DNA from: Candidatus Versatilivorator sp.
GTDB taxonomy: Bacteria > Acidobacteriota > Terriglobia > Versatilivoradales > Versatilivoraceae
NCBI GenBank assembly: GCA_965207735.1
Contig: OZ242296.1
Coordinates: forward strand, 3,448,782-3,512,781
Direction of reading: 5' to 3'
DNA length: 64,000 bases
Below the pieces are notes generated by a model. The model was not told the origin of the DNA. It saw nothing but the letters and a program-made list of their open reading frames with translations, and did no database searches. This document shows positions 1 through 64,000 of this stretch, piece after piece; position 1 is the first letter of the stretch, and each line of letters starts with the position of its first letter. The position numbers and the translations under genes were made by a program.

Positions 1-699
1 AGAGAGGCCAGGGAGCAGGAGCGCAAGCGCAGGGAAGCCGCTGAAAAGAAGTTCACCAACATGAAGTCGGCTTTCGACGAGGGGCGAAAGCTTTTCATGG
101 CCAAAAACTATGAGGCAGCCTCGGTGGCTTTTGGAAGGGCTGCGGAAATCGATCCCAGCCAGCATGTGGTGTTGGGCAACCTCGCCATCTCCTATCAAAG
201 GCTGAGGAAGTATGACCAGGCCGTCGAGAGCTACCGGAAAGCCATTGCCGCTCTAGCCGACAGACCCGATCCCCTGGCGGAGTCCGAGTATTATTTCAAC
301 ATCGGCATTGTCTATGGCAACCAGGGTGAACCGGAGCTGGCGGTGGAAGCCATGGAAAAGGCGGCCGAACTCGATCCCGGCAGGGCCGGACAGGCCTTTT
401 ACAACCTGGGCGTGGTGCTGAGCAACAGCGGCAAGAACGCGGCGGCCCTGGAGGCATTCAAGAAGGCCGTCGAGGAAGATCCGCGGCACGCCAACGCCCA
501 CTACCAGATCGGAATGGGCCTGGTAGGCATGGCCACATTCACTGCTGACGGCACGACGATTCCCGCGCCGGGCACCGTTGAGGCCTTCGAGAATTACCTG
601 CTGTATGAGCCCGAGGGAAGGTTTGCCGCACAGGCCAAGGCCATGATCCAAACCCTCTCGGCCAGCGTGCAAACGGAATTCAGCAAGGATGACGAATAG
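1..699 (+). CDS. TPR repeat protein (5'-partial; frame open to window start)
   Basis: ORF 61..699 has repeated TPR-like A/Y/G-rich 34-aa motifs (AxxNLA..Y..A...Y, ELDP). The frame upstream of the first Met stays open to position 1, so the gene probably starts outside the window. Confidence 0.6.
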   Translation, partial: REAREQERKRREAAEKKFTNMKSAFDEGRKLFMAKNYEAASVAFGRAAEIDPSQHVVLGNLAISYQRLRKYDQAVESYRKAIAALADRPDPLAESEYYFNIGIVYGNQGEPELAVEAMEKAAELDPGRAGQAFYNLGVVLSNSGKNAAALEAFKKAVEEDPRHANAHYQIGMGLVGMATFTADGTTIPAPGTVEAFENYLLYEPEGRFAAQAKAMIQTLSASVQTEFSKDDE

Positions 700-721
700 T
701 CAGGCGAGGGGGAAACCGGTC

Positions 722-1519
722 TCAGCTTTCCTTGAACTCCACTCCGTCCACTACCCAGTCCAGGCTGCCTCTCTTCAGGATCAACGAGGCTTCCAACCTT
801 GCGAATCCGGTCTCGCCTCTGGCAGCCAGAAATAGGGTGGTTCCCATGGTCATGCGATCGGTGTCGGTCTGAACCAGCGAGGTGACCTCAAAGGCAACGT
901 AGGCCGGATCTTCCGAACCCAGCAGGAATTCGCTCATCACCTGCTGATTCTCGAAACGGCTTTGGAACCCCTGCGTCAGCAGTTGGCTGGCTGCTTCAAC
1001 GTTGCGGTCGATGAGGTGCCTCATGAATCGCTTGGCCACCATCATGGCGAACTTGGCCCGCTTCTCGCTGGCCACGTTGAAGGGCATGATCGGCCGGCGG
1101 GGATCGGACCTGAGGAATTTGATGTCTTCGGCCACCCAGGCGCCCCTGATCTTCACGAACCGAATCTGCTCGTTGACCCGGCTGCTCACCTGGTTGTTGA
1201 GGTCGACCCAGGTGCTTTCCACCGAGACCTGGAACTTGTCCTTGCCCAGAGGAAATATGGCGGCAGGACTGAAGTCGAAGGCAGCGACCCGCCCGCTGCG
1301 CACTCGGATGGAGAGACGTTTGCCGCGAAGATAGCGCTTCTCCAAACCCGCTGTCATGAGCTTGCGGGCCTCGACGTTGTGCCTCAGCGTCCTGGCGCCC
1401 ATGAATGCCTTCACCGTGTTCACCTTGGAAGGGTCAGGCGAACCTTGCGGCAGCGCCGGGAAAGCAGGAATACAGGCCAGGGCGACTCCCAGACAAACCA
1501 GGCTGTGGACACCGCGCAT
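722..1519 (-). CDS. hypothetical secreted protein (SnoaL/NTF2-like C-terminus?)
   Basis: ORF 722..1576. The internal Met (MRGVHSLVCLGVALACIPAF) gives a plausible signal peptide. No recognisable catalytic motif. Confidence 0.4.
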   Translation of the reverse strand: MRGVHSLVCLGVALACIPAFPALPQGSPDPSKVNTVKAFMGARTLRHNVEARKLMTAGLEKRYLRGKRLSIRVRSGRVAAFDFSPAAIFPLGKDKFQVSVESTWVDLNNQVSSRVNEQIRFVKIRGAWVAEDIKFLRSDPRRPIMPFNVASEKRAKFAMMVAKRFMRHLIDRNVEAASQLLTQGFQSRFENQQVMSEFLLGSEDPAYVAFEVTSLVQTDTDRMTMGTTLFLAARGETGFARLEASLILKRGSLDWVVDGVEFKES

Positions 1520-1796
1520 TTTTGTCTTCACCGCTTTCTCCTCCCGAGCTGACGAGCGACGGATCCTTCCCGCCAAATTAGTGTACCCCGAATAGCGGCA
1601 GGATTCATCTCCCCCGTGGTGCTTTTCGGATAGAGGAGGAGACGGACGGGGGTTTCCAGCAGAGGCCGTGACCGGCCGGCCGAATTGACTTCAATCGGGT
1701 TTTTAGCTTAAATAATTGACCTAACAAGCTGCGGGTCAAGGGAATTGCGGGTATCTTCTTCCGCCGGGCGCCGAGCGGTCGGGCGGCCCGGTCGGC

Positions 1797-2636
1797 TTGC
1801 ATTTGGAATCGAACATGAACTTGCTCAAACAAGAGGCTGTCGGGAGCGACACGGTCTGGCCCGATATCCGTGAAGATGTCTCCCTCGAAGCAGCGCGCGA
1901 GCCTATCCTGGCCAGCTTTCTGCATTCCACCGTGCTCAACCACCAGAGCCTGGAGGACACGCTCAGCTTTCACCTTGCCGCCAAGCTGACCAGTCCCAGC
2001 CTGTCTCCCATGATGATTCGGGACGTCATCGACGAGGCGCTGAGCGACAGCGCTTCCATTCGAGCCGCGGTTCGAGAGGATCTGAGGGCCTTCCGCGACA
2101 GAGACCCCGCCTGCAACAGCTATGCCGAACCCCTGCTCTACTACAAGGGGTTCCATGCCCTGCAGTCCTACCGCGTGGCCCACTGGCTGTGGACGCAGGA
2201 GCGCCATCAGCTGGCGCTGCTGCTCCAGAACCGGATTTCGGAAGTCTTCCAGGTGGACATTCATCCGGCCGCCCGCATCGGCAAAGGGATCTTCATCGAC
2301 CATGGGACGGGCGTGGTTATCGGCGAGACAGCCGTGGTCGACGACATGGTCTCCATGTTGCACGCGGTGACGCTGGGCGGGACCGGCAAGGAGAGTGGAG
2401 ACCGGCATCCCAAAGTCCACCGCGGGGTCCTGATCGGCGCCGGCGCCAAGATCCTGGGCAACGTGCATGTGGGTGAGGGCGCCAAAGTCGGAGCCGGCAG
2501 CGTGGTTCTGAACGATGTCCCGCCCCACTGCACCGTCACCGGCGTTCCGGCCAAGGTGGTTGGATGCCCGGACGTGGATGAGCCCGCGGTCGAGATGGAC
2601 CACCAGATTCCCGAGCGACCCGGCGTTCAACCCTGA
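1797..2636 (+). CDS. cysE: serine O-acetyltransferase
   Basis: N-terminal SATase domain (YAEPLLYYKGFHALQSYRVAHWLW) followed by hexapeptide repeats (IHPAARIGKGIFIDHGTGVVIGETAVV). The start may be the Met at 1812. Confidence 0.85.
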   Translation: MHLESNMNLLKQEAVGSDTVWPDIREDVSLEAAREPILASFLHSTVLNHQSLEDTLSFHLAAKLTSPSLSPMMIRDVIDEALSDSASIRAAVREDLRAFRDRDPACNSYAEPLLYYKGFHALQSYRVAHWLWTQERHQLALLLQNRISEVFQVDIHPAARIGKGIFIDHGTGVVIGETAVVDDMVSMLHAVTLGGTGKESGDRHPKVHRGVLIGAGAKILGNVHVGEGAKVGAGSVVLNDVPPHCTVTGVPAKVVGCPDVDEPAVEMDHQIPERPGVQP

Positions 2637-2668
2637 TAAACCCGTCCAACACCACAACAGGGGACACC

Positions 2669-3331
2669 ATGAAACATCTGGGTCTTGCCCTTCTGATGGT
2701 CGCCTGGCTGGCCTGCGGTCGTTCATCGGTTCCGGAGGCGGGCTTCGTGCCCCTCTTTGACGGCAAGTCTCTTCAGGGTTGGCAAGCGGTGGAAAAGGTA
2801 GGTGAGGGCTACCTGGTGGAGAACGGAGTCCTGATCTGCCCCGCCGAGGGCGGGGGCAATCTCTTCAGCGAGCGGGAGTACTCGGACTTTGTCCTCCGCT
2901 TCGAGTTTCGCCTGCAGGAAGGTTCCAACAACGGGGTCGGCATCCGGGCGCCGCTGGTTGGAGACGCCGCTTACCAGGGGTTGGAAATCCAGGTCCTCGA
3001 CAACCACTCGCCCCGCTACAAGGACAAGCTCCGCCCTGCCCAGTATCACGGGTCGGTCTATGACCTGGCTCCGGCCAAGCGGGGGTTCCTGAAACCGACG
3101 GGAGAGTGGAACCAGGAGGAGATCCGTGCCGTGGGCCGCCAGATCACGGTGACCCTCAACGGCACGGTCATCGTCGATTTCGATCTGGATTCGGTGACCG
3201 ACAGCCAGGTTCTGGAGAAACACTCCGGAGTGGCGCGGAGCAGTGGACACATCGGATTCCTGGGGCACGGGACCAAAGTCGAGTTCCGGAACATTCGAAT
3301 CAAGGAAATTCGCCGGGAGTCCGAGCTGTAA
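2669..3331 (+). CDS. DUF1080 / 3-keto-disaccharide hydrolase family secreted protein
   Basis: Lipoprotein-like signal (LMVAWLACG). Hallmark DUF1080 motifs: FDGKSLQGWQ, ENGVL, GNLFS, FVLRFEFRL, NNGVGIRA, and a C-terminal FRNIRIKE. Confidence 0.75.
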   Translation: MKHLGLALLMVAWLACGRSSVPEAGFVPLFDGKSLQGWQAVEKVGEGYLVENGVLICPAEGGGNLFSEREYSDFVLRFEFRLQEGSNNGVGIRAPLVGDAAYQGLEIQVLDNHSPRYKDKLRPAQYHGSVYDLAPAKRGFLKPTGEWNQEEIRAVGRQITVTLNGTVIVDFDLDSVTDSQVLEKHSGVARSSGHIGFLGHGTKVEFRNIRIKEIRRESEL

Positions 3332-3571
3332 GAGGCTGCCAGCGGCGCACGAGCCCGGTAGTGCAGGGGCCCGGCTTGTCTGAAACAACCGACAAACGAC
3401 AAAAGAAAAAAGACTTATCCACGAAGGGCCACTAAGGCGCGGGAGAAGACTCAAGAGGGATGGGGCGAAGGTCGGCAAGGGGGTCAAGGAAGGACACAAG
3501 ACAAAGAGGATTTGTCCGCGGAGGAGCAAGTGGGGGCGCTTCCCACTGCATCGTGATTTACAGGGATTATT

Positions 3572-3726
3572 AACATCGATGTACAGGATTCACAGGATTC
3601 TTCAGGAAACGGCCAGCTTCTAATGCCGGGAATCCGCAAATCCGCACCGGATCACCGCCCGAGTTGGCTTCTGGTGCAGGAAGCTCTCGTCCTGTTAATC
3701 CTGTGCATCCTGTGCATCGATGTTCA
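3572..3726. repeat. MITE-like element, family 1
   Basis: TIR-like arms around the core ATCCTGTnnATCGATGTTCA at 3572-3598 and 3698-3726, ~100 bp apart. Sits inside a larger repeat (~3395-4000) whose copy recurs at 24016-24430. Other copies lie at 8178-8328, 24298-24326 and 32509-32544. Confidence 0.55.
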
Positions 3727-3811
3727 ATGGGTAGAAAATCGTGCTAACCGAACAGGGTCCTTGTTCCCGACCGGCTATGAAGATTCCTTGTTTCACTCTA
3801 AAGGAAAACGG

Positions 3812-3932
3812 CGAACCACGAATGGACACGAAGTCATACCAGGGTAGCAGCGTTGCAGAAGCATTGTGGTGCCGCTTCTCGTTCGAGTGAGTCCACCTGC
3901 ATTCGTGTGAATTCGTGTCCATTCGTGGTTCG
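3812..3932. repeat. long perfect hairpin (21-bp stem, ~79-nt loop)
   Basis: cgaaccacgaatggacacgaa (3812-3832) is the exact reverse complement of ttcgtgtccattcgtggttcg (3912-3932). The loop contains ATTCGTGT direct repeats. Absent from the 24 kb copy of the surrounding repeat. Confidence 0.6.
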
Positions 3933-4056
3933 TCTTTATTCAGCGATCGATTGTTTTTCCTCGTAATGATCCGCATGGCAGGGCGGGAGACCGGCTAATG
4001 TCCTCCCCGGGCGCCGGTCTGCAGTCCCATGCTCAACGGTCTGAAAGAGTCCCCCA

Positions 4057-4839
4057 TTGTCTGCCCCTGCCAAGGCTCCGGAACGCTTTCTGGGACGGGT
4101 CGAATACTATCGAAAGTATCGGCCCGGCTACCCCGAGGGCCTGCTCGAATGGCTGAAGGAACTGTCGGCCCTGAAACCTTCCCACCGCGTCGCCGACATC
4201 GGCTCCGGGACGGGCCTGCTGGCGGAGCTATTCCTGCGGCAGGGCTACCCGGTGGTGGGTGTCGAGCCCAATCCCGAGATGCGGCGGACGGCTGAATCTC
4301 ACCTGAAGCGCTACCCCCGCTTCCGGACCATCGATGGGCGAGCGGAAGCCACCACCCTCGGCAGCCGGTCGGTGGATCTCATCGTCGCCGGCCAAGCCTT
4401 CCACTGGTTCCCGATCGACCGCACCCGAGAGGAGTTCCAACGCATCACCAAACCTCCGGCCTGTGCGGTCCTGGCCTGGAACCAGCGCAAGACCGAAAGC
4501 ACGGGGTTCCTGAGGGCCTACGAGAAGTTGTTGCTGCGGCACGGCACCGACTACGCCCGGGTTCGCCACCAGAACATCGGCCAGCCCCAACTGCAGGCTT
4601 TCTTCGGTCCACAAGCAATTCACAACAAGACTCTGGCCAACTCTCAGGTCTTCGACCGGGAGGGCCTCATCGGGCGCACCCTCTCCTGCTCTTTCGTGCC
4701 GTTGCCCGGACAGCCGGGCCACCGGTCCCTGATGCGGGCGCTGGACCGGATTTTTAAGGAGTGGCAGGTCGAAGGAAGGGTTACCTTCGAATACGACACC
4801 CTGGTCTATGCCGGAAGGCTACACCCCAACCCGCGGTGA
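4057..4839 (+). CDS. class I SAM-dependent methyltransferase
   Basis: Motif I VADIGSGTGLLAELF with a methyltransferase type-11-like fold. Confidence 0.8.
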   Translation: MSAPAKAPERFLGRVEYYRKYRPGYPEGLLEWLKELSALKPSHRVADIGSGTGLLAELFLRQGYPVVGVEPNPEMRRTAESHLKRYPRFRTIDGRAEATTLGSRSVDLIVAGQAFHWFPIDRTREEFQRITKPPACAVLAWNQRKTESTGFLRAYEKLLLRHGTDYARVRHQNIGQPQLQAFFGPQAIHNKTLANSQVFDREGLIGRTLSCSFVPLPGQPGHRSLMRALDRIFKEWQVEGRVTFEYDTLVYAGRLHPNPR

Positions 4840-4966
4840 CTCGGCCAGCCCGGGGGACTGGCCCGGGAATGTATACTAACCGGCGCCTGGCGACGCCCCG
4901 GTAACACGCAGTGACACCCGCTGCCGGGCCAAAACGCCGAGCCTGTAGGCACTCCCCATCTCCCGG

Positions 4967-6370
4967 TTGACCCGGGATCTTAGTCCCATGACCGACTCGT
5001 CACCCGCGAACCGGACGGAAACGGATCTCGAACGTCTGGACAAGCAGACCCTGTGGCACCCCTTCACTCAAATGAAGGAGTGGATGGAATCTCCTCAACT
5101 GGTGATCGAGCGGGGCCGGGGAGTCTACTTGTACGACACCCGGGGAAGGAAGTATCTGGATGGAGTCTCTTCCCTTTGGGCCAACATTCACGGCCACTCC
5201 CACCCCCACATCGTGCGGGCCATCCGCCGCCAACTGGACCGCCTGGACCACAGCTCCCTGCTGGGGCTGACCAACGCTCCCGCGGCGCAACTGGCCGGTA
5301 AGCTGGTCGAGCTCACGCCCCCGAACCTGACCCGGGTCTTCTTTTCGGACGACGGAGCCACGGCCGTGGAGATCGCCCTCAAGATGTCGTTCCAGTACTG
5401 GAGAAACCAGGGGCGGCAATGGGACTCCAAGAAGACGTTCGTGGCCTTCTCCAACGCCTATCACGGGGATACCCTGGGGTCGGTGAGCGTGGGTGGGGTG
5501 CGGCTCTTCCACGAGGTCTTCCGGCCTCTTCTTTTCCCGACCATCAGGGTCCCCTATCCCTATTGCTACCGATGCCCGCTGGGAAAGCAGCCGCCGAACT
5601 GTGAGATCGACCAGCTCCGGGAATTCGAACAGGTGCTGCGGACCCGCCATCGCGAGATCTGCGGCGTGGTGGTGGAGCCCATGATTCAGGGGGCGGGGGG
5701 AATGGTGCCCATGCCCGATGGCTTCCTGGGGAAACTGACCGAGCTGACCCGGCGTTTCGGGGTTCACCTGATCCTGGATGAGGTGGCAACCGGATTCGGC
5801 AGAACCGGCAGGATGCTGGCCCTGGAACACGAGGGCGTCCAGCCCGATTTTCTGGCCCTGGCCAAGGGAATCACCGGCGGCACGCTGCCATTGGCGGCCA
5901 CCCTGACCAGCGAGGAGATCTTCGAGTCCTTTCTGGGGGAGTACGAGGAGTTCAAGTCCTTTTTTCACGGACACACCTACACGGGGAATCCGCTGGCCTG
6001 CGCGGCCGCCCTGGCCAACCTGGAGGTCTTCAGCAAGGAGAAGACTCTGCAGAAGTTGCAGGGGAAAATCACCTATCTGACCAAGGCGCTGCGGCGCATG
6101 TGGGAACTGCCCTGCGTCGGGGACGTGCGACAACTGGGGTTCATGGCGGGAATCGAGCTGGTGCGGGATCGCGGCAGCAGGCAGCCTTTTCCGCTGGGAC
6201 GCCGCATGGGACACCGAGTGGTTCTGCAGGCCCGGCGGCGCGGCGTCCTCCTGAGGCCCCTCGGCGACACCGTTGTGCTGATGCCCCCGCTGTCGATCAC
6301 CCGGCCCCAATTGAAAACGCTGGTGGAGGTTACCTACAATAGCATCCAGGCCGCTTGGGAAGAGGAGTGA
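4967..6370 (+). CDS. bioA: adenosylmethionine-8-amino-7-oxononanoate aminotransferase
   Basis: Class-III PLP aminotransferase. LWHPFTQ, SSLWANIHGHSHP, GGMVPMP, LILDEVATGFGRTG and the Lys region ALAKGITGG are BioA-typical. Confidence 0.85.
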   Translation: MTRDLSPMTDSSPANRTETDLERLDKQTLWHPFTQMKEWMESPQLVIERGRGVYLYDTRGRKYLDGVSSLWANIHGHSHPHIVRAIRRQLDRLDHSSLLGLTNAPAAQLAGKLVELTPPNLTRVFFSDDGATAVEIALKMSFQYWRNQGRQWDSKKTFVAFSNAYHGDTLGSVSVGGVRLFHEVFRPLLFPTIRVPYPYCYRCPLGKQPPNCEIDQLREFEQVLRTRHREICGVVVEPMIQGAGGMVPMPDGFLGKLTELTRRFGVHLILDEVATGFGRTGRMLALEHEGVQPDFLALAKGITGGTLPLAATLTSEEIFESFLGEYEEFKSFFHGHTYTGNPLACAAALANLEVFSKEKTLQKLQGKITYLTKALRRMWELPCVGDVRQLGFMAGIELVRDRGSRQPFPLGRRMGHRVVLQARRRGVLLRPLGDTVVLMPPLSITRPQLKTLVEVTYNSIQAAWEEE

Positions 6371-6405
6371 CCCCGGTCCACCAAGCGCATAGAGAATGAG
6401 GCAAT

Positions 6406-7446
6406 ATGAAATTCATTTGGAGAACACGTCTGGCGCCGCTGTGTTTGCTGTCGGCTCTCGCCGCCTGCCAGGCGCCGGATGAGCCTGAAAACGCGGAACG
6501 CCGCCTGCGCAACCTGCGTCAATTGACCTTTGGAGGGGAGAATGCCGAAGCCTACTTCTCCTCCGACGGTCAGCGCCTGATATTTCAAGCGACCCGCGAC
6601 GGCGGCCAGTGCGACCAGATCTTCGTGATGGGCACCGACGGCAGCGGCATCACCCGGGTCAGCAGCGGCAAGGGCCGCACCACCTGCGCCTATTTTCTCA
6701 AGGACAGCCAGCGCTTCGTCTACGCCTCGACCCACCTGGGCAGTGAAAATTGTCCGCCTCGACCCGACTTTTCCCGGGGATACGTGTGGGCCGTCTACCC
6801 CGACTACGACATATTCCTCTCCGATTTCAACCAGGGCCTTACCCGCTTGACCGACACGCCGGGCTATGACGCCGAAGCCACCCTTTCTCCCGACGGAAAA
6901 AAGATCGTATTCACCTCCATGAGGGATGGAGACCTGGAGCTTTACTCCATGAACACCGATGGGTCGGGGGTCCAACGGCTTACCCACACCCTCGGTTACG
7001 ACGGGGGCGCCTTCTACTCCCCCGACAGTCAAAAGATCGTCTACCGCGCCTCGCACCCCACCGATGAGGCCGCCAAAACCAAGTACCGGGACCTGCTGAG
7101 CCGAAACCTGATCGAGCCCAGCCAGCTCGACATCTTCGTGATGAATGCCGACGGCAGCGACCGGGTTCAGGTGACCCGCAACGGCGCCGCCAACTTCTGT
7201 CCCTTCTTCCATCCGGACGGCCGGCGGATCATCTTTGCCTCCAACCTGGGCGACCCCAGCGGCCGCAACTTCGATCTCTACCTGATCGACATCGACGGAA
7301 CCAATCTGGAACAGGTCACCTTCGACGAGACTTTCGACGGATTCCCGATGTTCTCCCCGGACGGGAAGCAACTGGTCTTCGCCTCCAACCGCCACGGAAA
7401 AGTTCGCGGCGAGACCAACGTCTTCATCGCCGACTGGGTGGAGTAG
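6406..7446 (+). CDS. TolB-like WD40/PD40 beta-propeller repeat protein (secreted)
   Basis: Signal peptide, then repeated PD40 motifs (SPDGKKIVFTSMRDGDLELY, SPDSQKIVY, HPDGRRIIFASN, SPDGKQLVFASNR). Confidence 0.7.
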   Translation: MKFIWRTRLAPLCLLSALAACQAPDEPENAERRLRNLRQLTFGGENAEAYFSSDGQRLIFQATRDGGQCDQIFVMGTDGSGITRVSSGKGRTTCAYFLKDSQRFVYASTHLGSENCPPRPDFSRGYVWAVYPDYDIFLSDFNQGLTRLTDTPGYDAEATLSPDGKKIVFTSMRDGDLELYSMNTDGSGVQRLTHTLGYDGGAFYSPDSQKIVYRASHPTDEAAKTKYRDLLSRNLIEPSQLDIFVMNADGSDRVQVTRNGAANFCPFFHPDGRRIIFASNLGDPSGRNFDLYLIDIDGTNLEQVTFDETFDGFPMFSPDGKQLVFASNRHGKVRGETNVFIADWVE

Positions 7447-7466
7447 GCCCGACCGTTAAACGACCC

Positions 7467-8078
7467 TTGGCTCCTTCTCCGCAAGCCGATTTCCTTCCCC
7501 GATCTTTCTTCGACCGCCCCACCCAAACGGTCGCCCGTGAGCTGCTGGGTTGCCGTCTCGTTCGAAAGCTGGGCGGGACCCTGCTGGCGGCAACCATCGT
7601 CGAAACCGAAGCCTACATCGGCGAGAAAGATCTGGCCTGCCACGCCAAAGCGGGCCGAACCCCGCGAACCGAGATCATGTACGGCCCCCCGGGATTCGCT
7701 TACGTCTACTTCACCTACGGAATGCACTGGATGCTGAATCTGGTCACTGAGGCGGCCGGCTTCCCGGCGGCCGTGCTCATTCGAGCCCTCGAGCCGCTAG
7801 AGGGGATTGCACGCATGCAGGAGCTCCGAGGCGGCAAGCCCCTGTCCCAACTGGCCAGTGGTCCGGCCAAGCTGACCCAGGCCCTGGGGATCGCCCGGGG
7901 AGAAAACGGGCTGGACTGCTGCCGTCCCGACTCACCGCTCACCCTGGCCCGAGGGGAAGAGGTGCCGCCCTCCTCTGTAGTGGCGACGCCCCGCATCGGC
8001 CTGGGGCAGACACCCGAGCCCTGGTTGTCCAAGCCTTGGCGATTTACCATCCGGGGGAATGGGTTTGTCTCGAGGTGA
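7467..8078 (+). CDS. mpg: DNA-3-methyladenine glycosylase (MPG/AAG family)
   Basis: Family signature ARELLGCRLVR..ETEAY.GE.D.A.HA..GRT.R...M.G.PG.AYVY..YGMH..LN. Confidence 0.8.
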   Translation: MAPSPQADFLPRSFFDRPTQTVARELLGCRLVRKLGGTLLAATIVETEAYIGEKDLACHAKAGRTPRTEIMYGPPGFAYVYFTYGMHWMLNLVTEAAGFPAAVLIRALEPLEGIARMQELRGGKPLSQLASGPAKLTQALGIARGENGLDCCRPDSPLTLARGEEVPPSSVVATPRIGLGQTPEPWLSKPWRFTIRGNGFVSR

Positions 8079-8177
8079 GAAAAATGGGGAGTCACGGAAG
8101 CCGGGCCGCCAGGTGAAGGCTGATACGGAAGCGGAGATGCCGGACCGGCGCCGAGGATCGATATTTTTTTCCACTAT

Positions 8178-8328
8178 GAACATCGATAGACAGGATGAAC
8201 AGGACGAGAGGGGGCTGCACGAGAAGCTGGCTTGGCAGATGATCCGGTGTGGGCCTACGTATGCCCAGGATTACAAGACACCAGACTCGTAAAACCAAAT
8301 CCTGTATATCCTGTCTATCGATGTGAAC
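8178..8328. repeat. MITE-like element, family 1 (inverted orientation)
   Basis: Arms gaacatcgatagacaggatgaacagg (8178-8203) and atcctgtatatcctgtctatcgatgtgaac (8299-8328) are inverted copies of the family-1 motif. The core is homologous to the 3599-3697 core in reverse orientation. Confidence 0.55.
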
Positions 8329-8528
8329 TTAAAACATCGTCCCGAGGGGCAGTGCTGTGGGTTCAACCGGAGCCATGGCTGAAACATGCCGGCTCCGGCG
8401 CTTCCAAACCGACCATTCGCAAGCCTGTCCTCTCACCGCCGATACAGGTTACAATGGGGCCGCCCAACCGCCGCCACCGCGGTTCGCGGCCACCGACCCA
8501 TGCCGGTCGACACTCGCCGAGGAGTTCC

Positions 8529-9470
8529 ATGCGCATTGCCATCGTGATGACCCCTATTTCCGATCACCACCTCCGACTGGCCGGCCAGGTGGGGGTCTCC
8601 GACGTGGTCATTCGCTATCCGGGACTGGAATATTCCGAACTGGCCGACCAGAAAGCTCGAATCGAGTCCTTCGGACTGGGGGTCTCGGTCATCGAGGGCT
8701 ACCTGCCCATTGAGGACATCAAGCTCGGGGGACCCCAGCGCGATGCCGAGATCGAGCAGATGAAGATCCTGATCCGCAACATGGGGCGAGCCGGGATCGG
8801 CCTGCTTTGCTACAACTTCATCGCCGGTGGCGACTGGGCCAGGACGTCGGTCAACGAAAAAGGGCGCGGAGGCGCCCTGGTCACCGGCTTTGACCTGAGC
8901 GAGCTGCCGCAGGCCACTGCCTCGAAGGCGGGCCTGCCCTCGGCCGAACGCCTCTGGGAGAACCTGGACACCTTTCTGGAAAGAATTCTGCCCGTGGCCG
9001 AGGAGTGCGGGGTCACGCTGGCCATGCATCCGGACGATCCCCCGATCTCCAACTTCCAGGGTTTTCCGCGCATCATGAACAGCGTGGAAGGCTTCGAACG
9101 ACTGGTCGGCCTGAGTTCCAGTCCGGCCAACGGCATCTGCTTCTGCCAGGGGACCTTCGCCGAAATGGGAGTGGATATCCCCTCCTCCATCCGGCGCCTG
9201 GGACCTCACATCAAATACGTCCATTTCAGGGATATCCGGGGGACGAGCAGCCGCTTTGTGGAGACCTTTCACGACGAGGGGCAGACCGACATGGTGGAAG
9301 CCATGCGGGCCTACCGCGACATCGGTTTCAACGGCCCCATGCGGCCGGACCACGTTCCGCAACTGTCGGGCGAAGAAGCGGGCGAGGCCGGCTACACCAC
9401 GCTGGGCCGGCTTTTTGCCGTCGGGTACATGCGAGGGTTGATGCAGGCCGTCGGTGAGAGTTCGGCCTGA
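8529..9470 (+). CDS. mannonate dehydratase-like (UxuA family) TIM-barrel protein
   Basis: ORF 8232..9470; likely start at MRIAIVM (8529). UxuA-like motifs include LAMHPDDPP and FHDEGQTDMVEAMRAYRDIGFNGPMRPDHVP. Shorter than canonical UxuA, so the start is uncertain. Confidence 0.6.
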   Translation: MRIAIVMTPISDHHLRLAGQVGVSDVVIRYPGLEYSELADQKARIESFGLGVSVIEGYLPIEDIKLGGPQRDAEIEQMKILIRNMGRAGIGLLCYNFIAGGDWARTSVNEKGRGGALVTGFDLSELPQATASKAGLPSAERLWENLDTFLERILPVAEECGVTLAMHPDDPPISNFQGFPRIMNSVEGFERLVGLSSSPANGICFCQGTFAEMGVDIPSSIRRLGPHIKYVHFRDIRGTSSRFVETFHDEGQTDMVEAMRAYRDIGFNGPMRPDHVPQLSGEEAGEAGYTTLGRLFAVGYMRGLMQAVGESSA

Positions 9471-9557
9471 TCCGATACCGCTACAAACGGGAAGACTCGG
9501 CCGTCTCCGGTGCGGGTCGACCCTGAGGGCAAGCCTTGTTGCGTTTGCATCCCCGCC

Positions 9558-10166
9558 ATGATTAAGGTGATCTGCCTGGATATGGGCAAAGTCATCATCG
9601 ACTACGACCCGACCATTCCGCTGGCCTCGCTCGGCGCACGCTCCCAACTGTCATTGCCGGAGATCAAGCAAGTCCTGACGGATAGGGAACCCCTGTTGCT
9701 ATTCGACCGTGGCCACTATTCCCGATCCGACTTCTACCGAACCATGTGCGCCCGCCTGCGGCTGGATGTCTCCACCGAGGAGTTCGAACAGCTCTGGACA
9801 TCCCTGTTCCTGCCCGAGCCGCTTCTGGCGGAGTCCTTTCTGCTCAGCCTGAAGCGCCGCTACCGGCTCCTGATGCTCTCCAACGTGAATGAAGTCCACT
9901 TCGAGTTCATTTGGAAAAACTATCCCCTGGTGCGCCATATCGAGGATCGGCTGCTGTCCTATGAACTGGGCTGCCTGAAACCGGAGCCCTCCATCTATCG
10001 GATCGCCATCGATCGAGCCGGAGTCCTCCCCGAAGAAATCTTCTTTGCCGACGACCGGCCGGAAAACGTCGAGGCCGCCCGGCAGGCCGGAATTGTAGCC
10101 ACCTGCTTCCAGTCCGAGCGGCAGCTCAAGCTCGCCCTGGGCCGGGCCGGGGTGGTTGTCGAATGA
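9558..10166 (+). CDS. HAD-superfamily hydrolase (subfamily IA-like)
   Basis: Motif I ICLDMGKVIIDYD, and a C-terminal FFADDRPENVEAARQAG (motif III/IV). Start chosen at MIKVICLD. Confidence 0.7.
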   Translation: MIKVICLDMGKVIIDYDPTIPLASLGARSQLSLPEIKQVLTDREPLLLFDRGHYSRSDFYRTMCARLRLDVSTEEFEQLWTSLFLPEPLLAESFLLSLKRRYRLLMLSNVNEVHFEFIWKNYPLVRHIEDRLLSYELGCLKPEPSIYRIAIDRAGVLPEEIFFADDRPENVEAARQAGIVATCFQSERQLKLALGRAGVVVE

Positions 10167-10208
10167 AGGCGCCCGGTTGAGCACGCCGGGCCGCCACCAC
10201 AGGTTGAC

Positions 10209-10958
10209 TTGCGATTCCTGATCCTGGCCGACATCCACGCCAACCTGGAGGCGCTCGAGGCGGTCCTGGAGCGGGCCAGGGGTCAATTCGACCAGGTGAT
10301 TTGCTGCGGCGACCTGGTCGGCTACGGCCCCGATCCCAACCAGGTGACCGAGGCGGTGCGGCAACTGGGTCCGGCGGTGATGGTTCGTGGCAATCACGAC
10401 AAGGCCGCGGTGGGACTCACCGATCTCTCTTTGTTCAACCCCTTGGCCAGAAGCGCGGCGCTCTGGACCCAGACTCAATTGTCGGAAGAGAATCGGCGCT
10501 ACTTGCTGGCGATGCCCCGCGGACCGGCGGAGGGGAGCGGATTCACGGTGGCTCACGGGTCATTGCTGGACGAGGATCAGTACCTGCTGAACCTGGAGGA
10601 CGCGCTGCAGAGCCTGAGCCTGGCGGCCCACGGGCTGACCTTCTTCGGACACACCCATGTTCAGGGTGGCTTCGCCTGGTTCAAGGATCAGAGGGCCGGG
10701 CCGTTGAATCCCGATCTGAGGAAAGGGGCTGCAGAAAGCCGGCTGCTGCTCGATTCGGAGAACCGGTACTTGATCAACCCCGGGGCGGTGGGGCAGCCCA
10801 GGGACGATGACCCGCGGGCGGCCTTTGCGGTCTTTGATCAGGAGAAGGCGCTGCTTTCCTACTTCCGGGTGGAATACCCGCTCGGGCGGGTCCAGCAAAA
10901 GATGAGAAAGGTCGGGCTGCCAAGCTACCTGGCCGACCGGCTGGCCCAGGGATGGTAG
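10209..10958 (+). CDS. metallophosphoesterase
   Basis: Calcineurin-like motifs ILADIHAN, CCGDLVGYGPD, GNHD, and GHTH. Confidence 0.75.
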   Translation: MRFLILADIHANLEALEAVLERARGQFDQVICCGDLVGYGPDPNQVTEAVRQLGPAVMVRGNHDKAAVGLTDLSLFNPLARSAALWTQTQLSEENRRYLLAMPRGPAEGSGFTVAHGSLLDEDQYLLNLEDALQSLSLAAHGLTFFGHTHVQGGFAWFKDQRAGPLNPDLRKGAAESRLLLDSENRYLINPGAVGQPRDDDPRAAFAVFDQEKALLSYFRVEYPLGRVQQKMRKVGLPSYLADRLAQGW

Positions 10959-10981
10959 CCCGGCGTCGTTTGGCCGATCCC

Positions 10982-11419
10982 CTACCGCAGGCCGACCCCG
11001 CTGACCTGGACCTCGGGAACCACGTAGTTCCAGTCCCGGGGCAGGTTTTCAAAGGCCACCTGAAACTCGGCAACCTGCTGCGGAGCGATCCCGCGCTCAC
11101 CCCCGTACTCCAGGGCCGTACGGGCTTCCTTCAAGACCACCTGGTCGAGGGAATCCTTGAAGAAGAAGGTCAACTCCACTTTCCGAATGGTACCCTCCCC
11201 GTCGTTGGTCAGCGATCCCTCCACGTAGAAGACCTCGTCCCCCAGGAAGTTCTCCCCCTTGGCCAACCCCAGACTGGAGAGAGTCACCCGGTCCCTGTAG
11301 GCCTCCTCCCGAGCCGCTGTCTCCGGGTCGGCGGGGGGGCGGCTCGCGTCCCCGCAGCTCGCCGCGGCCCACAAGAGTAGCAGGGCTAACACCGCTGGGA
11401 ATCGACGTTTGGCAGACAT
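10982..11419 (-). CDS. hypothetical lipoprotein
   Basis: Signal peptide with lipobox (LLLLWAAASCG). No recognised domain. Confidence 0.4.
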   Translation of the reverse strand: MSAKRRFPAVLALLLLWAAASCGDASRPPADPETAAREEAYRDRVTLSSLGLAKGENFLGDEVFYVEGSLTNDGEGTIRKVELTFFFKDSLDQVVLKEARTALEYGGERGIAPQQVAEFQVAFENLPRDWNYVVPEVQVSGVGLR

Positions 11420-11832
11420 GGCCGGAAAGTAGCACAGCCGTTGGGGGGTGTCAAACCTAGCCTGAACCTAGCCTGAGGCTGCCCCAAAGGCGGGCGCACG
11501 ACCAAAAGATCTGATAGAGTCGGGAAGAAGCCCCGTAAGAATCCGGCGCGAATCATGGCTACAAAGCGACTGCCTGGATGGCCGGCCATGTTTGCAACGA
11601 CAGCCTTGCTGCTGCTCGGTGGGGGACCGCTTCGTTCACAACAGCGCGATCCCGCGAATGCGCAGGGACTCGGTATCGGCAACCCCCTTGCTCTTTCGGG
11701 TGGGTCTGCTGGTAAGCCTGACTCCACGCCTGGTCTTGCGAGGCGGGTACTCGCACATTCTCGGTTACCTGGATACGCCCGCCTCCCGCTCTTTCGAAAC
11801 GGGAATCGGATTTCGTTTCTAGCCTGAAAACG

Positions 11833-12612
11833 ATGAAGGCGACACTCACCGGATTGCGTGGCTTGATGCTGGACCTGGACGGCACTGTCTACGAGGACAA
11901 CCGCCTGATCCCCGGAGCCGCCGAAGCCATCGCCGCCCTCAGGGAGCGCGGGTTCCGGCTTCGCTTTGTGACCAACACCACCAACAAGCGACGAGAAACC
12001 ATCCGGGACAAGCTCCATGTCCTGGGCATCGAATCCGATGCCTCGGAGATATTCACGGCTCCGGTGGCAGCCAGCCTGATGCTGCGGCGTCATCCGGAGG
12101 CCCGCTGCTGGGTGGTCACCCGGGGCGACTCCATCCAGGAGTTCCAGGGCCTGAGACTGGACGAGGACCAGCCCGATTTCGTAGTTCTGGGCGATCTGAT
12201 GGAAGGGTTTACCTTTGAGCTGCTCAACCGCGTCTTTCGCAAGCTGATGGACGGCGCGGAGCTGATTGCCATGCAGAAGAACCGCTACTGGCTGACCCGG
12301 GGGGAACTCACTCTGGATATGGGGCCGTTCGTTGCCGCCCTGGAGCACGCCACCGGACGCATGGCCCGGGTGGTGGGCAAGCCCTCGCGGGAATTCTTCC
12401 ACCTGGCGCTTTCGCACCTCGGACTGGCCCTGTATCAAGCGGTCATGGTGGGGGACGACTGGGAATCCGACATCGCCGGCGCCCAGCGCGCGGGCCTGCG
12501 AACGATCCTGGTCCAAACCGGCAAGTATCAACCCGCAGACGAGAAAAATCTCGATCCGCAACCGGACGGCGTCATCGAAGGCCTCGGCCGCCTGCCGGAG
12601 ATCCTGGCTTGA
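11833..12612 (+). CDS. HAD-IIA family hydrolase (NagD-like)
   Basis: MLDLDGTVY, FVTNTT, and a C-terminal MVGDDWESDIAGAQRAGL. Confidence 0.75.
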   Translation: MKATLTGLRGLMLDLDGTVYEDNRLIPGAAEAIAALRERGFRLRFVTNTTNKRRETIRDKLHVLGIESDASEIFTAPVAASLMLRRHPEARCWVVTRGDSIQEFQGLRLDEDQPDFVVLGDLMEGFTFELLNRVFRKLMDGAELIAMQKNRYWLTRGELTLDMGPFVAALEHATGRMARVVGKPSREFFHLALSHLGLALYQAVMVGDDWESDIAGAQRAGLRTILVQTGKYQPADEKNLDPQPDGVIEGLGRLPEILA

Positions 12613-12890
12613 CATAGACGACTTTAAGGCCGTTCCCCATGGGTCCGCTGGTCATGTCGCCAAGCCCAACCGGCGCAAGCTCATTATTCCTCCCACCACC
12701 AACACTGCCAATTCGCCGAACGACGGCGACGCCTTCGGCAACTGGAAGGGTAAATGTGCACGATTGAGAGCATTTCCGGGACCACGCTTCGTGACCAACC
12801 GGGCAAAAGGAAACAAATCATCCTGGACTGAAGGTGCCGATCATTCAGTGTGCTAATGGCGTGAAATATTCGCTGTTAGCGAAATAAGTC

Positions 12891-12919
12891 TTGACTTCCA
12901 GCTCCGAAATGTTTATTTT
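12891..12919 (+). promoter_or_regulatory. sigma70-like promoter (TTGACT-N17-TATTTT) upstream of the XRE-RT module
   Basis: -35 TTGACT at 12891-12896, a 17-nt spacer, then -10 TATTTT at 12914-12919. Sits in a low-GC non-coding leader. Confidence 0.35.
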
Positions 12920-12926
12920 CAAGATG

Positions 12927-13378
12927 TTTGGAAAATACGGAAGTAAAAGTCATCACACCCTGGGTTGGCTTCGGTCAACCCGAGGAGGGGAAACCCTCTA
13001 CCGCTTACTGCAGCAATCACCCTCTCTCCTCAGTGGTGGTCGCTGAGCGAAGCGAGACCCAACCAATGACCCGTTGGGTCTCTGACACATTTGGATTTAG
13101 CTGCCACGTTCCGTCTTTCTGTTGGTGATGACCTCATTCCGCAATTCGGCGGGTGAGCAACAGAAAGGAGGTGAGAAAATGCTCTCACTGGGAACCAAAC
13201 CGTGGCGGCGGCGACCGAAGAGCGGGGGTAAGCAGTGTAGATGGCTACGTAATCCGCGCCTGCTTCGGACAGCTATCCTTATAGGCATCTGGGCCTATCG
13301 TCTATGGAGGATTTGCCGGGCGCTTAATGGTATTTTCGGAGGCTAGGTCGCTTTCCACTGTGTCAAATTACAACCGGA
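12927..13378 (+). ncRNA. candidate structured non-coding leader / retron msr-msd candidate
   Basis: ~450 nt with no credible ORF directly upstream of the XRE-RT genes. Perfect hairpins at 12962-12981 (6-bp stem) and 13054-13082 (10-bp stem, 9-nt loop). An 8-bp inverted repeat, GAAAATAC (12929-12936) with GTATTTTC (13330-13337), flanks the region and resembles a retron a1/a2 pair. Confidence 0.3.
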
Positions 13379-13723
13379 TTGGTAAGGATGGCTGTTGACG
13401 TACTATCAGAAGCACTTCGGCTGATTCGAGTGTTTCACGATGTAAAACAAAAACAATTGGCGGAACAATTGGGTATCTCGAAGTCGTATCTTTCAGAGAT
13501 CGAACGAGGTAAGAAAATACCCTCCATTGAGGTCATTCAGAAATACGCCGCTGAGTTTCAAATGCCAGTTTCGTCCATTCTTTTTTTCGCCGAGCAGTTG
13601 GTCGACCCAAACCGGAAACCTCCAGATGCCGACCGTGTAAGAGGAATCATTGCCGGAAGGGTCATCAGTTTCCTGCAGTTCATCGAAGCAAAAGCGAAAG
13701 AACATGCCGAAGAAGCGCACTAA
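13379..13723 (+). CDS. XRE-family helix-turn-helix DNA-binding protein
   Basis: HTH_XRE signature QKQLAEQLGISKSYLSEIERGKKIPSIEVIQKYAAEF. The stop overlaps the RT start by 20 nt, which suggests translational coupling. Confidence 0.7.
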   Translation: MVRMAVDVLSEALRLIRVFHDVKQKQLAEQLGISKSYLSEIERGKKIPSIEVIQKYAAEFQMPVSSILFFAEQLVDPNRKPPDADRVRGIIAGRVISFLQFIEAKAKEHAEEAH

Positions 13724-14594
13724 ATGCTACGCGGAGCAGGATAGCCCCTTCTATAAGCTCCGCTCGAAGGCGAAACTTGCAAATCTTCTCTTTCTCAACG
13801 TCGATAAATTAGAGTTTCTTGCGGAATCCGAGGACCTATACTTCGATTTCCCCAAGAAGAAAATGAGTGGCGGTTTCCGCCCGATCAGTGCGCCGCGTGC
13901 CGATCTCAAGATTGTACAGAAGAGAATTGCAGACTTGCTTCAACGCATCACTCCGCCGGATTATCTGTTTGCGCCGGTTTGCGGGCGTTCTTATGTGGAC
14001 AATGCCAAGCGGCACTTGGGAGCCAGCTCAGTTCGACACCTAGATATCGAGGATTTCTTCCCGAGTTGCACCGCAAATAAAGTCATATGGTTTTTTCGAA
14101 AGCGAATGGAATGCTCCCCGGACGTTGCAGTACTCCTTCGTGGCGTTGTCACAAGGCGTGGTTCGTTGCCACAGGGCAGCCCATGCAGTCCGATACTAGC
14201 GTATCTCTGCTATGTGGATATGTGGGAAGAAATTGAACGCCTAGTAGGCGAGAGTAGTTGCCAACTGAGTGTCTACGCCGACGACCTGACAATTTCAGGA
14301 GAAATGGTCCCGGAGAGTCTTATTTGGGAAATAAAACAAATACTGTTCCGACACGGTTTCCGACACAAACGCAGCAAGGAACGGAGCAAGATATACAAAC
14401 CTACAAAGATAACCGGTGTAATCCTCAATGGAAACCAGCTTCTCGTGCCGAACCGGCAGCACCAGAGACTCTATCAAGTTCGTCAGAAGTTGAAGGTTTC
14501 CCGCTCGCCTGAGCACCGCAGGCAGCTTAAGGCACAACTGGTCGGGCGAGAATCACAGTTCCGCCAGATTGTCGGAACTCCGCAAAGTCAGTAG
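13704..14594 (+). CDS. retron-type reverse transcriptase
   Basis: RT domains: GGFRPISAPRADLKIVQKRI (RT1/2), NAKRH (retron NAxxH motif), LDIEDFFPS (motif A), LPQGSPCSPILAYL (B'), VYADDLTISG (YADD), and KITGVILNG (VTG-like). ~297 aa. Lower GC than flanking DNA. Confidence 0.85.
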   Translation: MPKKRTKCYAEQDSPFYKLRSKAKLANLLFLNVDKLEFLAESEDLYFDFPKKKMSGGFRPISAPRADLKIVQKRIADLLQRITPPDYLFAPVCGRSYVDNAKRHLGASSVRHLDIEDFFPSCTANKVIWFFRKRMECSPDVAVLLRGVVTRRGSLPQGSPCSPILAYLCYVDMWEEIERLVGESSCQLSVYADDLTISGEMVPESLIWEIKQILFRHGFRHKRSKERSKIYKPTKITGVILNGNQLLVPNRQHQRLYQVRQKLKVSRSPEHRRQLKAQLVGRESQFRQIVGTPQSQ

Positions 14595-14603
14595 ACCCAC
14601 CAC

Positions 14604-14636
14604 GGGACTCTTGCTCAACTGGCAAGAGAAGAGTCC
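14604..14636 (+). terminator. hairpin immediately 3' of the RT stop
   Basis: gggactcttgctcaactggcaagagaagagtcc: outer stem GGACTC/GAGTCC and inner stem TTGC/GCAA. No clear U-tract, so it may be an RNA structural element rather than an intrinsic terminator. Confidence 0.3.
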
Positions 14637-14868
14637 ATAAATAGCAAGTACTCTCCAACCGTGGACTAATCGACAAGAAACGAGGATATTGGTGTCGCGA
14701 CATGTTTGCGGCATTGGCCGCTCGAGGGACAATGCGTCCCACCGCCGGTCCGCGTTCCGTCCGGTTGAGCTCCCAGAAATCAGCTTCGCCAGGATATGCT
14801 ATCCTTTCCACCAAAAACTTCCTGGCTAATGAAGTGCTGGCATCATCTCCGATGAGAGACTGTGCAAG

Positions 14869-16050
14869 ATGAATCCTGAAACGAGTCCGTTCAGCCCCGG
14901 ACAACCCGTGCCGATTGAGTTTTTTATTGGGCGCATCCGTGAGGTCGAGCGTCTGCGGGGCATGGTAAGGGCTAGTACACAAGGCAAATTCCGAATCGGA
15001 TTTGTCAGCGGAGAACGGGGCATCGGCAAGAGTTCCCTGGCGTCGTTCGTGCGCTACCTTTCAGAGCACGAGAGCCAAGTCGCAGGATGGCATGTCTTTC
15101 TCGGCGGCGTTGAGGATTTGAATGAGATGCTTCGAAGGACCTTCGATCGCCTGCTGAAGGAAAGCATGGACAAACCCTGGCATGAGCAAATCAGGAACTT
15201 TTTTGGAAACCACGTGCGTCAAGTGGGTCTGTTCGGGGTCACTTTGGAGTTGAATCTCCAGGAAAGCGACTGGTCAACGCTCGCCCATGATTTCGTGCCG
15301 ACCGTCAGGCGGCTTCTGAACGAAATCAAGGACCAGAAGCGTGCGCTATTTCTCATCCTGGATGACATCAACGGTCTCGCGGGTTCCGAAGTTTTCGCCA
15401 ACTGGCTGAAAAGCACCGTGGACGAGATCTCCACGTCCCAACAGAAAATGCCTCTCTGCATTCTAGTTGTCGGCCTTGAGGAGAGGCGCCAGGAGCTGGT
15501 GTCGAAGCAACCGTCTCTTGCGCGCGTCTTCGAGTTGATCGACATCGCCCCCTGGTCTGACGATGAAGCCATGGACTTCTACCGGAAGTCATTCGACGCC
15601 GTGGGCGCTAAGGTTGCCGACAGCGACATGCGCCAACTCGTCCGATTCACCGGCGGACTTCCTGTTCTGGCCCACGAGATCGGCGACGCCGTCTGGCGCA
15701 CGGCCGAGGGTCCGGAAATCGAGTCAAAAGAAGTATGGGAAGGAATCTTGACCGCAGCCGAGGTGATCGGCCGGAAACTGCTGCAACCCCAAGTGTTCAG
15801 GGCAATTCGCAGTGAGCGTTACCGATCCATTCTTCGAAAAATGTCGGGCGCGCCCCGGATGAGCTTTGGAAGATCAGAACTCATGGGACGTCTGTCGGAC
15901 AACGAAAGAAAGGTCATGGACAACTTCCTGCGACGCATGAAACGGCTCGGAGCGCTGGAAACCGATCCCGAGGTCAAAGGTGGATACCAATTCCCCAACC
16001 TCCTCCACATGCTTTATTTCTGGATTGAATCCCAGCGGATTTCCCGATGA
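14869..16050 (+). CDS. P-loop NTPase (AAA_16/ATPase_2-like, minimal STAND-like) associated with the retron RT
   Basis: N-terminal FIGRIREVERL motif, then Walker A GERGIGKSSL and Walker B LFLILDDINGL, with a helical C-terminal half. Shares the island's reduced GC. Confidence 0.7.
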   Translation: MNPETSPFSPGQPVPIEFFIGRIREVERLRGMVRASTQGKFRIGFVSGERGIGKSSLASFVRYLSEHESQVAGWHVFLGGVEDLNEMLRRTFDRLLKESMDKPWHEQIRNFFGNHVRQVGLFGVTLELNLQESDWSTLAHDFVPTVRRLLNEIKDQKRALFLILDDINGLAGSEVFANWLKSTVDEISTSQQKMPLCILVVGLEERRQELVSKQPSLARVFELIDIAPWSDDEAMDFYRKSFDAVGAKVADSDMRQLVRFTGGLPVLAHEIGDAVWRTAEGPEIESKEVWEGILTAAEVIGRKLLQPQVFRAIRSERYRSILRKMSGAPRMSFGRSELMGRLSDNERKVMDNFLRRMKRLGALETDPEVKGGYQFPNLLHMLYFWIESQRISR

Positions 16051-16085
16051 ATGTACTCGTTGCCTGCGATCAGGGAAGTGCTGCT

Positions 16086-16361
16086 TTACCCCTTTGACAA
16101 ACTCGGCTTGGTTAGCTCCATTAGCGTCTGCTCCTTGTCGAATACCAGGGCGCGCACATTGCCGACAGCTCGGATACTGCTGAGAAGCGGACCGTTGGCG
16201 AGCTCTGGGAACGGAAAAGCGACGGTAAGGGCCTCTTTCTTGTCGCAGAAAATACGCTGGGCGGAAGGGATGTGCGCCAGCAGCTTATCGACAAGGTCAA
16301 TCTCGCCTGAACTCCCGAGCCTCTTTCCCTCCCGGCGTAGCGTATCGGACTCTGGAAGACT
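16086..16361 (-). pseudogene. start-less ORF / gene remnant at the island edge
   Basis: A minus-strand frame reads a 91-aa protein-like sequence (...GEIDLVDKLLAHIPSAQRIFCDKKEALTVAFPFPELANGPLLSSIRAVGNVRALVFDKEQTLMELTKPSLSKG*). It opens directly after a stop and has no plausible ATG/GTG/TTG start. Confidence 0.25.
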
Positions 16362-16363
16362 TC

Positions 16364-19060
16364 ATGCGTGAGACTCTGCTTAGCTACCTGCCCGAGTTTC
16401 TGGACCGCGGCGAGGACACGGCGCTTATGGGCCGGTCCGGGCTGCGGACCGACTACTGGTCCTATGGCAGGCTGGCCCGGACTTCCTTCCAGGTGGCCCG
16501 GGAACTGGGCTCACGGGGACTCGGCCTGGGGGACCGACTGCTGTTGCGGGAAGACAACTCCCCCGAATGGGTGGCCACCTTCCTGGGGTGCCTGATGCGT
16601 GGGGTGGTCGTGGTTCCCCTGGATGTTCAGAGCTCTCCCGAGTTCGTGGCCGGCATCGAGCACCAGACCCAACCCAAGCTGGTTCTTGGAGGTGGCCCCG
16701 GCGCCTCACTTGATGACCTCCAGTCGCCGGTGGATTCTGTCGCGGCTCTTTGCCGACGCGCGACCGCACAGGTGCCGACTCCCGACTGGAGTCATGCCGG
16801 CAAGGTCACTGCCGACCACCTGGCCGAGATCGTGTTTACCTCGGGGACCACGGCGGCGCCCAAGGGGATTCGACTCACCCATAGAAACTTGCTGGCCAAT
16901 CTGACTCCACTCGAGACCGAGATCCGGAAATATGTCAAGTGGGCGGCTCCGGTCCATCCCATCCGCTTCCTGAGCCTGCTGCCACTCAGCCATGTCTTCG
17001 GCCAGATGATGGGCATTTTCGTGCCGCCTCTGCTTGGTGGCCAGGCTCTCTTTCTCAATACCCTCAATCCCTCTGAGATCATCTCGGCCATTCGCCGGGA
17101 GCGGATCTCGATGCTGGCCACCGTTCCCCGCATCCTGGAGCTGCTGCGGGACAAGATCGAGCGGGACGAGGCCGCCCAAGATAGCCGGCCCCCGCTGGTC
17201 GAGCTTTTCGAGCGCAGCCACGGTCATCACTGGCTGCGTCATTGGTGGACCTTTCGCCACGTCCGCCGCCGATTCGGCTGGAAGTTCTGGGCTTTCCTTT
17301 CGGGAGGCGCAACCCTCGATTCCGGCACCGAGGAGTTCTGGAAGAGGTTGGGCTATGCCGTCATGCAGGGGTACGGAATGACCGAAACGGCGGCCGTCAT
17401 CAGCCTTGCCCACCCCCTTCGACCCGGCCGCGGCTCGATCGGCAAACCCATGCCCGGCCAGGAAATCAAGCTGGACGAAGGGGGAGAGATCCTGGTGAGA
17501 GGCCGCAACATCTCGCCCGGCTACTGGGGGGCGGAGGATGCGCCCCTGACCGACGAGGAGGGTTGGCTGCGAACCGGGGACCTGGGCCAACGGGACGCCA
17601 GGGGAAACCTCTATTTCCGCGGCAGGCGCAAGGAGGTCATCGTCACCTCAGCGGGCTTGAACGTCTACCCCGCCGATATCGAAACGGTTCTCAACCGGCA
17701 ACCCGAGATCGGCGCCAGCGCGGTGGTGGGAGTGAACGGAGCGCAGGGCCCCGAACCGGTGGCCGTGCTCATCCTGAGAAGCCCGGAGGCGGACCCTTCC
17801 ACCGCGGTCCAACGCGCCAACCAGCACCTCAGCCCCTACCAGCAGATCCGGCACTGGGTGGTCTGGCCCGAGCGCGATTTTCCGCGGACGGCCACTCAGA
17901 AGGTACGCAAGCGGGACCTGGTCCGGTTCGCGAGCCGGCAGGGAGCGGAACCGGGCGGTCAGGCTGGAGAGGAGCAGGGAAGCCTGCTGGGCGAAATCCT
18001 GACACTGGTCGAGGGCATCACCGGGACCTCGCCGCGGCGGCGGGACCGCGAAGCCAATCTGACCTCCGATCTCAAGCTGGATTCCCTGGCCAGGGTCGCG
18101 CTGATCACCCAATTGGAAGATCGCTTCCGGATGGACCTGGACGAATCCAAAGTCACCGAAGCTCTTACTCTGGGTGACCTGGAAAGGCTGCTCCGCCGCC
18201 CGGACGGTCTACCGGAGGCCGGCCGGGGCGAGGCGGCTCCTCCAAGTCCTGAAACCGGTGGCGACCCGCGGGCTCCATCGGGACCACGCCCGGACCCGGG
18301 CTCCTCGCGGTCGCACCCGGAAACTTCCGTCAGGCCCTGGCGCCCTTATCCCTACCCCTACTGGTCCTTGAGGCGGCCCGCCACCTGGATGCGCTTCCTG
18401 TTCCAGCACTGTCTCATCTGGCCGCTCACCCATTTGCTCTGCTGGACCCGGGTGCGTGGACGAAGACACTGGCGCGGACTTCGGGAGCCCGTGCTGGTGA
18501 TCGCCAACCACGTGACCTTTTTCGATCCGGCGCTCGTCCTGGCCCGAATGCCCTGGCGCTACCGGAACCGCCTGGCTGTTGCCATGATCGGAGAAAGGCT
18601 GAGGGACTTTCGATACCCGCCGCCTGGGCGCGGGCTTGCCCGCTTCAGCGACTACCTGGCCTACGGCGCGACTGCCGGCGGGTTCAATGCCTTTCCGCTG
18701 CCCAGGCAAACCGGGTTCCGGCGCAGCTTCGACTACGCCGGGGAGGCCATGGATCGCGGCTACAGCGTCCTGGTTTTTCCGGAGGGATCACGCACCAGGG
18801 ATGGCGAAATGCAGCCCTTCCAGGCTGGAATCGGGCTGCTGGCGGCCGGTCTGGGTGCCCCGGTCGTCCCCGCCAGGATCGAAGGATTGTTTGAGCTCAA
18901 GAAAAGGAGATTCGGAGGAATCCGCTGGCCCTTCACCCGGCCCGGTCAGGTTTCCGTCACCTTCGGTCCACCGCTGCGGCCCTCGCCCTCGGACTCTCCC
19001 CAGGACCTGACCCGGGAGTTGGAGAAACGGGTCAGAGGATTGAGTCGCCGAAAGGCCTGA
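16364..19060 (+). CDS. tri-domain acyl-CoA/acyl-ACP synthetase - carrier protein - lysophospholipid acyltransferase (Aas-like fusion)
   Basis: AMP-binding domain (TSGTTAAPKG, GYGMTETA, LRTGDLG, KEVIVTSAGLNVYP). Central PP-binding segment (DLKLDSLARVALITQLE). C-terminal PlsC acyltransferase (NHVTFFD, FPEGSRTRDG). Confidence 0.8.
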   Translation: MRETLLSYLPEFLDRGEDTALMGRSGLRTDYWSYGRLARTSFQVARELGSRGLGLGDRLLLREDNSPEWVATFLGCLMRGVVVVPLDVQSSPEFVAGIEHQTQPKLVLGGGPGASLDDLQSPVDSVAALCRRATAQVPTPDWSHAGKVTADHLAEIVFTSGTTAAPKGIRLTHRNLLANLTPLETEIRKYVKWAAPVHPIRFLSLLPLSHVFGQMMGIFVPPLLGGQALFLNTLNPSEIISAIRRERISMLATVPRILELLRDKIERDEAAQDSRPPLVELFERSHGHHWLRHWWTFRHVRRRFGWKFWAFLSGGATLDSGTEEFWKRLGYAVMQGYGMTETAAVISLAHPLRPGRGSIGKPMPGQEIKLDEGGEILVRGRNISPGYWGAEDAPLTDEEGWLRTGDLGQRDARGNLYFRGRRKEVIVTSAGLNVYPADIETVLNRQPEIGASAVVGVNGAQGPEPVAVLILRSPEADPSTAVQRANQHLSPYQQIRHWVVWPERDFPRTATQKVRKRDLVRFASRQGAEPGGQAGEEQGSLLGEILTLVEGITGTSPRRRDREANLTSDLKLDSLARVALITQLEDRFRMDLDESKVTEALTLGDLERLLRRPDGLPEAGRGEAAPPSPETGGDPRAPSGPRPDPGSSRSHPETSVRPWRPYPYPYWSLRRPATWMRFLFQHCLIWPLTHLLCWTRVRGRRHWRGLREPVLVIANHVTFFDPALVLARMPWRYRNRLAVAMIGERLRDFRYPPPGRGLARFSDYLAYGATAGGFNAFPLPRQTGFRRSFDYAGEAMDRGYSVLVFPEGSRTRDGEMQPFQAGIGLLAAGLGAPVVPARIEGLFELKKRRFGGIRWPFTRPGQVSVTFGPPLRPSPSDSPQDLTRELEKRVRGLSRRKA

Positions 19061-19088
19061 AACAACCGAGCGCTATCCGCAAAGGACA

Positions 19089-19300
19089 CCCACCCGGGAG
19101 CGCGGGCGTCCCGCCCGCCTTCTCTCCCTTTGGCTACCGCTGAGTTTTCCAGCGATGCGGCAGCCGGCCATCCTGCCGGCGGGAACCGCCTGGGTCCGGC
19201 CGAAGGAGAGCCATGGCGCCGGTGCCGGTCGATCCGGGTGGAGGAGATGGGCGAGGCCGCGGGAAGACTTGTGCGGGCGGGACGCCCGCGCTCCCGGGGG
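19089..19300. repeat. MITE-like element, family 2 (30-bp TIRs)
   Basis: cccacccgggagcgcgggcgtcccgcccgc (19089-19118) and its inverted partner gcgggcgggacgcccgcgctcccgggggg (19273-19300). The ~150-bp core is the reverse complement of the core at 50461-50612. Confidence 0.6.
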
Positions 19301-19397
19301 GCTTCATCTCCTGACAGGGTCACACCAGGGACGCAAAATTGCAGGAGCATTCCGGCACCGCACGGACAGTCAGGGCCGTGGGCCGCCGCGAGGGAAT

Positions 19398-20516
19398 TTA
19401 CAGCTTGCCGGCGATGGCCTCGGCCATCTGAAGGGTGGTGCTGGCGCCTCCCATGTCGTAGGTCCGCACCCGGCCTTCGCGGATGACTTCTCCCACGGCC
19501 TCCTCCAGCCGTTGGCTCTTGTGATCCTCGGACAGGAAGTCCAGCATCATTTTGGCCGCCATAATGGTGGCGATAGGGTTGACCTTGGACTGCCCCACGT
19601 ATTTGGGCGCCGAGCCGTGGGTCGGCTCGAAGACGGCCAGCCTCTCGCCGATGTTTCCGGAGCAGGCAAACCCCAGTCCGCCTACCATCTGGGCGCACAG
19701 ATCCGAGACGATATCCCCGAACAGGTTGGGCGCGACCAGGACGTCATAGTCCAGGGGGTTCTTGAGCAGCCACATGGCCATGGCGTCCACGTTGGCATGG
19801 TCCCAGGCGATCTCCGGGTAGGAAGCCGCGATGCGCCCGGCCGCCTCCAGGAACAGCCCGTCGGTGGCCCGTACCACGTTGGCCTTGTGCACCACTGTCA
19901 CCCTCTTGCGACGGTGGTCTCGGGCAAACTGGAAGGCAGCCCGGATGATCCGCTCCGAGCCCTTGCGGGAATTGATTTTGCAGGAGATGGCCCACTCGTC
20001 CGGAGCCAGTCCCTTGAAGGGAGCAAAGGAAGGCGAGATCTCCTCCAGCAGACGGGACAGTCTCTCCGGCACGGGATGAAATTCCACGCCGGAATAGAGA
20101 TCTTCCGTATTCTCGCGAAAGATGACCAGATCGATTGCTTCTCGAACGTTGAGGGGATTGCCGGCAAAGGCCCGGCAGGGTCGCAGGCAAACGTAGAGAT
20201 CGAAGAACTGGCGCAGGCGCACGATGGGGGAACGATAGACCAAGCCCTGGCCGCGGAGCCGCGGCGCCAGTTCCTGCCCGGCTTCTCGCGCCGGCTTGGA
20301 GGTGATGGCTCCGAACAGGGCGGCATCCACCTGCTTCAACAGGTCTATGGTGCGGCCGGGAAGCGGGTCTCCTTCCCGGCGCCAGAATTCCCAGCCAATG
20401 TCGCCCGGAAGATACTCCGCATCCAACCCTAGACGATCCAGCACGATCCGGGCGGCCTCCAGGACCTCTCCACCTATCCCGTCTCCCGGCAGCCAGGCGA
20501 TCTTGTATTTGGGCAT
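19398..20516 (-). CDS. isocitrate/isopropylmalate dehydrogenase family protein
   Basis: KIAWLPGDGIGGEV, the R/Y substrate motifs (RENTEDLYSG), NLFGDIVSDL, and the GSAPKYVGQ region. Start set at MPKYK. Confidence 0.8.
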   Translation of the reverse strand: MPKYKIAWLPGDGIGGEVLEAARIVLDRLGLDAEYLPGDIGWEFWRREGDPLPGRTIDLLKQVDAALFGAITSKPAREAGQELAPRLRGQGLVYRSPIVRLRQFFDLYVCLRPCRAFAGNPLNVREAIDLVIFRENTEDLYSGVEFHPVPERLSRLLEEISPSFAPFKGLAPDEWAISCKINSRKGSERIIRAAFQFARDHRRKRVTVVHKANVVRATDGLFLEAAGRIAASYPEIAWDHANVDAMAMWLLKNPLDYDVLVAPNLFGDIVSDLCAQMVGGLGFACSGNIGERLAVFEPTHGSAPKYVGQSKVNPIATIMAAKMMLDFLSEDHKSQRLEEAVGEVIREGRVRTYDMGGASTTLQMAEAIAGKL

Positions 20517-20522
20517 GCACAC

Positions 20523-20700
20523 TCCATAATACTACAGATATAGTATATTATTGGCGCATCAGGCGCCAGCTAATCCTTGGATTACAGGACGGCGAAACCG
20601 ACTACCCGCTTTATCTACTACTATACTAGTTTATATGGCTCCTTGGTCCTCCCCGAACCGGCGTGTCGTCCACTGCAATCTACTAGAATAATAGTAGATT
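20523..20700. promoter_or_regulatory. AT-rich palindromic operator-like cluster upstream of the dehydrogenase gene
   Basis: Palindromes atactacagatatagtat, tggcgcATCAGgcgcca, TAATCCttGGATTA, tctactactatactagt, and atctactaGAATAAtagtagat share the half-site CTACTA/TAGTAG. Strikingly AT-rich for this genome. Confidence 0.4.
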
Positions 20701-20771
20701 CTCGACACCCCCCTCCAGGACGGCAAAGCGCTTGCCCTCCCGAACGGCGTTCCGGCCGCGGCTTTCCGCCT

Positions 20772-21890
20772 TCAGCCCAGAAACCGTTCGATACCCACCT
20801 TGTCCAGGGGAATGCGGGGCTTTCGCCCCAGGACCAGATCCACCAGGACTTTCGCGGTGGCCGGCGCCTGCATGATGCCGGAGCTGGAATGGCCGGCGGC
20901 CCACAGAAAGCCGGCCGCGGCCCGCGGATCCGGACCGATAATGGGCAAGGCGTCGGGAGAAGCCGGCCGCAGCCCGGTCCAGATGTCCAGCATGGCCTGC
21001 TCCATGAGCCCCGGAAGAACCGTGCTCACCACCCCGGCCAGATAGCTCAATCCTTGCGGTGTGATTTGCCTGCGGAACCCGATCTCCTCGTGAGTGGCTC
21101 CCACCACCACCCGCCCGTCCGGCCTGGGGGTGATGTAGCCGTAGCGGCCCCAGCGGTGGAGCGTGTGGCGCAAGCCGAGCGCGGGCCCCTCCAGCGACAT
21201 GATCTGACCGTGATCGGGAGTGATGGGAACCGTGAGACTCGAATCCAGCATGCCGGCCCAGGCGCCGGCGGCGTTGATCACCCAGCCCGCGCCCAGCCGC
21301 TCTTGGCCGGACCGCACTCCCGTCACCCTGCCGCTGTCCCAGGTCAGGGAGGTCACCGGCCAGCCCGGGCGCATCTTCACACCCTTCAGCCGGGCCGCCC
21401 TGGCGATGGTGGCCGTGTAGTTGCGGGCGTCCAGAAACCGGCCTTCCGGGTGCAGGATCGCCGCCTCCAGGTTCTCCGGGAGCGACGGCTCCCGGCGCCG
21501 CGCCTCCGACCCGGCCAGGATCTCCAGGGCTACGCCGGCCGCAGCCTGCTGTTCAGCGTCGGCGCTGGCCTCGGCGGCTTCCGCCGGACTCAGCGCCAGC
21601 GTCATGCTCCCCCGGCCGCCGTAACCCATCCGGCGCCCCGTTTCTTCGAACAGTGCCCCGTCGAGCTGGTCGTAGAGCTGCCTGGAGAGAAGCGTGGCAT
21701 GGCGGAACCAGGGATCCCCCCGGGGATGGCTGGAGGGGCCGATGATGCCGGCCGAGGCCCAGGAGGCTTCCCGGGCCACCGGCCCCTTGTCCACCAGAGC
21801 CACTTCAAGCCCTTCCGACCTCAAATAATAGGCGGCGCTGCAGCCGATAGCGCCTCCACCGATGATCACCACGTCCGGCTGCCTGGCCAT
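20772..21890 (-). CDS. FAD-dependent oxidoreductase (glycine oxidase ThiO / DAO family)
   Basis: N-terminal Rossmann motif DVVIIGGGAIGCSAAYYL. DAO-family length and architecture. Confidence 0.75.
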   Translation of the reverse strand: MARQPDVVIIGGGAIGCSAAYYLRSEGLEVALVDKGPVAREASWASAGIIGPSSHPRGDPWFRHATLLSRQLYDQLDGALFEETGRRMGYGGRGSMTLALSPAEAAEASADAEQQAAAGVALEILAGSEARRREPSLPENLEAAILHPEGRFLDARNYTATIARAARLKGVKMRPGWPVTSLTWDSGRVTGVRSGQERLGAGWVINAAGAWAGMLDSSLTVPITPDHGQIMSLEGPALGLRHTLHRWGRYGYITPRPDGRVVVGATHEEIGFRRQITPQGLSYLAGVVSTVLPGLMEQAMLDIWTGLRPASPDALPIIGPDPRAAAGFLWAAGHSSSGIMQAPATAKVLVDLVLGRKPRIPLDKVGIERFLG

Positions 21891-22214
21891 GGGTCCGGGC
21901 CCTTTCCCGGTCGGGACCGAGCCGTTAGAAACCGGCGTCTTCCCCGGGGATTCTCTGTTAGAATGGCTGTCCTTTGCGGTTCAGACAGACCTTCAAGATT
22001 GCCGGCAGCCGGGCGGAGCGGCTTTGCACGCCGCCAACAGTTGCGGGTGGACAGTCCGGGGTTCCCGACGGGCCGGCCACTCCGGCCTGCCCGTGTCCAG
22101 CCGGGCAGCCCCTGACACGTCCACGTGCAGCCGGTCCGGCAAACAGAGTGAGTCAAACACGAAAGCCAAGTCCAATGCAAGCCGGCCAACCCATTAATTC
22201 AACCAGGAGGATGC

Positions 22215-23975
22215 ATGCCTGACAGGAAAGATTCCGTTCCCAACCTCTCGCGCCGCCGGTTCATGCGAACCACCGTCCTGGCAGGCACGGCCCTGGGTCT
22301 TAACTCCGCGGCGCCCGGGTCCGCGGCGCCCGGGTCCGCAGCCGCCACTCCCCTGAAAAAGGCCCGGCGACCCGGAAAGTCCTTCACCGGAAAACGGCCG
22401 GAAGACTATCGGGTGGTGCTGCAGGACATCGGCGACCCCCTGCTGCGCATGCCCTGGCCACCCACCCCCGAGGGCCTGGTGGAAGGTTCGATCGGGGCGC
22501 TGAAGGACTCTGCCGTCAGCATGTACGCCTTCGGCATCAACCACGCCGGGGGCACCACCCACTGCTCCAAGCTCTACCCCATCATCGGCGAAGAACAGCC
22601 CGTCCTCAAAAGCGGCAACACGCTGCGGATGATGCAAGCCGTCCAGCGTCTGTGCGAGGCAGGACACGACCCCCTGACGCTCATGTGCGACGGCGGGCAC
22701 AAAGCCGGCCTGGACGTGTTCCTGCGCCTTCGCATGAACGATCACCACGACCGCTGGGGCGACCGGATCGGCCTGGACAAGCCTTCCCGACTTCCCAAGG
22801 ACCATCCGGCCGAGCCCTATTTCTACACGCCCAAGTGGAAACGGGAGCACCCCGAGTGGTTGATCGGAGATCGCCATGCTCCCTATCCCGACACCAGCTT
22901 CCAGTACATGCAGGCCAGCGCCGGCAACTACGCCATCGGTCCTTATCGCGACCTCATCTTCAACCTGGCTGCAGAGACCCTCACCCAATACGACTTGGAC
23001 GGGTTCGAGCTGGACTTCTTCCGGTCCCCCTTCCTCTTTCCCATCTATGAAGCCTACGTGCAGCGCCACGTGATGACCGAGCTGATCCGCCGCATCCGCC
23101 GGGTTGCCGACGAGCAGGCGGCCAAGCGAGGCCGGCCCATCTTCCTTTCCGCCCGGGTCCCGGCCACCGTCGACCTCTGCCTGCGCATCGGGATCGATCT
23201 GCCGGTCTGGTTCCAGGAGGGGTTGCTGGACATGGTGGTGGTCAGCAACGGACTCTCCCCCTTCAGCACCCCTTGGGCGGAGTTGTCCGGGTTGGGCGCC
23301 AAGCACGGCATTCCCGCTCTGGCCTGCTTTACCCATGCCCGGCCCACCCGGGAAGGCCGGGAATCGCTGCGGGCGGCCACCCACCGCGCCTTCTCCTCAG
23401 GGATCACGGGCATCCAGTTCTGGAACTACTTCTACCGCATGCCCCACTACCACCGGCCAGGAGAAAATCCCCTGGACCTGAGCTTTACCCACGATCTGGT
23501 CGATGCGGACCTGGTGAGAAACGGTCCCAAGAAATACCTGCTGGACGGCAGCCCTCACACCGGGAGCATATTGACCGGGACTTTCGGCCACGCCGAGTGG
23601 CCCGGACAGACTCCGATGATGATCGGACTTTCCACCGACGGCATCGGCCACCGGGTGGCCTTCGACATCGCCGACGACCTCGGCCGGTCCAAGCCCCAGG
23701 GGTCTCCGCGGGTCTGGATCCGCATCGTGGATCTGGCTCCCGAGGATCGATTGGAATTCGCCTGGAACGGCAAGCCGATTCAACCCGATCCCAAAGCCTT
23801 TGCCGGAATCATCCTGAAGGACAGCCACGAATTCGAGTTCGAGCTCGATCCCGCCGACGTGCGGCCCGGCGAGAACCACCTGGAGATCAAGCTGCTGGAG
23901 CGGCACGCCCGGCTCGATCCCTACGTTACCCTGGTGGACGGGCGTTTGAGCATCCCCGAATTGAAGGGCGCCTGA
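22215..23975 (+). CDS. Tat-secreted TIM-barrel glycoside hydrolase-like protein (paralog A)
   Basis: Tat motif SRRRFMRTTVLAG. Conserved blocks RMNDHHD, YDLDGFELDFFRSPF, and GIQFWNYFYR shared with the paralog at 29581-31260. C-terminal beta-sandwich tail. Confidence 0.6.
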   Translation: MPDRKDSVPNLSRRRFMRTTVLAGTALGLNSAAPGSAAPGSAAATPLKKARRPGKSFTGKRPEDYRVVLQDIGDPLLRMPWPPTPEGLVEGSIGALKDSAVSMYAFGINHAGGTTHCSKLYPIIGEEQPVLKSGNTLRMMQAVQRLCEAGHDPLTLMCDGGHKAGLDVFLRLRMNDHHDRWGDRIGLDKPSRLPKDHPAEPYFYTPKWKREHPEWLIGDRHAPYPDTSFQYMQASAGNYAIGPYRDLIFNLAAETLTQYDLDGFELDFFRSPFLFPIYEAYVQRHVMTELIRRIRRVADEQAAKRGRPIFLSARVPATVDLCLRIGIDLPVWFQEGLLDMVVVSNGLSPFSTPWAELSGLGAKHGIPALACFTHARPTREGRESLRAATHRAFSSGITGIQFWNYFYRMPHYHRPGENPLDLSFTHDLVDADLVRNGPKKYLLDGSPHTGSILTGTFGHAEWPGQTPMMIGLSTDGIGHRVAFDIADDLGRSKPQGSPRVWIRIVDLAPEDRLEFAWNGKPIQPDPKAFAGIILKDSHEFEFELDPADVRPGENHLEIKLLERHARLDPYVTLVDGRLSIPELKGA

Positions 23976-24015
23976 CGGCCGGGGGCTCCTTCCCACAAGC
24001 AATCAAGGAAAAGAG

Positions 24016-24430
24016 TTATCCACGAAGGGGCACGAAGAACGACGAAGGGCCACTAAGGGGTTGGAGAAAGCTCAAGAGGGATCGGCCAAGGGTCGGCAAG
24101 GGAGAAGAGCTTTCCAACAAGGGCGCTAAAGGATCTGTTGGGGGGGCAAGAGATGAATCGGCGAAGGGATTCCAAGGGGTTGGAAGAGACTCGAAAGGGA
24201 TCCGTGAAGGGCCACCAAGGCCCCTGTGGTTTCCCAGAAACAAGCGCTCGATCATCGAGCCAGCCAGTTTCCTGAGCGGCAGCTTCTCGTTCTGTTAATC
24301 CTGTCTATCCTGTGCATCCATGTTCAATTTGTAGAAAACCGGTTCAACGGGACATGGTCCTTGTTCCCGATGGGCCATGAAGGTTCGTCGTCTCACTCAC
24401 GTACGATCCGCCCGGCAGGGCGGGGATTGA
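24016..24430. repeat. composite dispersed repeat (AAGGG-periodic purine tract + family-1 MITE arm), copy 2
   Basis: Begins TTATCCACGAAGGG...CACTAAGG directly after the stop of the 22215 gene. Carries ~14 AAGGG/AGAGGGA motifs, then ctcgttctgttaatcctgtctatcctgtgcatccatgttcaat, and ends ccgcccggcagggcgggg. Homologous to 3395-4000. Confidence 0.55.
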
Positions 24431-24442
24431 ACTCGTCCGTCA

Positions 24443-26650
24443 ATGTCGTTTCGACTGAACAGCAATAGCCGCCGTCAACTCCTGCTGGCTCTGCTGCTGA
24501 TTGGCCTGGCAGCCTTCTGCCATCGGCAGGAAGCGCCGCCGGATGCCAATCCGGCCAGGGCCCCCGCCGCCCTCCAGGACCTCTACGGCATCTTCAGCCA
24601 TGAGATCAGACCCGAGGCGGTCGGCAACGTCTACCAGGCGGTGGGCAATCGCTTCCAGTTGGAGGGAAAGCTCTACGCCGCGGTCCTGAAGGCCCTCAAT
24701 GCCTACGACATCCTGCAGGAGACCACCCGCCTGCCCGAAGCCGACCGGGAACGGCTGCTGCCCAGAAGCCGGCAGGAAGCCAGCGAGGCGTTTGCCGCTC
24801 TGAAAGAATCCCTGGACTGGCCCCGCATTCGGATCGAGGTGGGTGCTGAGGAATTTGCGCTCCAGAGTCTTCCCCAGCTCGACCTTTACCGGGAAATCCC
24901 GCAGCCGATTCTGCTCACGCTTCACAACTCCACTTCCGAGACCAGAATGCTTTCTCTCGGGAGTTCCGGTCTGAGGCTGGAGGTGGACACCCTGGAGGTG
25001 GCTCCCTCGGCCACCCGGCATCTGCTGGCCCAAATCGATTCCCCCGAGACCGGGGAGGGTGCGGCCTGCCTTTCAGTGACGTCCGAGGGAAGGAGCGTGA
25101 CCTGGCGCCTCCCCTTCCGGGTCGCGGAATCCGGTCTGCTGGAGGGGCGGCTGGTGGAGTCTGAGGGCGGCGTCCCCACCATCGGCCGGATTCGAGTGAC
25201 TGACGAGGAAGGGCGTTACCGAGCACCACTCGAGGCCGGCTACGGTTTGGTTCTGCGTCCGCGGAGGGATCCCGCCCGCTGGAGCTATGCTTCAGGAAAC
25301 TTCCGCCTGCGAGCCCCGGCCGGCAAGATCCGGATTTCCATCCGGCGCGGCCTGGAATATCTACCCATCGACGAGGATCTCGATCTGGAGGCCGGTCAGA
25401 CCCTGCGTCGCACTTTTTCGCTCAACCGGTGGGCAAACATGGAGCGGGAGGGCTGGCATTCCGGAGACACCCACATCCACATGCTGGATCCGCCCAGCGC
25501 CCTCTTCGAGATGCAGGCGGAGGACCTGCGGGTCGGCAATGTCCTCGTGCTGGAACATATGGGAAAGACCTACTCCAGGGAGCACTTCCGGGGCGAGCTG
25601 GACCCGATTTCCGATCCCCGGCACCTGGTCTACTACAACCAGGAGTACCGCAACCAGACCCTGGGCCACGTCAGCCTACTCAACCTCAAGAAGCTGGTGG
25701 AGCCCATCTCCACCGGCGGACTGGCCGTTCCCGAGACCACCGTTTACCGCTATTCCTACCTGAGACCCTCCCGCAAGGGGTTCCCCCGCCACGGCCAGGC
25801 CGGCTGGCCCGACGCCCTGGTGCTGGACGCCATGCGGGAAACCCACCGGCAGGGAGGGTTGGTGAACTGGGCCCACCTGCGTCCTGCCCAACTCGAGTTC
25901 CCCATCGACATGGTCTTCGGCGGGATCGACACCGCCGACATCCTGACCCACACCCGGTTGCCGCAAACCCTGAAGCTCTGGTACGACCTGTTGAATTGCG
26001 GCTTCCGCTTGCCCGCCACTGCAGGAACCGACCGCATCGCGCCCGAGGAGCCGGTGGGGCATCAGAGGGTCTACGTCAAGCTGCACGGCCCGCTCACCTA
26101 CCCCGCATGGATGGAAGGACTGCGCCTGGGCCGCTCCTTCGTGACCAACGGACCCATGGTGAGCCTTGCGGTGGACGGCCGGGGGCCCGGAGAGACATTG
26201 ACGCTCAGCAACCCCAAGGTCCTTCGCATCCAGGCCCGGGGGCGCTCCCTGCGGCCCTTTGAGCGGCTGGAGATCGTGGTCAACGGGAAGGTGGCGGCCA
26301 GCGTTCCGGCTCAAGAACAGGGCCGCCGCGCGGAACTCAGTCTCGATTATCCGGCCGACCGGAGCCTGTGGATTGCGGCGCGCTGCATGGGGGGATCCCC
26401 CGAAGAAGCCTCCATCTGGACCCATCCCCTGTTCGCCCACGCCAACCCGGTATATATCGACTATCCGGGAAGGGACCTGGCTGAGGCCGAGAGCGCATGC
26501 TATCTGCTCGACTTCCTGAAGCCGCTGGAGAAGTGGGCTCGCGAGGAAGCCTACTTCGAGAACCCGGCACAGAAGGACCGGGCTCTGGCCACCATCCGCC
26601 AGGGCATGGATTTCTACCGCCGCCTGTGTAACGGCGAAGGCAAGAACTGA
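24443..26650 (+). CDS. CehA/McbA-family metallohydrolase (PHP-like) with N-terminal domain
   Basis: Signal peptide. Central GWHSGDTHIHM and LVNWAHL His-rich metal motifs are typical of the CehA/McbA family. Confidence 0.6.
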   Translation: MSFRLNSNSRRQLLLALLLIGLAAFCHRQEAPPDANPARAPAALQDLYGIFSHEIRPEAVGNVYQAVGNRFQLEGKLYAAVLKALNAYDILQETTRLPEADRERLLPRSRQEASEAFAALKESLDWPRIRIEVGAEEFALQSLPQLDLYREIPQPILLTLHNSTSETRMLSLGSSGLRLEVDTLEVAPSATRHLLAQIDSPETGEGAACLSVTSEGRSVTWRLPFRVAESGLLEGRLVESEGGVPTIGRIRVTDEEGRYRAPLEAGYGLVLRPRRDPARWSYASGNFRLRAPAGKIRISIRRGLEYLPIDEDLDLEAGQTLRRTFSLNRWANMEREGWHSGDTHIHMLDPPSALFEMQAEDLRVGNVLVLEHMGKTYSREHFRGELDPISDPRHLVYYNQEYRNQTLGHVSLLNLKKLVEPISTGGLAVPETTVYRYSYLRPSRKGFPRHGQAGWPDALVLDAMRETHRQGGLVNWAHLRPAQLEFPIDMVFGGIDTADILTHTRLPQTLKLWYDLLNCGFRLPATAGTDRIAPEEPVGHQRVYVKLHGPLTYPAWMEGLRLGRSFVTNGPMVSLAVDGRGPGETLTLSNPKVLRIQARGRSLRPFERLEIVVNGKVAASVPAQEQGRRAELSLDYPADRSLWIAARCMGGSPEEASIWTHPLFAHANPVYIDYPGRDLAEAESACYLLDFLKPLEKWAREEAYFENPAQKDRALATIRQGMDFYRRLCNGEGKN

Positions 26651-26706
26651 CCGGACGGCCGCCTTCGACTCTTGTGGCCCGCTGCCTCAACTATCCGAGG
26701 AATCCC

Positions 26707-28893
26707 ATGACCCCCTCAGCCAAACTCAGCCTGATCCTGCTGATCTGCCTGACCGTTGGTTCCTGCGCCCGGTCCACTGACGGCCCGACCCCAACGGGAA
26801 ACGATGGGGCGGGAAACTGGAAACGGGACCAGCGCAGCTTCGTCTACCTCTCGGAGAGACGCGCCCGCTATGCCGGGATCACCCGCACCGCCGAGGGCCG
26901 GCTGCTGACCCTGTTCACCCACCAGACGGCGCAACAGGAGCGGGACGGCTCGGGAGATCTCCAACTGGTGCGCAGGACCCGCGACGGGGATTGGTGGTTT
27001 TATCCGGAGACGATATTCGAAGGCCGCCAGGGAGAACCCCGGGCCATGGGCACCCTGACCACCCTGGAATCCGGCCGCATCATCGCCCCCTTCGCCGAGC
27101 TGAACGACGGCGCCGCCGGCAGCCGGCTGCGGATGCTGGCTTCCGAGGACCACGGCGAAACCTGGACAGCCAGTGCGCCCCTGGGGACCCACCCCCTGAC
27201 TTGGGCCATGCCCTATGGAAGACCCTTCGAGGCGGGCGACCGGGTGCTGATGCCTGTCCACGGGGCCGTCAGCCAGGAAGACCTGGCGGCCACCCGACTG
27301 CAGACGGGCCTGCTGCAATCCACCGATGGCGGCAAGAGCTGGGGGGATTGGATGCCGATTGCGGTTCCCGGCCCGGAGGCGGACCTCAGCTACGAATTTC
27401 CGGCGGTGCTGCCCCTGAAGGACGGGACCTGGCTGGCGGTCCTCACCCAGAGGCAGTTGAAGAAGCGTCCCGGGCTGCCCCTGGACATTCCGCAGACGCT
27501 GGTGCGGTCCTACAGCACCGACCAGGGCCGGAGCTGGACCCGACCCGAGCCCCTGTGCGTCGGCTCCTGGGCCAGCCTGACCCCCATGGGCGACGGCACG
27601 GTGGCCTGCTCCTTCGCCCTCTGGTCGGCCTGGGGCAGCATGGAAGTCATGTTCAGCGACGACGGCTTTCGAACCATCGGCCACCGGACCCCCTTCGTGG
27701 AACACAACTGGCTGCCGGGCTTTGGACCCAGCGGTTGGGGCGGAGGCTGGGCCCGGGATCCCATTCCCCTGCCGCCGGTGGTCCCCAACCTGCAAGGGGA
27801 CTGGAAGGCCGGCCACTATGGGTTTTCCTCCGGCTTGGCTCTGGACGAGGACCGCTTGATGCTGGTGCTGGGACAGCGGCAAAAGGGAAGCGGCTACACC
27901 GACCCTCCCCACGAAGTGAACCTTCCCATCGAGAAGGAGCGGATCGAGACCATTGTCATGAAGCGGGTGCAGAAGCCCGCGGCCCCGGCCGCCGAAACTC
28001 CCCGTGCCCATGGTGAGCCGGACGGGCAATGGTATCTGGCCGAGAGATGGCCCGAGGAGGAGTGGCGCCGGAAAGTCGGGCAGCCGCCCAACGACGTGAC
28101 CCTGGTGCTCAAGTCGGGGCGCTGGATACGCCTCACCGCCCAATACACCGTTCCCCACCAGCACGGACCCGGCAGAATCCTGGGGCGGGAGCGGGGCTAC
28201 TGGGTCTGGAAGTCGATCGACGGCCTCCACTACCGGACGCACCTGCAAGGCTCCTATTCCGATGATCAGGGGAAGACCTGGAAACAGGCCAAGGTGGAGG
28301 ACCCGGTGCCGCTGGCCGCGGCCGTGCACCTGGGGGGTGTGGCCTTTGAAGAGCCGGATGGAACCCTGGTGGCTCCCGTCTACGGCTACCTGAACCAGGA
28401 CGACATGTCGGTCTCCCTCTACGTCTCCGCCCTGGTGAGGTCCCACGACGGAGGCGCATCCTGGAGCGACTGGAGCATCATCGCCTTCGACCGGAAGGAC
28501 CGCTACACCGCCTACAGCGAGACCCAGGTCATGGCCCTCTCAGATGAGACCTGGGTGGCCTTTCTCCGCAGCGAAAACCGCAGCTACGTCCCGGTAATGA
28601 GGGCCGTCATCTCCCGAACCCTCAGCACCGACCGGGGAAGGACCTGGAGCCCGCCCCAACCCACTGCCGCGGCCGGTGTGACGGCCGGACTGCGGCTGCC
28701 GGACGGAGGCATTGCCCTGTCGGCTCAGAACACCTGCGGCTGGGGGCTGGCGGTCACCTACAACTACGGCCACACCTGGAACTACGTGCTGCCTGCCACC
28801 TACTTCTCGGCCCGGGCCGGCGTGATCGACGACAAGTCCTTCTGGCTCCACGACGCCCACGGGGGGATCGTGTCCATCTACCGCAGGCCCTGA
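26707..28893 (+). CDS. BNR/Asp-box repeat sialidase-like glycoside hydrolase (lipoprotein)
   Basis: Lipobox LTVGSC. Five Asp-box motifs (STDGGKSW, STDQGRSW, SDDQGKTW, SHDGGASW, STDRGRTW). Confidence 0.75.
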   Translation: MTPSAKLSLILLICLTVGSCARSTDGPTPTGNDGAGNWKRDQRSFVYLSERRARYAGITRTAEGRLLTLFTHQTAQQERDGSGDLQLVRRTRDGDWWFYPETIFEGRQGEPRAMGTLTTLESGRIIAPFAELNDGAAGSRLRMLASEDHGETWTASAPLGTHPLTWAMPYGRPFEAGDRVLMPVHGAVSQEDLAATRLQTGLLQSTDGGKSWGDWMPIAVPGPEADLSYEFPAVLPLKDGTWLAVLTQRQLKKRPGLPLDIPQTLVRSYSTDQGRSWTRPEPLCVGSWASLTPMGDGTVACSFALWSAWGSMEVMFSDDGFRTIGHRTPFVEHNWLPGFGPSGWGGGWARDPIPLPPVVPNLQGDWKAGHYGFSSGLALDEDRLMLVLGQRQKGSGYTDPPHEVNLPIEKERIETIVMKRVQKPAAPAAETPRAHGEPDGQWYLAERWPEEEWRRKVGQPPNDVTLVLKSGRWIRLTAQYTVPHQHGPGRILGRERGYWVWKSIDGLHYRTHLQGSYSDDQGKTWKQAKVEDPVPLAAAVHLGGVAFEEPDGTLVAPVYGYLNQDDMSVSLYVSALVRSHDGGASWSDWSIIAFDRKDRYTAYSETQVMALSDETWVAFLRSENRSYVPVMRAVISRTLSTDRGRTWSPPQPTAAAGVTAGLRLPDGGIALSAQNTCGWGLAVTYNYGHTWNYVLPATYFSARAGVIDDKSFWLHDAHGGIVSIYRRP

Positions 28894-28944
28894 GCCGGCG
28901 CTTCTCACCCGCTGCGCCGCTCGCCCCAAACCCTGGCACTGCAT

Positions 28945-29725
28945 GGAGACAGATTATTGTAATGATAGTCGCCAGGCGGCAGCCTGGAGCTCCAGTAAGC
29001 CGCCAAGGCGGCGGCAGCAGGTAGCCGTGGGCGTAAGCCCATGGAAAACTAAGCGCTTACGTTGAGCCGCGTAGGCGGCGGCAGCAATCCCCCGGCCAGG
29101 AATGCTGACTAGGTCCGCAGGCCGACCTCAGGCAGCCGGCGAGTACCTGACCGTGAGCCAGACCCCGCGCAGCCTCAGCCCGTCCCGGCGCCTGCCGCCC
29201 TTTTCAACCCGGACCTCCAGCCGATTCATCCCCTGGCGGACCCTTGCCGCTTGAACCGGACAGCGCTGGGGACGTTGTTGAATTGCTGGAATAAGTTGTA
29301 AAGAGTGCGTAGGAAACGCCATTGAATCAAAGCAATGCAGGGGCGGCTCATCGAAGTTATTCCAGTAATTCAACAACGTCCCCAATTCACGCTGCGTGGA
29401 GACAGATTATTGTAATGATAGTCGCCAGGCGGCAGCCTGGAGCTCCAGTAAGCCGCCAAGGCGGCGGCAGCAGGTAGCCGTGGGCGTAAGCCCATGGAAA
29501 ACCAAGCGCTAGCATTGAGCCGCGTAGGCGGCGGCAGCAATCCCCCGGCCAGGAATGCTGACTAGGTCCGCAGGCCGACCTCAGGCAACCGGAGGGTACT
29601 TGACCGTGAGCCAGACCCCGCGCAGCCTCAGCCCGTCCCGGCGCCTGCCGCTCTTTTCCACCCGGACCTCCAGCCGATTGATTCCCTGACGGACCGTTTC
29701 CGCTTGAACCGGGCAGCCAAGGCGC
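28945..29725. repeat. tandem duplication (~300 bp x2, period 452) of the 3' end of the 29581 gene, with a hairpin element at the junction
   Basis: Unit A 28945-29267 and unit B 29397-29725 are ~95% identical (tggagacagattattgtaatgatagtcgcc...). Each contains the sub-repeat agccgc[cg][at]aggcggcggcagca. The junction carries a 27-bp-arm hairpin, ggggacgttgttgaattgctggaataa (29268-29294) with ttattccagtaattcaacaacgtcccc (29357-29383). Confidence 0.7.
29128..29385 (-). pseudogene. chimeric ORF created by the tandem duplication (duplicate C-terminal 43 aa of hydrolase paralog B)
   Basis: The C-terminus PVQAARVRQGMNRLEVRVEKGGRRRDGLRLRGVWLTVRYSPAA copies the C-terminus of the 29581 gene. The N-terminus is read from the hairpin element. 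Confidence 0.5.
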
Positions 29726-31260
29726 TCCAGGTCTTCCGGAGCATCCTCCCCGGCGGGCTCGCCGGCTTCAAATGCCAGCTCCTCTCCATTGAGGCGGCCA
29801 GCGACCCGTTCCCCAAGGCTAAGGCCTTCCACCTCCAGCTCCAGGCGGACCCCGGCCGGCCGGCCCGAGCGCCCGGCGGCCTCCAGGTCATCGCCCACCG
29901 GCAGCTCAACCGCGGCGGCCGGCCCCGGATTGCCCCGGCTCAGCTCCAGGGGAAGCTGGCCCGGGTGGCTGGCGATGGCGTAGGGTCCGATGTCCTGGAT
30001 GTAGTCCACCCCGAAGCGCTTGTCCCGAAACTGCAGGCTTGAGGCCGACTGAATATCCTCCAGAAGCCCGTAGGCATCGGGTACCGGCCGGCCGTAGGCC
30101 AGCATGGGCACCTGGCGGTAGTGGTAGTTCCAGAGATAGATCCCGTCGGCTCCGGCCGAGAAGATATTGGAGGCCGCACCCCGCATGGTCTCATCCGAAC
30201 CAAACACCTTCAGGCCGCAGTTGATGCAAGGGTAGACGGGAACCTCGTGGCGGTGCCCCAGCGTCACCAGCTCCCGGGCCGGATTGGTGAAGACCGTGTA
30301 TCCCCCGCCGATCAGCATCCGGTCCACCCAACCCTGCTTGAGCCAGGTCTCCACATCCAGACCGATGCCATTGCAGGCCGCCAGGGTCCCCGGAACCCTG
30401 ACGCCCAGAAGCAGGGGCCTTTGACGGGATTCCGACACCTTCCTCACAATCCGGTGAGCCCCCTGGATCAGGTTGTTCATCAGAGCCGCTCCCGCTTCCT
30501 CCTCCCCGGGCTTGAAGTACCAGGGCATGCGGAAGAAGTTCAGGTCCACCCCGTCCAGGTCGTAGTTCTCGGCGGTGTGACGGACCCACCACAGCCGGTC
30601 CTCCCGCACTTCCGGTATGGCGAAATTCAGGCCGGACCACCTGGCCGCCTCCAGGGTGGTGAAGGGGCTTCCCTTCTGGCTCTGCTCTCCCAGCAGCCAC
30701 TCCGGATGGGCCACCTTCGGGGGATAGACCAGCTTCCCTTCAGGCATCCCGAAGGCATCGTGGGTGTCGTTCATGCGGATCGACCCGAAGACCTCCAGTC
30801 CGTGGCGGTGGATGCCCTCGGCCATGACGGGCGTCGGATCGTGGATGGCCTCATTGAGCGGCCGGTCCTGCTGCTGGGTCTGCCAGTAGCGGGTCTGTCC
30901 GGGACCCTGGGCGATGCCCCACATGATGCACCAGGCGATGCTGTCCACCGGCGTCCCCAGGATGGGCTCGAGGCGCAGCCCCAGAAAAGCCTCGGCTCCC
31001 TTGGCCGCCTCGGGGTCGTAGACCAGGTCCCCGTCGTCATCCAGGATCAGCCGCCGCCCGCGTTCCACCGCCCTGCGCCGCGCCTGCTCGAGCCCCTCCT
31101 GCCTCCCCGCGCAGCCCGGCAGTCCGGCCAGCCAGGAGCCTCCCGCCAGGGCCCCGGCCGTCCCCAGGAAACGCCGGCGAGTCAAAGCCGCCGGCTTCCG
31201 CCCTTTTACGATTCCGTCATCGATCCTCATGGGTCCTCCGGTATCCAGCATGTATCGCAT
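29581..31260 (-). CDS. Tat-secreted TIM-barrel glycoside hydrolase-like protein (paralog B), with N-terminus fused to a vapC start remnant
   Basis: Tat motif TRRRFLGTAGALAG, then RMNDTHD, YDLDGVDLNFFRMPWYF, and GIYLWNYHYR. In-frame upstream codons MRYMLDTGGP resemble a VapC N-terminus (MLDTN..). That ATG overlaps the vapB stop by 1 nt. An alternative start is MRIDDG at 31230. Confidence 0.6.
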   Translation of the reverse strand: MRYMLDTGGPMRIDDGIVKGRKPAALTRRRFLGTAGALAGGSWLAGLPGCAGRQEGLEQARRRAVERGRRLILDDDGDLVYDPEAAKGAEAFLGLRLEPILGTPVDSIAWCIMWGIAQGPGQTRYWQTQQQDRPLNEAIHDPTPVMAEGIHRHGLEVFGSIRMNDTHDAFGMPEGKLVYPPKVAHPEWLLGEQSQKGSPFTTLEAARWSGLNFAIPEVREDRLWWVRHTAENYDLDGVDLNFFRMPWYFKPGEEEAGAALMNNLIQGAHRIVRKVSESRQRPLLLGVRVPGTLAACNGIGLDVETWLKQGWVDRMLIGGGYTVFTNPARELVTLGHRHEVPVYPCINCGLKVFGSDETMRGAASNIFSAGADGIYLWNYHYRQVPMLAYGRPVPDAYGLLEDIQSASSLQFRDKRFGVDYIQDIGPYAIASHPGQLPLELSRGNPGPAAAVELPVGDDLEAAGRSGRPAGVRLELEVEGLSLGERVAGRLNGEELAFEAGEPAGEDAPEDLERLGCPVQAETVRQGINRLEVRVEKSGRRRDGLRLRGVWLTVKYPPVA

Positions 31261-31499
31261 CAAAACGCGACTCGGCAGCCATCCGTCAACTCGGGACGGT
31301 CGGCCATGAAATCCTCCCCCACGGGAGGCGCTTCCTCGGCATAGGATGTCCACGTCTTGCGAAGCGGCGCAATGACCAATGCCTCACCTTCCTTGCGGAT
31401 TATCACCTCATCCACACCCTCGAACCGAAACGCTTTCGGAATTCGAACGGCCTGACTGCGACCGTTGAAAAACAGCTTGGCGGTAGCTTGCATAACCAC
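31260..31499 (-). CDS. vapB: VapB-type antitoxin (AbrB/SpoVT fold), orphan
   Basis: AKLFFNGRSQAVRIPKAFRF ... DFMADRPE matches VapB/MvpA-type antitoxins end to end. No intact vapC follows. Confidence 0.7.
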   Translation of the reverse strand: MVMQATAKLFFNGRSQAVRIPKAFRFEGVDEVIIRKEGEALVIAPLRKTWTSYAEEAPPVGEDFMADRPELTDGCRVAF

Positions 31500-31759
31500 T
31501 CCTCGACTCGGACTGACACCGTAACTGCATCGCAGCCTATATCACAGGAATTTGCCAAAGAGCAAAAAGACGCAAGAAACCGCTCTGAGAAGGTTGGCAA
31601 GACTTCTTCGCGTCTTCATGCGCACCACACGCCTGGAGACCGTATGGAGAACAGGGAGAACAATTGATCCGACTGCCCGGAGCGGATTATTTGCTTTATG
31701 ACCCGGTTCATGGCATAAGTAAATAAGAAAATCGTCAAGTACGAAAAAGGTATTGTGAT

Positions 31760-32029
31760 ATGAAAAAAAACAAGGACACCTCATCCAGGAAAGGCGGATT
31801 GGATCTTGTGAGGGTCCGGCGGGCAGGGCAGATTACGCTGTCCCGCAAGGTGCGGGAAGCCATGAATCTGGGAGAGGGCGACTACTTGGAACCCCGGTTC
31901 ACGGAAGGCGGTGTCTTGCTGCGGCCAGTGAGTGTACGCTCTCGGGAACCGTCGGCGGCTCAGGAAGCGGAGATTTTGGATGTAGTGAACCAGGAACGCC
32001 GGAAGTATGCCAAAGAGCGCCGTCATTGA
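31760..32029 (+). CDS. AbrB/MazE-family antitoxin
   Basis: Small basic protein with a SpoVT/AbrB-like core (VRVRRAGQITLSRKVREAMNLGEGDYL). Overlaps the downstream PIN gene by 23 nt. Confidence 0.55.
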   Translation: MKKNKDTSSRKGGLDLVRVRRAGQITLSRKVREAMNLGEGDYLEPRFTEGGVLLRPVSVRSREPSAAQEAEILDVVNQERRKYAKERRH

Positions 32030-32438
32030 TACCTCCGTTTTGGTGAGTGCCTTTCTGTTTCGGGAGAGTGTGCCTGGACGGGTCATTGAACTTGCTGAGC
32101 GGAACGTTTACACCCTTTATCTTTCCCCGATTTTGATGGAAGAAGTGACGCGGTCACTTCACCATCCGCGCCTGCAAAAGGCCTATGGGTATGCGGACGC
32201 GGATGTGCGAGTCTGGTGTCACACTTTGAAGACAATTGGGACGGTGTGGAAAAAGGCATTGCCGGACATTGGGTCTGTGTGTCGTGATCCTGATGATGAA
32301 CATGTGATCGCGTGCGCGCATGTCGTGGGTGCGTCGTGGATAGTAACAGGCGATCATGACTTGCTTGACCTTGAGGGGTATAAGGGAGTGCGAATCGTGT
32401 CTGCCCGAACGTTCCTGGAAGAAATGGCGGTTCTGTAG
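32007..32438 (+). CDS. PIN-domain toxin (VapC-like)
   Basis: AVIDTSVLVSAF (acidic residue D7), a conserved E in MEEVTR, and distal acidic residues DPDDEHVIACA...TGDHDL. Confidence 0.75.
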   Translation: MPKSAVIDTSVLVSAFLFRESVPGRVIELAERNVYTLYLSPILMEEVTRSLHHPRLQKAYGYADADVRVWCHTLKTIGTVWKKALPDIGSVCRDPDDEHVIACAHVVGASWIVTGDHDLLDLEGYKGVRIVSARTFLEEMAVL

Positions 32439-32763
32439 TCCTGAAACAAACGCCTGCGCCTGGTGGCTGGAAACCGGTTCATGGTCGAGCATGGGCAGAT
32501 TGTTGATTCACATCGATGTTCAATTTATGGTCCTTCTCGATGGATCTGCCCAGTCGCGGGGGGCGGGCGCCCGGCCCGCAGGCAAACGGGAGTCTCCCAA
32601 AGGGGACAAGCCGGCTTTCAGAGAAATCGCCCGCCGGATACCCCCCACCGCACCATCGGGACGACACCAACGGGACAAAAGTGCAGAAGCATTTTGGCGC
32701 CAGTTGTCGTTGAAGGAGGTCCATCAGCCCTCGCGCCTATTCGTGTTCATTGGTGGTTCGTCT

Positions 32764-35928
<3,165 letters not shown>

Positions 35929-36271
35929 TTGCCTGTTTTTTCAATGAAGGGAATCGGGCGATGGGATCTTCGCTCCGGCACCTCCAGATTGGTGCCGCGC
36001 GGCACGTTCTCTACGAGCCACTGGCCGAGAGGCTTGCGGGGCCGCGTTTTTTCCTCCCACACCCTCGCGGGCACCGCCACGAAGGGCTTCCGGGTACCGA
36101 TGCGCTGCGGCCCCTCTTTCTCGGCCAAGCGCAGGACCTCGGACAGACGGGCCTTGGCCTCGGCGACGGTCCAGACGCGGTTGGGGGCGGTCTTGTTTAC
36201 GGTTACGCTCCTGAGCGGAGAATATGGTCCAGTATTAAAGAGTGAGGAGAGCGATCTTGGACACGGGATCC

Positions 36272-38365
36272 GGTGATATTAGCCCATCTTTAACACGGCT
36301 TCCAAGTATACGTTTATTATCAACAGGTTACAAAAGGCTCAACGCGCAAGTGGCACTACAAACGCGTTGAAACCGGAGATTTTGGAGGAATCAGACGATC
36401 ATCTTGCGGATCCCTCCAGGAGAGGGATCGATGCCCAGGGCGTCGTAGATGGCCCTCTGATCGGGTTCGGCCCGTGTGGCCTTGCGGACGTGCAAGGTCC
36501 GCCCGTCCTGACGCCGGAAGGTGACCGTGACCCGCTGCTGTCCTTCCAGGATGCGCCGCAGCGTGGTCCAACTGGAGGCCTCGCCGCGCTGCTTGAGGCG
36601 TTTGCGGATGACCTGCACCAGTTGATAGGCGATGACCGTCAGAAACAGGTGACCTTCCGAGCGCACCGGCTTGTGATGATAGATGGGCCGCAGGCCCAGC
36701 TCGGACTTCAGGGAGCGAAACACCGCTTCCACGTCGGTCAGAGTCGTGTAGGTACGCCAGAGACTTTCCTCGTCCCAGTCAGTCTGGTTGCTGCGCAGGC
36801 AGTAGACCCCCGGATGGGTGGCCATCGAGCCCTGGCGGGGACGGTGCTTCCATCTCAGCGCTGTCGCCTTGCGGCCGCTCTCGTCGGTGAGGACCTCGAT
36901 GCTGTAGTGTTGCCCCACCCCGCGGCTCTGTTCCTTCAGCCGCCCGATCCTCTCCCGGACCTTCTCGACGCCTTTGTGAGTCCGCGGCCGGGAAAGCCCC
37001 TCGGAGAGTCGGGTGAGCCCCTGCTCGAAGCGCCGGCTGAAGCGCTCCACGATGCCCTTCTCCTTCTCAGCCCGCTGCTGTGAGCGGCAGTAGAGACGCA
37101 CTTCCTGCCCGTCGTCGGAGATCTCCTTGTGGAGCTGCAGCTCGGCCTTGGAAGCCGTCTCCACCGTCACGGCCGCCTCGGCATCGAACTGCCTCCGGCC
37201 CTGGCGGCTGGCCACCAGGTAGCGATACCCTTCCTCCCTCAACCACTGGATCCGGTCCTCGGTCGCCACCCCCCGATCCATCACCACCAAGGCTCCCCGG
37301 GGCGCCTCCAGCGCCTCCAGCATCCCCTCCAGGGTGCGGGGCTCATCCACCCTACCGGCAAAGACCTCCGAGCGGCGCACAAACCCCGCCCCGTCCAGCA
37401 CCAACCCCAGCGTCAGCAGCCGACAGTCGCTGCGCTTGTCCTTCGAGTGGCCCCGCTCGGCCTTGGGCTGATGGCTGGCCGCCCCTTCGAAGAAGGTGTT
37501 GGTCAGATCGAACAGGGTGACGGTCGGCTCCAGATCGAACAACCCCATGGCCCGGGTGAAGAGGTGACGCTCGATGGCCTCCCGATGCTTCATCAGCGCG
37601 TCCGAGGCCCGATACATCTGCATCAGACTCAGGCTCTCGAAGTCAACCTCCAGCAACTCGCCCAAGCCGCTGCGCCGCCTGAGCCAGCCCCAGGTGGCCC
37701 TCTCCGAGCCCGGTCGGGCCAGACGGCCTACCATGGCCCCCAACGCCGCTGCCCGCATCGGTCCGTTCAGCCCTAACTCGGTCAGCAGATCCCCCAGCCC
37801 CAACTGCTCCAGCGCCCAGCAACCGACCTGCTCCACCCCCACGCTGCGCGGACGTGTCAAGGCCACCGAATCCACCTCGACCGTCTGCAGGTCCTCTGAG
37901 GCGGCCTCCCCGCCAACGCCGGTCACGTCGGCTTCGCCCTCAAGCAAGCGCTGGGCCATGCGTTGGGCTTCCTCCTCCAACGGGGTGGAAGCCACCGGCA
38001 AGAGAGGCAACTGACCGGTGAGGATCTGATCGAGACGGCGGCACAACAAGGGCCAGTCCTCACGGGGGATCGAGAAGTGTCGACCGAGGTTGAGGAGGGT
38101 CTGCTGGCGGACCTTGCCACTGACGCGATGGGAGCGGACGAGGCGGTGGGTGAAGTAGGTCTGTCCGGAATGGAGGCTGCGGGTCTGGGTGCGTCGGATG
38201 AACATGGGAGGGACGCTACCAGAGGAGAGAGAGGGGGTCAAGCCCATCCCATACGATTATGGCACTACATTCACCTCCTCAACCAAGAATCAACAACTTA
38301 CGGGTGGTTTTAGGCTAAAATGGGGGTAAAATACCTCAAATCGGCCGTTTCTTTGTTAAAGATGG
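36272..38365. mobile_element. IS1634-family insertion sequence
   Basis: Imperfect terminal IRs: tagcccatctttaaca (36275-36290) with tgttaaagatgggtta (38346-38361 on + strand). A single transposase gene lies inside. Inserted between the DUF2806 stop (38371) and hsdR. Confidence 0.55.
36391..38247 (-). CDS. IS1634/IS4-family transposase
   Basis: 618 aa. FDLTNTFFEG DDE region and typical IS1634 length and architecture. Confidence 0.8.
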   Translation of the reverse strand: MGLTPSLSSGSVPPMFIRRTQTRSLHSGQTYFTHRLVRSHRVSGKVRQQTLLNLGRHFSIPREDWPLLCRRLDQILTGQLPLLPVASTPLEEEAQRMAQRLLEGEADVTGVGGEAASEDLQTVEVDSVALTRPRSVGVEQVGCWALEQLGLGDLLTELGLNGPMRAAALGAMVGRLARPGSERATWGWLRRRSGLGELLEVDFESLSLMQMYRASDALMKHREAIERHLFTRAMGLFDLEPTVTLFDLTNTFFEGAASHQPKAERGHSKDKRSDCRLLTLGLVLDGAGFVRRSEVFAGRVDEPRTLEGMLEALEAPRGALVVMDRGVATEDRIQWLREEGYRYLVASRQGRRQFDAEAAVTVETASKAELQLHKEISDDGQEVRLYCRSQQRAEKEKGIVERFSRRFEQGLTRLSEGLSRPRTHKGVEKVRERIGRLKEQSRGVGQHYSIEVLTDESGRKATALRWKHRPRQGSMATHPGVYCLRSNQTDWDEESLWRTYTTLTDVEAVFRSLKSELGLRPIYHHKPVRSEGHLFLTVIAYQLVQVIRKRLKQRGEASSWTTLRRILEGQQRVTVTFRRQDGRTLHVRKATRAEPDQRAIYDALGIDPSPGGIRKMIV

Positions 38366-38370
38366 GTTAG

Positions 38371-39414
38371 TCATGTAGAACGATCTACAACGAATGGCTG
38401 CCGACCGGCAACTTCGGTCATTTGTAGATGTTTCGCCTTGAAAAACTTTATGAGCGCTTGAGCGTACTTGTCCATAGGCTCCAAATCGACGATCACTGAT
38501 AACTCCTGGCCTGAGCAGGTCAAAGCCACTCCTGACAACTCAAATTTTTGGTTTACAGTACGTTTGGCTGTAGGTAACAAGACCCAATATCGGCCCTGAA
38601 AACTGAAGGGATAACGTACCATCTTCGGCCTAGTTTCGTCCGAAAACACCCCGATACACGCCCTGCAGTCAAACCAAGAATTATAATCGGAGATTATGAG
38701 CCCATGCTCGTTGAGCACGTTGAGGTTGCCAAAGTCGAGTCCGTATTCTTGCAGCGCATTGCTTGCTGCATTACTGCCCAATGAAGGAACTCTGGCATCA
38801 ATGAACTGATTCTCATCCAGTCTGATTGATACACAGGCAGAGCACAGCGTTCTAAAAAGGGCAGCGGACGCCCGATCAAGATTTTTCAGAATGCTTAGAG
38901 TTTTGATGGACGTGCTTCTGGGCCGTTCAACCTCGCCAGCGAGTACTTTCGCCCAAAGTGTTTGCATCTCGCGCGAAGATACATCTTGTATTTCGCTAAA
39001 GAACCGAGCAGTCCAGTCGTGATCAGGCTCTTGATTCGGGACGTCTTTTCCCCCTAGCTGCGCGGCAGCTTGCCTCACGACCGCTCCAATATTTCCTTGT
39101 CTCTTCTCCTCTTGGAATTGAATTCTCTGGTTCACCGTCTCGGCAATGGTCAACTGTCCCCGTATGGCTGTGTTTGAGGGTGTTAGTCTCTCGCGCGCGT
39201 CCGCTTGTGCGATTGCGATAGTCTGCAATGCGCTTGATTGCCCTTCAGCCAGAATTTTTTGGGCCGTTACGTCGCCATCTGCAGCTATCCGCTTAGCTTC
39301 AGCTTCTCGCCGTGCTCTCCAAGACGCCAACATTGGACCAGCAACGCTACCTATTCCGCTCGCTGCATAATCCAATAGTTTTTCTAGCGCAGGAACATTT
39401 ACGTTTAAGTCCAC
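38371..39414 (-). CDS. DUF2806 domain protein
   Basis: WTARFFSEIQDVSSREMQTLWAKVLAGEV...TLSILKNLD block is characteristic of DUF2806. Lower GC than the flanks. Confidence 0.6.
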   Translation of the reverse strand: MDLNVNVPALEKLLDYAASGIGSVAGPMLASWRARREAEAKRIAADGDVTAQKILAEGQSSALQTIAIAQADARERLTPSNTAIRGQLTIAETVNQRIQFQEEKRQGNIGAVVRQAAAQLGGKDVPNQEPDHDWTARFFSEIQDVSSREMQTLWAKVLAGEVERPRSTSIKTLSILKNLDRASAALFRTLCSACVSIRLDENQFIDARVPSLGSNAASNALQEYGLDFGNLNVLNEHGLIISDYNSWFDCRACIGVFSDETRPKMVRYPFSFQGRYWVLLPTAKRTVNQKFELSGVALTCSGQELSVIVDLEPMDKYAQALIKFFKAKHLQMTEVAGRQPFVVDRST

Positions 39415-39556
39415 AGCCTTTGCTCCCGACCGGTTGGGTCCAAACTACCCATGGCTCTGTTATCTGACCATCAACTAGGATTGTGCTCTGTTTCCCCCAA
39501 CCGGTAGCTTCCCAGAGAATACCTTCGGCAGCAGCGAGTCACTGAGGGCGGCGAGA

Positions 39557-40402
39557 CTACCACTCAATTGGAGTCAACCTTGGACTCAGTTTGTCGGCAA
39601 CTTTGGGCACCCAACTGTCATTGTGGCGATAAAACACGAAGCGCTCCGCCATAAAGGCCACACGACGATCAATTTCCTTGACTAGCGGCGGCCTCGCCTG
39701 AACGAAAAAAAGCCCCTCACGCGGCCCCTGCCAACAGCCGTATAATGCAACGTGAGATGACAAAGGGAAACTGAACTCCCCAAAAGGCGGTTTCAACCCG
39801 TACCCCTCATCGAAGAACACCGGATTGTCACAGGTGAGAAAGTAATGTGAGTCGTCTGCTATGATAACTCTCCATGTCATGGAAAAGATGCAGTGAATCA
39901 TAACCGGCGAAATCCATTGACGACGGATAAGAGCGTCTTTCATTGAAAGTCGCTTGCTGTCAAATTTCCCCTCCCATTCCTCGATCTCGTGTAGTAGTTC
40001 TTCCTGCGATAAATTGAATCTCGATGCCTCTAACCCAAGATTTCCTTTGATCTCTGATAACAGTTCGCTTTTCACTTGAGGGGCTTTCTCAATCATTTTT
40101 CGCCTATTACGCGGCCCCCTCTTGATCATTGATTCCAAATAAACTGCGACTGCTCGTCTACCTTCCACTCCAACCTCCTGGCCATTTCGCAGTCGATCGA
40201 GCGGATCTTGAGCGGGACCTTCGATCTGGTCGCTCAACGCACGCTCATCTTCCTCACTATAAAATCCGCTCGATTGCGCCACATTCTTAATCGGAAGTCG
40301 TTTAAACTCCTTCGAACATTTGTCATACATCCAGCTTTTGTCCGGGTCCTCCGGTGTTGCAAAGTGGCGTAGGTAGTGTTGTGGAAGGTAGTGCTGTCCC
40401 AT
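39557..40402 (-). CDS. DUF4238 domain protein
   Basis: N-terminal QHYLPQHYLRHF matches the DUF4238 signature (HYxPQxYLxxF). Confidence 0.65.
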   Translation of the reverse strand: MGQHYLPQHYLRHFATPEDPDKSWMYDKCSKEFKRLPIKNVAQSSGFYSEEDERALSDQIEGPAQDPLDRLRNGQEVGVEGRRAVAVYLESMIKRGPRNRRKMIEKAPQVKSELLSEIKGNLGLEASRFNLSQEELLHEIEEWEGKFDSKRLSMKDALIRRQWISPVMIHCIFSMTWRVIIADDSHYFLTCDNPVFFDEGYGLKPPFGEFSFPLSSHVALYGCWQGPREGLFFVQARPPLVKEIDRRVAFMAERFVFYRHNDSWVPKVADKLSPRLTPIEW

Positions 40403-40453
40403 TGTTCCTGAAGTTTCAGCTTAATCGACGTGAACGATGCCGAGGTCCGAGGT

Positions 40454-41803
40454 TCAACTTGTCTTGTGCGCCGCTTGCTTTCCGTCCCGTAACTTGCCCG
40501 AGATGAGTTTAGGCAGAAGCGCGTCTCGGACAGCTGTGAGGAAACGGGATTCTTGAATTGAAGAAACGATGCGATCAATCGGTGGCTGAATCGACCTAGT
40601 GAAGACCGCCGCCAATTTCTGACGGGGCAATGGAACTTGATAACGGGACATGTCGGTCCAGTTCGTGCGCGGCATTCTTGTCCCAGTGGATGTGGCGTCT
40701 GTGTAATGCACAAACTCGGAGCTCGACGCATGACCGAGCACGAAACCAAACCATTCATCGGACACTGGAGAGATGACCACAATGTCGGTTGAACATACAC
40801 CTCCAATAGGAGCGACACCTACCTTGTGGAAGTACGGCCGGAGTTTGCCGAAGAGAATGTCGCGTTGCTCGAACCTGAACTTACTGCTAGCCAAACCACC
40901 CGCCGTACCCCATTGCGAAAGTGCGATACAACGCTTGGGCATGTGCTCAAGCGCGATGTAGGGGGTGCCGGCGTCAATTTGTTCTGGACTCACTCCACGC
41001 CGACGTTGGGCTGCACACTCCCCCAACGGCTTCACCTCCCATCCCTCCGGTATCGGACCGAGTTCAGAGTCCACAAAGCTGTCGGGGAATAGGGCCGCGA
41101 TGTCGGGTTCCATGCTGTTGAGGTAAGCGCGGGCCCGTTCGACACTCCAATCATTCCCCTCTTTATGGGGAGTCGCAGCGTGATGTTTGAGGGTGGCTTT
41201 GGCGTGGACGGGGTCGAAGTCGACGAACCAGGATTTGAACAGCGCCCGAGCCATCTCCTCCAGCGTCTGGTTCATCCGCCGGTTCAACTCGATCTTGTCG
41301 TCGAGCGAACCGAGGATGTGGGCGATGGCGCGCTGTTCCGGGAGAGAAGGCACTGGCAGACAGAAACCTGGAATGTCAGCGCATTTCAAACTGTCGAAGA
41401 CCGCTCCAACGTTGATATACATGGCAACTTGCTCCCACCATCGAGGACCACGCACAAGCCAACGCAAGAAAGGCTTGAAGATCTTTGTCCCATCGGATCG
41501 GAGCAAGACCAGATTCTGACCCAGCGCGAATTGGAGACTCTTCGGCACAAATCCGGTCTCTCCGGGATTGCACCGTCGAGAGAGAACGATATCGAATGGT
41601 TCGGGATGAGCTTTCCGCGTCCATTCATCAAAGTGTTTACGTGTGATCCGGCGAACTCCATTCAGATTGATTCGGCCGTCCTTGACCTGAGGGATAGCGA
41701 CGTAGGGATAACCGCGTTCTGAAGCCGGTGGAGTACGGTGCTCGCAGTCGATCAGTGAAACACCCGCCTCACGCAGCGACATAATCAGCCACTCACTCGC
41801 CAT
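40454..41803 (-). CDS. hsdS: type I restriction-modification specificity subunit
   Basis: Two target-recognition domains separated by conserved central and distal helices. Typical HsdS length (449 aa) and position between hsdM and hsdR. Confidence 0.8.
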   Translation of the reverse strand: MASEWLIMSLREAGVSLIDCEHRTPPASERGYPYVAIPQVKDGRINLNGVRRITRKHFDEWTRKAHPEPFDIVLSRRCNPGETGFVPKSLQFALGQNLVLLRSDGTKIFKPFLRWLVRGPRWWEQVAMYINVGAVFDSLKCADIPGFCLPVPSLPEQRAIAHILGSLDDKIELNRRMNQTLEEMARALFKSWFVDFDPVHAKATLKHHAATPHKEGNDWSVERARAYLNSMEPDIAALFPDSFVDSELGPIPEGWEVKPLGECAAQRRRGVSPEQIDAGTPYIALEHMPKRCIALSQWGTAGGLASSKFRFEQRDILFGKLRPYFHKVGVAPIGGVCSTDIVVISPVSDEWFGFVLGHASSSEFVHYTDATSTGTRMPRTNWTDMSRYQVPLPRQKLAAVFTRSIQPPIDRIVSSIQESRFLTAVRDALLPKLISGKLRDGKQAAHKTS

Positions 41804-41806
41804 TCC

Positions 41807-42127
41807 TTACTCCTCTCTCCCCACCAACACCACATGATCGCGTTCGATCTCGTGGTGAAAGCTCTGCGGCAGCCGCGCCCAGTCCCGCGCTTCCACCAGG
41901 AAAGGAATGGTGGAGTCACGTAGCGCCTCCTCGAAGTCGGCCAACCGTGAGAGATCAATCTTGGCGAGGCCGGAGCCGCGTAACACCAGATCCAGGTCGC
42001 TGCCTTCGTGGCTTCGGCCACTGACGCGGCTGCCATAGGCCCACACCTCCACACCGGGCAGATGCCGGCGCAGCAGCGCCTCGATCTGCTGCCGGTGCCT
42101 CGGCGACAGATGGAACCGCTCAGTCAT
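41807..42127 (-). CDS. mntA: MntA-type nucleotidyltransferase antitoxin
   Basis: Pol-beta NTase motif VWAYGSRVSGRSHEGSDLDLVL. Overlaps hepT by 8 nt. Confidence 0.7.
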   Translation of the reverse strand: MTERFHLSPRHRQQIEALLRRHLPGVEVWAYGSRVSGRSHEGSDLDLVLRGSGLAKIDLSRLADFEEALRDSTIPFLVEARDWARLPQSFHHEIERDHVVLVGREE

Positions 42128-42542
42128 CTTCCTCCTCTTCGATCACCTCGGCCAATTCCCTTGCATCGGCGAGAAAGGCTGGCAAGATCTCCAGGGTGGA
42201 TTCGGCAAAGTCTTTGCCGTAATTGTGGGCGGTATCGTTGCGATTGTCGCGGTACTTCAGCCAGCGTTCGCAGGTGTCCAGGTCGATCAGGTCATGCTTG
42301 GCCGCGTGCCGGAACAGATCCTTGAATACAAGGCGGTCCGCTTGGCGGTTGCTGGCGAAATAGGCGCCGAGACGCTTCTTCAGCAACTTGCCGCTCTGCT
42401 CCAGCACAATTTCAAACTCCTTGACGCAGGCCGCGCGATAGATGTCGTAGGTAATGTCATCCGGGTCGCTGCGCTTGAGTTCATTCAAGGCGCGCTCCAA
42501 CGTGTTGAGGCAGCGTCTTAGGAATTCCGTGTTGATGTTCAT
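42120..42542 (-). CDS. hepT: HepT-type nucleotidyltransferase substrate-binding toxin (HI0074 family)
   Basis: HI0074-family helical protein with the RDxxxH-like motif ([12 protein letters not shown]). Nested between hsdM and hsdS. Confidence 0.7.
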
Positions 42543-44167
42543 GATCCCTCACCATCCCCAAAGCCCAACTGCGTCAGGTTTTTCTCAATGGCCGCATCCA
42601 GTCTAACTGCCTCGGCCTGCTGCTTGCGCCACTGGGCGGCGAGACGCTTCATCTTTTCCTCGAACGGCTCGCCGTCGTCTTCCTGCGCTTCCGCCCCGAC
42701 GTAGCGGCCGGGGGTGAGCACATGGCCGTGCTTGCGAACCTCCTCCAGGGTGACGCTCTTGCAGAAGCCCGGAACGTCCTTGTACTCGTCAGCGCCACCC
42801 TCATCCCGTTCCTCCTCCTTCGAGGGAGCGGAAACACGGTTGCGCCAAGCCTGGTAGGTTTCGGCGATGCGGGCAATGTCCTCCTGGGTCAACTCGCGGT
42901 GGGTGCGGTCCACCATGCGGCCGAGCTTCCTTGCATCGATGAACAGGATCTCACCGCTCCGCTCACGTCGGCGCGCCAGAAACCAGAGGCAGGCGGGAAT
43001 CTGGGTGGAGTAGAAGAGTTGGCCCGGCAAAGCGATCATGCAGTCCACCAGGTTGGCTTCGATCAGGGACCGGCGGATGTTCCCCTCGCCCGACTGGCTT
43101 GACGACATGGAGCCGTTGGCGAGCACGAAGCCGGCCGCGCCGGCGGGCGACAGGTGGTGGACCATGTGCTGCACCCAGGCGAAGTTGGCGTTGCCCTTGG
43201 GTGGGACGCCGTATTGCCAGCGCTGGTCCTGGGTGAGCCGCTGGCCGCCCCAGTCGGAGACGTTGAAGGGTGGATTGGCCAGGATGAAGTCGGCCTTGAG
43301 GTCGGGATGGCGGTCGTTGTGGAAGCTGTCGCCGTGGGCGATCTGGCCCTCGATGCCCCGAATGGCCAGGTTCATCTTGGCCAGTCGCCAGGTGGTGTAA
43401 TTGGATTCCTGGCCGTATATGGAGATGTCGCCCCTGGCCTGTCCGCCGTTGCCGTTGCCGCTGGCGTGAGCCCGTATGAATTCCACCGACTGGACGAACA
43501 TGCCGGAGGAACCGCAACAGGGATCGTAAACGCGACCCCGCCAGGGCTCCAGCATCTCCACCAGCAGCTTGACTACGCAGCGGGGGGTGTAGAACTCGCC
43601 GCCCTTCTTGCCCTCGGCGCTGGCGAACTGGGAGAGAAAGTACTCGTAGACACGGCCCAGCACGTCCTTGGATTGGGCTTCCTTGTCTCCCACCCGGATG
43701 TTGCTGACGAGGTCGATGAGTTGGCCCAGTCGCTGCTTGTCGAGGGAGGGGCGGGCGTAGTCCTTAGGCAGCACGTCCTTGAGCACCCGGTTGTCGTGCT
43801 CGATGCCGGCCATGGCGCCGTCGACGAGCTGGCCGATGGTAGACTGGCGGGCTTGGGACTTCAGATTCGCCCAGCGTGCCTCCGGCGGCACCCAAAAGAT
43901 ATTCTCGGCGATGTACTCGTCACGGTCCTCGGCGGCCTCGCTGCCCCATTCGGCCACAACCGCCGCATGGCGCTCTTCGAAGGCGTCGGAGATGTACTTC
44001 AGAAAGACGAGGCCCAAGACGACGTGCTTGTACTCGGCGGCGTCCATGTTGCCGCGCAAGGCGTCCGCCATCTTCCAAAGCTGGGCCTCGTAGCCCGTGA
44101 TGGCGCCGTCGCCCCCGGGCTTTGCGTCTGTCTTGGAGGCTGTTTTCCCCGATTGTGCGCTTGCCAT
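42539..44167 (-). CDS. hsdM: type I restriction-modification DNA methyltransferase subunit M
   Basis: HsdM N-terminal domain ([23 protein letters not shown]). N6-MTase motifs ([14 protein letters not shown]). Confidence 0.9.
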
Positions 44168-44371
44168 GGTTTCCTTTTCTCTCAGGCAATCGATGGGTCG
44201 TTAACTGCTTCCGGCTCTGGCCTCCGGAACTGCCGGGCAACTACACCGGGTGGTCCTTCCTTGGAGTTCTCTTCACTGTAATCGTGAGCCGTACCGATGC
44301 AGTCGTCGGCGCAATCCAACCCTTCCTGCAGCGGCACGGCAAACCGCTGCACAGTTGACGTCGCCCCGGTG

Positions 44372-44662
44372 CTACCTGCCCGCGGCCGCCGTGGGCAGTT
44401 CACGCACGGCAGCGCCGGCCCGTTGCTGAGCGACGGCGAGGTCGAATTGTGTCTGGAGGTTCAGCCAGAATTGGGGGTCTATTCCGAACCAGTGCCCGAA
44501 CCGTAACGCGGTATCGCCGGTTACGGAACGCTTGCCGGCGATGATTTGACTTACCCGGTTGGGTGGCACATCAATCTGACGGGCAAATGCCGTAGGGCTC
44601 ACGCCAAACTCGGCCAGCTCGTCTCTCAGAATCTCGCCAGGGTGAACGACGCGCTTCAACAT
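44372..44662 (-). CDS. higA: HigA-family antitoxin (HTH)
   Basis: HPGEILRDELAE...VSPTAFARQIDVPPNRVSQIIAGKRSVTGDTALRF. Confidence 0.75.
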   Translation of the reverse strand: MLKRVVHPGEILRDELAEFGVSPTAFARQIDVPPNRVSQIIAGKRSVTGDTALRFGHWFGIDPQFWLNLQTQFDLAVAQQRAGAAVRELPTAAAGR

Positions 44663-44682
44663 GCCAACGTCCCTCCTCTCGA

Positions 44683-44964
44683 CTAATGGTAGTCCACAAT
44701 CTCAACGCCGGTTGGCCCCGGACCATCGGGCCAAGCAAAGCAGATGCGCCATTGCCGATTGATGCGGATGGAATACTGTCCTTCTCTCTCGCCACTGAGG
44801 GCTTCCAGGCGATTGCTTGGCAGTGCCCTCAGGGTGTACAGCGAGGGCGCTGCGTTCAGGATGGCCAGCCGCTTGGATGCTTGCAGTTCGAACCCCTGGA
44901 ATGCGGCTACGAACTCGCCGGCGGCGAAGCGCTCCGTGCGCTTGTCCCTATAGCTGAGTATCAT
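44683..44964 (-). CDS. higB: HigB toxin (RelE/ParE superfamily)
   Basis: QYSIRINRQWRICFAW...VEIVDYH C-terminus is typical of HigB/RelE-like killer proteins. Sits upstream of higA. Confidence 0.75.
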   Translation of the reverse strand: MILSYRDKRTERFAAGEFVAAFQGFELQASKRLAILNAAPSLYTLRALPSNRLEALSGEREGQYSIRINRQWRICFAWPDGPGPTGVEIVDYH

Positions 44965-44997
44965 GCGGGAGTAGCATATGGACTATGACGCTTGACG

Positions 44998-45403
44998 TCA
45001 AGAGTCATAGGGGTTGAACACCGGAACGCCCGTCGGCTCGAAGTGCTTGACGTTGCGGATCACCACGGTCAGGCCGGGCTCCAGCGCCGTGGCGGCAATG
45101 ATCAGGTCCGCCGCGCCCAAGGTCGCCGGACAGACGCCCCCACCGGCGTGCAGTGGGGACGTCGACGTCGAGAACCCGGTCGCCGTACCAGGCGAGCACT
45201 CTGTCAAGCCAGATGGACAACTCCCGGGCGAACGATGGGTCACGGCGCTGCTGTTGGGCGATTCCATGCTCTATTTCGCCAATGGTCACTGCGCTCAGGT
45301 ACAGGTCTGCCGTCCGCTGGGCCTGCAACCACCGGACCATCTCCGGATGGCGGTCCCGTCGTCGCAGCGCCGACAGCACGTCGGTGTCAATCAGGAACAT
45401 CAC
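44998..45403 (-). pseudogene. vapC: vapC (PIN toxin) with an apparent -1/+1 frameshift
   Basis: The N-terminal PIN half (MMFLIDTDVLSALRR...LSAVTIGEIE) is in frame 45005..45403. The C-terminal half (ADLIIAATALEPGLTVVIRNVKHFEPTGVPVFNPYDS) is in a different frame (44998..45267). The switch is near the C5 run at ~45140. Confidence 0.6.
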
Positions 45404-45654
45404 AGGTCCAGCGGGCGGGTCGGTAATGGCAGTCTGTCGAAATCCTGGTCATCCCGCGGGATTTCCAGCAGCAACCCGGCCAGCGTCGGCGCATTGGCTT
45501 TCTCCAAACGGCACAGGCGCTCGTACTCTTCTGCCGCCAGCACGACGACGGCAGGCTTGCCACGGCGGGTCACCCGCTGTGGTGCGCCGCCGAGGGCGGC
45601 GTCGACCACGGCGCTGAAGCGGTTCTTGGCGTCCTGCAAGGGCCAGTCGGTCAT
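45400..45654 (-). CDS. Phd/YefM-family antitoxin
   Basis: WPLQDAKNRFSAVVDAA..GAPQRVTRRGKPAVVVLAAEEYERL. Overlaps the vapC start by 4 nt. Confidence 0.7.
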   Translation of the reverse strand: MTDWPLQDAKNRFSAVVDAALGGAPQRVTRRGKPAVVVLAAEEYERLCRLEKANAPTLAGLLLEIPRDDQDFDRLPLPTRPLDL

Positions 45655-45746
45655 GTGTGTTCTCCTGTCTAGACTAACTGGCTAGATTTTGCTGCAGGGC
45701 GGGGCACAGCTTCAAGAGGCATAACCACTTGCGGAAAGCGTCTCCA

Positions 45747-46001
45747 TCAATCCAGCCCATCGGCAACCGCCGCCTCCAGAGCGCTCCAGTCTTCCTGTTC
45801 AGCGGCCATGGCGCCATAGGTCTCTTCCCAGGAGAGCCTGTTCTTTTGCTTGCTATACAAAAGGACTCCGTCCTCCCTCTCCTCCAGGACAAGCGTTCCG
45901 CTCCAGCCATGCCTTTGCAAAAGGACCCTTGGGAGTACGATTGCTTTGGAGTGGCCGATAGCAATCAGCTTGACGACTCTTGTAATCCGTGGTTTGGCCA
46001 T
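45747..46001 (-). CDS. AbrB/MazE-family antitoxin-like protein (solo)
   Basis: MAKPRITRVVKLIAIGHSKAIVLPRVLLQ has a SpoVT/AbrB swapped-hairpin signature. No cognate toxin is adjacent. Confidence 0.5.
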   Translation of the reverse strand: MAKPRITRVVKLIAIGHSKAIVLPRVLLQRHGWSGTLVLEEREDGVLLYSKQKNRLSWEETYGAMAAEQEDWSALEAAVADGLD

Positions 46002-46153
46002 TTTCAAGGGTCCATTGAACAAGCAAACGAAATTACAGCAATTACCATCTCGGCCGCCGTGTCGCTTGATTGACGTGCCTAAGATAAAAAAATCGTACCA
46101 TAATGGGCGGTCGGCTAGTCGGCCGGAAGCAGGTGCCCGATCGGGGGTAGGTC

Positions 46154-48163
46154 TTGGCGAAGAAACCGAATAGAGCGAAACGGAAACCCCGTGCGGGTAC
46201 CTCGCCCTCCGGGCCACGATTCTCCTTCGGTGGCTCGCGCCTGTGGGTTCCGCTTTTGCTGTTTGTGGTGGTGGTCGGCGTCTACCTGCCGTCGGTGGAC
46301 CATGGGTTTCTCTATGACGACTACGAGGTGATTCTCTCCAACGCTCCTTTGCGCTCGGTTCAGGATCTTGGGCGCATTCTGACGGAGAGGCACTTCCTCA
46401 GCCTGCCCTATTACCGTCCGGTGGTACGCTCCTCGCTGCTGCTGCAAAGAAGCCTCCACGGAGACGAGCCCGGCCCCTTTCACCTCTTCAACGCCTGCGT
46501 GGCCGGACTGATCGCCATCATTGCCTACGCCCTGCTGAGGCTGCCGGTCTTCGGCTTGCGGCCTCGCTGGGCATGGCTGACCGCCGCCGTCTTTGCCCTG
46601 CACCCGGTGGCTTCCTCCTGCGTCTACCCCATCGCCTCGGGACGCGAGACCCTGCTGCCGGCCCTGTTCGTCCTGCTGGCCCTCTACTGCTTCCTCAGGC
46701 CCGGGCCATGGTGGCGGGTGGGCGCCTCCGTCTCGTTCGCTCTGGCCCTGTTCGGCAAGGAGCAGGCGGTGGTCACCCTGGCGGTCTTCGTGCTGGCCGA
46801 CGCTCTGGGCCTGACCTCGGCGGCGCCCGGCCGCAGCCTCCGCCGCTGGGTGGTCCGCTACTGGCCGGAGGCCGCTATCGGCGCCCTCTACTTCTCCATT
46901 CGCCACTTCCTGTTTGCAGGCGGGGAGTATCGCCTGGGAGACCTGGGGCAGTTCGCTCTTTCCTACCTCTACGCGCTGCAGGTCGTGACCGTCCCCTTCT
47001 GGGAGATGGTCTACGAGCCTCCGGCCCGGGTCTGGTTCAGCCCCTGGCGCCTGGCCGTCGCGCTGGCCATCGCCGGATGGGCTGTGTTGTGGATCCGGCG
47101 ATCCTGGCCCGCGTTTCGGGCCCTGACCTGGTTCTGGCTGGGCTGGTTCGTTCTGACCCTGCTGCCGACGGCCAATCTGCTGGACCAGGAGGCCCCATTT
47201 GCCGAGCGCTACGTGTTTCTGGCCGCGCTGGGCCCGCTCTTTCTGCTGGCCCGGGTTCTCTCCAACCGCGAGAAGGAGGGAAGGCCCAGGCTCTGGACGG
47301 GCCTGGCCGTGGCGCTGCTGCTGGTGGTGGCCGCCCAGACCGTCGCCCGGGGCGCCTATTATCGAGATTATGAGGCCTTTTGCCGGCAGTGGGTCAAGAC
47401 CGACCCCCAGTCGCTCAACGCCCACAACAGCCTGGCGGTGGTTCTGACCATGGACGGCCGGCTGCAAGAAGCCGGCGTCCACTATGAAGAGGCCCTCAAA
47501 ATCGCGCCGGACAGCGCTCAGGCTCGCAGCAACCTGGCCAACCTGCGCCTGCAGCAGGGGAGGCTTCAGGAAGCCCATGGCCTCCTGCAGGAAGCGTTGC
47601 GCCTGGACCCCGACTCCTTCGCCACCCACAACGCCCTGGGCGCCATGCTGCTGGGACAGGGCAGAATCGAGCAGGCCATTCCCCACTTCGCGCGGGCCAT
47701 CAGCCTGAACTCGGAGAACCAGCAGGGGCACGCCAACCTGGCCAACGCGCTGGCGCACCAGGGCAACACCCGGCAAGCCGTCCACCACTACCGCGAGGCC
47801 CTTCGCATCCATCCGGGCCTGGTCCACGTGGCCAACCGCCTGGCCTGGATCCTGGCCACCCATCCCGACCCGGCGCTACGGTCCGGCGCCGAGGCGGTCG
47901 ATCTGGCCGAGAGCTTCTGCCGGCCGCCCAACGACGCCAACCCCATGTTCCTGGACACCCTGGCGGCAGCTTACGCCGAGACAGGACGGTTTCCCCAAGC
48001 ACTGGAGACGGCCACGCGGGCCGCATCCCTGGCTTCTTCCATGGGTCAGCCTGAGCTGGCGGACCAGATCCGGCAGAGATTGGCTGCTTACCGGGAGCGC
48101 CGCCCGGTTCGCTACTCCGAGATTCAGTGGAGGACCTCCGGCACTTCCTTGAGGCACGATTAA
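46154..48163 (+). CDS. membrane protein with PMT/ArnT-like N-terminal domain and C-terminal TPR repeats
   Basis: About eight predicted TM helices in the first ~380 aa. Then 7-8 TPR units (AHNSLAVVL..., ARSNLANLRLQQGRLQEA..., ATHNALGAML...). Confidence 0.65.
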   Translation: MAKKPNRAKRKPRAGTSPSGPRFSFGGSRLWVPLLLFVVVVGVYLPSVDHGFLYDDYEVILSNAPLRSVQDLGRILTERHFLSLPYYRPVVRSSLLLQRSLHGDEPGPFHLFNACVAGLIAIIAYALLRLPVFGLRPRWAWLTAAVFALHPVASSCVYPIASGRETLLPALFVLLALYCFLRPGPWWRVGASVSFALALFGKEQAVVTLAVFVLADALGLTSAAPGRSLRRWVVRYWPEAAIGALYFSIRHFLFAGGEYRLGDLGQFALSYLYALQVVTVPFWEMVYEPPARVWFSPWRLAVALAIAGWAVLWIRRSWPAFRALTWFWLGWFVLTLLPTANLLDQEAPFAERYVFLAALGPLFLLARVLSNREKEGRPRLWTGLAVALLLVVAAQTVARGAYYRDYEAFCRQWVKTDPQSLNAHNSLAVVLTMDGRLQEAGVHYEEALKIAPDSAQARSNLANLRLQQGRLQEAHGLLQEALRLDPDSFATHNALGAMLLGQGRIEQAIPHFARAISLNSENQQGHANLANALAHQGNTRQAVHHYREALRIHPGLVHVANRLAWILATHPDPALRSGAEAVDLAESFCRPPNDANPMFLDTLAAAYAETGRFPQALETATRAASLASSMGQPELADQIRQRLAAYRERRPVRYSEIQWRTSGTSLRHD

Positions 48164-48259
48164 CCGTCAAGCACCGCCGCCCTATTCCCGATTCGTGGTA
48201 ACCTTAGCCGCCCCTGCCGAGCTTGGGGATTCACGACCACGAAGAGGCCCCCAGATTCC

Positions 48260-48940
48260 ATGAAACATTCCGTTGCGTTCCTTCTCGATGCCGACAACAC
48301 CTTGCTGGACAACGACCGCATCCTGGCGGATCTCGTGGGCCACATCGAGCAGACGGTAGGCCACCAGGGGAAGCAGCGCTATTGGGCCATCTTCGAGGAT
48401 TTGCGGGACGAGCTGGGATACCACGACTACCTGGGAGCCTTGCAGGGCTATCGCAATCGATATCCGCACGAGCCGCGCCTGATGTCGATTGCCTCCTTCA
48501 TGCTCAACTATCCCTTCGCCGATCGTGTCTATCCGCAGTCGCTGGAGGTGGTGCGCCATCTCCAGCAATGGGGCGCGGTGGCGATCCTCACCGACGGCGA
48601 CATGGTGTTCCAGCCTCGCAAGATGGAGCAGTCCGGCTTGGCCGAGGCCGCCGGCGGCAACGTGCTGATCTACGTGCACAAGGAGGAGGAGCTGGAGGAC
48701 GTGGAAAGGCGCTATCCCGCCGACCACTACGTGTTGGTAGACGACAAGCTGCGGATCCTGACCGCCGCCAAGAAAGTGTGGGGAAGTCGCGTCACCACCG
48801 TCTTTCCCCGGCAGGGGCACTATGCCCTGGACCCCGAGATCCTGGCTCAATTCCCCCCGGCCGACCTCAGCCTGGAAGGGGTCGGCGACCTGCTGACCTG
48901 CGAGTTGCCGGCCCTGATCCAGGCCGGACAGTCTTCCTAG
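48260..48940 (+). CDS. HAD-like hydrolase
   Basis: Motif I FLLDADNTLLDND. HAD-like size. Confidence 0.6.
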   Translation: MKHSVAFLLDADNTLLDNDRILADLVGHIEQTVGHQGKQRYWAIFEDLRDELGYHDYLGALQGYRNRYPHEPRLMSIASFMLNYPFADRVYPQSLEVVRHLQQWGAVAILTDGDMVFQPRKMEQSGLAEAAGGNVLIYVHKEEELEDVERRYPADHYVLVDDKLRILTAAKKVWGSRVTTVFPRQGHYALDPEILAQFPPADLSLEGVGDLLTCELPALIQAGQSS

Positions 48941-49182
48941 CCCACAGCGCCTCAAAACCTCCAGGCACTTATATCCATACCTTCAACAGGATTCCGCAGG
49001 CTCCGAGCGAATCATCGAGCTGGGATCGTGGGGAAAATGGAACGGGGCTTGCTGTTCTATACTTGTTGTGTTCCAGGTTCAGAGTTGTCACCCCTGATAT
49101 CGCGAGTGACGACGCCCGGAGAGCGATCGTGCTGGACGAGCTGAGATGGACCTTGCGGTCGTTGGTCATCGACGCCCTGTTG

Positions 49183-50397
49183 ATGCCGGAGTACCGGCGG
49201 AGTGGCGTGGCCTTCAACCCGCTGTCGGACAGGGCAATCCGCAATCCCTATCCCGCCTACGCCCGGCTGCGCGCCCGATCGCCGGTGCACCGCAGCCGGG
49301 TGCTGGACGGCTGGGTGTTCAGTCGCTACGCCGACGTCGAGGCCATCTTTCGAGATTACCGCCGGTTCTCCAACATGCCGACCAATCGAAGGGTGTCGAG
49401 GCGGGATGTCTACTTCATTCCGCCCCGGGCGGACTGGTCCCTGTTGTTCCTGGACCCGCCGGAGCATACGCGCCTGCGGGGACTGGTCAATCAGGCCTTC
49501 ACCCCGCGGGCCGTCAACGCCCTCGAGCCCCATATCCGGCGGATCATGGTCGAACTGCTCGACGCCGTCGCTGACCCGTCCGGCTTCGACCTGATGGCGG
49601 CGGTGGCCGGTCCGTTGCCGGTGATCGTGATTGCCGAGATGCTGGGGTTGCCGCCGCAGGACCGCCTCCGATTCAAGTACTGGTCGAACCAGCGCGCGCG
49701 CATCCTCGAACCGCTCATCAGCCCGGATGAGCGAAAACGGGCCGCTGCCGCCGGCGAGGCGTTCGACGCCTACTTCATGCCCGTTATCAGAGCCCGGCGA
49801 CTCCAACCGAAAGACGACATCATCAGTGCCCTCGCAAAGGCGGAAGAGGAAGGGGATACCCTCAGCGAGCGAGAAATGCTGATCATGATGCGCATCCTGC
49901 TGGTCGCAGGCAACGAGACCACCACCAACCTGATCGGCAACGGGATGCTGGCGCTGCTGCAGCATCCGGAGCAGTTGAAGCTCCTGCGGGAAGACGCCCG
50001 TCGGATACCGGGGGCAGTGGAAGAGTTGCTGCGCTACGACACACCGGTCCAGCTCGATATCCGCGCCGTGGTCGAGGATTGCGAGTTTCAGGGCTTTCGG
50101 ATGCGCCGCGGCGATCCCGCCATCCTGGCCATCGGCGCGGCCAACCGCGACCCGGAGGTATTCGAAGACCCGGAGCGGCTGAACATCGAGCGTTCCAAGG
50201 GCAGCAACCTCTCCTTCGGCCGGGGCGTCCACCACTGCCTCGGTGCGCCCCTGGCGCGGTTGGAAGCCCGGGTCGCGCTGGAAGTGCTGCTGGAGCGCTT
50301 CAGCTCCATTCGGCTGCTGACGGACCGTCCCGCCTTTCGCCGGGCCATCGTCCTGCGCGGGCTCGAGTCCCTCCCGGTCTCGGCCGTCCCTGCGTAG
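49183..50397 (+). CDS. cytochrome P450
   Basis: AGNETTTNLIGN (I-helix), EELLRYDTPV (ExxR), and FGRGVHHCLGAPLA (heme-binding Cys loop). The long upstream ORF extension (48223-49182) overlaps the HAD gene and is not coding. An alternative GTG start lies at 49129. Confidence 0.85.
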   Translation: MPEYRRSGVAFNPLSDRAIRNPYPAYARLRARSPVHRSRVLDGWVFSRYADVEAIFRDYRRFSNMPTNRRVSRRDVYFIPPRADWSLLFLDPPEHTRLRGLVNQAFTPRAVNALEPHIRRIMVELLDAVADPSGFDLMAAVAGPLPVIVIAEMLGLPPQDRLRFKYWSNQRARILEPLISPDERKRAAAAGEAFDAYFMPVIRARRLQPKDDIISALAKAEEEGDTLSEREMLIMMRILLVAGNETTTNLIGNGMLALLQHPEQLKLLREDARRIPGAVEELLRYDTPVQLDIRAVVEDCEFQGFRMRRGDPAILAIGAANRDPEVFEDPERLNIERSKGSNLSFGRGVHHCLGAPLARLEARVALEVLLERFSSIRLLTDRPAFRRAIVLRGLESLPVSAVPA

Positions 50398-50430
50398 TTC
50401 AGTCCCTACTTACCAAGTCATGCGAAGAGG

Positions 50431-50642
50431 CCCACCCGGGAGCGCGGGCGTCCCGCCCGCACAACACCGGCAAAGCCTCACCTATTCCCTCGACCCGGAT
50501 CGACCGGCAAAGACGCCCGGGCTCTGCTTCGCCCGGGCCCATGCGGTTCCCACCGGCAGGGTGGACGGGTGCGCCATCGCAGGGAAACTGAGCGACAACC
50601 CAAGGGAGAGGATGCGGGCGGGACGCCCGCGCTCCCGGGTGG
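50431..50642. repeat. MITE-like element, family 2, copy 2
   Basis: TIRs cccacccgggagcgcgggcgtcccgcccgc (50431-50460) and gcgggcgggacgcccgcgctcccgggtggg (50613-50642). The core is homologous, in inverted orientation, to the copy at 19089-19300. Confidence 0.6.
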
Positions 50643-51035
50643 GCCGCTTTCGTTACGATTGCCTTTCAAGGGAGAGACGGCGCAACCGAACTGGCTGGAT
50701 GGTTGCCTTGAATCCCGATTTGACAATCCCTTGGTGGCCCTTCGTCGTTCTTCGTGGACTACGCTTTATTCGCTTGTTCGAAATTAAACCGCTCGTGCGA
50801 CGCTGACGGCCTTGATCCAAGCCGGACAGCCTTCCTGACCCCGAAGAGTTGCAGCACCGAGAAAACGCGGCACTTGTTTCCGGGGCGAATCGGGCCCAAA
50901 ATAAACATTGTCTGCTATGGGCCTTCAGTGGCCGCCAAGGGATTCTTGGAAATGTGAAGCATCGGCAGACCGCAAGAGAGGTTCGGAAGGGATGGAACCG
51001 GCGGTCTGAATAGAGGACAGAGAGGGGAATAGAGA

Positions 51036-52031
51036 ATGGACGCCGTGGATATCATCCTGCGGGTATTCCTGTGGGGCAGCGTGGTCCTGATCCCGATATT
51101 GCTCTTTTGGGCAGTGTTCGGGAGCAGGCTATCCGGCAGCGGGAAGCGGAGGCGGCCCAAGCCGCAAGCGGTACGGAGGCAGGGGTTCACTCCCCCACCG
51201 CCGAAAACCGGCAGTCCGGGTCCGGAGGTTTCGAAGAGCGCCACGGGCGGAGAGAGGGTGTCGCCCAAGCCTGATGTATCGAAACCCGTGGGCGGTCCGA
51301 AGCCCAAACCGGCGAGTGGGCGGGGATTCATTCTCCCGCCGCCGACGTTGGAAAAGCCGAGCCCGGAGGTTCCAAAAAGCGCTCCAACCGGGGAGGCTCC
51401 GTCTCCCCCACCTGCCGCGTCCGAACGCCCGGACGATCCCAAGCCCGAACCGATGAGCGGGCGGGGACTCATTCCCCAACCGCCGAGTTCCGGCAGATCG
51501 GGTCCGAAGGAATCAGAAAGCACCACGGCCGAAGAAGCGGCATCTGCAGAGCCTGACGCATCCAACCGCCTGGGTGAGCCGACGGCGCAGATGGAGTTCA
51601 TCTCCAAAGTGGATTTCGAGCCGCGCCCCCTTCTCAACCAGGCGGAATACCGGATTCTCCGCATTCTGGAGAAGGTTGCCCAGGATATCCCCGGCGGCCA
51701 TCGCGTCATGTCCCAAACCAGCCTGGGTCAAGTTCTGGCGCCCCAGCTTGCCTCGGCTTCGAAAGAAGCACGCGACCTTGCCTTTCGCTCCATCAACAGC
51801 AAGCGCCTGGACTTTCTGCTGATCGACGCTTACGGCATGCCCGTTCTGGCGGTGGAGTATCAGGGGCATGGACACTTTGGCGAGAGAACCTTCATGCGCG
51901 ATGCCGTGAAACGGGAATCCCTCAGAAAGGCCGGCATCCGCTTGCTGGAGGTTCCGGCAGAATACAACACCGAGGACCTGGAGGGAGACATCCGCAAGGC
52001 ATTGCCTTCGAACCCTGCCAGCCGACCGTAG
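51036..52031 (+). CDS. membrane-anchored DUF2726-domain protein with Pro-rich tandem repeats
   Basis: N-terminal TM helix. Three ~35-aa imperfect repeats (SGRGF[IL]xPPP...PEV[SP]KSA.TGE). C-terminal DUF2726/NERD-like block (RLDFLLIDAYGMPVLAVEYQGHGHF). Confidence 0.6.
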   Translation: MDAVDIILRVFLWGSVVLIPILLFWAVFGSRLSGSGKRRRPKPQAVRRQGFTPPPPKTGSPGPEVSKSATGGERVSPKPDVSKPVGGPKPKPASGRGFILPPPTLEKPSPEVPKSAPTGEAPSPPPAASERPDDPKPEPMSGRGLIPQPPSSGRSGPKESESTTAEEAASAEPDASNRLGEPTAQMEFISKVDFEPRPLLNQAEYRILRILEKVAQDIPGGHRVMSQTSLGQVLAPQLASASKEARDLAFRSINSKRLDFLLIDAYGMPVLAVEYQGHGHFGERTFMRDAVKRESLRKAGIRLLEVPAEYNTEDLEGDIRKALPSNPASRP

Positions 52032-52159
52032 AACGTATTCCTACGATGGGATCCGCATCCAGCCGCTGGTCAATATCAGCCACAAGCAGCATGGGTTCTC
52101 GTTCCTGCTGGTCCGGGGCCGGCAACCCGGACTGAGCTACAGCATCTCCTTCTAGCCGA

Positions 52160-55100
52160 TCAGAAGCGCAGGCTGAGACCCACCTGCGCGCGCCGGGTGT
52201 CGCCGAGACCGCTGCGGAGCGTACCGTCGAAGTTGTAGAGGAGCGAGCCGACGGCGGGGTCGACGAAGTTGTCGGTGTTGGTCAGGTTGAAGATCTCGAA
52301 GATCGGTTCGATGGCGGCGGCGCCGAGCGAGAAACGCCGCGACACCCGCAGATCCCAGGAGAAGAACTCATTCTGCCTCCGCAGCGTGTTGCGCGCCAGG
52401 ATGGAACCGTCGGCGCAGATCCGGTCTGCCGGCTGGGCGGCCCTCTCGCCCCGGTTGGCGCACTGCTCGGAAACCGGTGACGGGGACAGATAGCGCACCA
52501 CCTGGCTCAACTGCACCTGTCCCGGGAGGGTGGCCAGCACGTACCCGCTCACCTGATGGCGCCGGTCGCGATCCGACCAGCCGTACTCCGGCGACAGGTT
52601 GGCGGCGTGCGCGTACCGGAAGACGAACGGATCGCGCTCGTTGTCATCGTCGGAGCGATCGAACGCCAGCGTGTAGTGCGTCTCGAAGGTGATGGGCCAG
52701 CCGCCCAGGCCGCTGTGCCCGCGCAGTCCCGCGGTGAGCGCGTGATAGCGGGAGCGGGCGCTGCTCTCGGTGACGGTCAGCGCGTTGATGCCGCCGCCGT
52801 CCGGGTGCGTCCCGATCCCGAAGGGCGCCCCCAGGACCGCATCGTTGCGGTTGACGAAGCGGAAGAGGTTGTCGGTGCGGGCCTGGATGTATCCCATGCT
52901 GGCGACAACGCCGCGCCCCAGGTCGTGGTCGAGGGTGGCGCTGGACGACCAGGTGCGCGGCAACTCCAGATCGCGGTCCGCCGCATGGATGTCCGGCAGG
53001 AAGGGCGGTGACGCCGAGGTGTCGATCTGCTCGTGGATGGCAGGGACCGGACCCAGCCCCGGAGTGTTGCTGCTGCGAAAGAGGATCTGCTGGAAGGCGC
53101 CGTTGGTCGTCCGGTGCTGGGCGAATACGAGCATCGGGATGCGGGCGACGTAGGATCCGGCGTTGGCCCGCAGCACGGTGCGGCCGTTGCCAGCCAGGTC
53201 CCAGGCCAGACCCAGGCGGGGCTGAAGGTTGTCGAGGTCATCCGGAATCCGGCCATCGGACGGGAATAGCGGATCGTTCAGATAGGGAGCGAAGAAGGTG
53301 TCGGCCGGCTCGATGAACATATCCGGGTGCCAGGCGCCGTCCCAGCGCAGCCCCAGGTCCAGGGTCACCCGTTCGTGCGGATGCCAGGTATCCTGAACGA
53401 AGAGGCCCAGCTCGTGCATCGGGAACTGTTGGAGCCCGAGTTGCGCCGCCGGGACGCCCGGGACCGTCGCCGACTGCAGGTAGAGCAGGACCGGCCCGGC
53501 GATGGCGGAGCCGCCCGGACACACCCCGGACAGGCTGGTCGACCCGTCCGAGCAAGTGACGTAATGGCTGCCGTGGGTGACGAAGCCGATGAAGCCCTCC
53601 ACCGAATCGAACAGGTAGCGGCTGTTGGCCATCCCGATGAACTGCTGGCCGACGCGGGTCCGGTTGTACTCCACCCCGGCCTTGACCAGGTGGGTGCCGA
53701 CGGCGAAGGAGAGATTGTCCACCAACTGAAACCGCGTGTCGAACGCGGGATCGATCGGCAGGAAGAAGGGCAGCCCGATGCGGAAGCCGTCGTCGAAGTC
53801 CATGGCGATGTCGGGAAAGGGCCGGCCGCCCAACTCGGCGAACTGGGGTGGGCCGGGCAGGCGCGCGCCGGGGAGCAGCGGTCCCCGGTACCCGCGCGGA
53901 CGGTCCTCGCGCGCCCCCTGCAGGCGCAGCTCGTTGGAGAAGGCGTCGCTCAACAGCGAGCGCAGACTGGCGTTGACCGCATGCGAGCGATCCCCCTCGA
54001 TCCCGTTGGCCGAGGCGCCCCAGGAATCGACGTCGAAGGTGCCGTTCACCTGCTCCGACCAGGTGTAGTTGTACTTGACCGAGGCCTGGTGGCGGCCGCC
54101 CAGGTTCAGATCGAACTTGGCCAGCAGCGAGCGCGCGTCGTCGGTGCGCCGGATCGGCCCGAATTCGTCGTCGAACAGTCCCGGCCAGCGTGCCTGCAGA
54201 AAGCGCTCCAGGCGCTGCAGGTTGGCCGGATTGCGGACTCGGCGGGTCGCCTGCTTGGTCTCGGCGGCCGCCTGCTGGTCGTAGGCCAGGAAGAAGAACG
54301 TCCTGTCCCGAACGAGCGGCCCGCCCACTGTCCCGCCCACCTGATTGCGGTGAAAGTCGGGCCGCCCGCCGCCGCGCGATTCCGGAAACGGGGCGGCGAT
54401 CTCATCCCACTGCCCGAAGTAGTGGGCGGAGCCGGCCAGCCGGTTGGTGCCCGACTTGGTGATCACGTTGACGAAGCCGCCTGACGAGCGGCCGAACTCG
54501 GCGGTGGCGCCCTGATTCACCACCACCAGCTCCTCGATGGCGTCCTGATTGAAGGTGAAGGCCGGACGCTGGCCGCCGCGCTGCTCGCCGAAGAACGGGT
54601 TGTTGAAATCCGCTCCGTCGACGATGAAGTTGTTGAAGATGCCGCGCTGGCCGGCGATGTTGAGGGCGTCGCCGTCCGGCCCCTGCGAGATGGACGCGCC
54701 CGGGGTGAGCAGCGTCAGCGTCATGAAGTTGCGGCCGTTGCTCGGGACCCCATCCACCACATCCTCCAGAACGCGCTGCGAGCTGGTGACGTCCGCGGTG
54801 TCGAGCGTTGGCTCCAGCTCGCTGACGACGGTGATGGTCTCGGTCGTCACGATCTTGAGCGCCACGGCCAGGTCGAGCATTTCCCCGACCCGCAGCCTGG
54901 CGCCCTGGATGCGCTCGGTGCTGAAGACGTCGGTGGCCGCCTTCACGGTCAGGTCGTAGGTCCCCGGCGGCAGCAGGGTGCGCGCAAACGTCCCGGACGA
55001 CGAGGTCTCCACGGTGGTCCGGAAGTCGGTCTCCCGGTGCCGCAGGACAACCACCACCCCCTCAACCGGATCGCCGAGCGGATCACGGACCGTGCCGCGG

Positions 55101-55282
55101 ATGGTGCCGGTGGTCGTCCCGGCCTGGGCGGCCACCGCGGGCGCGGTCTGGTGGAGGAGCATCGTGGCCAGCAACGCGGCGGCGATGGTGAAGGGGAGAC
55201 GGCTCGGGAGGCTGATGGCGCGTGTGTTCGGCATGGCTTGACGCAGCGCGACAGGATTGTGACAACGCGGCCGCTTTGTCAC
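52160..55282 (-). CDS. TonB-dependent receptor with N-terminal carboxypeptidase-regulatory-like domain
   Basis: Signal peptide. CarboxypepD_reg (GTIRGTVRDPLGDPVEGVVVVL...GTYDLTV), plug, and a 22-strand barrel. C-terminal ...LSLRF with terminal Phe. Confidence 0.85.
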   Translation of the reverse strand: MTKRPRCHNPVALRQAMPNTRAISLPSRLPFTIAAALLATMLLHQTAPAVAAQAGTTTGTIRGTVRDPLGDPVEGVVVVLRHRETDFRTTVETSSSGTFARTLLPPGTYDLTVKAATDVFSTERIQGARLRVGEMLDLAVALKIVTTETITVVSELEPTLDTADVTSSQRVLEDVVDGVPSNGRNFMTLTLLTPGASISQGPDGDALNIAGQRGIFNNFIVDGADFNNPFFGEQRGGQRPAFTFNQDAIEELVVVNQGATAEFGRSSGGFVNVITKSGTNRLAGSAHYFGQWDEIAAPFPESRGGGRPDFHRNQVGGTVGGPLVRDRTFFFLAYDQQAAAETKQATRRVRNPANLQRLERFLQARWPGLFDDEFGPIRRTDDARSLLAKFDLNLGGRHQASVKYNYTWSEQVNGTFDVDSWGASANGIEGDRSHAVNASLRSLLSDAFSNELRLQGAREDRPRGYRGPLLPGARLPGPPQFAELGGRPFPDIAMDFDDGFRIGLPFFLPIDPAFDTRFQLVDNLSFAVGTHLVKAGVEYNRTRVGQQFIGMANSRYLFDSVEGFIGFVTHGSHYVTCSDGSTSLSGVCPGGSAIAGPVLLYLQSATVPGVPAAQLGLQQFPMHELGLFVQDTWHPHERVTLDLGLRWDGAWHPDMFIEPADTFFAPYLNDPLFPSDGRIPDDLDNLQPRLGLAWDLAGNGRTVLRANAGSYVARIPMLVFAQHRTTNGAFQQILFRSSNTPGLGPVPAIHEQIDTSASPPFLPDIHAADRDLELPRTWSSSATLDHDLGRGVVASMGYIQARTDNLFRFVNRNDAVLGAPFGIGTHPDGGGINALTVTESSARSRYHALTAGLRGHSGLGGWPITFETHYTLAFDRSDDDNERDPFVFRYAHAANLSPEYGWSDRDRRHQVSGYVLATLPGQVQLSQVVRYLSPSPVSEQCANRGERAAQPADRICADGSILARNTLRRQNEFFSWDLRVSRRFSLGAAAIEPIFEIFNLTNTDNFVDPAVGSLLYNFDGTLRSGLGDTRRAQVGLSLRF

Positions 55283-55505
55283 CGAGCGGGCGCGAAATGG
55301 ATTACGGACGCCTGATAGTATACTGAACCGCGATCCGGCGCCTGCCGGAGCGATTCGTGCAGCTCAGTCGCGAACGGCCGAGCGACTCGCGGGCAGGACT
55401 CGCGGGCAGCCATCGGAGAGTTTCTTGAGGCCTTTCCAGACTGCGTCACGGTATGATGGCCGGCACCGGGTGTCAAGAGACACAGGGGACACAAGGGACT
55501 AACCG

Positions 55506-58373
55506 ATGTTGGAAGGACGCTATCTCGACCTGTTCCAGGACCTTTCCGGAATCATTCCCGGTGAGCGGCTCATCCGGGACGACCTGCGCACCCTGGCCTA
55601 CGGGACGGACGCCAGCTTCTACCGCCTGATCCCCAAGCTGGTGGTCCGGGTCGACACCGAAGCCGAGGTGGGGGAAGTCCTGAGGCAGTGCCGCGCCCAC
55701 CGGCTGCCACTCACCTTTCGCGCGGGAGGAACCAGCCTCTCGGGGCAGTCCCTCAGCGACTCGGTGCTGATGCAGTTGGGCACGGGGTGGCGGGGGATCC
55801 GAATCGAGGACGAGGGCAGGCTTATCACCTTGCAGCCCGGCGTGGTCGGCGCCCACGCCAACGCCCGCCTGGCTCCCTACCGGCGCAAGATCGGGCCCGA
55901 CCCGGCTTCCATCAACGCCGCCATGGTGGGTGGCATCGCCGCCAACAACGCCAGCGGCATGTGTTGCGGCACCTCCCAGAACAGCTACCGCACCCTGGAG
56001 AGCATGAGGGTCATCCTTGCCGACGGCGCCGTCCTGGACACTCGCAGCCATGCCAGCAAGGATCGATTCCGCCAGGCCCGACCGAACCTGGTGGAACGCA
56101 TCGGTCGACTGGCGGAGCGGACTCGGCAGAACGGGGAACTGGCCGGCCGGATTCGCCGCAAGTTCAAGATGAAGAACACCACCGGCTACAGCCTGAACGC
56201 CCTGATCGATTTCGAAGATCCCATCGACGTGATCCAGCACCTGATGATCGGGTCCGAAGGCACCTTGGGCTTCATCTCCGAAATCACCTACCGGACCGTG
56301 CCCGACCATCCCTACAAGGCCACCGCCCTGATCCTCTTCCCGGATATCAGGACCGCCTGTGAAGCCACCACCCTGTTAAGGAACTGTCCCGTCTCGGCGG
56401 TCGAGATCATGGACCGGGCCGGACTGCGCTCGGTGGAAGACAAGCCCGGCCTGCCCCTGGACCTGAAGAATCTGGACCCGTCGGTGGCAGCCCTGCTGGT
56501 CGAGACCCGGGGGGAAACACCCGAAGACCTGGACCGGCACTTGGGAGCTACCACCCGAAGCCTGGCCGATCTGCCTACGGTGGAGCCGGTCGCCTTCACC
56601 CGGGACCCCGCCGAGCAGCTCCGCCTCTGGAACATCCGCAAGGGTCTTTTCCCCTCCATAGGGGCTATCCGGGAAATCGGGACCACCGTCATCATCGAAG
56701 ACGTGGCCTTCCCCATCGACCGTCTGGCCGAAGCCACCCTGCAGCTCCAGCAACTCTTCCGCAAGCACCACTACTCGGAAGCCATCATCTTCGGGCACGC
56801 CCTGGAGGGCAATCTCCATTTCGTCTTCACCCAGGATTTCAACCGCCCCGAGGAAGTTCGCCGCTATCGGGACTTCATCGACGACCTCACCGAAATGGTG
56901 GTTCGCAGCTACGACGGCTCGCTCAAGGCGGAGCACGGCACCGGCCGCAATATGGCCCCCTTCGTGGAGTTGGAGTGGGGGGCCGAAGCCTACGGGCTGA
57001 TGCGGAAGATCAAGGCCGTCTTCGATCCCGAAAACCTTCTCAACCCGGGGGTGATCCTCAACAGCGACCCCCGGATCCACCTCAAGAACCTCAAGCCCCT
57101 GCCCAAGGCCCACTCGGTGGTCGACAAGTGCACCGAATGCGGTTTCTGCGAGGTCAACTGCCCCTCCCGGGACCTGACCCTTACCCCTCGCCAACGGATC
57201 GCGGTTTGGCGTGAGATCTCCCGGCTCCGATCCGGCGGCGGCAACCCCGCTCGATTGGTCGAGCTGACCGGTCGCTACGCCTACCAGGGCAACGCCACCT
57301 GCGCTACCGACGGACTGTGCGCTATCGCCTGCCCGGTCAACATCGACACGGGCAAGCTCATCAAGGACCTGCGTCGCCTTGAGATTCCCGCATGGCAAGA
57401 CCGGACCGCCACCTTGCTGGCCGACCACTTCGGACTGGTTACGGCCTCGCTGCGGATGCTGTTGACCGCCACCCACCAGTTCCATCGGCTGTTGGGCCCG
57501 GAAGGCATGCGGCAAGTCACGAATTGGGCTCGGAAGCTTTCCGGGAACCGGCTGCCGCAATGGAATCCCTACCTGCCCGGGGCCGCCGAAGTCTTGACCA
57601 AATCGGGTGACGAAGGCCGGTCGCCCTTGAAGGCGGTCTACTTCCCAAGCTGTCTCAGTCGGACGCTGGGCGTGGCCGGCGACAGTGGGGGCCAGCCCTC
57701 TCAGAACCGCAAGTTGGAGTTGCTGATGCGCAAGGCGGGCGTGGAGCCGGTCTATCCGGAAAACCTGGACAGCCTCTGCTGCGGGATGCCCTTTGCCAGC
57801 AAGGGATTCGAGCGGCAGGGAGCCCGCAAGCAGGAGGAGTTGCAGCGGGCTTTGAACCTGACTTCCCGCGACGGCCACTATCCCGTTCTGGTGGACACCA
57901 GCCCCTGTCTCTTTCGCCTGAAGGAATCGGCTCACTTCGACCCGGAGTTTTCCATCTACGAGCCGGCGGAGTTTATTCTGAAGGTACTGCGGCCGGGACT
58001 CACCTTCAGCAAGCGCGCCGGCCCGGTGGCCCTGCACAGCCCCTGCAGCTCCCGCAAGATGGGGCTGGACAGCTCCTTGCGACAGGTCGCCGAACTCTGC
58101 TCCGAGGAGGTCATCGTCCCCGATAGCGTGGGCTGCTGCGGCTTCGCCGGAGACCGGGGCTTCAGCCATCCGGAGCTGACCGCATCAGCCCTCGGCTCCC
58201 TGAAGGCCTCCCTGCCGCCCAGTTGCCCGGTGGGCTACTCCACCAGCAAGACCTGCGAGATCGGGCTGTCGCTGCACGCCCGCATCCCCTATCAGTCGAT
58301 TGCCTATCTGGTGGATGAGTGCACGGAAGGGCGGGTCCGGCAGGGTGGGGGAGAGGACTCCGGGGACGGGTAA
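55506..58373 (+). CDS. FAD-linked oxidase fused to Fe-S (4Fe-4S + CCG) domains (YdiJ / D-2-hydroxyacid dehydrogenase-like)
   Basis: FAD_binding_4 (RAGGTSLSGQS). Ferredoxin-like CxxCxxCxxxCP (CTECGFCEVNCP; CATDGLCAIACP). Two CCG cysteine-rich motifs near the C-terminus. 955 aa. Confidence 0.8.
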   Translation: MLEGRYLDLFQDLSGIIPGERLIRDDLRTLAYGTDASFYRLIPKLVVRVDTEAEVGEVLRQCRAHRLPLTFRAGGTSLSGQSLSDSVLMQLGTGWRGIRIEDEGRLITLQPGVVGAHANARLAPYRRKIGPDPASINAAMVGGIAANNASGMCCGTSQNSYRTLESMRVILADGAVLDTRSHASKDRFRQARPNLVERIGRLAERTRQNGELAGRIRRKFKMKNTTGYSLNALIDFEDPIDVIQHLMIGSEGTLGFISEITYRTVPDHPYKATALILFPDIRTACEATTLLRNCPVSAVEIMDRAGLRSVEDKPGLPLDLKNLDPSVAALLVETRGETPEDLDRHLGATTRSLADLPTVEPVAFTRDPAEQLRLWNIRKGLFPSIGAIREIGTTVIIEDVAFPIDRLAEATLQLQQLFRKHHYSEAIIFGHALEGNLHFVFTQDFNRPEEVRRYRDFIDDLTEMVVRSYDGSLKAEHGTGRNMAPFVELEWGAEAYGLMRKIKAVFDPENLLNPGVILNSDPRIHLKNLKPLPKAHSVVDKCTECGFCEVNCPSRDLTLTPRQRIAVWREISRLRSGGGNPARLVELTGRYAYQGNATCATDGLCAIACPVNIDTGKLIKDLRRLEIPAWQDRTATLLADHFGLVTASLRMLLTATHQFHRLLGPEGMRQVTNWARKLSGNRLPQWNPYLPGAAEVLTKSGDEGRSPLKAVYFPSCLSRTLGVAGDSGGQPSQNRKLELLMRKAGVEPVYPENLDSLCCGMPFASKGFERQGARKQEELQRALNLTSRDGHYPVLVDTSPCLFRLKESAHFDPEFSIYEPAEFILKVLRPGLTFSKRAGPVALHSPCSSRKMGLDSSLRQVAELCSEEVIVPDSVGCCGFAGDRGFSHPELTASALGSLKASLPPSCPVGYSTSKTCEIGLSLHARIPYQSIAYLVDECTEGRVRQGGGEDSGDG

Positions 58374-58389
58374 GGCATCGGGGCCGGTC

Positions 58390-58665
58390 TCACCCCTTCT
58401 GCTCCCGGTCAACCTCCGCGCTTGCCAGGACCTCATAGAGGGAAGCCGCTTCGATCCTTCGGGTGTCTGAGCCGGGCAGGCGAGCCACCTTCACCCTCAG
58501 CGTTCCAAGCCTCTGACGGCACTCGATCAGATCCCCGACCTTGATCGACTTGCCCCCCTTCGACACCTGCCCGTTGACCGAGACCGCTCCCGCCGCGCAG
58601 GCTTGCTGAGCCAAGGTCCGCCGGGAGATCAGGCGGGACCTTTTCAGGAATAAATCCAACCGCAT
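58390..58665 (-). CDS. RNA-binding S4 domain protein (Hsp15/YaaA-like)
   Basis: MRLDLFLKRSRLISRRTLAQQACAAGAVSVNGQ is an S4 fold signature. Confidence 0.7.
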   Translation of the reverse strand: MRLDLFLKRSRLISRRTLAQQACAAGAVSVNGQVSKGGKSIKVGDLIECRQRLGTLRVKVARLPGSDTRRIEAASLYEVLASAEVDREQKG

Positions 58666-58698
58666 GGATATGGATTCGGGTAGGGGAGAGGCGGGAAC

Positions 58699-59778
58699 TT
58701 ACTTCTTCTGCTGTCCCTCGAAGGCCGCGGGCGGGGGATCCTCGCCGACAGGCTGATCCCCATCGGCAGAGGCGGTCGCCACCTCGGACCCGCTGTCCAG
58801 GTAGCCTTCCTTGAGACGGATGTAGCTCTGGCGGCGCAGCTTCTCCATATACTTCCGAAGGGCCGGGAGCGCCTTGTCCTCAACCAGCTTGTTGCGGATT
58901 TGATCCTTGACCACGTCCAGGGGTTGAATGCCGGCCACGTTTTTTTCGATCACCTTGAAGATGCGGAGGCCTCCCTGGCCTTCTACAATGTCGGTGATCT
59001 GACCTCGCCGCAGTGAAAAGACCATCTCCTCGATCTCCTTCAGGAGCATTCCTCTGCGGAAAAATCCCAGGTCCCCCGCCTGCTTGGCGGTCGGCCCGTC
59101 GGAATACTGGGCCACCAGCTCGCCGAACAACTCTCCGCCCCTGGCCTTCTCCAGCACTTCCTCGGCCCTCTTCCGGAGCCGCTCGACGTCGGAAGGATCC
59201 TCTCCGTTGGAGGCGATCAGAATCTCCTGGAGCCGCACCTGTTCCGGCCGATCGAACTTATCCCGGTTGGCCTCGTAGAAGGTCTCGATTTCCTCGGTCG
59301 AAATCTGGATGCGGTAGTAGACTTCCCGCCCCAGCACCTGTTCTCTCAGGCTCTGTTCTTTGATTCTCTTTCTGAACTCGACGGGATTGATGCCCTGACC
59401 GCGCATCTCCTGCTCCAGGGCTTCGATGCTGGGGAGATTGTTCTCTTTTCGAACCCGGTCCAGATACTTGATGATGTCGGTATCGGCGGTCATCCCCAGT
59501 TCCACTGCCTTCTGCACCAGGAGCCGTTCCTCGATCATGTTCTTGAGCAGATCCTTTTCGCCCTCGCTCACGGCCTGCGCCAGTTCTTCTCCGGAGAGCT
59601 TTTGCCGCGCCTGGACTCGGAGCTTGAGCAGGTTTACGGCTTCCTCGTACTCCGATTTGGTGATGATGTCGTTGTTGACCCGGCAGATGATCTCCTCGAA
59701 GACGATGGTTTCCGCCAGAGACGTGCCAGACAGCAGCAGCACTCCAGCCAGCACCCCGTGAGAAAGCCTTGTCTTCAT
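58699..59778 (-). CDS. SurA-like periplasmic chaperone / parvulin-type peptidyl-prolyl isomerase
   Basis: Signal peptide, SurA N-terminal domain, and a PpiC domain (GELFGELVAQYSDGPTAKQAGDLGFFRRGMLLKEIEEMVFSL). Start set at MKTRLSHG. Confidence 0.75.
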   Translation of the reverse strand: MKTRLSHGVLAGVLLLSGTSLAETIVFEEIICRVNNDIITKSEYEEAVNLLKLRVQARQKLSGEELAQAVSEGEKDLLKNMIEERLLVQKAVELGMTADTDIIKYLDRVRKENNLPSIEALEQEMRGQGINPVEFRKRIKEQSLREQVLGREVYYRIQISTEEIETFYEANRDKFDRPEQVRLQEILIASNGEDPSDVERLRKRAEEVLEKARGGELFGELVAQYSDGPTAKQAGDLGFFRRGMLLKEIEEMVFSLRRGQITDIVEGQGGLRIFKVIEKNVAGIQPLDVVKDQIRNKLVEDKALPALRKYMEKLRRQSYIRLKEGYLDSGSEVATASADGDQPVGEDPPPAAFEGQQKK

Positions 59779-60032
59779 GGTCCCTCCTCCTCGAACTCCC
59801 CCTGACGGGCAGAACCCGGATCTTTCCTTTAAGCGCATACCCGATGTTAACCGAAAACTCCCCGGAAGTTAACCCACCCGTGTCAGAGGGGGTGTACGAC
59901 CCATTGCGGGGAGAGGAGTGTAGCGCATTCCGGCAGCCGTGTGCCAGGCGTCGGTTGCCCCCCACCGCTACATCAGTGCTGCACGACGAATTTTACACAA
60001 GGCTCATGGTTTACACGCTGCTGACGGAGGAC

Positions 60033-63000
60033 TCAGGAAGCCAGTTCGCCCAGCAGCCCTTGCACCGAGGAAAGCAACTCCCCCTGGGAGACGCCTGCCG
60101 ACCGAAGCCTCAATTGACCTCCCGGGCTCACCGAGAGTCCGGGGACACTGGAGACGGTTTCCACCAGCTTGTGGGGCGGTATGGGGGTTCTGGGGTGAAA
60201 GGTGATGGCGATGCCCTGACGATCTCTCTCCATCGACTGCACCAGAATCTTTTCCGCCAGGCGGCGCACTCTCATGTATTGCAGGAGCCTCTCGACCTCC
60301 TCCGGCAGCGGTCCGTAGCGGTCCTCCATCTCCTCCCGGAGGGCATCCATATCAGCGTCCAGCTTCAGGGAGGAGATGCGCTTATAGACGCTCAGCCGTT
60401 GATTTTCCTCGGGGATGTAGTCCGGCGGGATTTTGACGCTCACCTTGAGATCGATCTGGGTCTGGATCTCGGGGAGGACTTCCTGGCCCTCGAGTTCCCT
60501 GATGGTCCGTTCCAGCATTTGACAGTAAAGATCGAAGCCGATGGCGTTGACATGCCCATGCTGTTCCCCACCCAGCAGGTTGCCCGCACCCCTCAACTCC
60601 AGGTCCAGCGCCGCCACCTTGAACCCCGATCCCAGCTCGCTGAACTCTTTCAACGCCGCCAGCCGCTGCCGTGCGATGCCCGAGAGCGTCTGCCGCGGCG
60701 GGACCAGCAGAAAGGCATAGGCGCGGCGGCTGGAACGGCCCACCCGTCCCCGCAACTGGTAGAGCTGAGAGAGACCGAACCGGTCGGCTCGATTGACGAT
60801 CATGGTGTTGACCAGAGGGATGTCCAGGCCGTTTTCAATAATCGTAGTGGAAACAAGCACGTCGGCCTCGTGCCTCAGGAACTTGAGCAGGGTGGCTTCC
60901 AGATCCTTTTCCTTCATCTGGCCGTGAGCTACCAGCAGTCGAGCTTCAGGGCAGATTTCCTGGAGCAGTGCGGCAATGGAATCGATGGTCTCCACCTGGT
61001 TGTGGACGAAAAAGATCTGTCCCTGGCGTTCCAGTTCATTTCTAATGGCGTTTTGGATGACCTGGCGACTGAAGGGCAGCACCGCGGTCTGTATGGCCAG
61101 GCGATCCCTGGGTGGCGTCTCAATCACCGACATGTCCCGGATGCCCGTCAATGACATGTGCAGTGTTCTCGGAATGGGGGTGGCCGTCATGGTGAGGGTG
61201 TCGACGTTCTTCTTCAACTGCCTCAGCCTCTCCTTGTGAGCCACCCCGAAGCGCTGCTCCTCGTCCACGACCAACAGGCCCAGGTCCCGAAACCGGATGT
61301 CCTTGGAAAGCATGCGGTGGGTGCCGATGAGGATGTCGACCTTGCCGGTGGCCACCCGCTCCAGGATGGCCTTCTGTTCCCTGGGGCTCCGGAATCGGCT
61401 CAACATCTCAATGGTGATGGGAAACGCGGTAAAGCGCTGCCTGAAGCGCAGGTAATGCTGGTAGACCAGGATGGTCGTAGGCGCCAGGACTGCCGACTGC
61501 TTGCCGTCGAAGGCGGCCTTGAAGGCCGCGCGCATGGCCACCTCGGTCTTGCCGAAGCCCACGTCTCCACAGAGCAGCCGGTCCATGGGGCTGCTCAATT
61601 CCATGTCCCGGTAGAGGTCTCGAATGGCCTCCCTTTGATCCGGGGTCTCGGTGAACTCGAAAGCATCTTCGAATTCCTGATGCCAGTGGCTGTTGGCGGC
61701 AAAGCGGTATCCCGGCGCGATCCTTCTCCGGGCATAGAGATCGAGCAGTTCCTCGGCCATGTCCCGGATGGACTTGCGGGCGCGGGCCTTGGCTCGTTTC
61801 CAGCTCACTCCTCCCAGCTTGTCCAGGGGAGGGTGGGCGCTTTCGCCGCTGCTGTGCTTTTGAACCAGGTCCATCCGCTCCAGAGGGACGTAAAGCCGGG
61901 CTTCGTCGAAATACTCCAGGATCATGAACTCCTGGTTCACTCCATCGCGGTCGATCTGCTTGAGCCCCCGGTAGCGGCCGATACCGTGGTCGACGTGCAC
62001 CAGGTAGTCCCCCGGACTCAGCTCGCGGAAGTCGGACACGAAGGTCCCGCTTCTGGACCTGGATGGGGCCGGGTGGGAGAGGTACTCCACTTCATCGAAG
62101 ACGTCCTCGTCCCCGAAGATGCTGATCCCTGCCGAGCGGTGGCGGAACCCTTCCAGGACGTGGCCGACCACCACGGCAATCCGGGCAGGTGTCCCATTGG
62201 CCGGTCGGTCCTTGGCGCCGAAATCGCAAACGACCGGAAGATCGTATTCCCGCAGCATTTCCCCCAGGCGCTCGGCCCTTCCCAGGGAAGACTGCGCGAA
62301 CAGCAGTCGAACGCCGGCTTCCAGCCACTGGCGCAGGTCCCGTGCCAGGCTTGCGATGTCGCCATGGTACTTTCGGAGGGGAGTTGTTTGGCAGTCAATG
62401 TGGATTGGGGGCGGATCGGCGGCCGCTTGAGACCCTGAATCGACCGTTCCGGCTGCCGTCTTGCCCGCGGAGGGGGACGGGGAGAGAGAGAGATCCAGCG
62501 GTTGGCCGGGGGCGGTTCCCAGTTGCTGCAGGTCGATGACCGGACGGCCCTCCAGCCGTTCCCCGACCTCGGCCAGGGAAACGCAGAGGTCTTCCGGATT
62601 CAAGCTGGGCCACCCGCGCCGGCCGAGCGCCTCCCGATCCCCGGCCATATCCGCCCACCAGTGGCGCAGCCCCTCCTCCAGCTCGTCCGGCTCATCCCTC
62701 ACCACCACGAAATCGCCCGCGAAGTCCAGAAACGACATCTTCAGCGGAAGCGTCAGCCCGTGCAGGAACTCGAACCCCTGGAAGTGCTCCCCGCGGCTTG
62801 CTTGAACGACCTGGGTCTCGAAGAAAGCCGGAAAATCTGCGGGAGACCATCTCTCGGAAGCCTCCTGGCTCCACTCCCGCAGAGCATCGGGACCCACGAA
62901 GGTCTCTCTCATTGGAACGGGAGTTACGCTCTCGAGCCGCCCCACCGACCGCTGCGAACTGACGGAAAACTCCCGGAGCGACTCGATCTCATCTCCGAAG

Positions 63001-63704
63001 AACTCGATGCGGGCGGGGTTGGGGCTCCCCGGGGGATAGATATCCAGAATCCCTCCCCGGCGGGAGAAGGTTCCCACACCGGTCACCGGCTCTTCCTTGA
63101 CGTACCCTGCCCGTTTCAGGTAGGCGATCAGACCCTCCAGGGAGATCTCTCTGCCCAGAGCCAGTTCGGGCACCTGGCGGAAGTCGGGGAGAAATTCCGG
63201 CAATCGAGCCAACAGTGCCGTGGGGCCGCAGAGCAGAATATCCAGGGTTCGCCGGTGAATCTTCCAGAGAGCCAGCGTCCGCTGCTCCACCGCCTCGGCA
63301 TGGGGAGACAGACCGCTATAGGGCCCCGGCTCCAGTGCGGGAAAGGTGGCTACACGCTCCCCCGGGTTTTCGGAGAGGCTGCGATGATAGAAGGCCGTGG
63401 TGGCGGCCATGGCCTCCAGGTCAGGCACGCCGGCACTGAGGAACAGAATGGGGCGATTCAGGATCCGATGCAGGAGAGCCAGGTAGGCGGGTTTTGCGGA
63501 CGGCGTGATGCCGGACAGGGTGATCCAGCAGGATGCGGAATCGACCTGACGGGGAATCGACTGGAGGAGAGGGTCCTGCGCCAGTTGGGTAAGCAGATGT
63601 CGGGTAGCCAAATCGATCGGGAAACGAGTTCGGAAGGCCCGGGGCTCGGCCACCGGGTCAACCCCGCTAAGCCTGCCGGCCGTAGCGGCGAAGAATGCGC
63701 TCAA
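60033..63704 (-). CDS. mfd: transcription-repair coupling factor
   Basis: 1223 aa. UvrB-homology N-terminus, RNAP-interaction domain, and a superfamily-2 translocase ([31 protein letters not shown]). TRG motif present. Confidence 0.9.
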
Positions 63705-64000
63705 TGATTGCGCTAGAGGACTGCCCCTCCAGGTAGGGCAGGGGAACCACCCTGCCGCCGGCCGCCTCCACCTCCTGGCGTCCCACGATGGTTTCCACCG
63801 TCCAGTCGCCCCCCTTGACCAGCACGTCGGGAAGCAGGGCCGCGATCAGCCGCTGGGGCGTATCCTGGTCGAAGACCGTAATGTAATCGACGCTGTCAAG
63901 CCCCGAGAGCAGGCGGGTCCGTTCATCCTGGGTCAGGATGGGCCGCATGGGGCCCTTCAGGTCTCTGACCGAACGATCGCTGTTGACACCGACAATCAGG
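63667..64000 (-). CDS. cytidylyltransferase-like adenylyltransferase (RfaE domain II / HldE C-terminal-like), 5'-partial at window end
   Basis: [48 protein letters not shown]...LVKGGDW. The reading frame continues past position 64000. Confidence 0.6.

Follow-up and report, generated by a model that had tools for sequence, protein, structure and literature searches.

VapBC modules that pair an AbrB/SpoVT-type VapB antitoxin with a tRNA(fMet)-specific PIN VapC toxin, as in Shigella MvpAT and Leptospira VapBC, are the closest described systems to the locus examined here. The vapB gene identified in the window (the whole 64-kb stretch of DNA that was analysed) is a member of this family. The TGATG overlap and the toxin N-terminus MRYMLDT... 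are found here as they are in the family, and a full pair is present at the orthologous locus of relatives. In contrast to the family, the toxin gene is absent save for 22 nt, which leaves the module unable to work in addiction or stress on its own.

Orphan antitoxins and degraded toxin-antitoxin (TA) remnants have been reported in the Klebsiella pneumoniae complex, Bartonella pVbh, and M. tuberculosis (reviewed in PMC7354431). Like those, vapB lacks an adjacent toxin, and it demonstrably derives from an intact pair. Each role that the literature considers (remnant, regulator, and anti-addiction) could apply to it. Unlike in the surveyed cases, the deletion junction was recovered exactly, along with the ancestral state and an intact allele that coexists with the deleted one. 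The toxin-less allele is also present across several species-level lineages and shows measurable purifying selection, and the toxin start codon lies in frame with the next gene. On the basis of 14 syntenic intact loci and a shared junction, vapB can be classed as an orphan antitoxin from a degraded TA pair.

The reading that is preferred here, with a probability of about 85%, is that a single deletion of about 450 nt caused a toxin-first decay in which vapB was retained and is likely co-transcribed with a downstream sialidase-like gene. Toxin-first decay of this sort is of a known kind. The locus is an ordinary but clear example and no new kind of system. It is an unusually well-documented natural TA decay, for which ancestral state, exact breakpoint, and descendant allele are each known, the two alleles share samples, and the toxin-less one has lasted across several species-level lineages with measurable, relaxed purifying selection on vapB. 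A literature search on 'Versatilivorator' found no paper.

The antitoxin gene and the remnant of its toxin

The relatives used for comparison are Acidobacteriota, 'Ca. Versatilivorator'/Terriglobia MAGs, and their loci carry L numbers. The features surrounding vapB are as follows.

31536-31546, minus strand: conserved TGTGATATA(G/C) box, 43-53 nt 5' of the vapB ATG, kept in 9 of 9 aligned haplotypes
31504-31499, minus strand: Shine-Dalgarno sequence of vapB, GAGGAG, 5 nt ahead of ATG 31493
31263-31493, minus strand: vapB, intact orphan antitoxin gene, 77 aa, stop TGA 31262-31260
31239-31260, minus strand: vapC remnant, its first 22 nt (about 7 codons, MRYMLDT), by identity to the 5' end of intact vapC
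31238-31239, minus strand: deletion junction ACCG/GAGGA, one G ambiguous, by alignment to L017 and L013
31234-31239, minus strand: GGAGGA, native Shine-Dalgarno sequence of the downstream gene, also Gly-Gly in the extended frame

The first-pass annotation had placed an intact vapB at 31260-31499, with an end like that of canonical VapB/MvpA. The gene is intact, and its C-terminal end does read ...DFMADRPELTDGCRVAF. The protein scores 83.2 bits against NCBIfam NF040493 TA_anti_VapB (cut-off 60), 35.6 bits against Pfam MazE_antitoxin PF04014 (cut-off 24.7), and 78.6 bits against the VapBLeptosp model. At least 120 VapB homologues were found, nearly all of them 77 aa long. The start, however, had to be moved. 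The ORF lister began the gene at GTG 31499. ATG 31493 was adopted because the 77-aa homologues all begin with MQATAKL and GAGGAG precedes this codon.

The vapB stop and the ATG at 31260-31258 overlap by one base in TGATG (31262-31258), which is identical in intact relatives. This confirms the overlap that had been likened to vapBC operons. The codons that follow are ATG CGA TAC ATG CTG GAT ACC GGA GGA CCC, or MRYMLDTGGP. The earlier translation was right, but codons 2 and 3 had been given as the synonymous CGC TAT. The 22-nt remnant, ATGCGATACATGCTGGATACCG, corresponds to the start of the intact vapC that relatives have at the orthologous locus. It is identical to the vapC 5' end in L007-L010, L014, L015, L017, L021, L022, L024, and L183, and has one difference from that of L011-L013. 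The suspected likeness of MLDT to a VapC N-terminus is thus genuine and not due to chance. No cognate PIN toxin gene stands directly downstream of vapB, where only the 22 nt are left. A tblastn search of the 64-kb window with the VapC proteins of relatives gave no match at E<=1e-3.

The TGTGATATA box might possibly serve as an extended -10 element of the vapB promoter. A scan with the sigma-70 consensus found no full promoter at the box. In L013 and the window, consensus scans for sigma-70 promoters and terminators, which are uninformative for Acidobacteria, found no vapB or hydrolase promoter, and the sigma-70 scan found no promoter within vapC or the spacer of intact alleles.

Intact and deletion alleles among relatives

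The synteny comparison proposed with the first-pass annotation was carried out. Fourteen related loci (L007-L015, L017, L018, L021, L022, and L024) have vapB and an intact 136-aa PIN vapC ahead of the same 549-aa gene. They share with the window a neighbourhood made up of HsdR, a divergent AbrB/PIN_3 pair, and a convergent BNR_2 gene. In these relatives, VapC is of the PIN family and matches tRNA(fMet)-specific VapC models with E=1.5e-32, under the equivalog cut-offs of these models. Its N-terminus is MRYMLDT(D/A)ICSY, and the nucleotides at its start match those of the window remnant. The spacer between vapC and the hydrolase gene is 55, 73, or about 235 nt in intact alleles. These alignments show that the ancestral gene order was TPR gene, vapB, vapC, and GH156-like sialidase gene, all on one strand. 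It had been suggested that the hydrolase gene displaced the body of vapC. The loss of vapC holds, but not the displacement: the sialidase gene was already next downstream in relatives, and about 450 nt were deleted.

Compared with L017, nt 5543-5992 (450 nt) are missing, and the net loss relative to L013 is 436 nt. The deletion removed vapC from codon 8 onward together with the vapC-sialidase spacer, and ends one base 5' of GGAGGA. L017, in which vapC is intact, has GTGGAGGATACATG at the equivalent position. The ribosome-binding site GGAGGA is considered native because the right flank of the junction matches the native leader of L017 (GTGGAGGATACATGGAAAG). It lies 3-4 nt before the native sialidase ATG, exactly as in L017. 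The reverse polarity, an insertion of vapC, was ruled out since the deletion allele keeps 22 nt of vapC.

The TPR gene that precedes vapB in relatives is also reduced in the window.

31542-31619, minus strand: remnant of a 127-aa TPR gene, a 25-codon micro-ORF (MKTRRSLANLLRAV/SCVFLLFGKFL, then stop), by alignments with L013, L017, and L022

This remnant reflects a further loss, of about 305 nt from within the gene, with its junction near 31577-31580. The two deletions were separate events, because L178 has the vapC deletion with the TPR gene intact.

The identical vapC junction, with the same 30-nt spacing, was found in the window, L001-L006, L016, L019, L020, L178-L182, and L184. Nine distinct haplotypes beyond that of the window (10 in total) carry it, including three species-representative genomes. 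An assembly artefact was ruled out, as the junction is present in independent assemblies, several samples, and the three species-representative genomes. Several species-level lineages still carry the deletion allele, and metagenome samples ERZ25067264 and ERZ25072670 each contain it side by side with the intact one. The VapB proteins of the loci with the junction differ by up to about 20%. Because junction and spacing are nevertheless identical across them, one deletion event is indicated.

The same junction could also arise if vapC were lost repeatedly, by recurrent or programmed site-specific excision, instead of once by descent. In favour of such excision, haplotypes with and without the deletion intermingle when vapB or the hydrolase gene is compared. 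This origin is nonetheless very improbable. The junction has just 1 nt of microhomology, and neither flanking repeats nor recombinase sites were seen in the aligned junction and flank regions. The vapB tree, built on 231 nt, has poor resolution, and the mosaicism is better accounted for by one old deletion with homologous recombination around it. The interleaved vapB tree and the mosaic hydrolase gene among haplotypes indicate that recombination has shuffled the flanks. The two comparisons were aimed at the monophyly of the deletion haplotypes and cannot date the deletion.

A single deletion is thus retained as the preferred reading. Loss of vapC would have been harmless, while losing vapB first would have been lethal, so the type II module would have decayed toxin first. 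The placement of the vapC ATG in frame with the sialidase ATG is a matter of chance, at 1 in 3.

Outside the loci with vapBC or the deletion, the N-terminus of the hydrolase is different. The first-pass annotation had reasoned that the same N-terminus in hydrolases with no vapBC association would make the MLDT likeness a coincidence. Distant homologues without vapBC have no MRYMLDT prefix and start at the equivalent of MRIDDG. The L025 hydrolase (77% identity) starts MMIDEGVVRR..SRRRFLG, and a MazEF-like pair is at the same spot. For hydrolase homologues at 45-62% identity, tblastn detected no VapB or VapC, and the two upstream regions inspected (L028 and L051) held no TA module. A metagenome scan with the degenerate junction pattern AWGCTGGRYACCGGAGGA was set aside. 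None of the 120 loci that it matched encodes VapB, VapC, the TPR protein, or the hydrolase; the pattern is too short and all were chance matches.

The sialidase-like gene and its start codon

Two features describe the gene downstream of the junction.

29584-31230, minus strand: GH156-like exosialidase homologue, 549 aa, stop 29581-29583; 559 aa if begun at the vapC ATG
31162-31182, minus strand: twin-arginine motif TRRRFLG, followed by a hydrophobic stretch ending in LPGC

EnvSia156 is an inverting exosialidase of family GH156 (PDB 6RZD; PMC6811678, PMC6254351). Its catalytic residues are Asp14 and His134, and its carboxylate triad is Arg129/Arg202/Asn346 (PMC6811678). The gene product that was at first named only a hydrolase is, by sequence, a homologue of this enzyme and a candidate sialidase. 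A phmmer search matched residues 195-525 of the query to 161-488 of the 6RZD chain (E=1.5e-23). Over the roughly 330 aligned residues, the equivalents of Trp164, Arg202, Arg246, and the NY..Q segment (Asn346/Gln351) are conserved. RMNDTHD fits Arg129/Asp132/His134 and DDDGDLVY fits Asp14/Tyr20; the equivalents of Asp14, Arg129, and His134 were assigned by motif spacing alone, while Arg202 and the Asn346 segment are aligned in phmmer. There are also differences from EnvSia156. Identity is estimated from the alignment at about 30% over the aligned part, and phmmer left the N-terminal third unaligned. Phe203, Phe278, and Trp279 of the aglycone pocket are replaced by Met, Gly, and Tyr, and the homologue here has a twin-arginine-type leader. 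Pfam TAT_signal scores this leader at 12.9 bits (cut-off 22.7, E=0.11), so the putative Tat assignment comes from the motif. The Cys of LPGC is possibly that of a lipobox. The sialidase candidate sits in a glycan-degradation cluster.

The frame that opens at the vapC ATG does continue into the hydrolase gene, as first annotated. The ATG at 31230-31228 follows MRYMLDTGGP in frame, 30 nt from ATG to ATG, and the protein goes on as MRIDDGIVKGRKPAALTRRRFLG... The extended frame, MRYMLDTGGP-MRIDDG..., is free of stops in the window and in all deletion haplotypes. The sialidase might then be made mainly from the vapC ATG, as a 559-aa precursor whose translation is coupled to vapB by termination and reinitiation, with an output stoichiometric with VapB. 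The open frame and the 30-nt spacing are constant in all deletion haplotypes. TGATGCGA is invariant and the five codons after it are variable. The spacer of intact alleles varies among its three lengths, which indicates that the non-coding region tolerates indels. Such a fusion is nonetheless considered rather unlikely. Ten codons without stops or indels are weak evidence, and at the amino-acid level these added codons are not conserved. The vapC ATG has no Shine-Dalgarno sequence, whereas the native GGAGGA is invariant and keeps its distance from the native ATG. When the junction was folded for four haplotypes, its RNA was no more stable than shuffled sequence (z-scores +0.4 to +1.4), and no structure that would require coupling is present. 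On the same z-scores, the idea that a hairpin masks the ribosome-binding site and so couples translation was dropped.

The native ATG at 31230 probably remains the main sialidase start, since the deletion spares the native GGAGGA in every deletion haplotype. Gene callers place the sialidase start of relatives at the equivalent ATG, giving 549 aa. The suggestion that the hydrolase had come under the ribosome-binding context of vapC is thus probably wrong. The other consequences put forward with it, autoregulation by the antitoxin alone or expression of the hydrolase from the vapB promoter, are plausible. Across the deletion haplotypes ATGCGA is invariant like GGAGGA, and remnant codons 3-7 and 10 vary non-synonymously. 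The invariance of ATGCGA could come from constraint on the context of the vapB stop instead of use of the ATG. In the preferred reading, translation would start mostly at the native ATG. Re-initiation at TGATG would lengthen the variable region before the twin-arginine motif by ten residues (MRYMLDTGGP), which should be tolerated. Since the deletion took out what lay between vapB and the ribosome-binding site of the sialidase gene, the vapB promoter most likely drives transcription of both genes together.

Retention of vapB without vapC

Selection on vapB was compared between alleles. On branches with the deletion only, 45 non-synonymous and 33 synonymous changes give an omega of about 0.42 (binomial P=1.7e-4 against neutrality), and on branches with intact vapC 9 and 20 give about 0.14; these omegas come from parsimony counts, which recombination could bias, and gene conversion from intact alleles could pull the deletion-branch value below 1. 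The two sets differ in a Fisher test (P=0.017), and independent pair contrasts agree with the branch omegas. Orphan vapB is still under purifying selection, though relaxed. All 10 deletion haplotypes keep the full 77-codon ORF with its start, stop, and ribosome-binding site, at a dS of 0.14-0.27 among them. The AbrB-type DNA-binding core of VapB (GRSQAVRIPKA-RF) is almost invariant across the deletion haplotypes. Non-synonymous changes number 25 in the 32 C-terminal codons, the presumed toxin-binding part, and 20 in the 45 N-terminal codons. In the preferred reading, orphan VapB would probably still be made, bind DNA, and repress its own promoter.

It is quite unlikely that vapB is a functionless, decaying relic, still present because the loss of vapC is too recent or because the sialidase gene needs the promoter in its DNA. 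Its omega is about three times that of intact alleles, the remnant codons of vapC drift freely, and a survey of Klebsiella classed most orphan antitoxins as degraded TA remnants (PMC7354431). On the other hand, neutrality is rejected, full-length vapB is present in every deletion haplotype despite their divergence, and the DNA-binding core has hardly changed.

Another role for orphan VapB would be anti-addiction, in which it is kept to neutralise VapC in trans, from an intact allele that circulates in the population and arrives by homologous recombination or from a paralogue elsewhere in the genome, and the sialidase linkage is incidental. Orphan antitoxins are treated as candidate anti-addiction modules (PMC7354431). 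Alleles of both kinds share samples, the mosaic flanks reflect recombination between haplotypes, and vapB omega is below 1 after the loss of the toxin. This role appears improbable, as the denser non-synonymous changes in the presumed toxin-binding part are the opposite of what toxin binding predicts, and the 64-kb window has no VapC homologue. A search for VapC homologues, with matches drawn from part of the contigs, assigned none to chromosomes that carry the deletion.

A wider role can be proposed, and it is doubtful. The vapB gene and its autoregulated promoter may have been co-opted as an expression leader for a secreted GH156-type sialidase, which would be transcribed, and through re-initiation at TGATG partly translated, in step with VapB, and orphan VapB may confer immunity to re-acquisition of the toxin, so that the toxin-less allele would be kept beside the intact one in symbiont populations. 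The locus is a convenient natural system for asking why orphan antitoxins stay, as regulator, anti-addiction module, or relic. It could also show whether the promoters of TA modules come to control metabolic genes nearby, such as the candidate sialidase here.

A complete TA pair lies divergent to vapB in the window.

31760-32029, plus strand: AbrB/SpoVT-type antitoxin of the pair, by Pfam and NCBIfam matches
32007-32438, plus strand: PIN_3 toxin of the pair, by Pfam and NCBIfam matches

The family of this AbrB/PIN_3 pair (31760-32438) differs from that of the lost vapC.

The in-frame join of vapB to a sialidase-like gene

The in-frame join of vapB, a vapC remnant and a hydrolase gene is real. 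The first-pass annotation had described a vapB overlapping a vapC-like ATG whose frame runs into a Tat-secreted hydrolase gene, and re-reading the sequence showed this description to be correct and the overall reading essentially right. The codons that it quoted give the same amino acids, although two synonymous codons were misread. All three elements are on the minus strand.

31263-31493, minus strand: vapB, 77 aa, start ATG 31493
31262-31260, minus strand: vapB stop TGA, one base common to ATG 31260-31258
29584-31230, minus strand: sialidase-like (hydrolase) gene, 549 aa

vapB had been placed at 31260-31499. The gene is present, but its start is ATG 31493 rather than GTG 31499, because nearly all homologues are 77 aa with the N-terminus MQATAKL and a Shine-Dalgarno GAGGAG lies 5 nt ahead of this ATG. 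It scores 83.2 bits against the NCBIfam VapB model (cut-off 60) and also passes Pfam MazE_antitoxin. The frame from ATG 31260 reads ATG CGA TAC ATG CTG GAT ACC GGA GGA CCC ATG (MRYMLDTGGP + M) and runs stop-free into the sialidase-like gene as MRIDDGIVKGRKPAALTRRRFLG..., reaching 29581.

The 549-aa protein has only a sub-threshold Pfam match, to GHL10. With phmmer against PDB, it matches the GH156 exosialidase EnvSia156 (6RZD) over 330 residues (E=1.5e-23). Trp164, Arg202, Arg246 and the Asn346/Gln351 segment of EnvSia156 have conserved equivalents. In the N-terminal part, outside the tool alignment, the motif RMNDTHD has the spacing given for Arg129/Asp132/His134, and DDDGDLVY has that given for Asp14/Tyr20 (PMC6811678). 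Tat secretion is predicted from a TRRRFLG motif; the Pfam TAT_signal match is below threshold.

Origin by deletion of vapC

VapB homologues were traced to their own contigs, and downstream-protein homologues were taken from species-representative genomes. The related loci come from MAGs of marine Acidobacteriota that bear the labels 'Candidatus Versatilivorator', Versatilivoraceae or Terriglobia, and several isolate labels appear sponge-derived. An intact vapC was found at 14 loci (L007-L015, L017, L018, L021, L022, and L024). These loci run from HsdR through a divergent AbrB/PIN_3 pair, a 127-aa TPR gene, vapB, a 136-aa PIN vapC and the 549-aa gene to a convergent BNR_2 gene. This vapC opens ATGCGATACATGCTGGATACCGATATTTGC (MRYMLDTDICSY) and overlaps the vapB stop as in the window. 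Its protein matches tRNA(fMet)-specific VapC models (E=1.5e-32), short of equivalog cut-offs.

The first 22 nt of vapC are common to the window and the intact loci, and the window then skips to GAGGACCCATG. At L017, an intact-vapC reference, the downstream gene has the native leader ...GTGGAGGATACATGGAAAG, which puts the right breakpoint a single base 5' of GGAGGA, the ribosome-binding site belonging to that gene. The loss is 450 nt relative to L017 (L017 5543-5992) and 436 nt net relative to L013, another such reference, with a single G of microhomology at the junction. It had been proposed that the hydrolase gene displaced vapC. These comparisons show instead that the hydrolase gene was already next downstream and that vapC was deleted.

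The same junction and 30-nt ATG-to-ATG distance were found at L001-L006, L016, L019, L020, L178-L182, and L184, which take in three GTDB species representatives and one Tara scaffold. Between these loci and the window, VapB identity is 80-97%. Samples ERZ25067264 and ERZ25072670 each hold contigs of both alleles. The deletion, most probably one old event, is still polymorphic.

The likeness of MRYMLDT to VapC would be coincidental if relatives without vapBC shared this N-terminus. The outgroup hydrolases (L025, 77% identical, and homologues of 45-62% identity) all start at the equivalent of MRIDDG. The prefix is therefore foreign to the enzyme family, and its vapC origin is upheld. No VapB or VapC was found by tblastn near the 45-62% homologues, and no TA module lies upstream of the homologue in L028 and L051, the two inspected. 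In L025, which is the nearest outgroup genome, the orthologous sialidase gene has a same-strand MazE/MazF-like pair (5274-5938) directly upstream; thus, this position is a recurrent TA-module landing site. At another related locus, L183 (2501-3111), a close VapB (P0011) precedes a VapC-like ORF that is shortened to 125 aa and has no Pfam match. The genes around it are Peptidase_S24 and SPL, with no sialidase gene. This context suggests that this vapBC likewise moves between loci.

Orphan antitoxins are widely reported as remnants of degraded TA pairs, with possible roles as relic, regulator or anti-addiction element (PMC7354431). The locus falls within this group as a clean and well-polarised case, and it is not a new kind of system. 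An additional feature is that it is joined in frame to the gene that follows.

Ahead of vapB, the TPR gene has been partly lost as well. Its body (~305 nt) is missing in most deletion haplotypes, including the window.

31542-31619, minus strand: TPR-gene remnant, a 25-codon micro-ORF left by the ~305-nt loss

In L178, vapC is deleted but the TPR gene is intact, and the two deletions are therefore separate events. The TPR gene is damaged in some vapC-keeping alleles too. In L015 (about 4700-5250) only residues 69-127 are left and foreign sequence replaces the 5' part, and L022 (4426-5126) has a ~370-nt insertion between the TPR gene and vapB.

Expression and selection at the shortened locus

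TGATGCGA and GGAGGA are invariant across deletion haplotypes. Remnant codons 3-7 and codon 10 show free non-synonymous variation (MRYMLDTGGP, MRNMLDTGGY, MRNMLETGGY, MRNMLDTGGN, MRKILDTGGP, MRYMQKNGGS, MRYKLGTGGF, and MRYMLDTGGC), and every version keeps the frame open from the vapC ATG to the sialidase ATG. The vapC ATG has no Shine-Dalgarno ahead of it, and the sialidase ATG retains its native one. Folding gave no significant RNA structure at the junction. Judging from the sequence, the native sialidase ATG is probably still the main start. Through putative re-initiation at TGATG, the protein could gain ten unconstrained residues in front of the twin-arginine motif, where the sequence is already hypervariable.

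No sequence is left between vapB and the sialidase ribosome-binding site, so transcription must enter the sialidase gene from vapB or upstream of it. The vapB ATG is preceded at 43-53 nt by a box, TGTGATATA (31546-31536), that is kept in 9/9 aligned haplotypes and could be a candidate extended -10 element. A consensus scan found no sigma-70 promoter in the box region or in the intact alleles.

Pairwise vapB omega (Nei-Gojobori) ranges from 0.03 to 0.15 for pairs of intact alleles and from 0.20 to 0.72 for pairs of deletion alleles, with similar dS in both (0.14-0.27). Parsimony counts on a neighbour-joining tree gave two branch classes.

Branches with only deletion haplotypes below: N=45, S=33, omega ~0.42, binomial P=1.7e-4 against neutrality
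Branches with only intact haplotypes below: N=9, S=20, omega ~0.14, binomial P=2.5e-7 against neutrality

These classes differ (Fisher test P=0.017), and independent pair contrasts agree. Non-synonymous changes are denser C-terminally (25 in 32 codons) than N-terminally (20 in 45 codons), and the core GRSQAVRIPKA(Y/F)RF is nearly invariant. VapB proteins bind the toxin with their C-terminal part. Intact and deletion alleles are interleaved in the vapB tree and the hydrolase gene is mosaic; thus, recombination with intact alleles may bias omega downward.

Surroundings of the locus

Further genes near the sialidase-like gene were found on the plus strand.

22215-23975, plus strand: GH156-like paralogue, 30% identical to the 549-aa protein
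24443-26650, plus strand: 735-aa protein without a Pfam family
26674-28893, plus strand: BNR_2 sialidase-fold protein

Together with the 549-aa gene, these look like a candidate sialoglycan-degradation cluster. A tandem duplication lies at 28939-29691, with two 300-nt copies that are 95% identical and stand at a spacing of 453 nt. It takes in the final 110 nt of the sialidase-like gene and 189 nt downstream, and it leaves a pseudo-3'-end copy of that gene at 29128-29238. Between the hydrolase and BNR_2 genes, the spacer measures 688 nt in the window and 12-65 nt in the related loci L001 and L008. The Rfam Acido-Lenti-1 sRNA motif gives an identical hit of 30.1 bits (E=5e-4) in each copy of the duplicated segment, just downstream of the sialidase gene. 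These two minus-strand hits, at 28998-29044 and 29451-29497, fall below the gathering score of 37. Between the copies, a long near-perfect inverted repeat (hairpin) at 29260-29395 may be a small MITE-like insertion; its match to a plant miRNA model on both strands was taken as spurious.

A variable defence/mobile island has vapB at its edge.

31760-32438, plus strand: AbrB/PIN_3 TA pair, complete
32764-35928, minus strand: type I restriction HsdR, 1054 aa
36391-38247, minus strand: DDE_Tnp_1 transposase

The HsdR-PIN_3 stretch differs in almost every related contig, with IS110, DDE_3, and ISAZ013 transposases and HicB.
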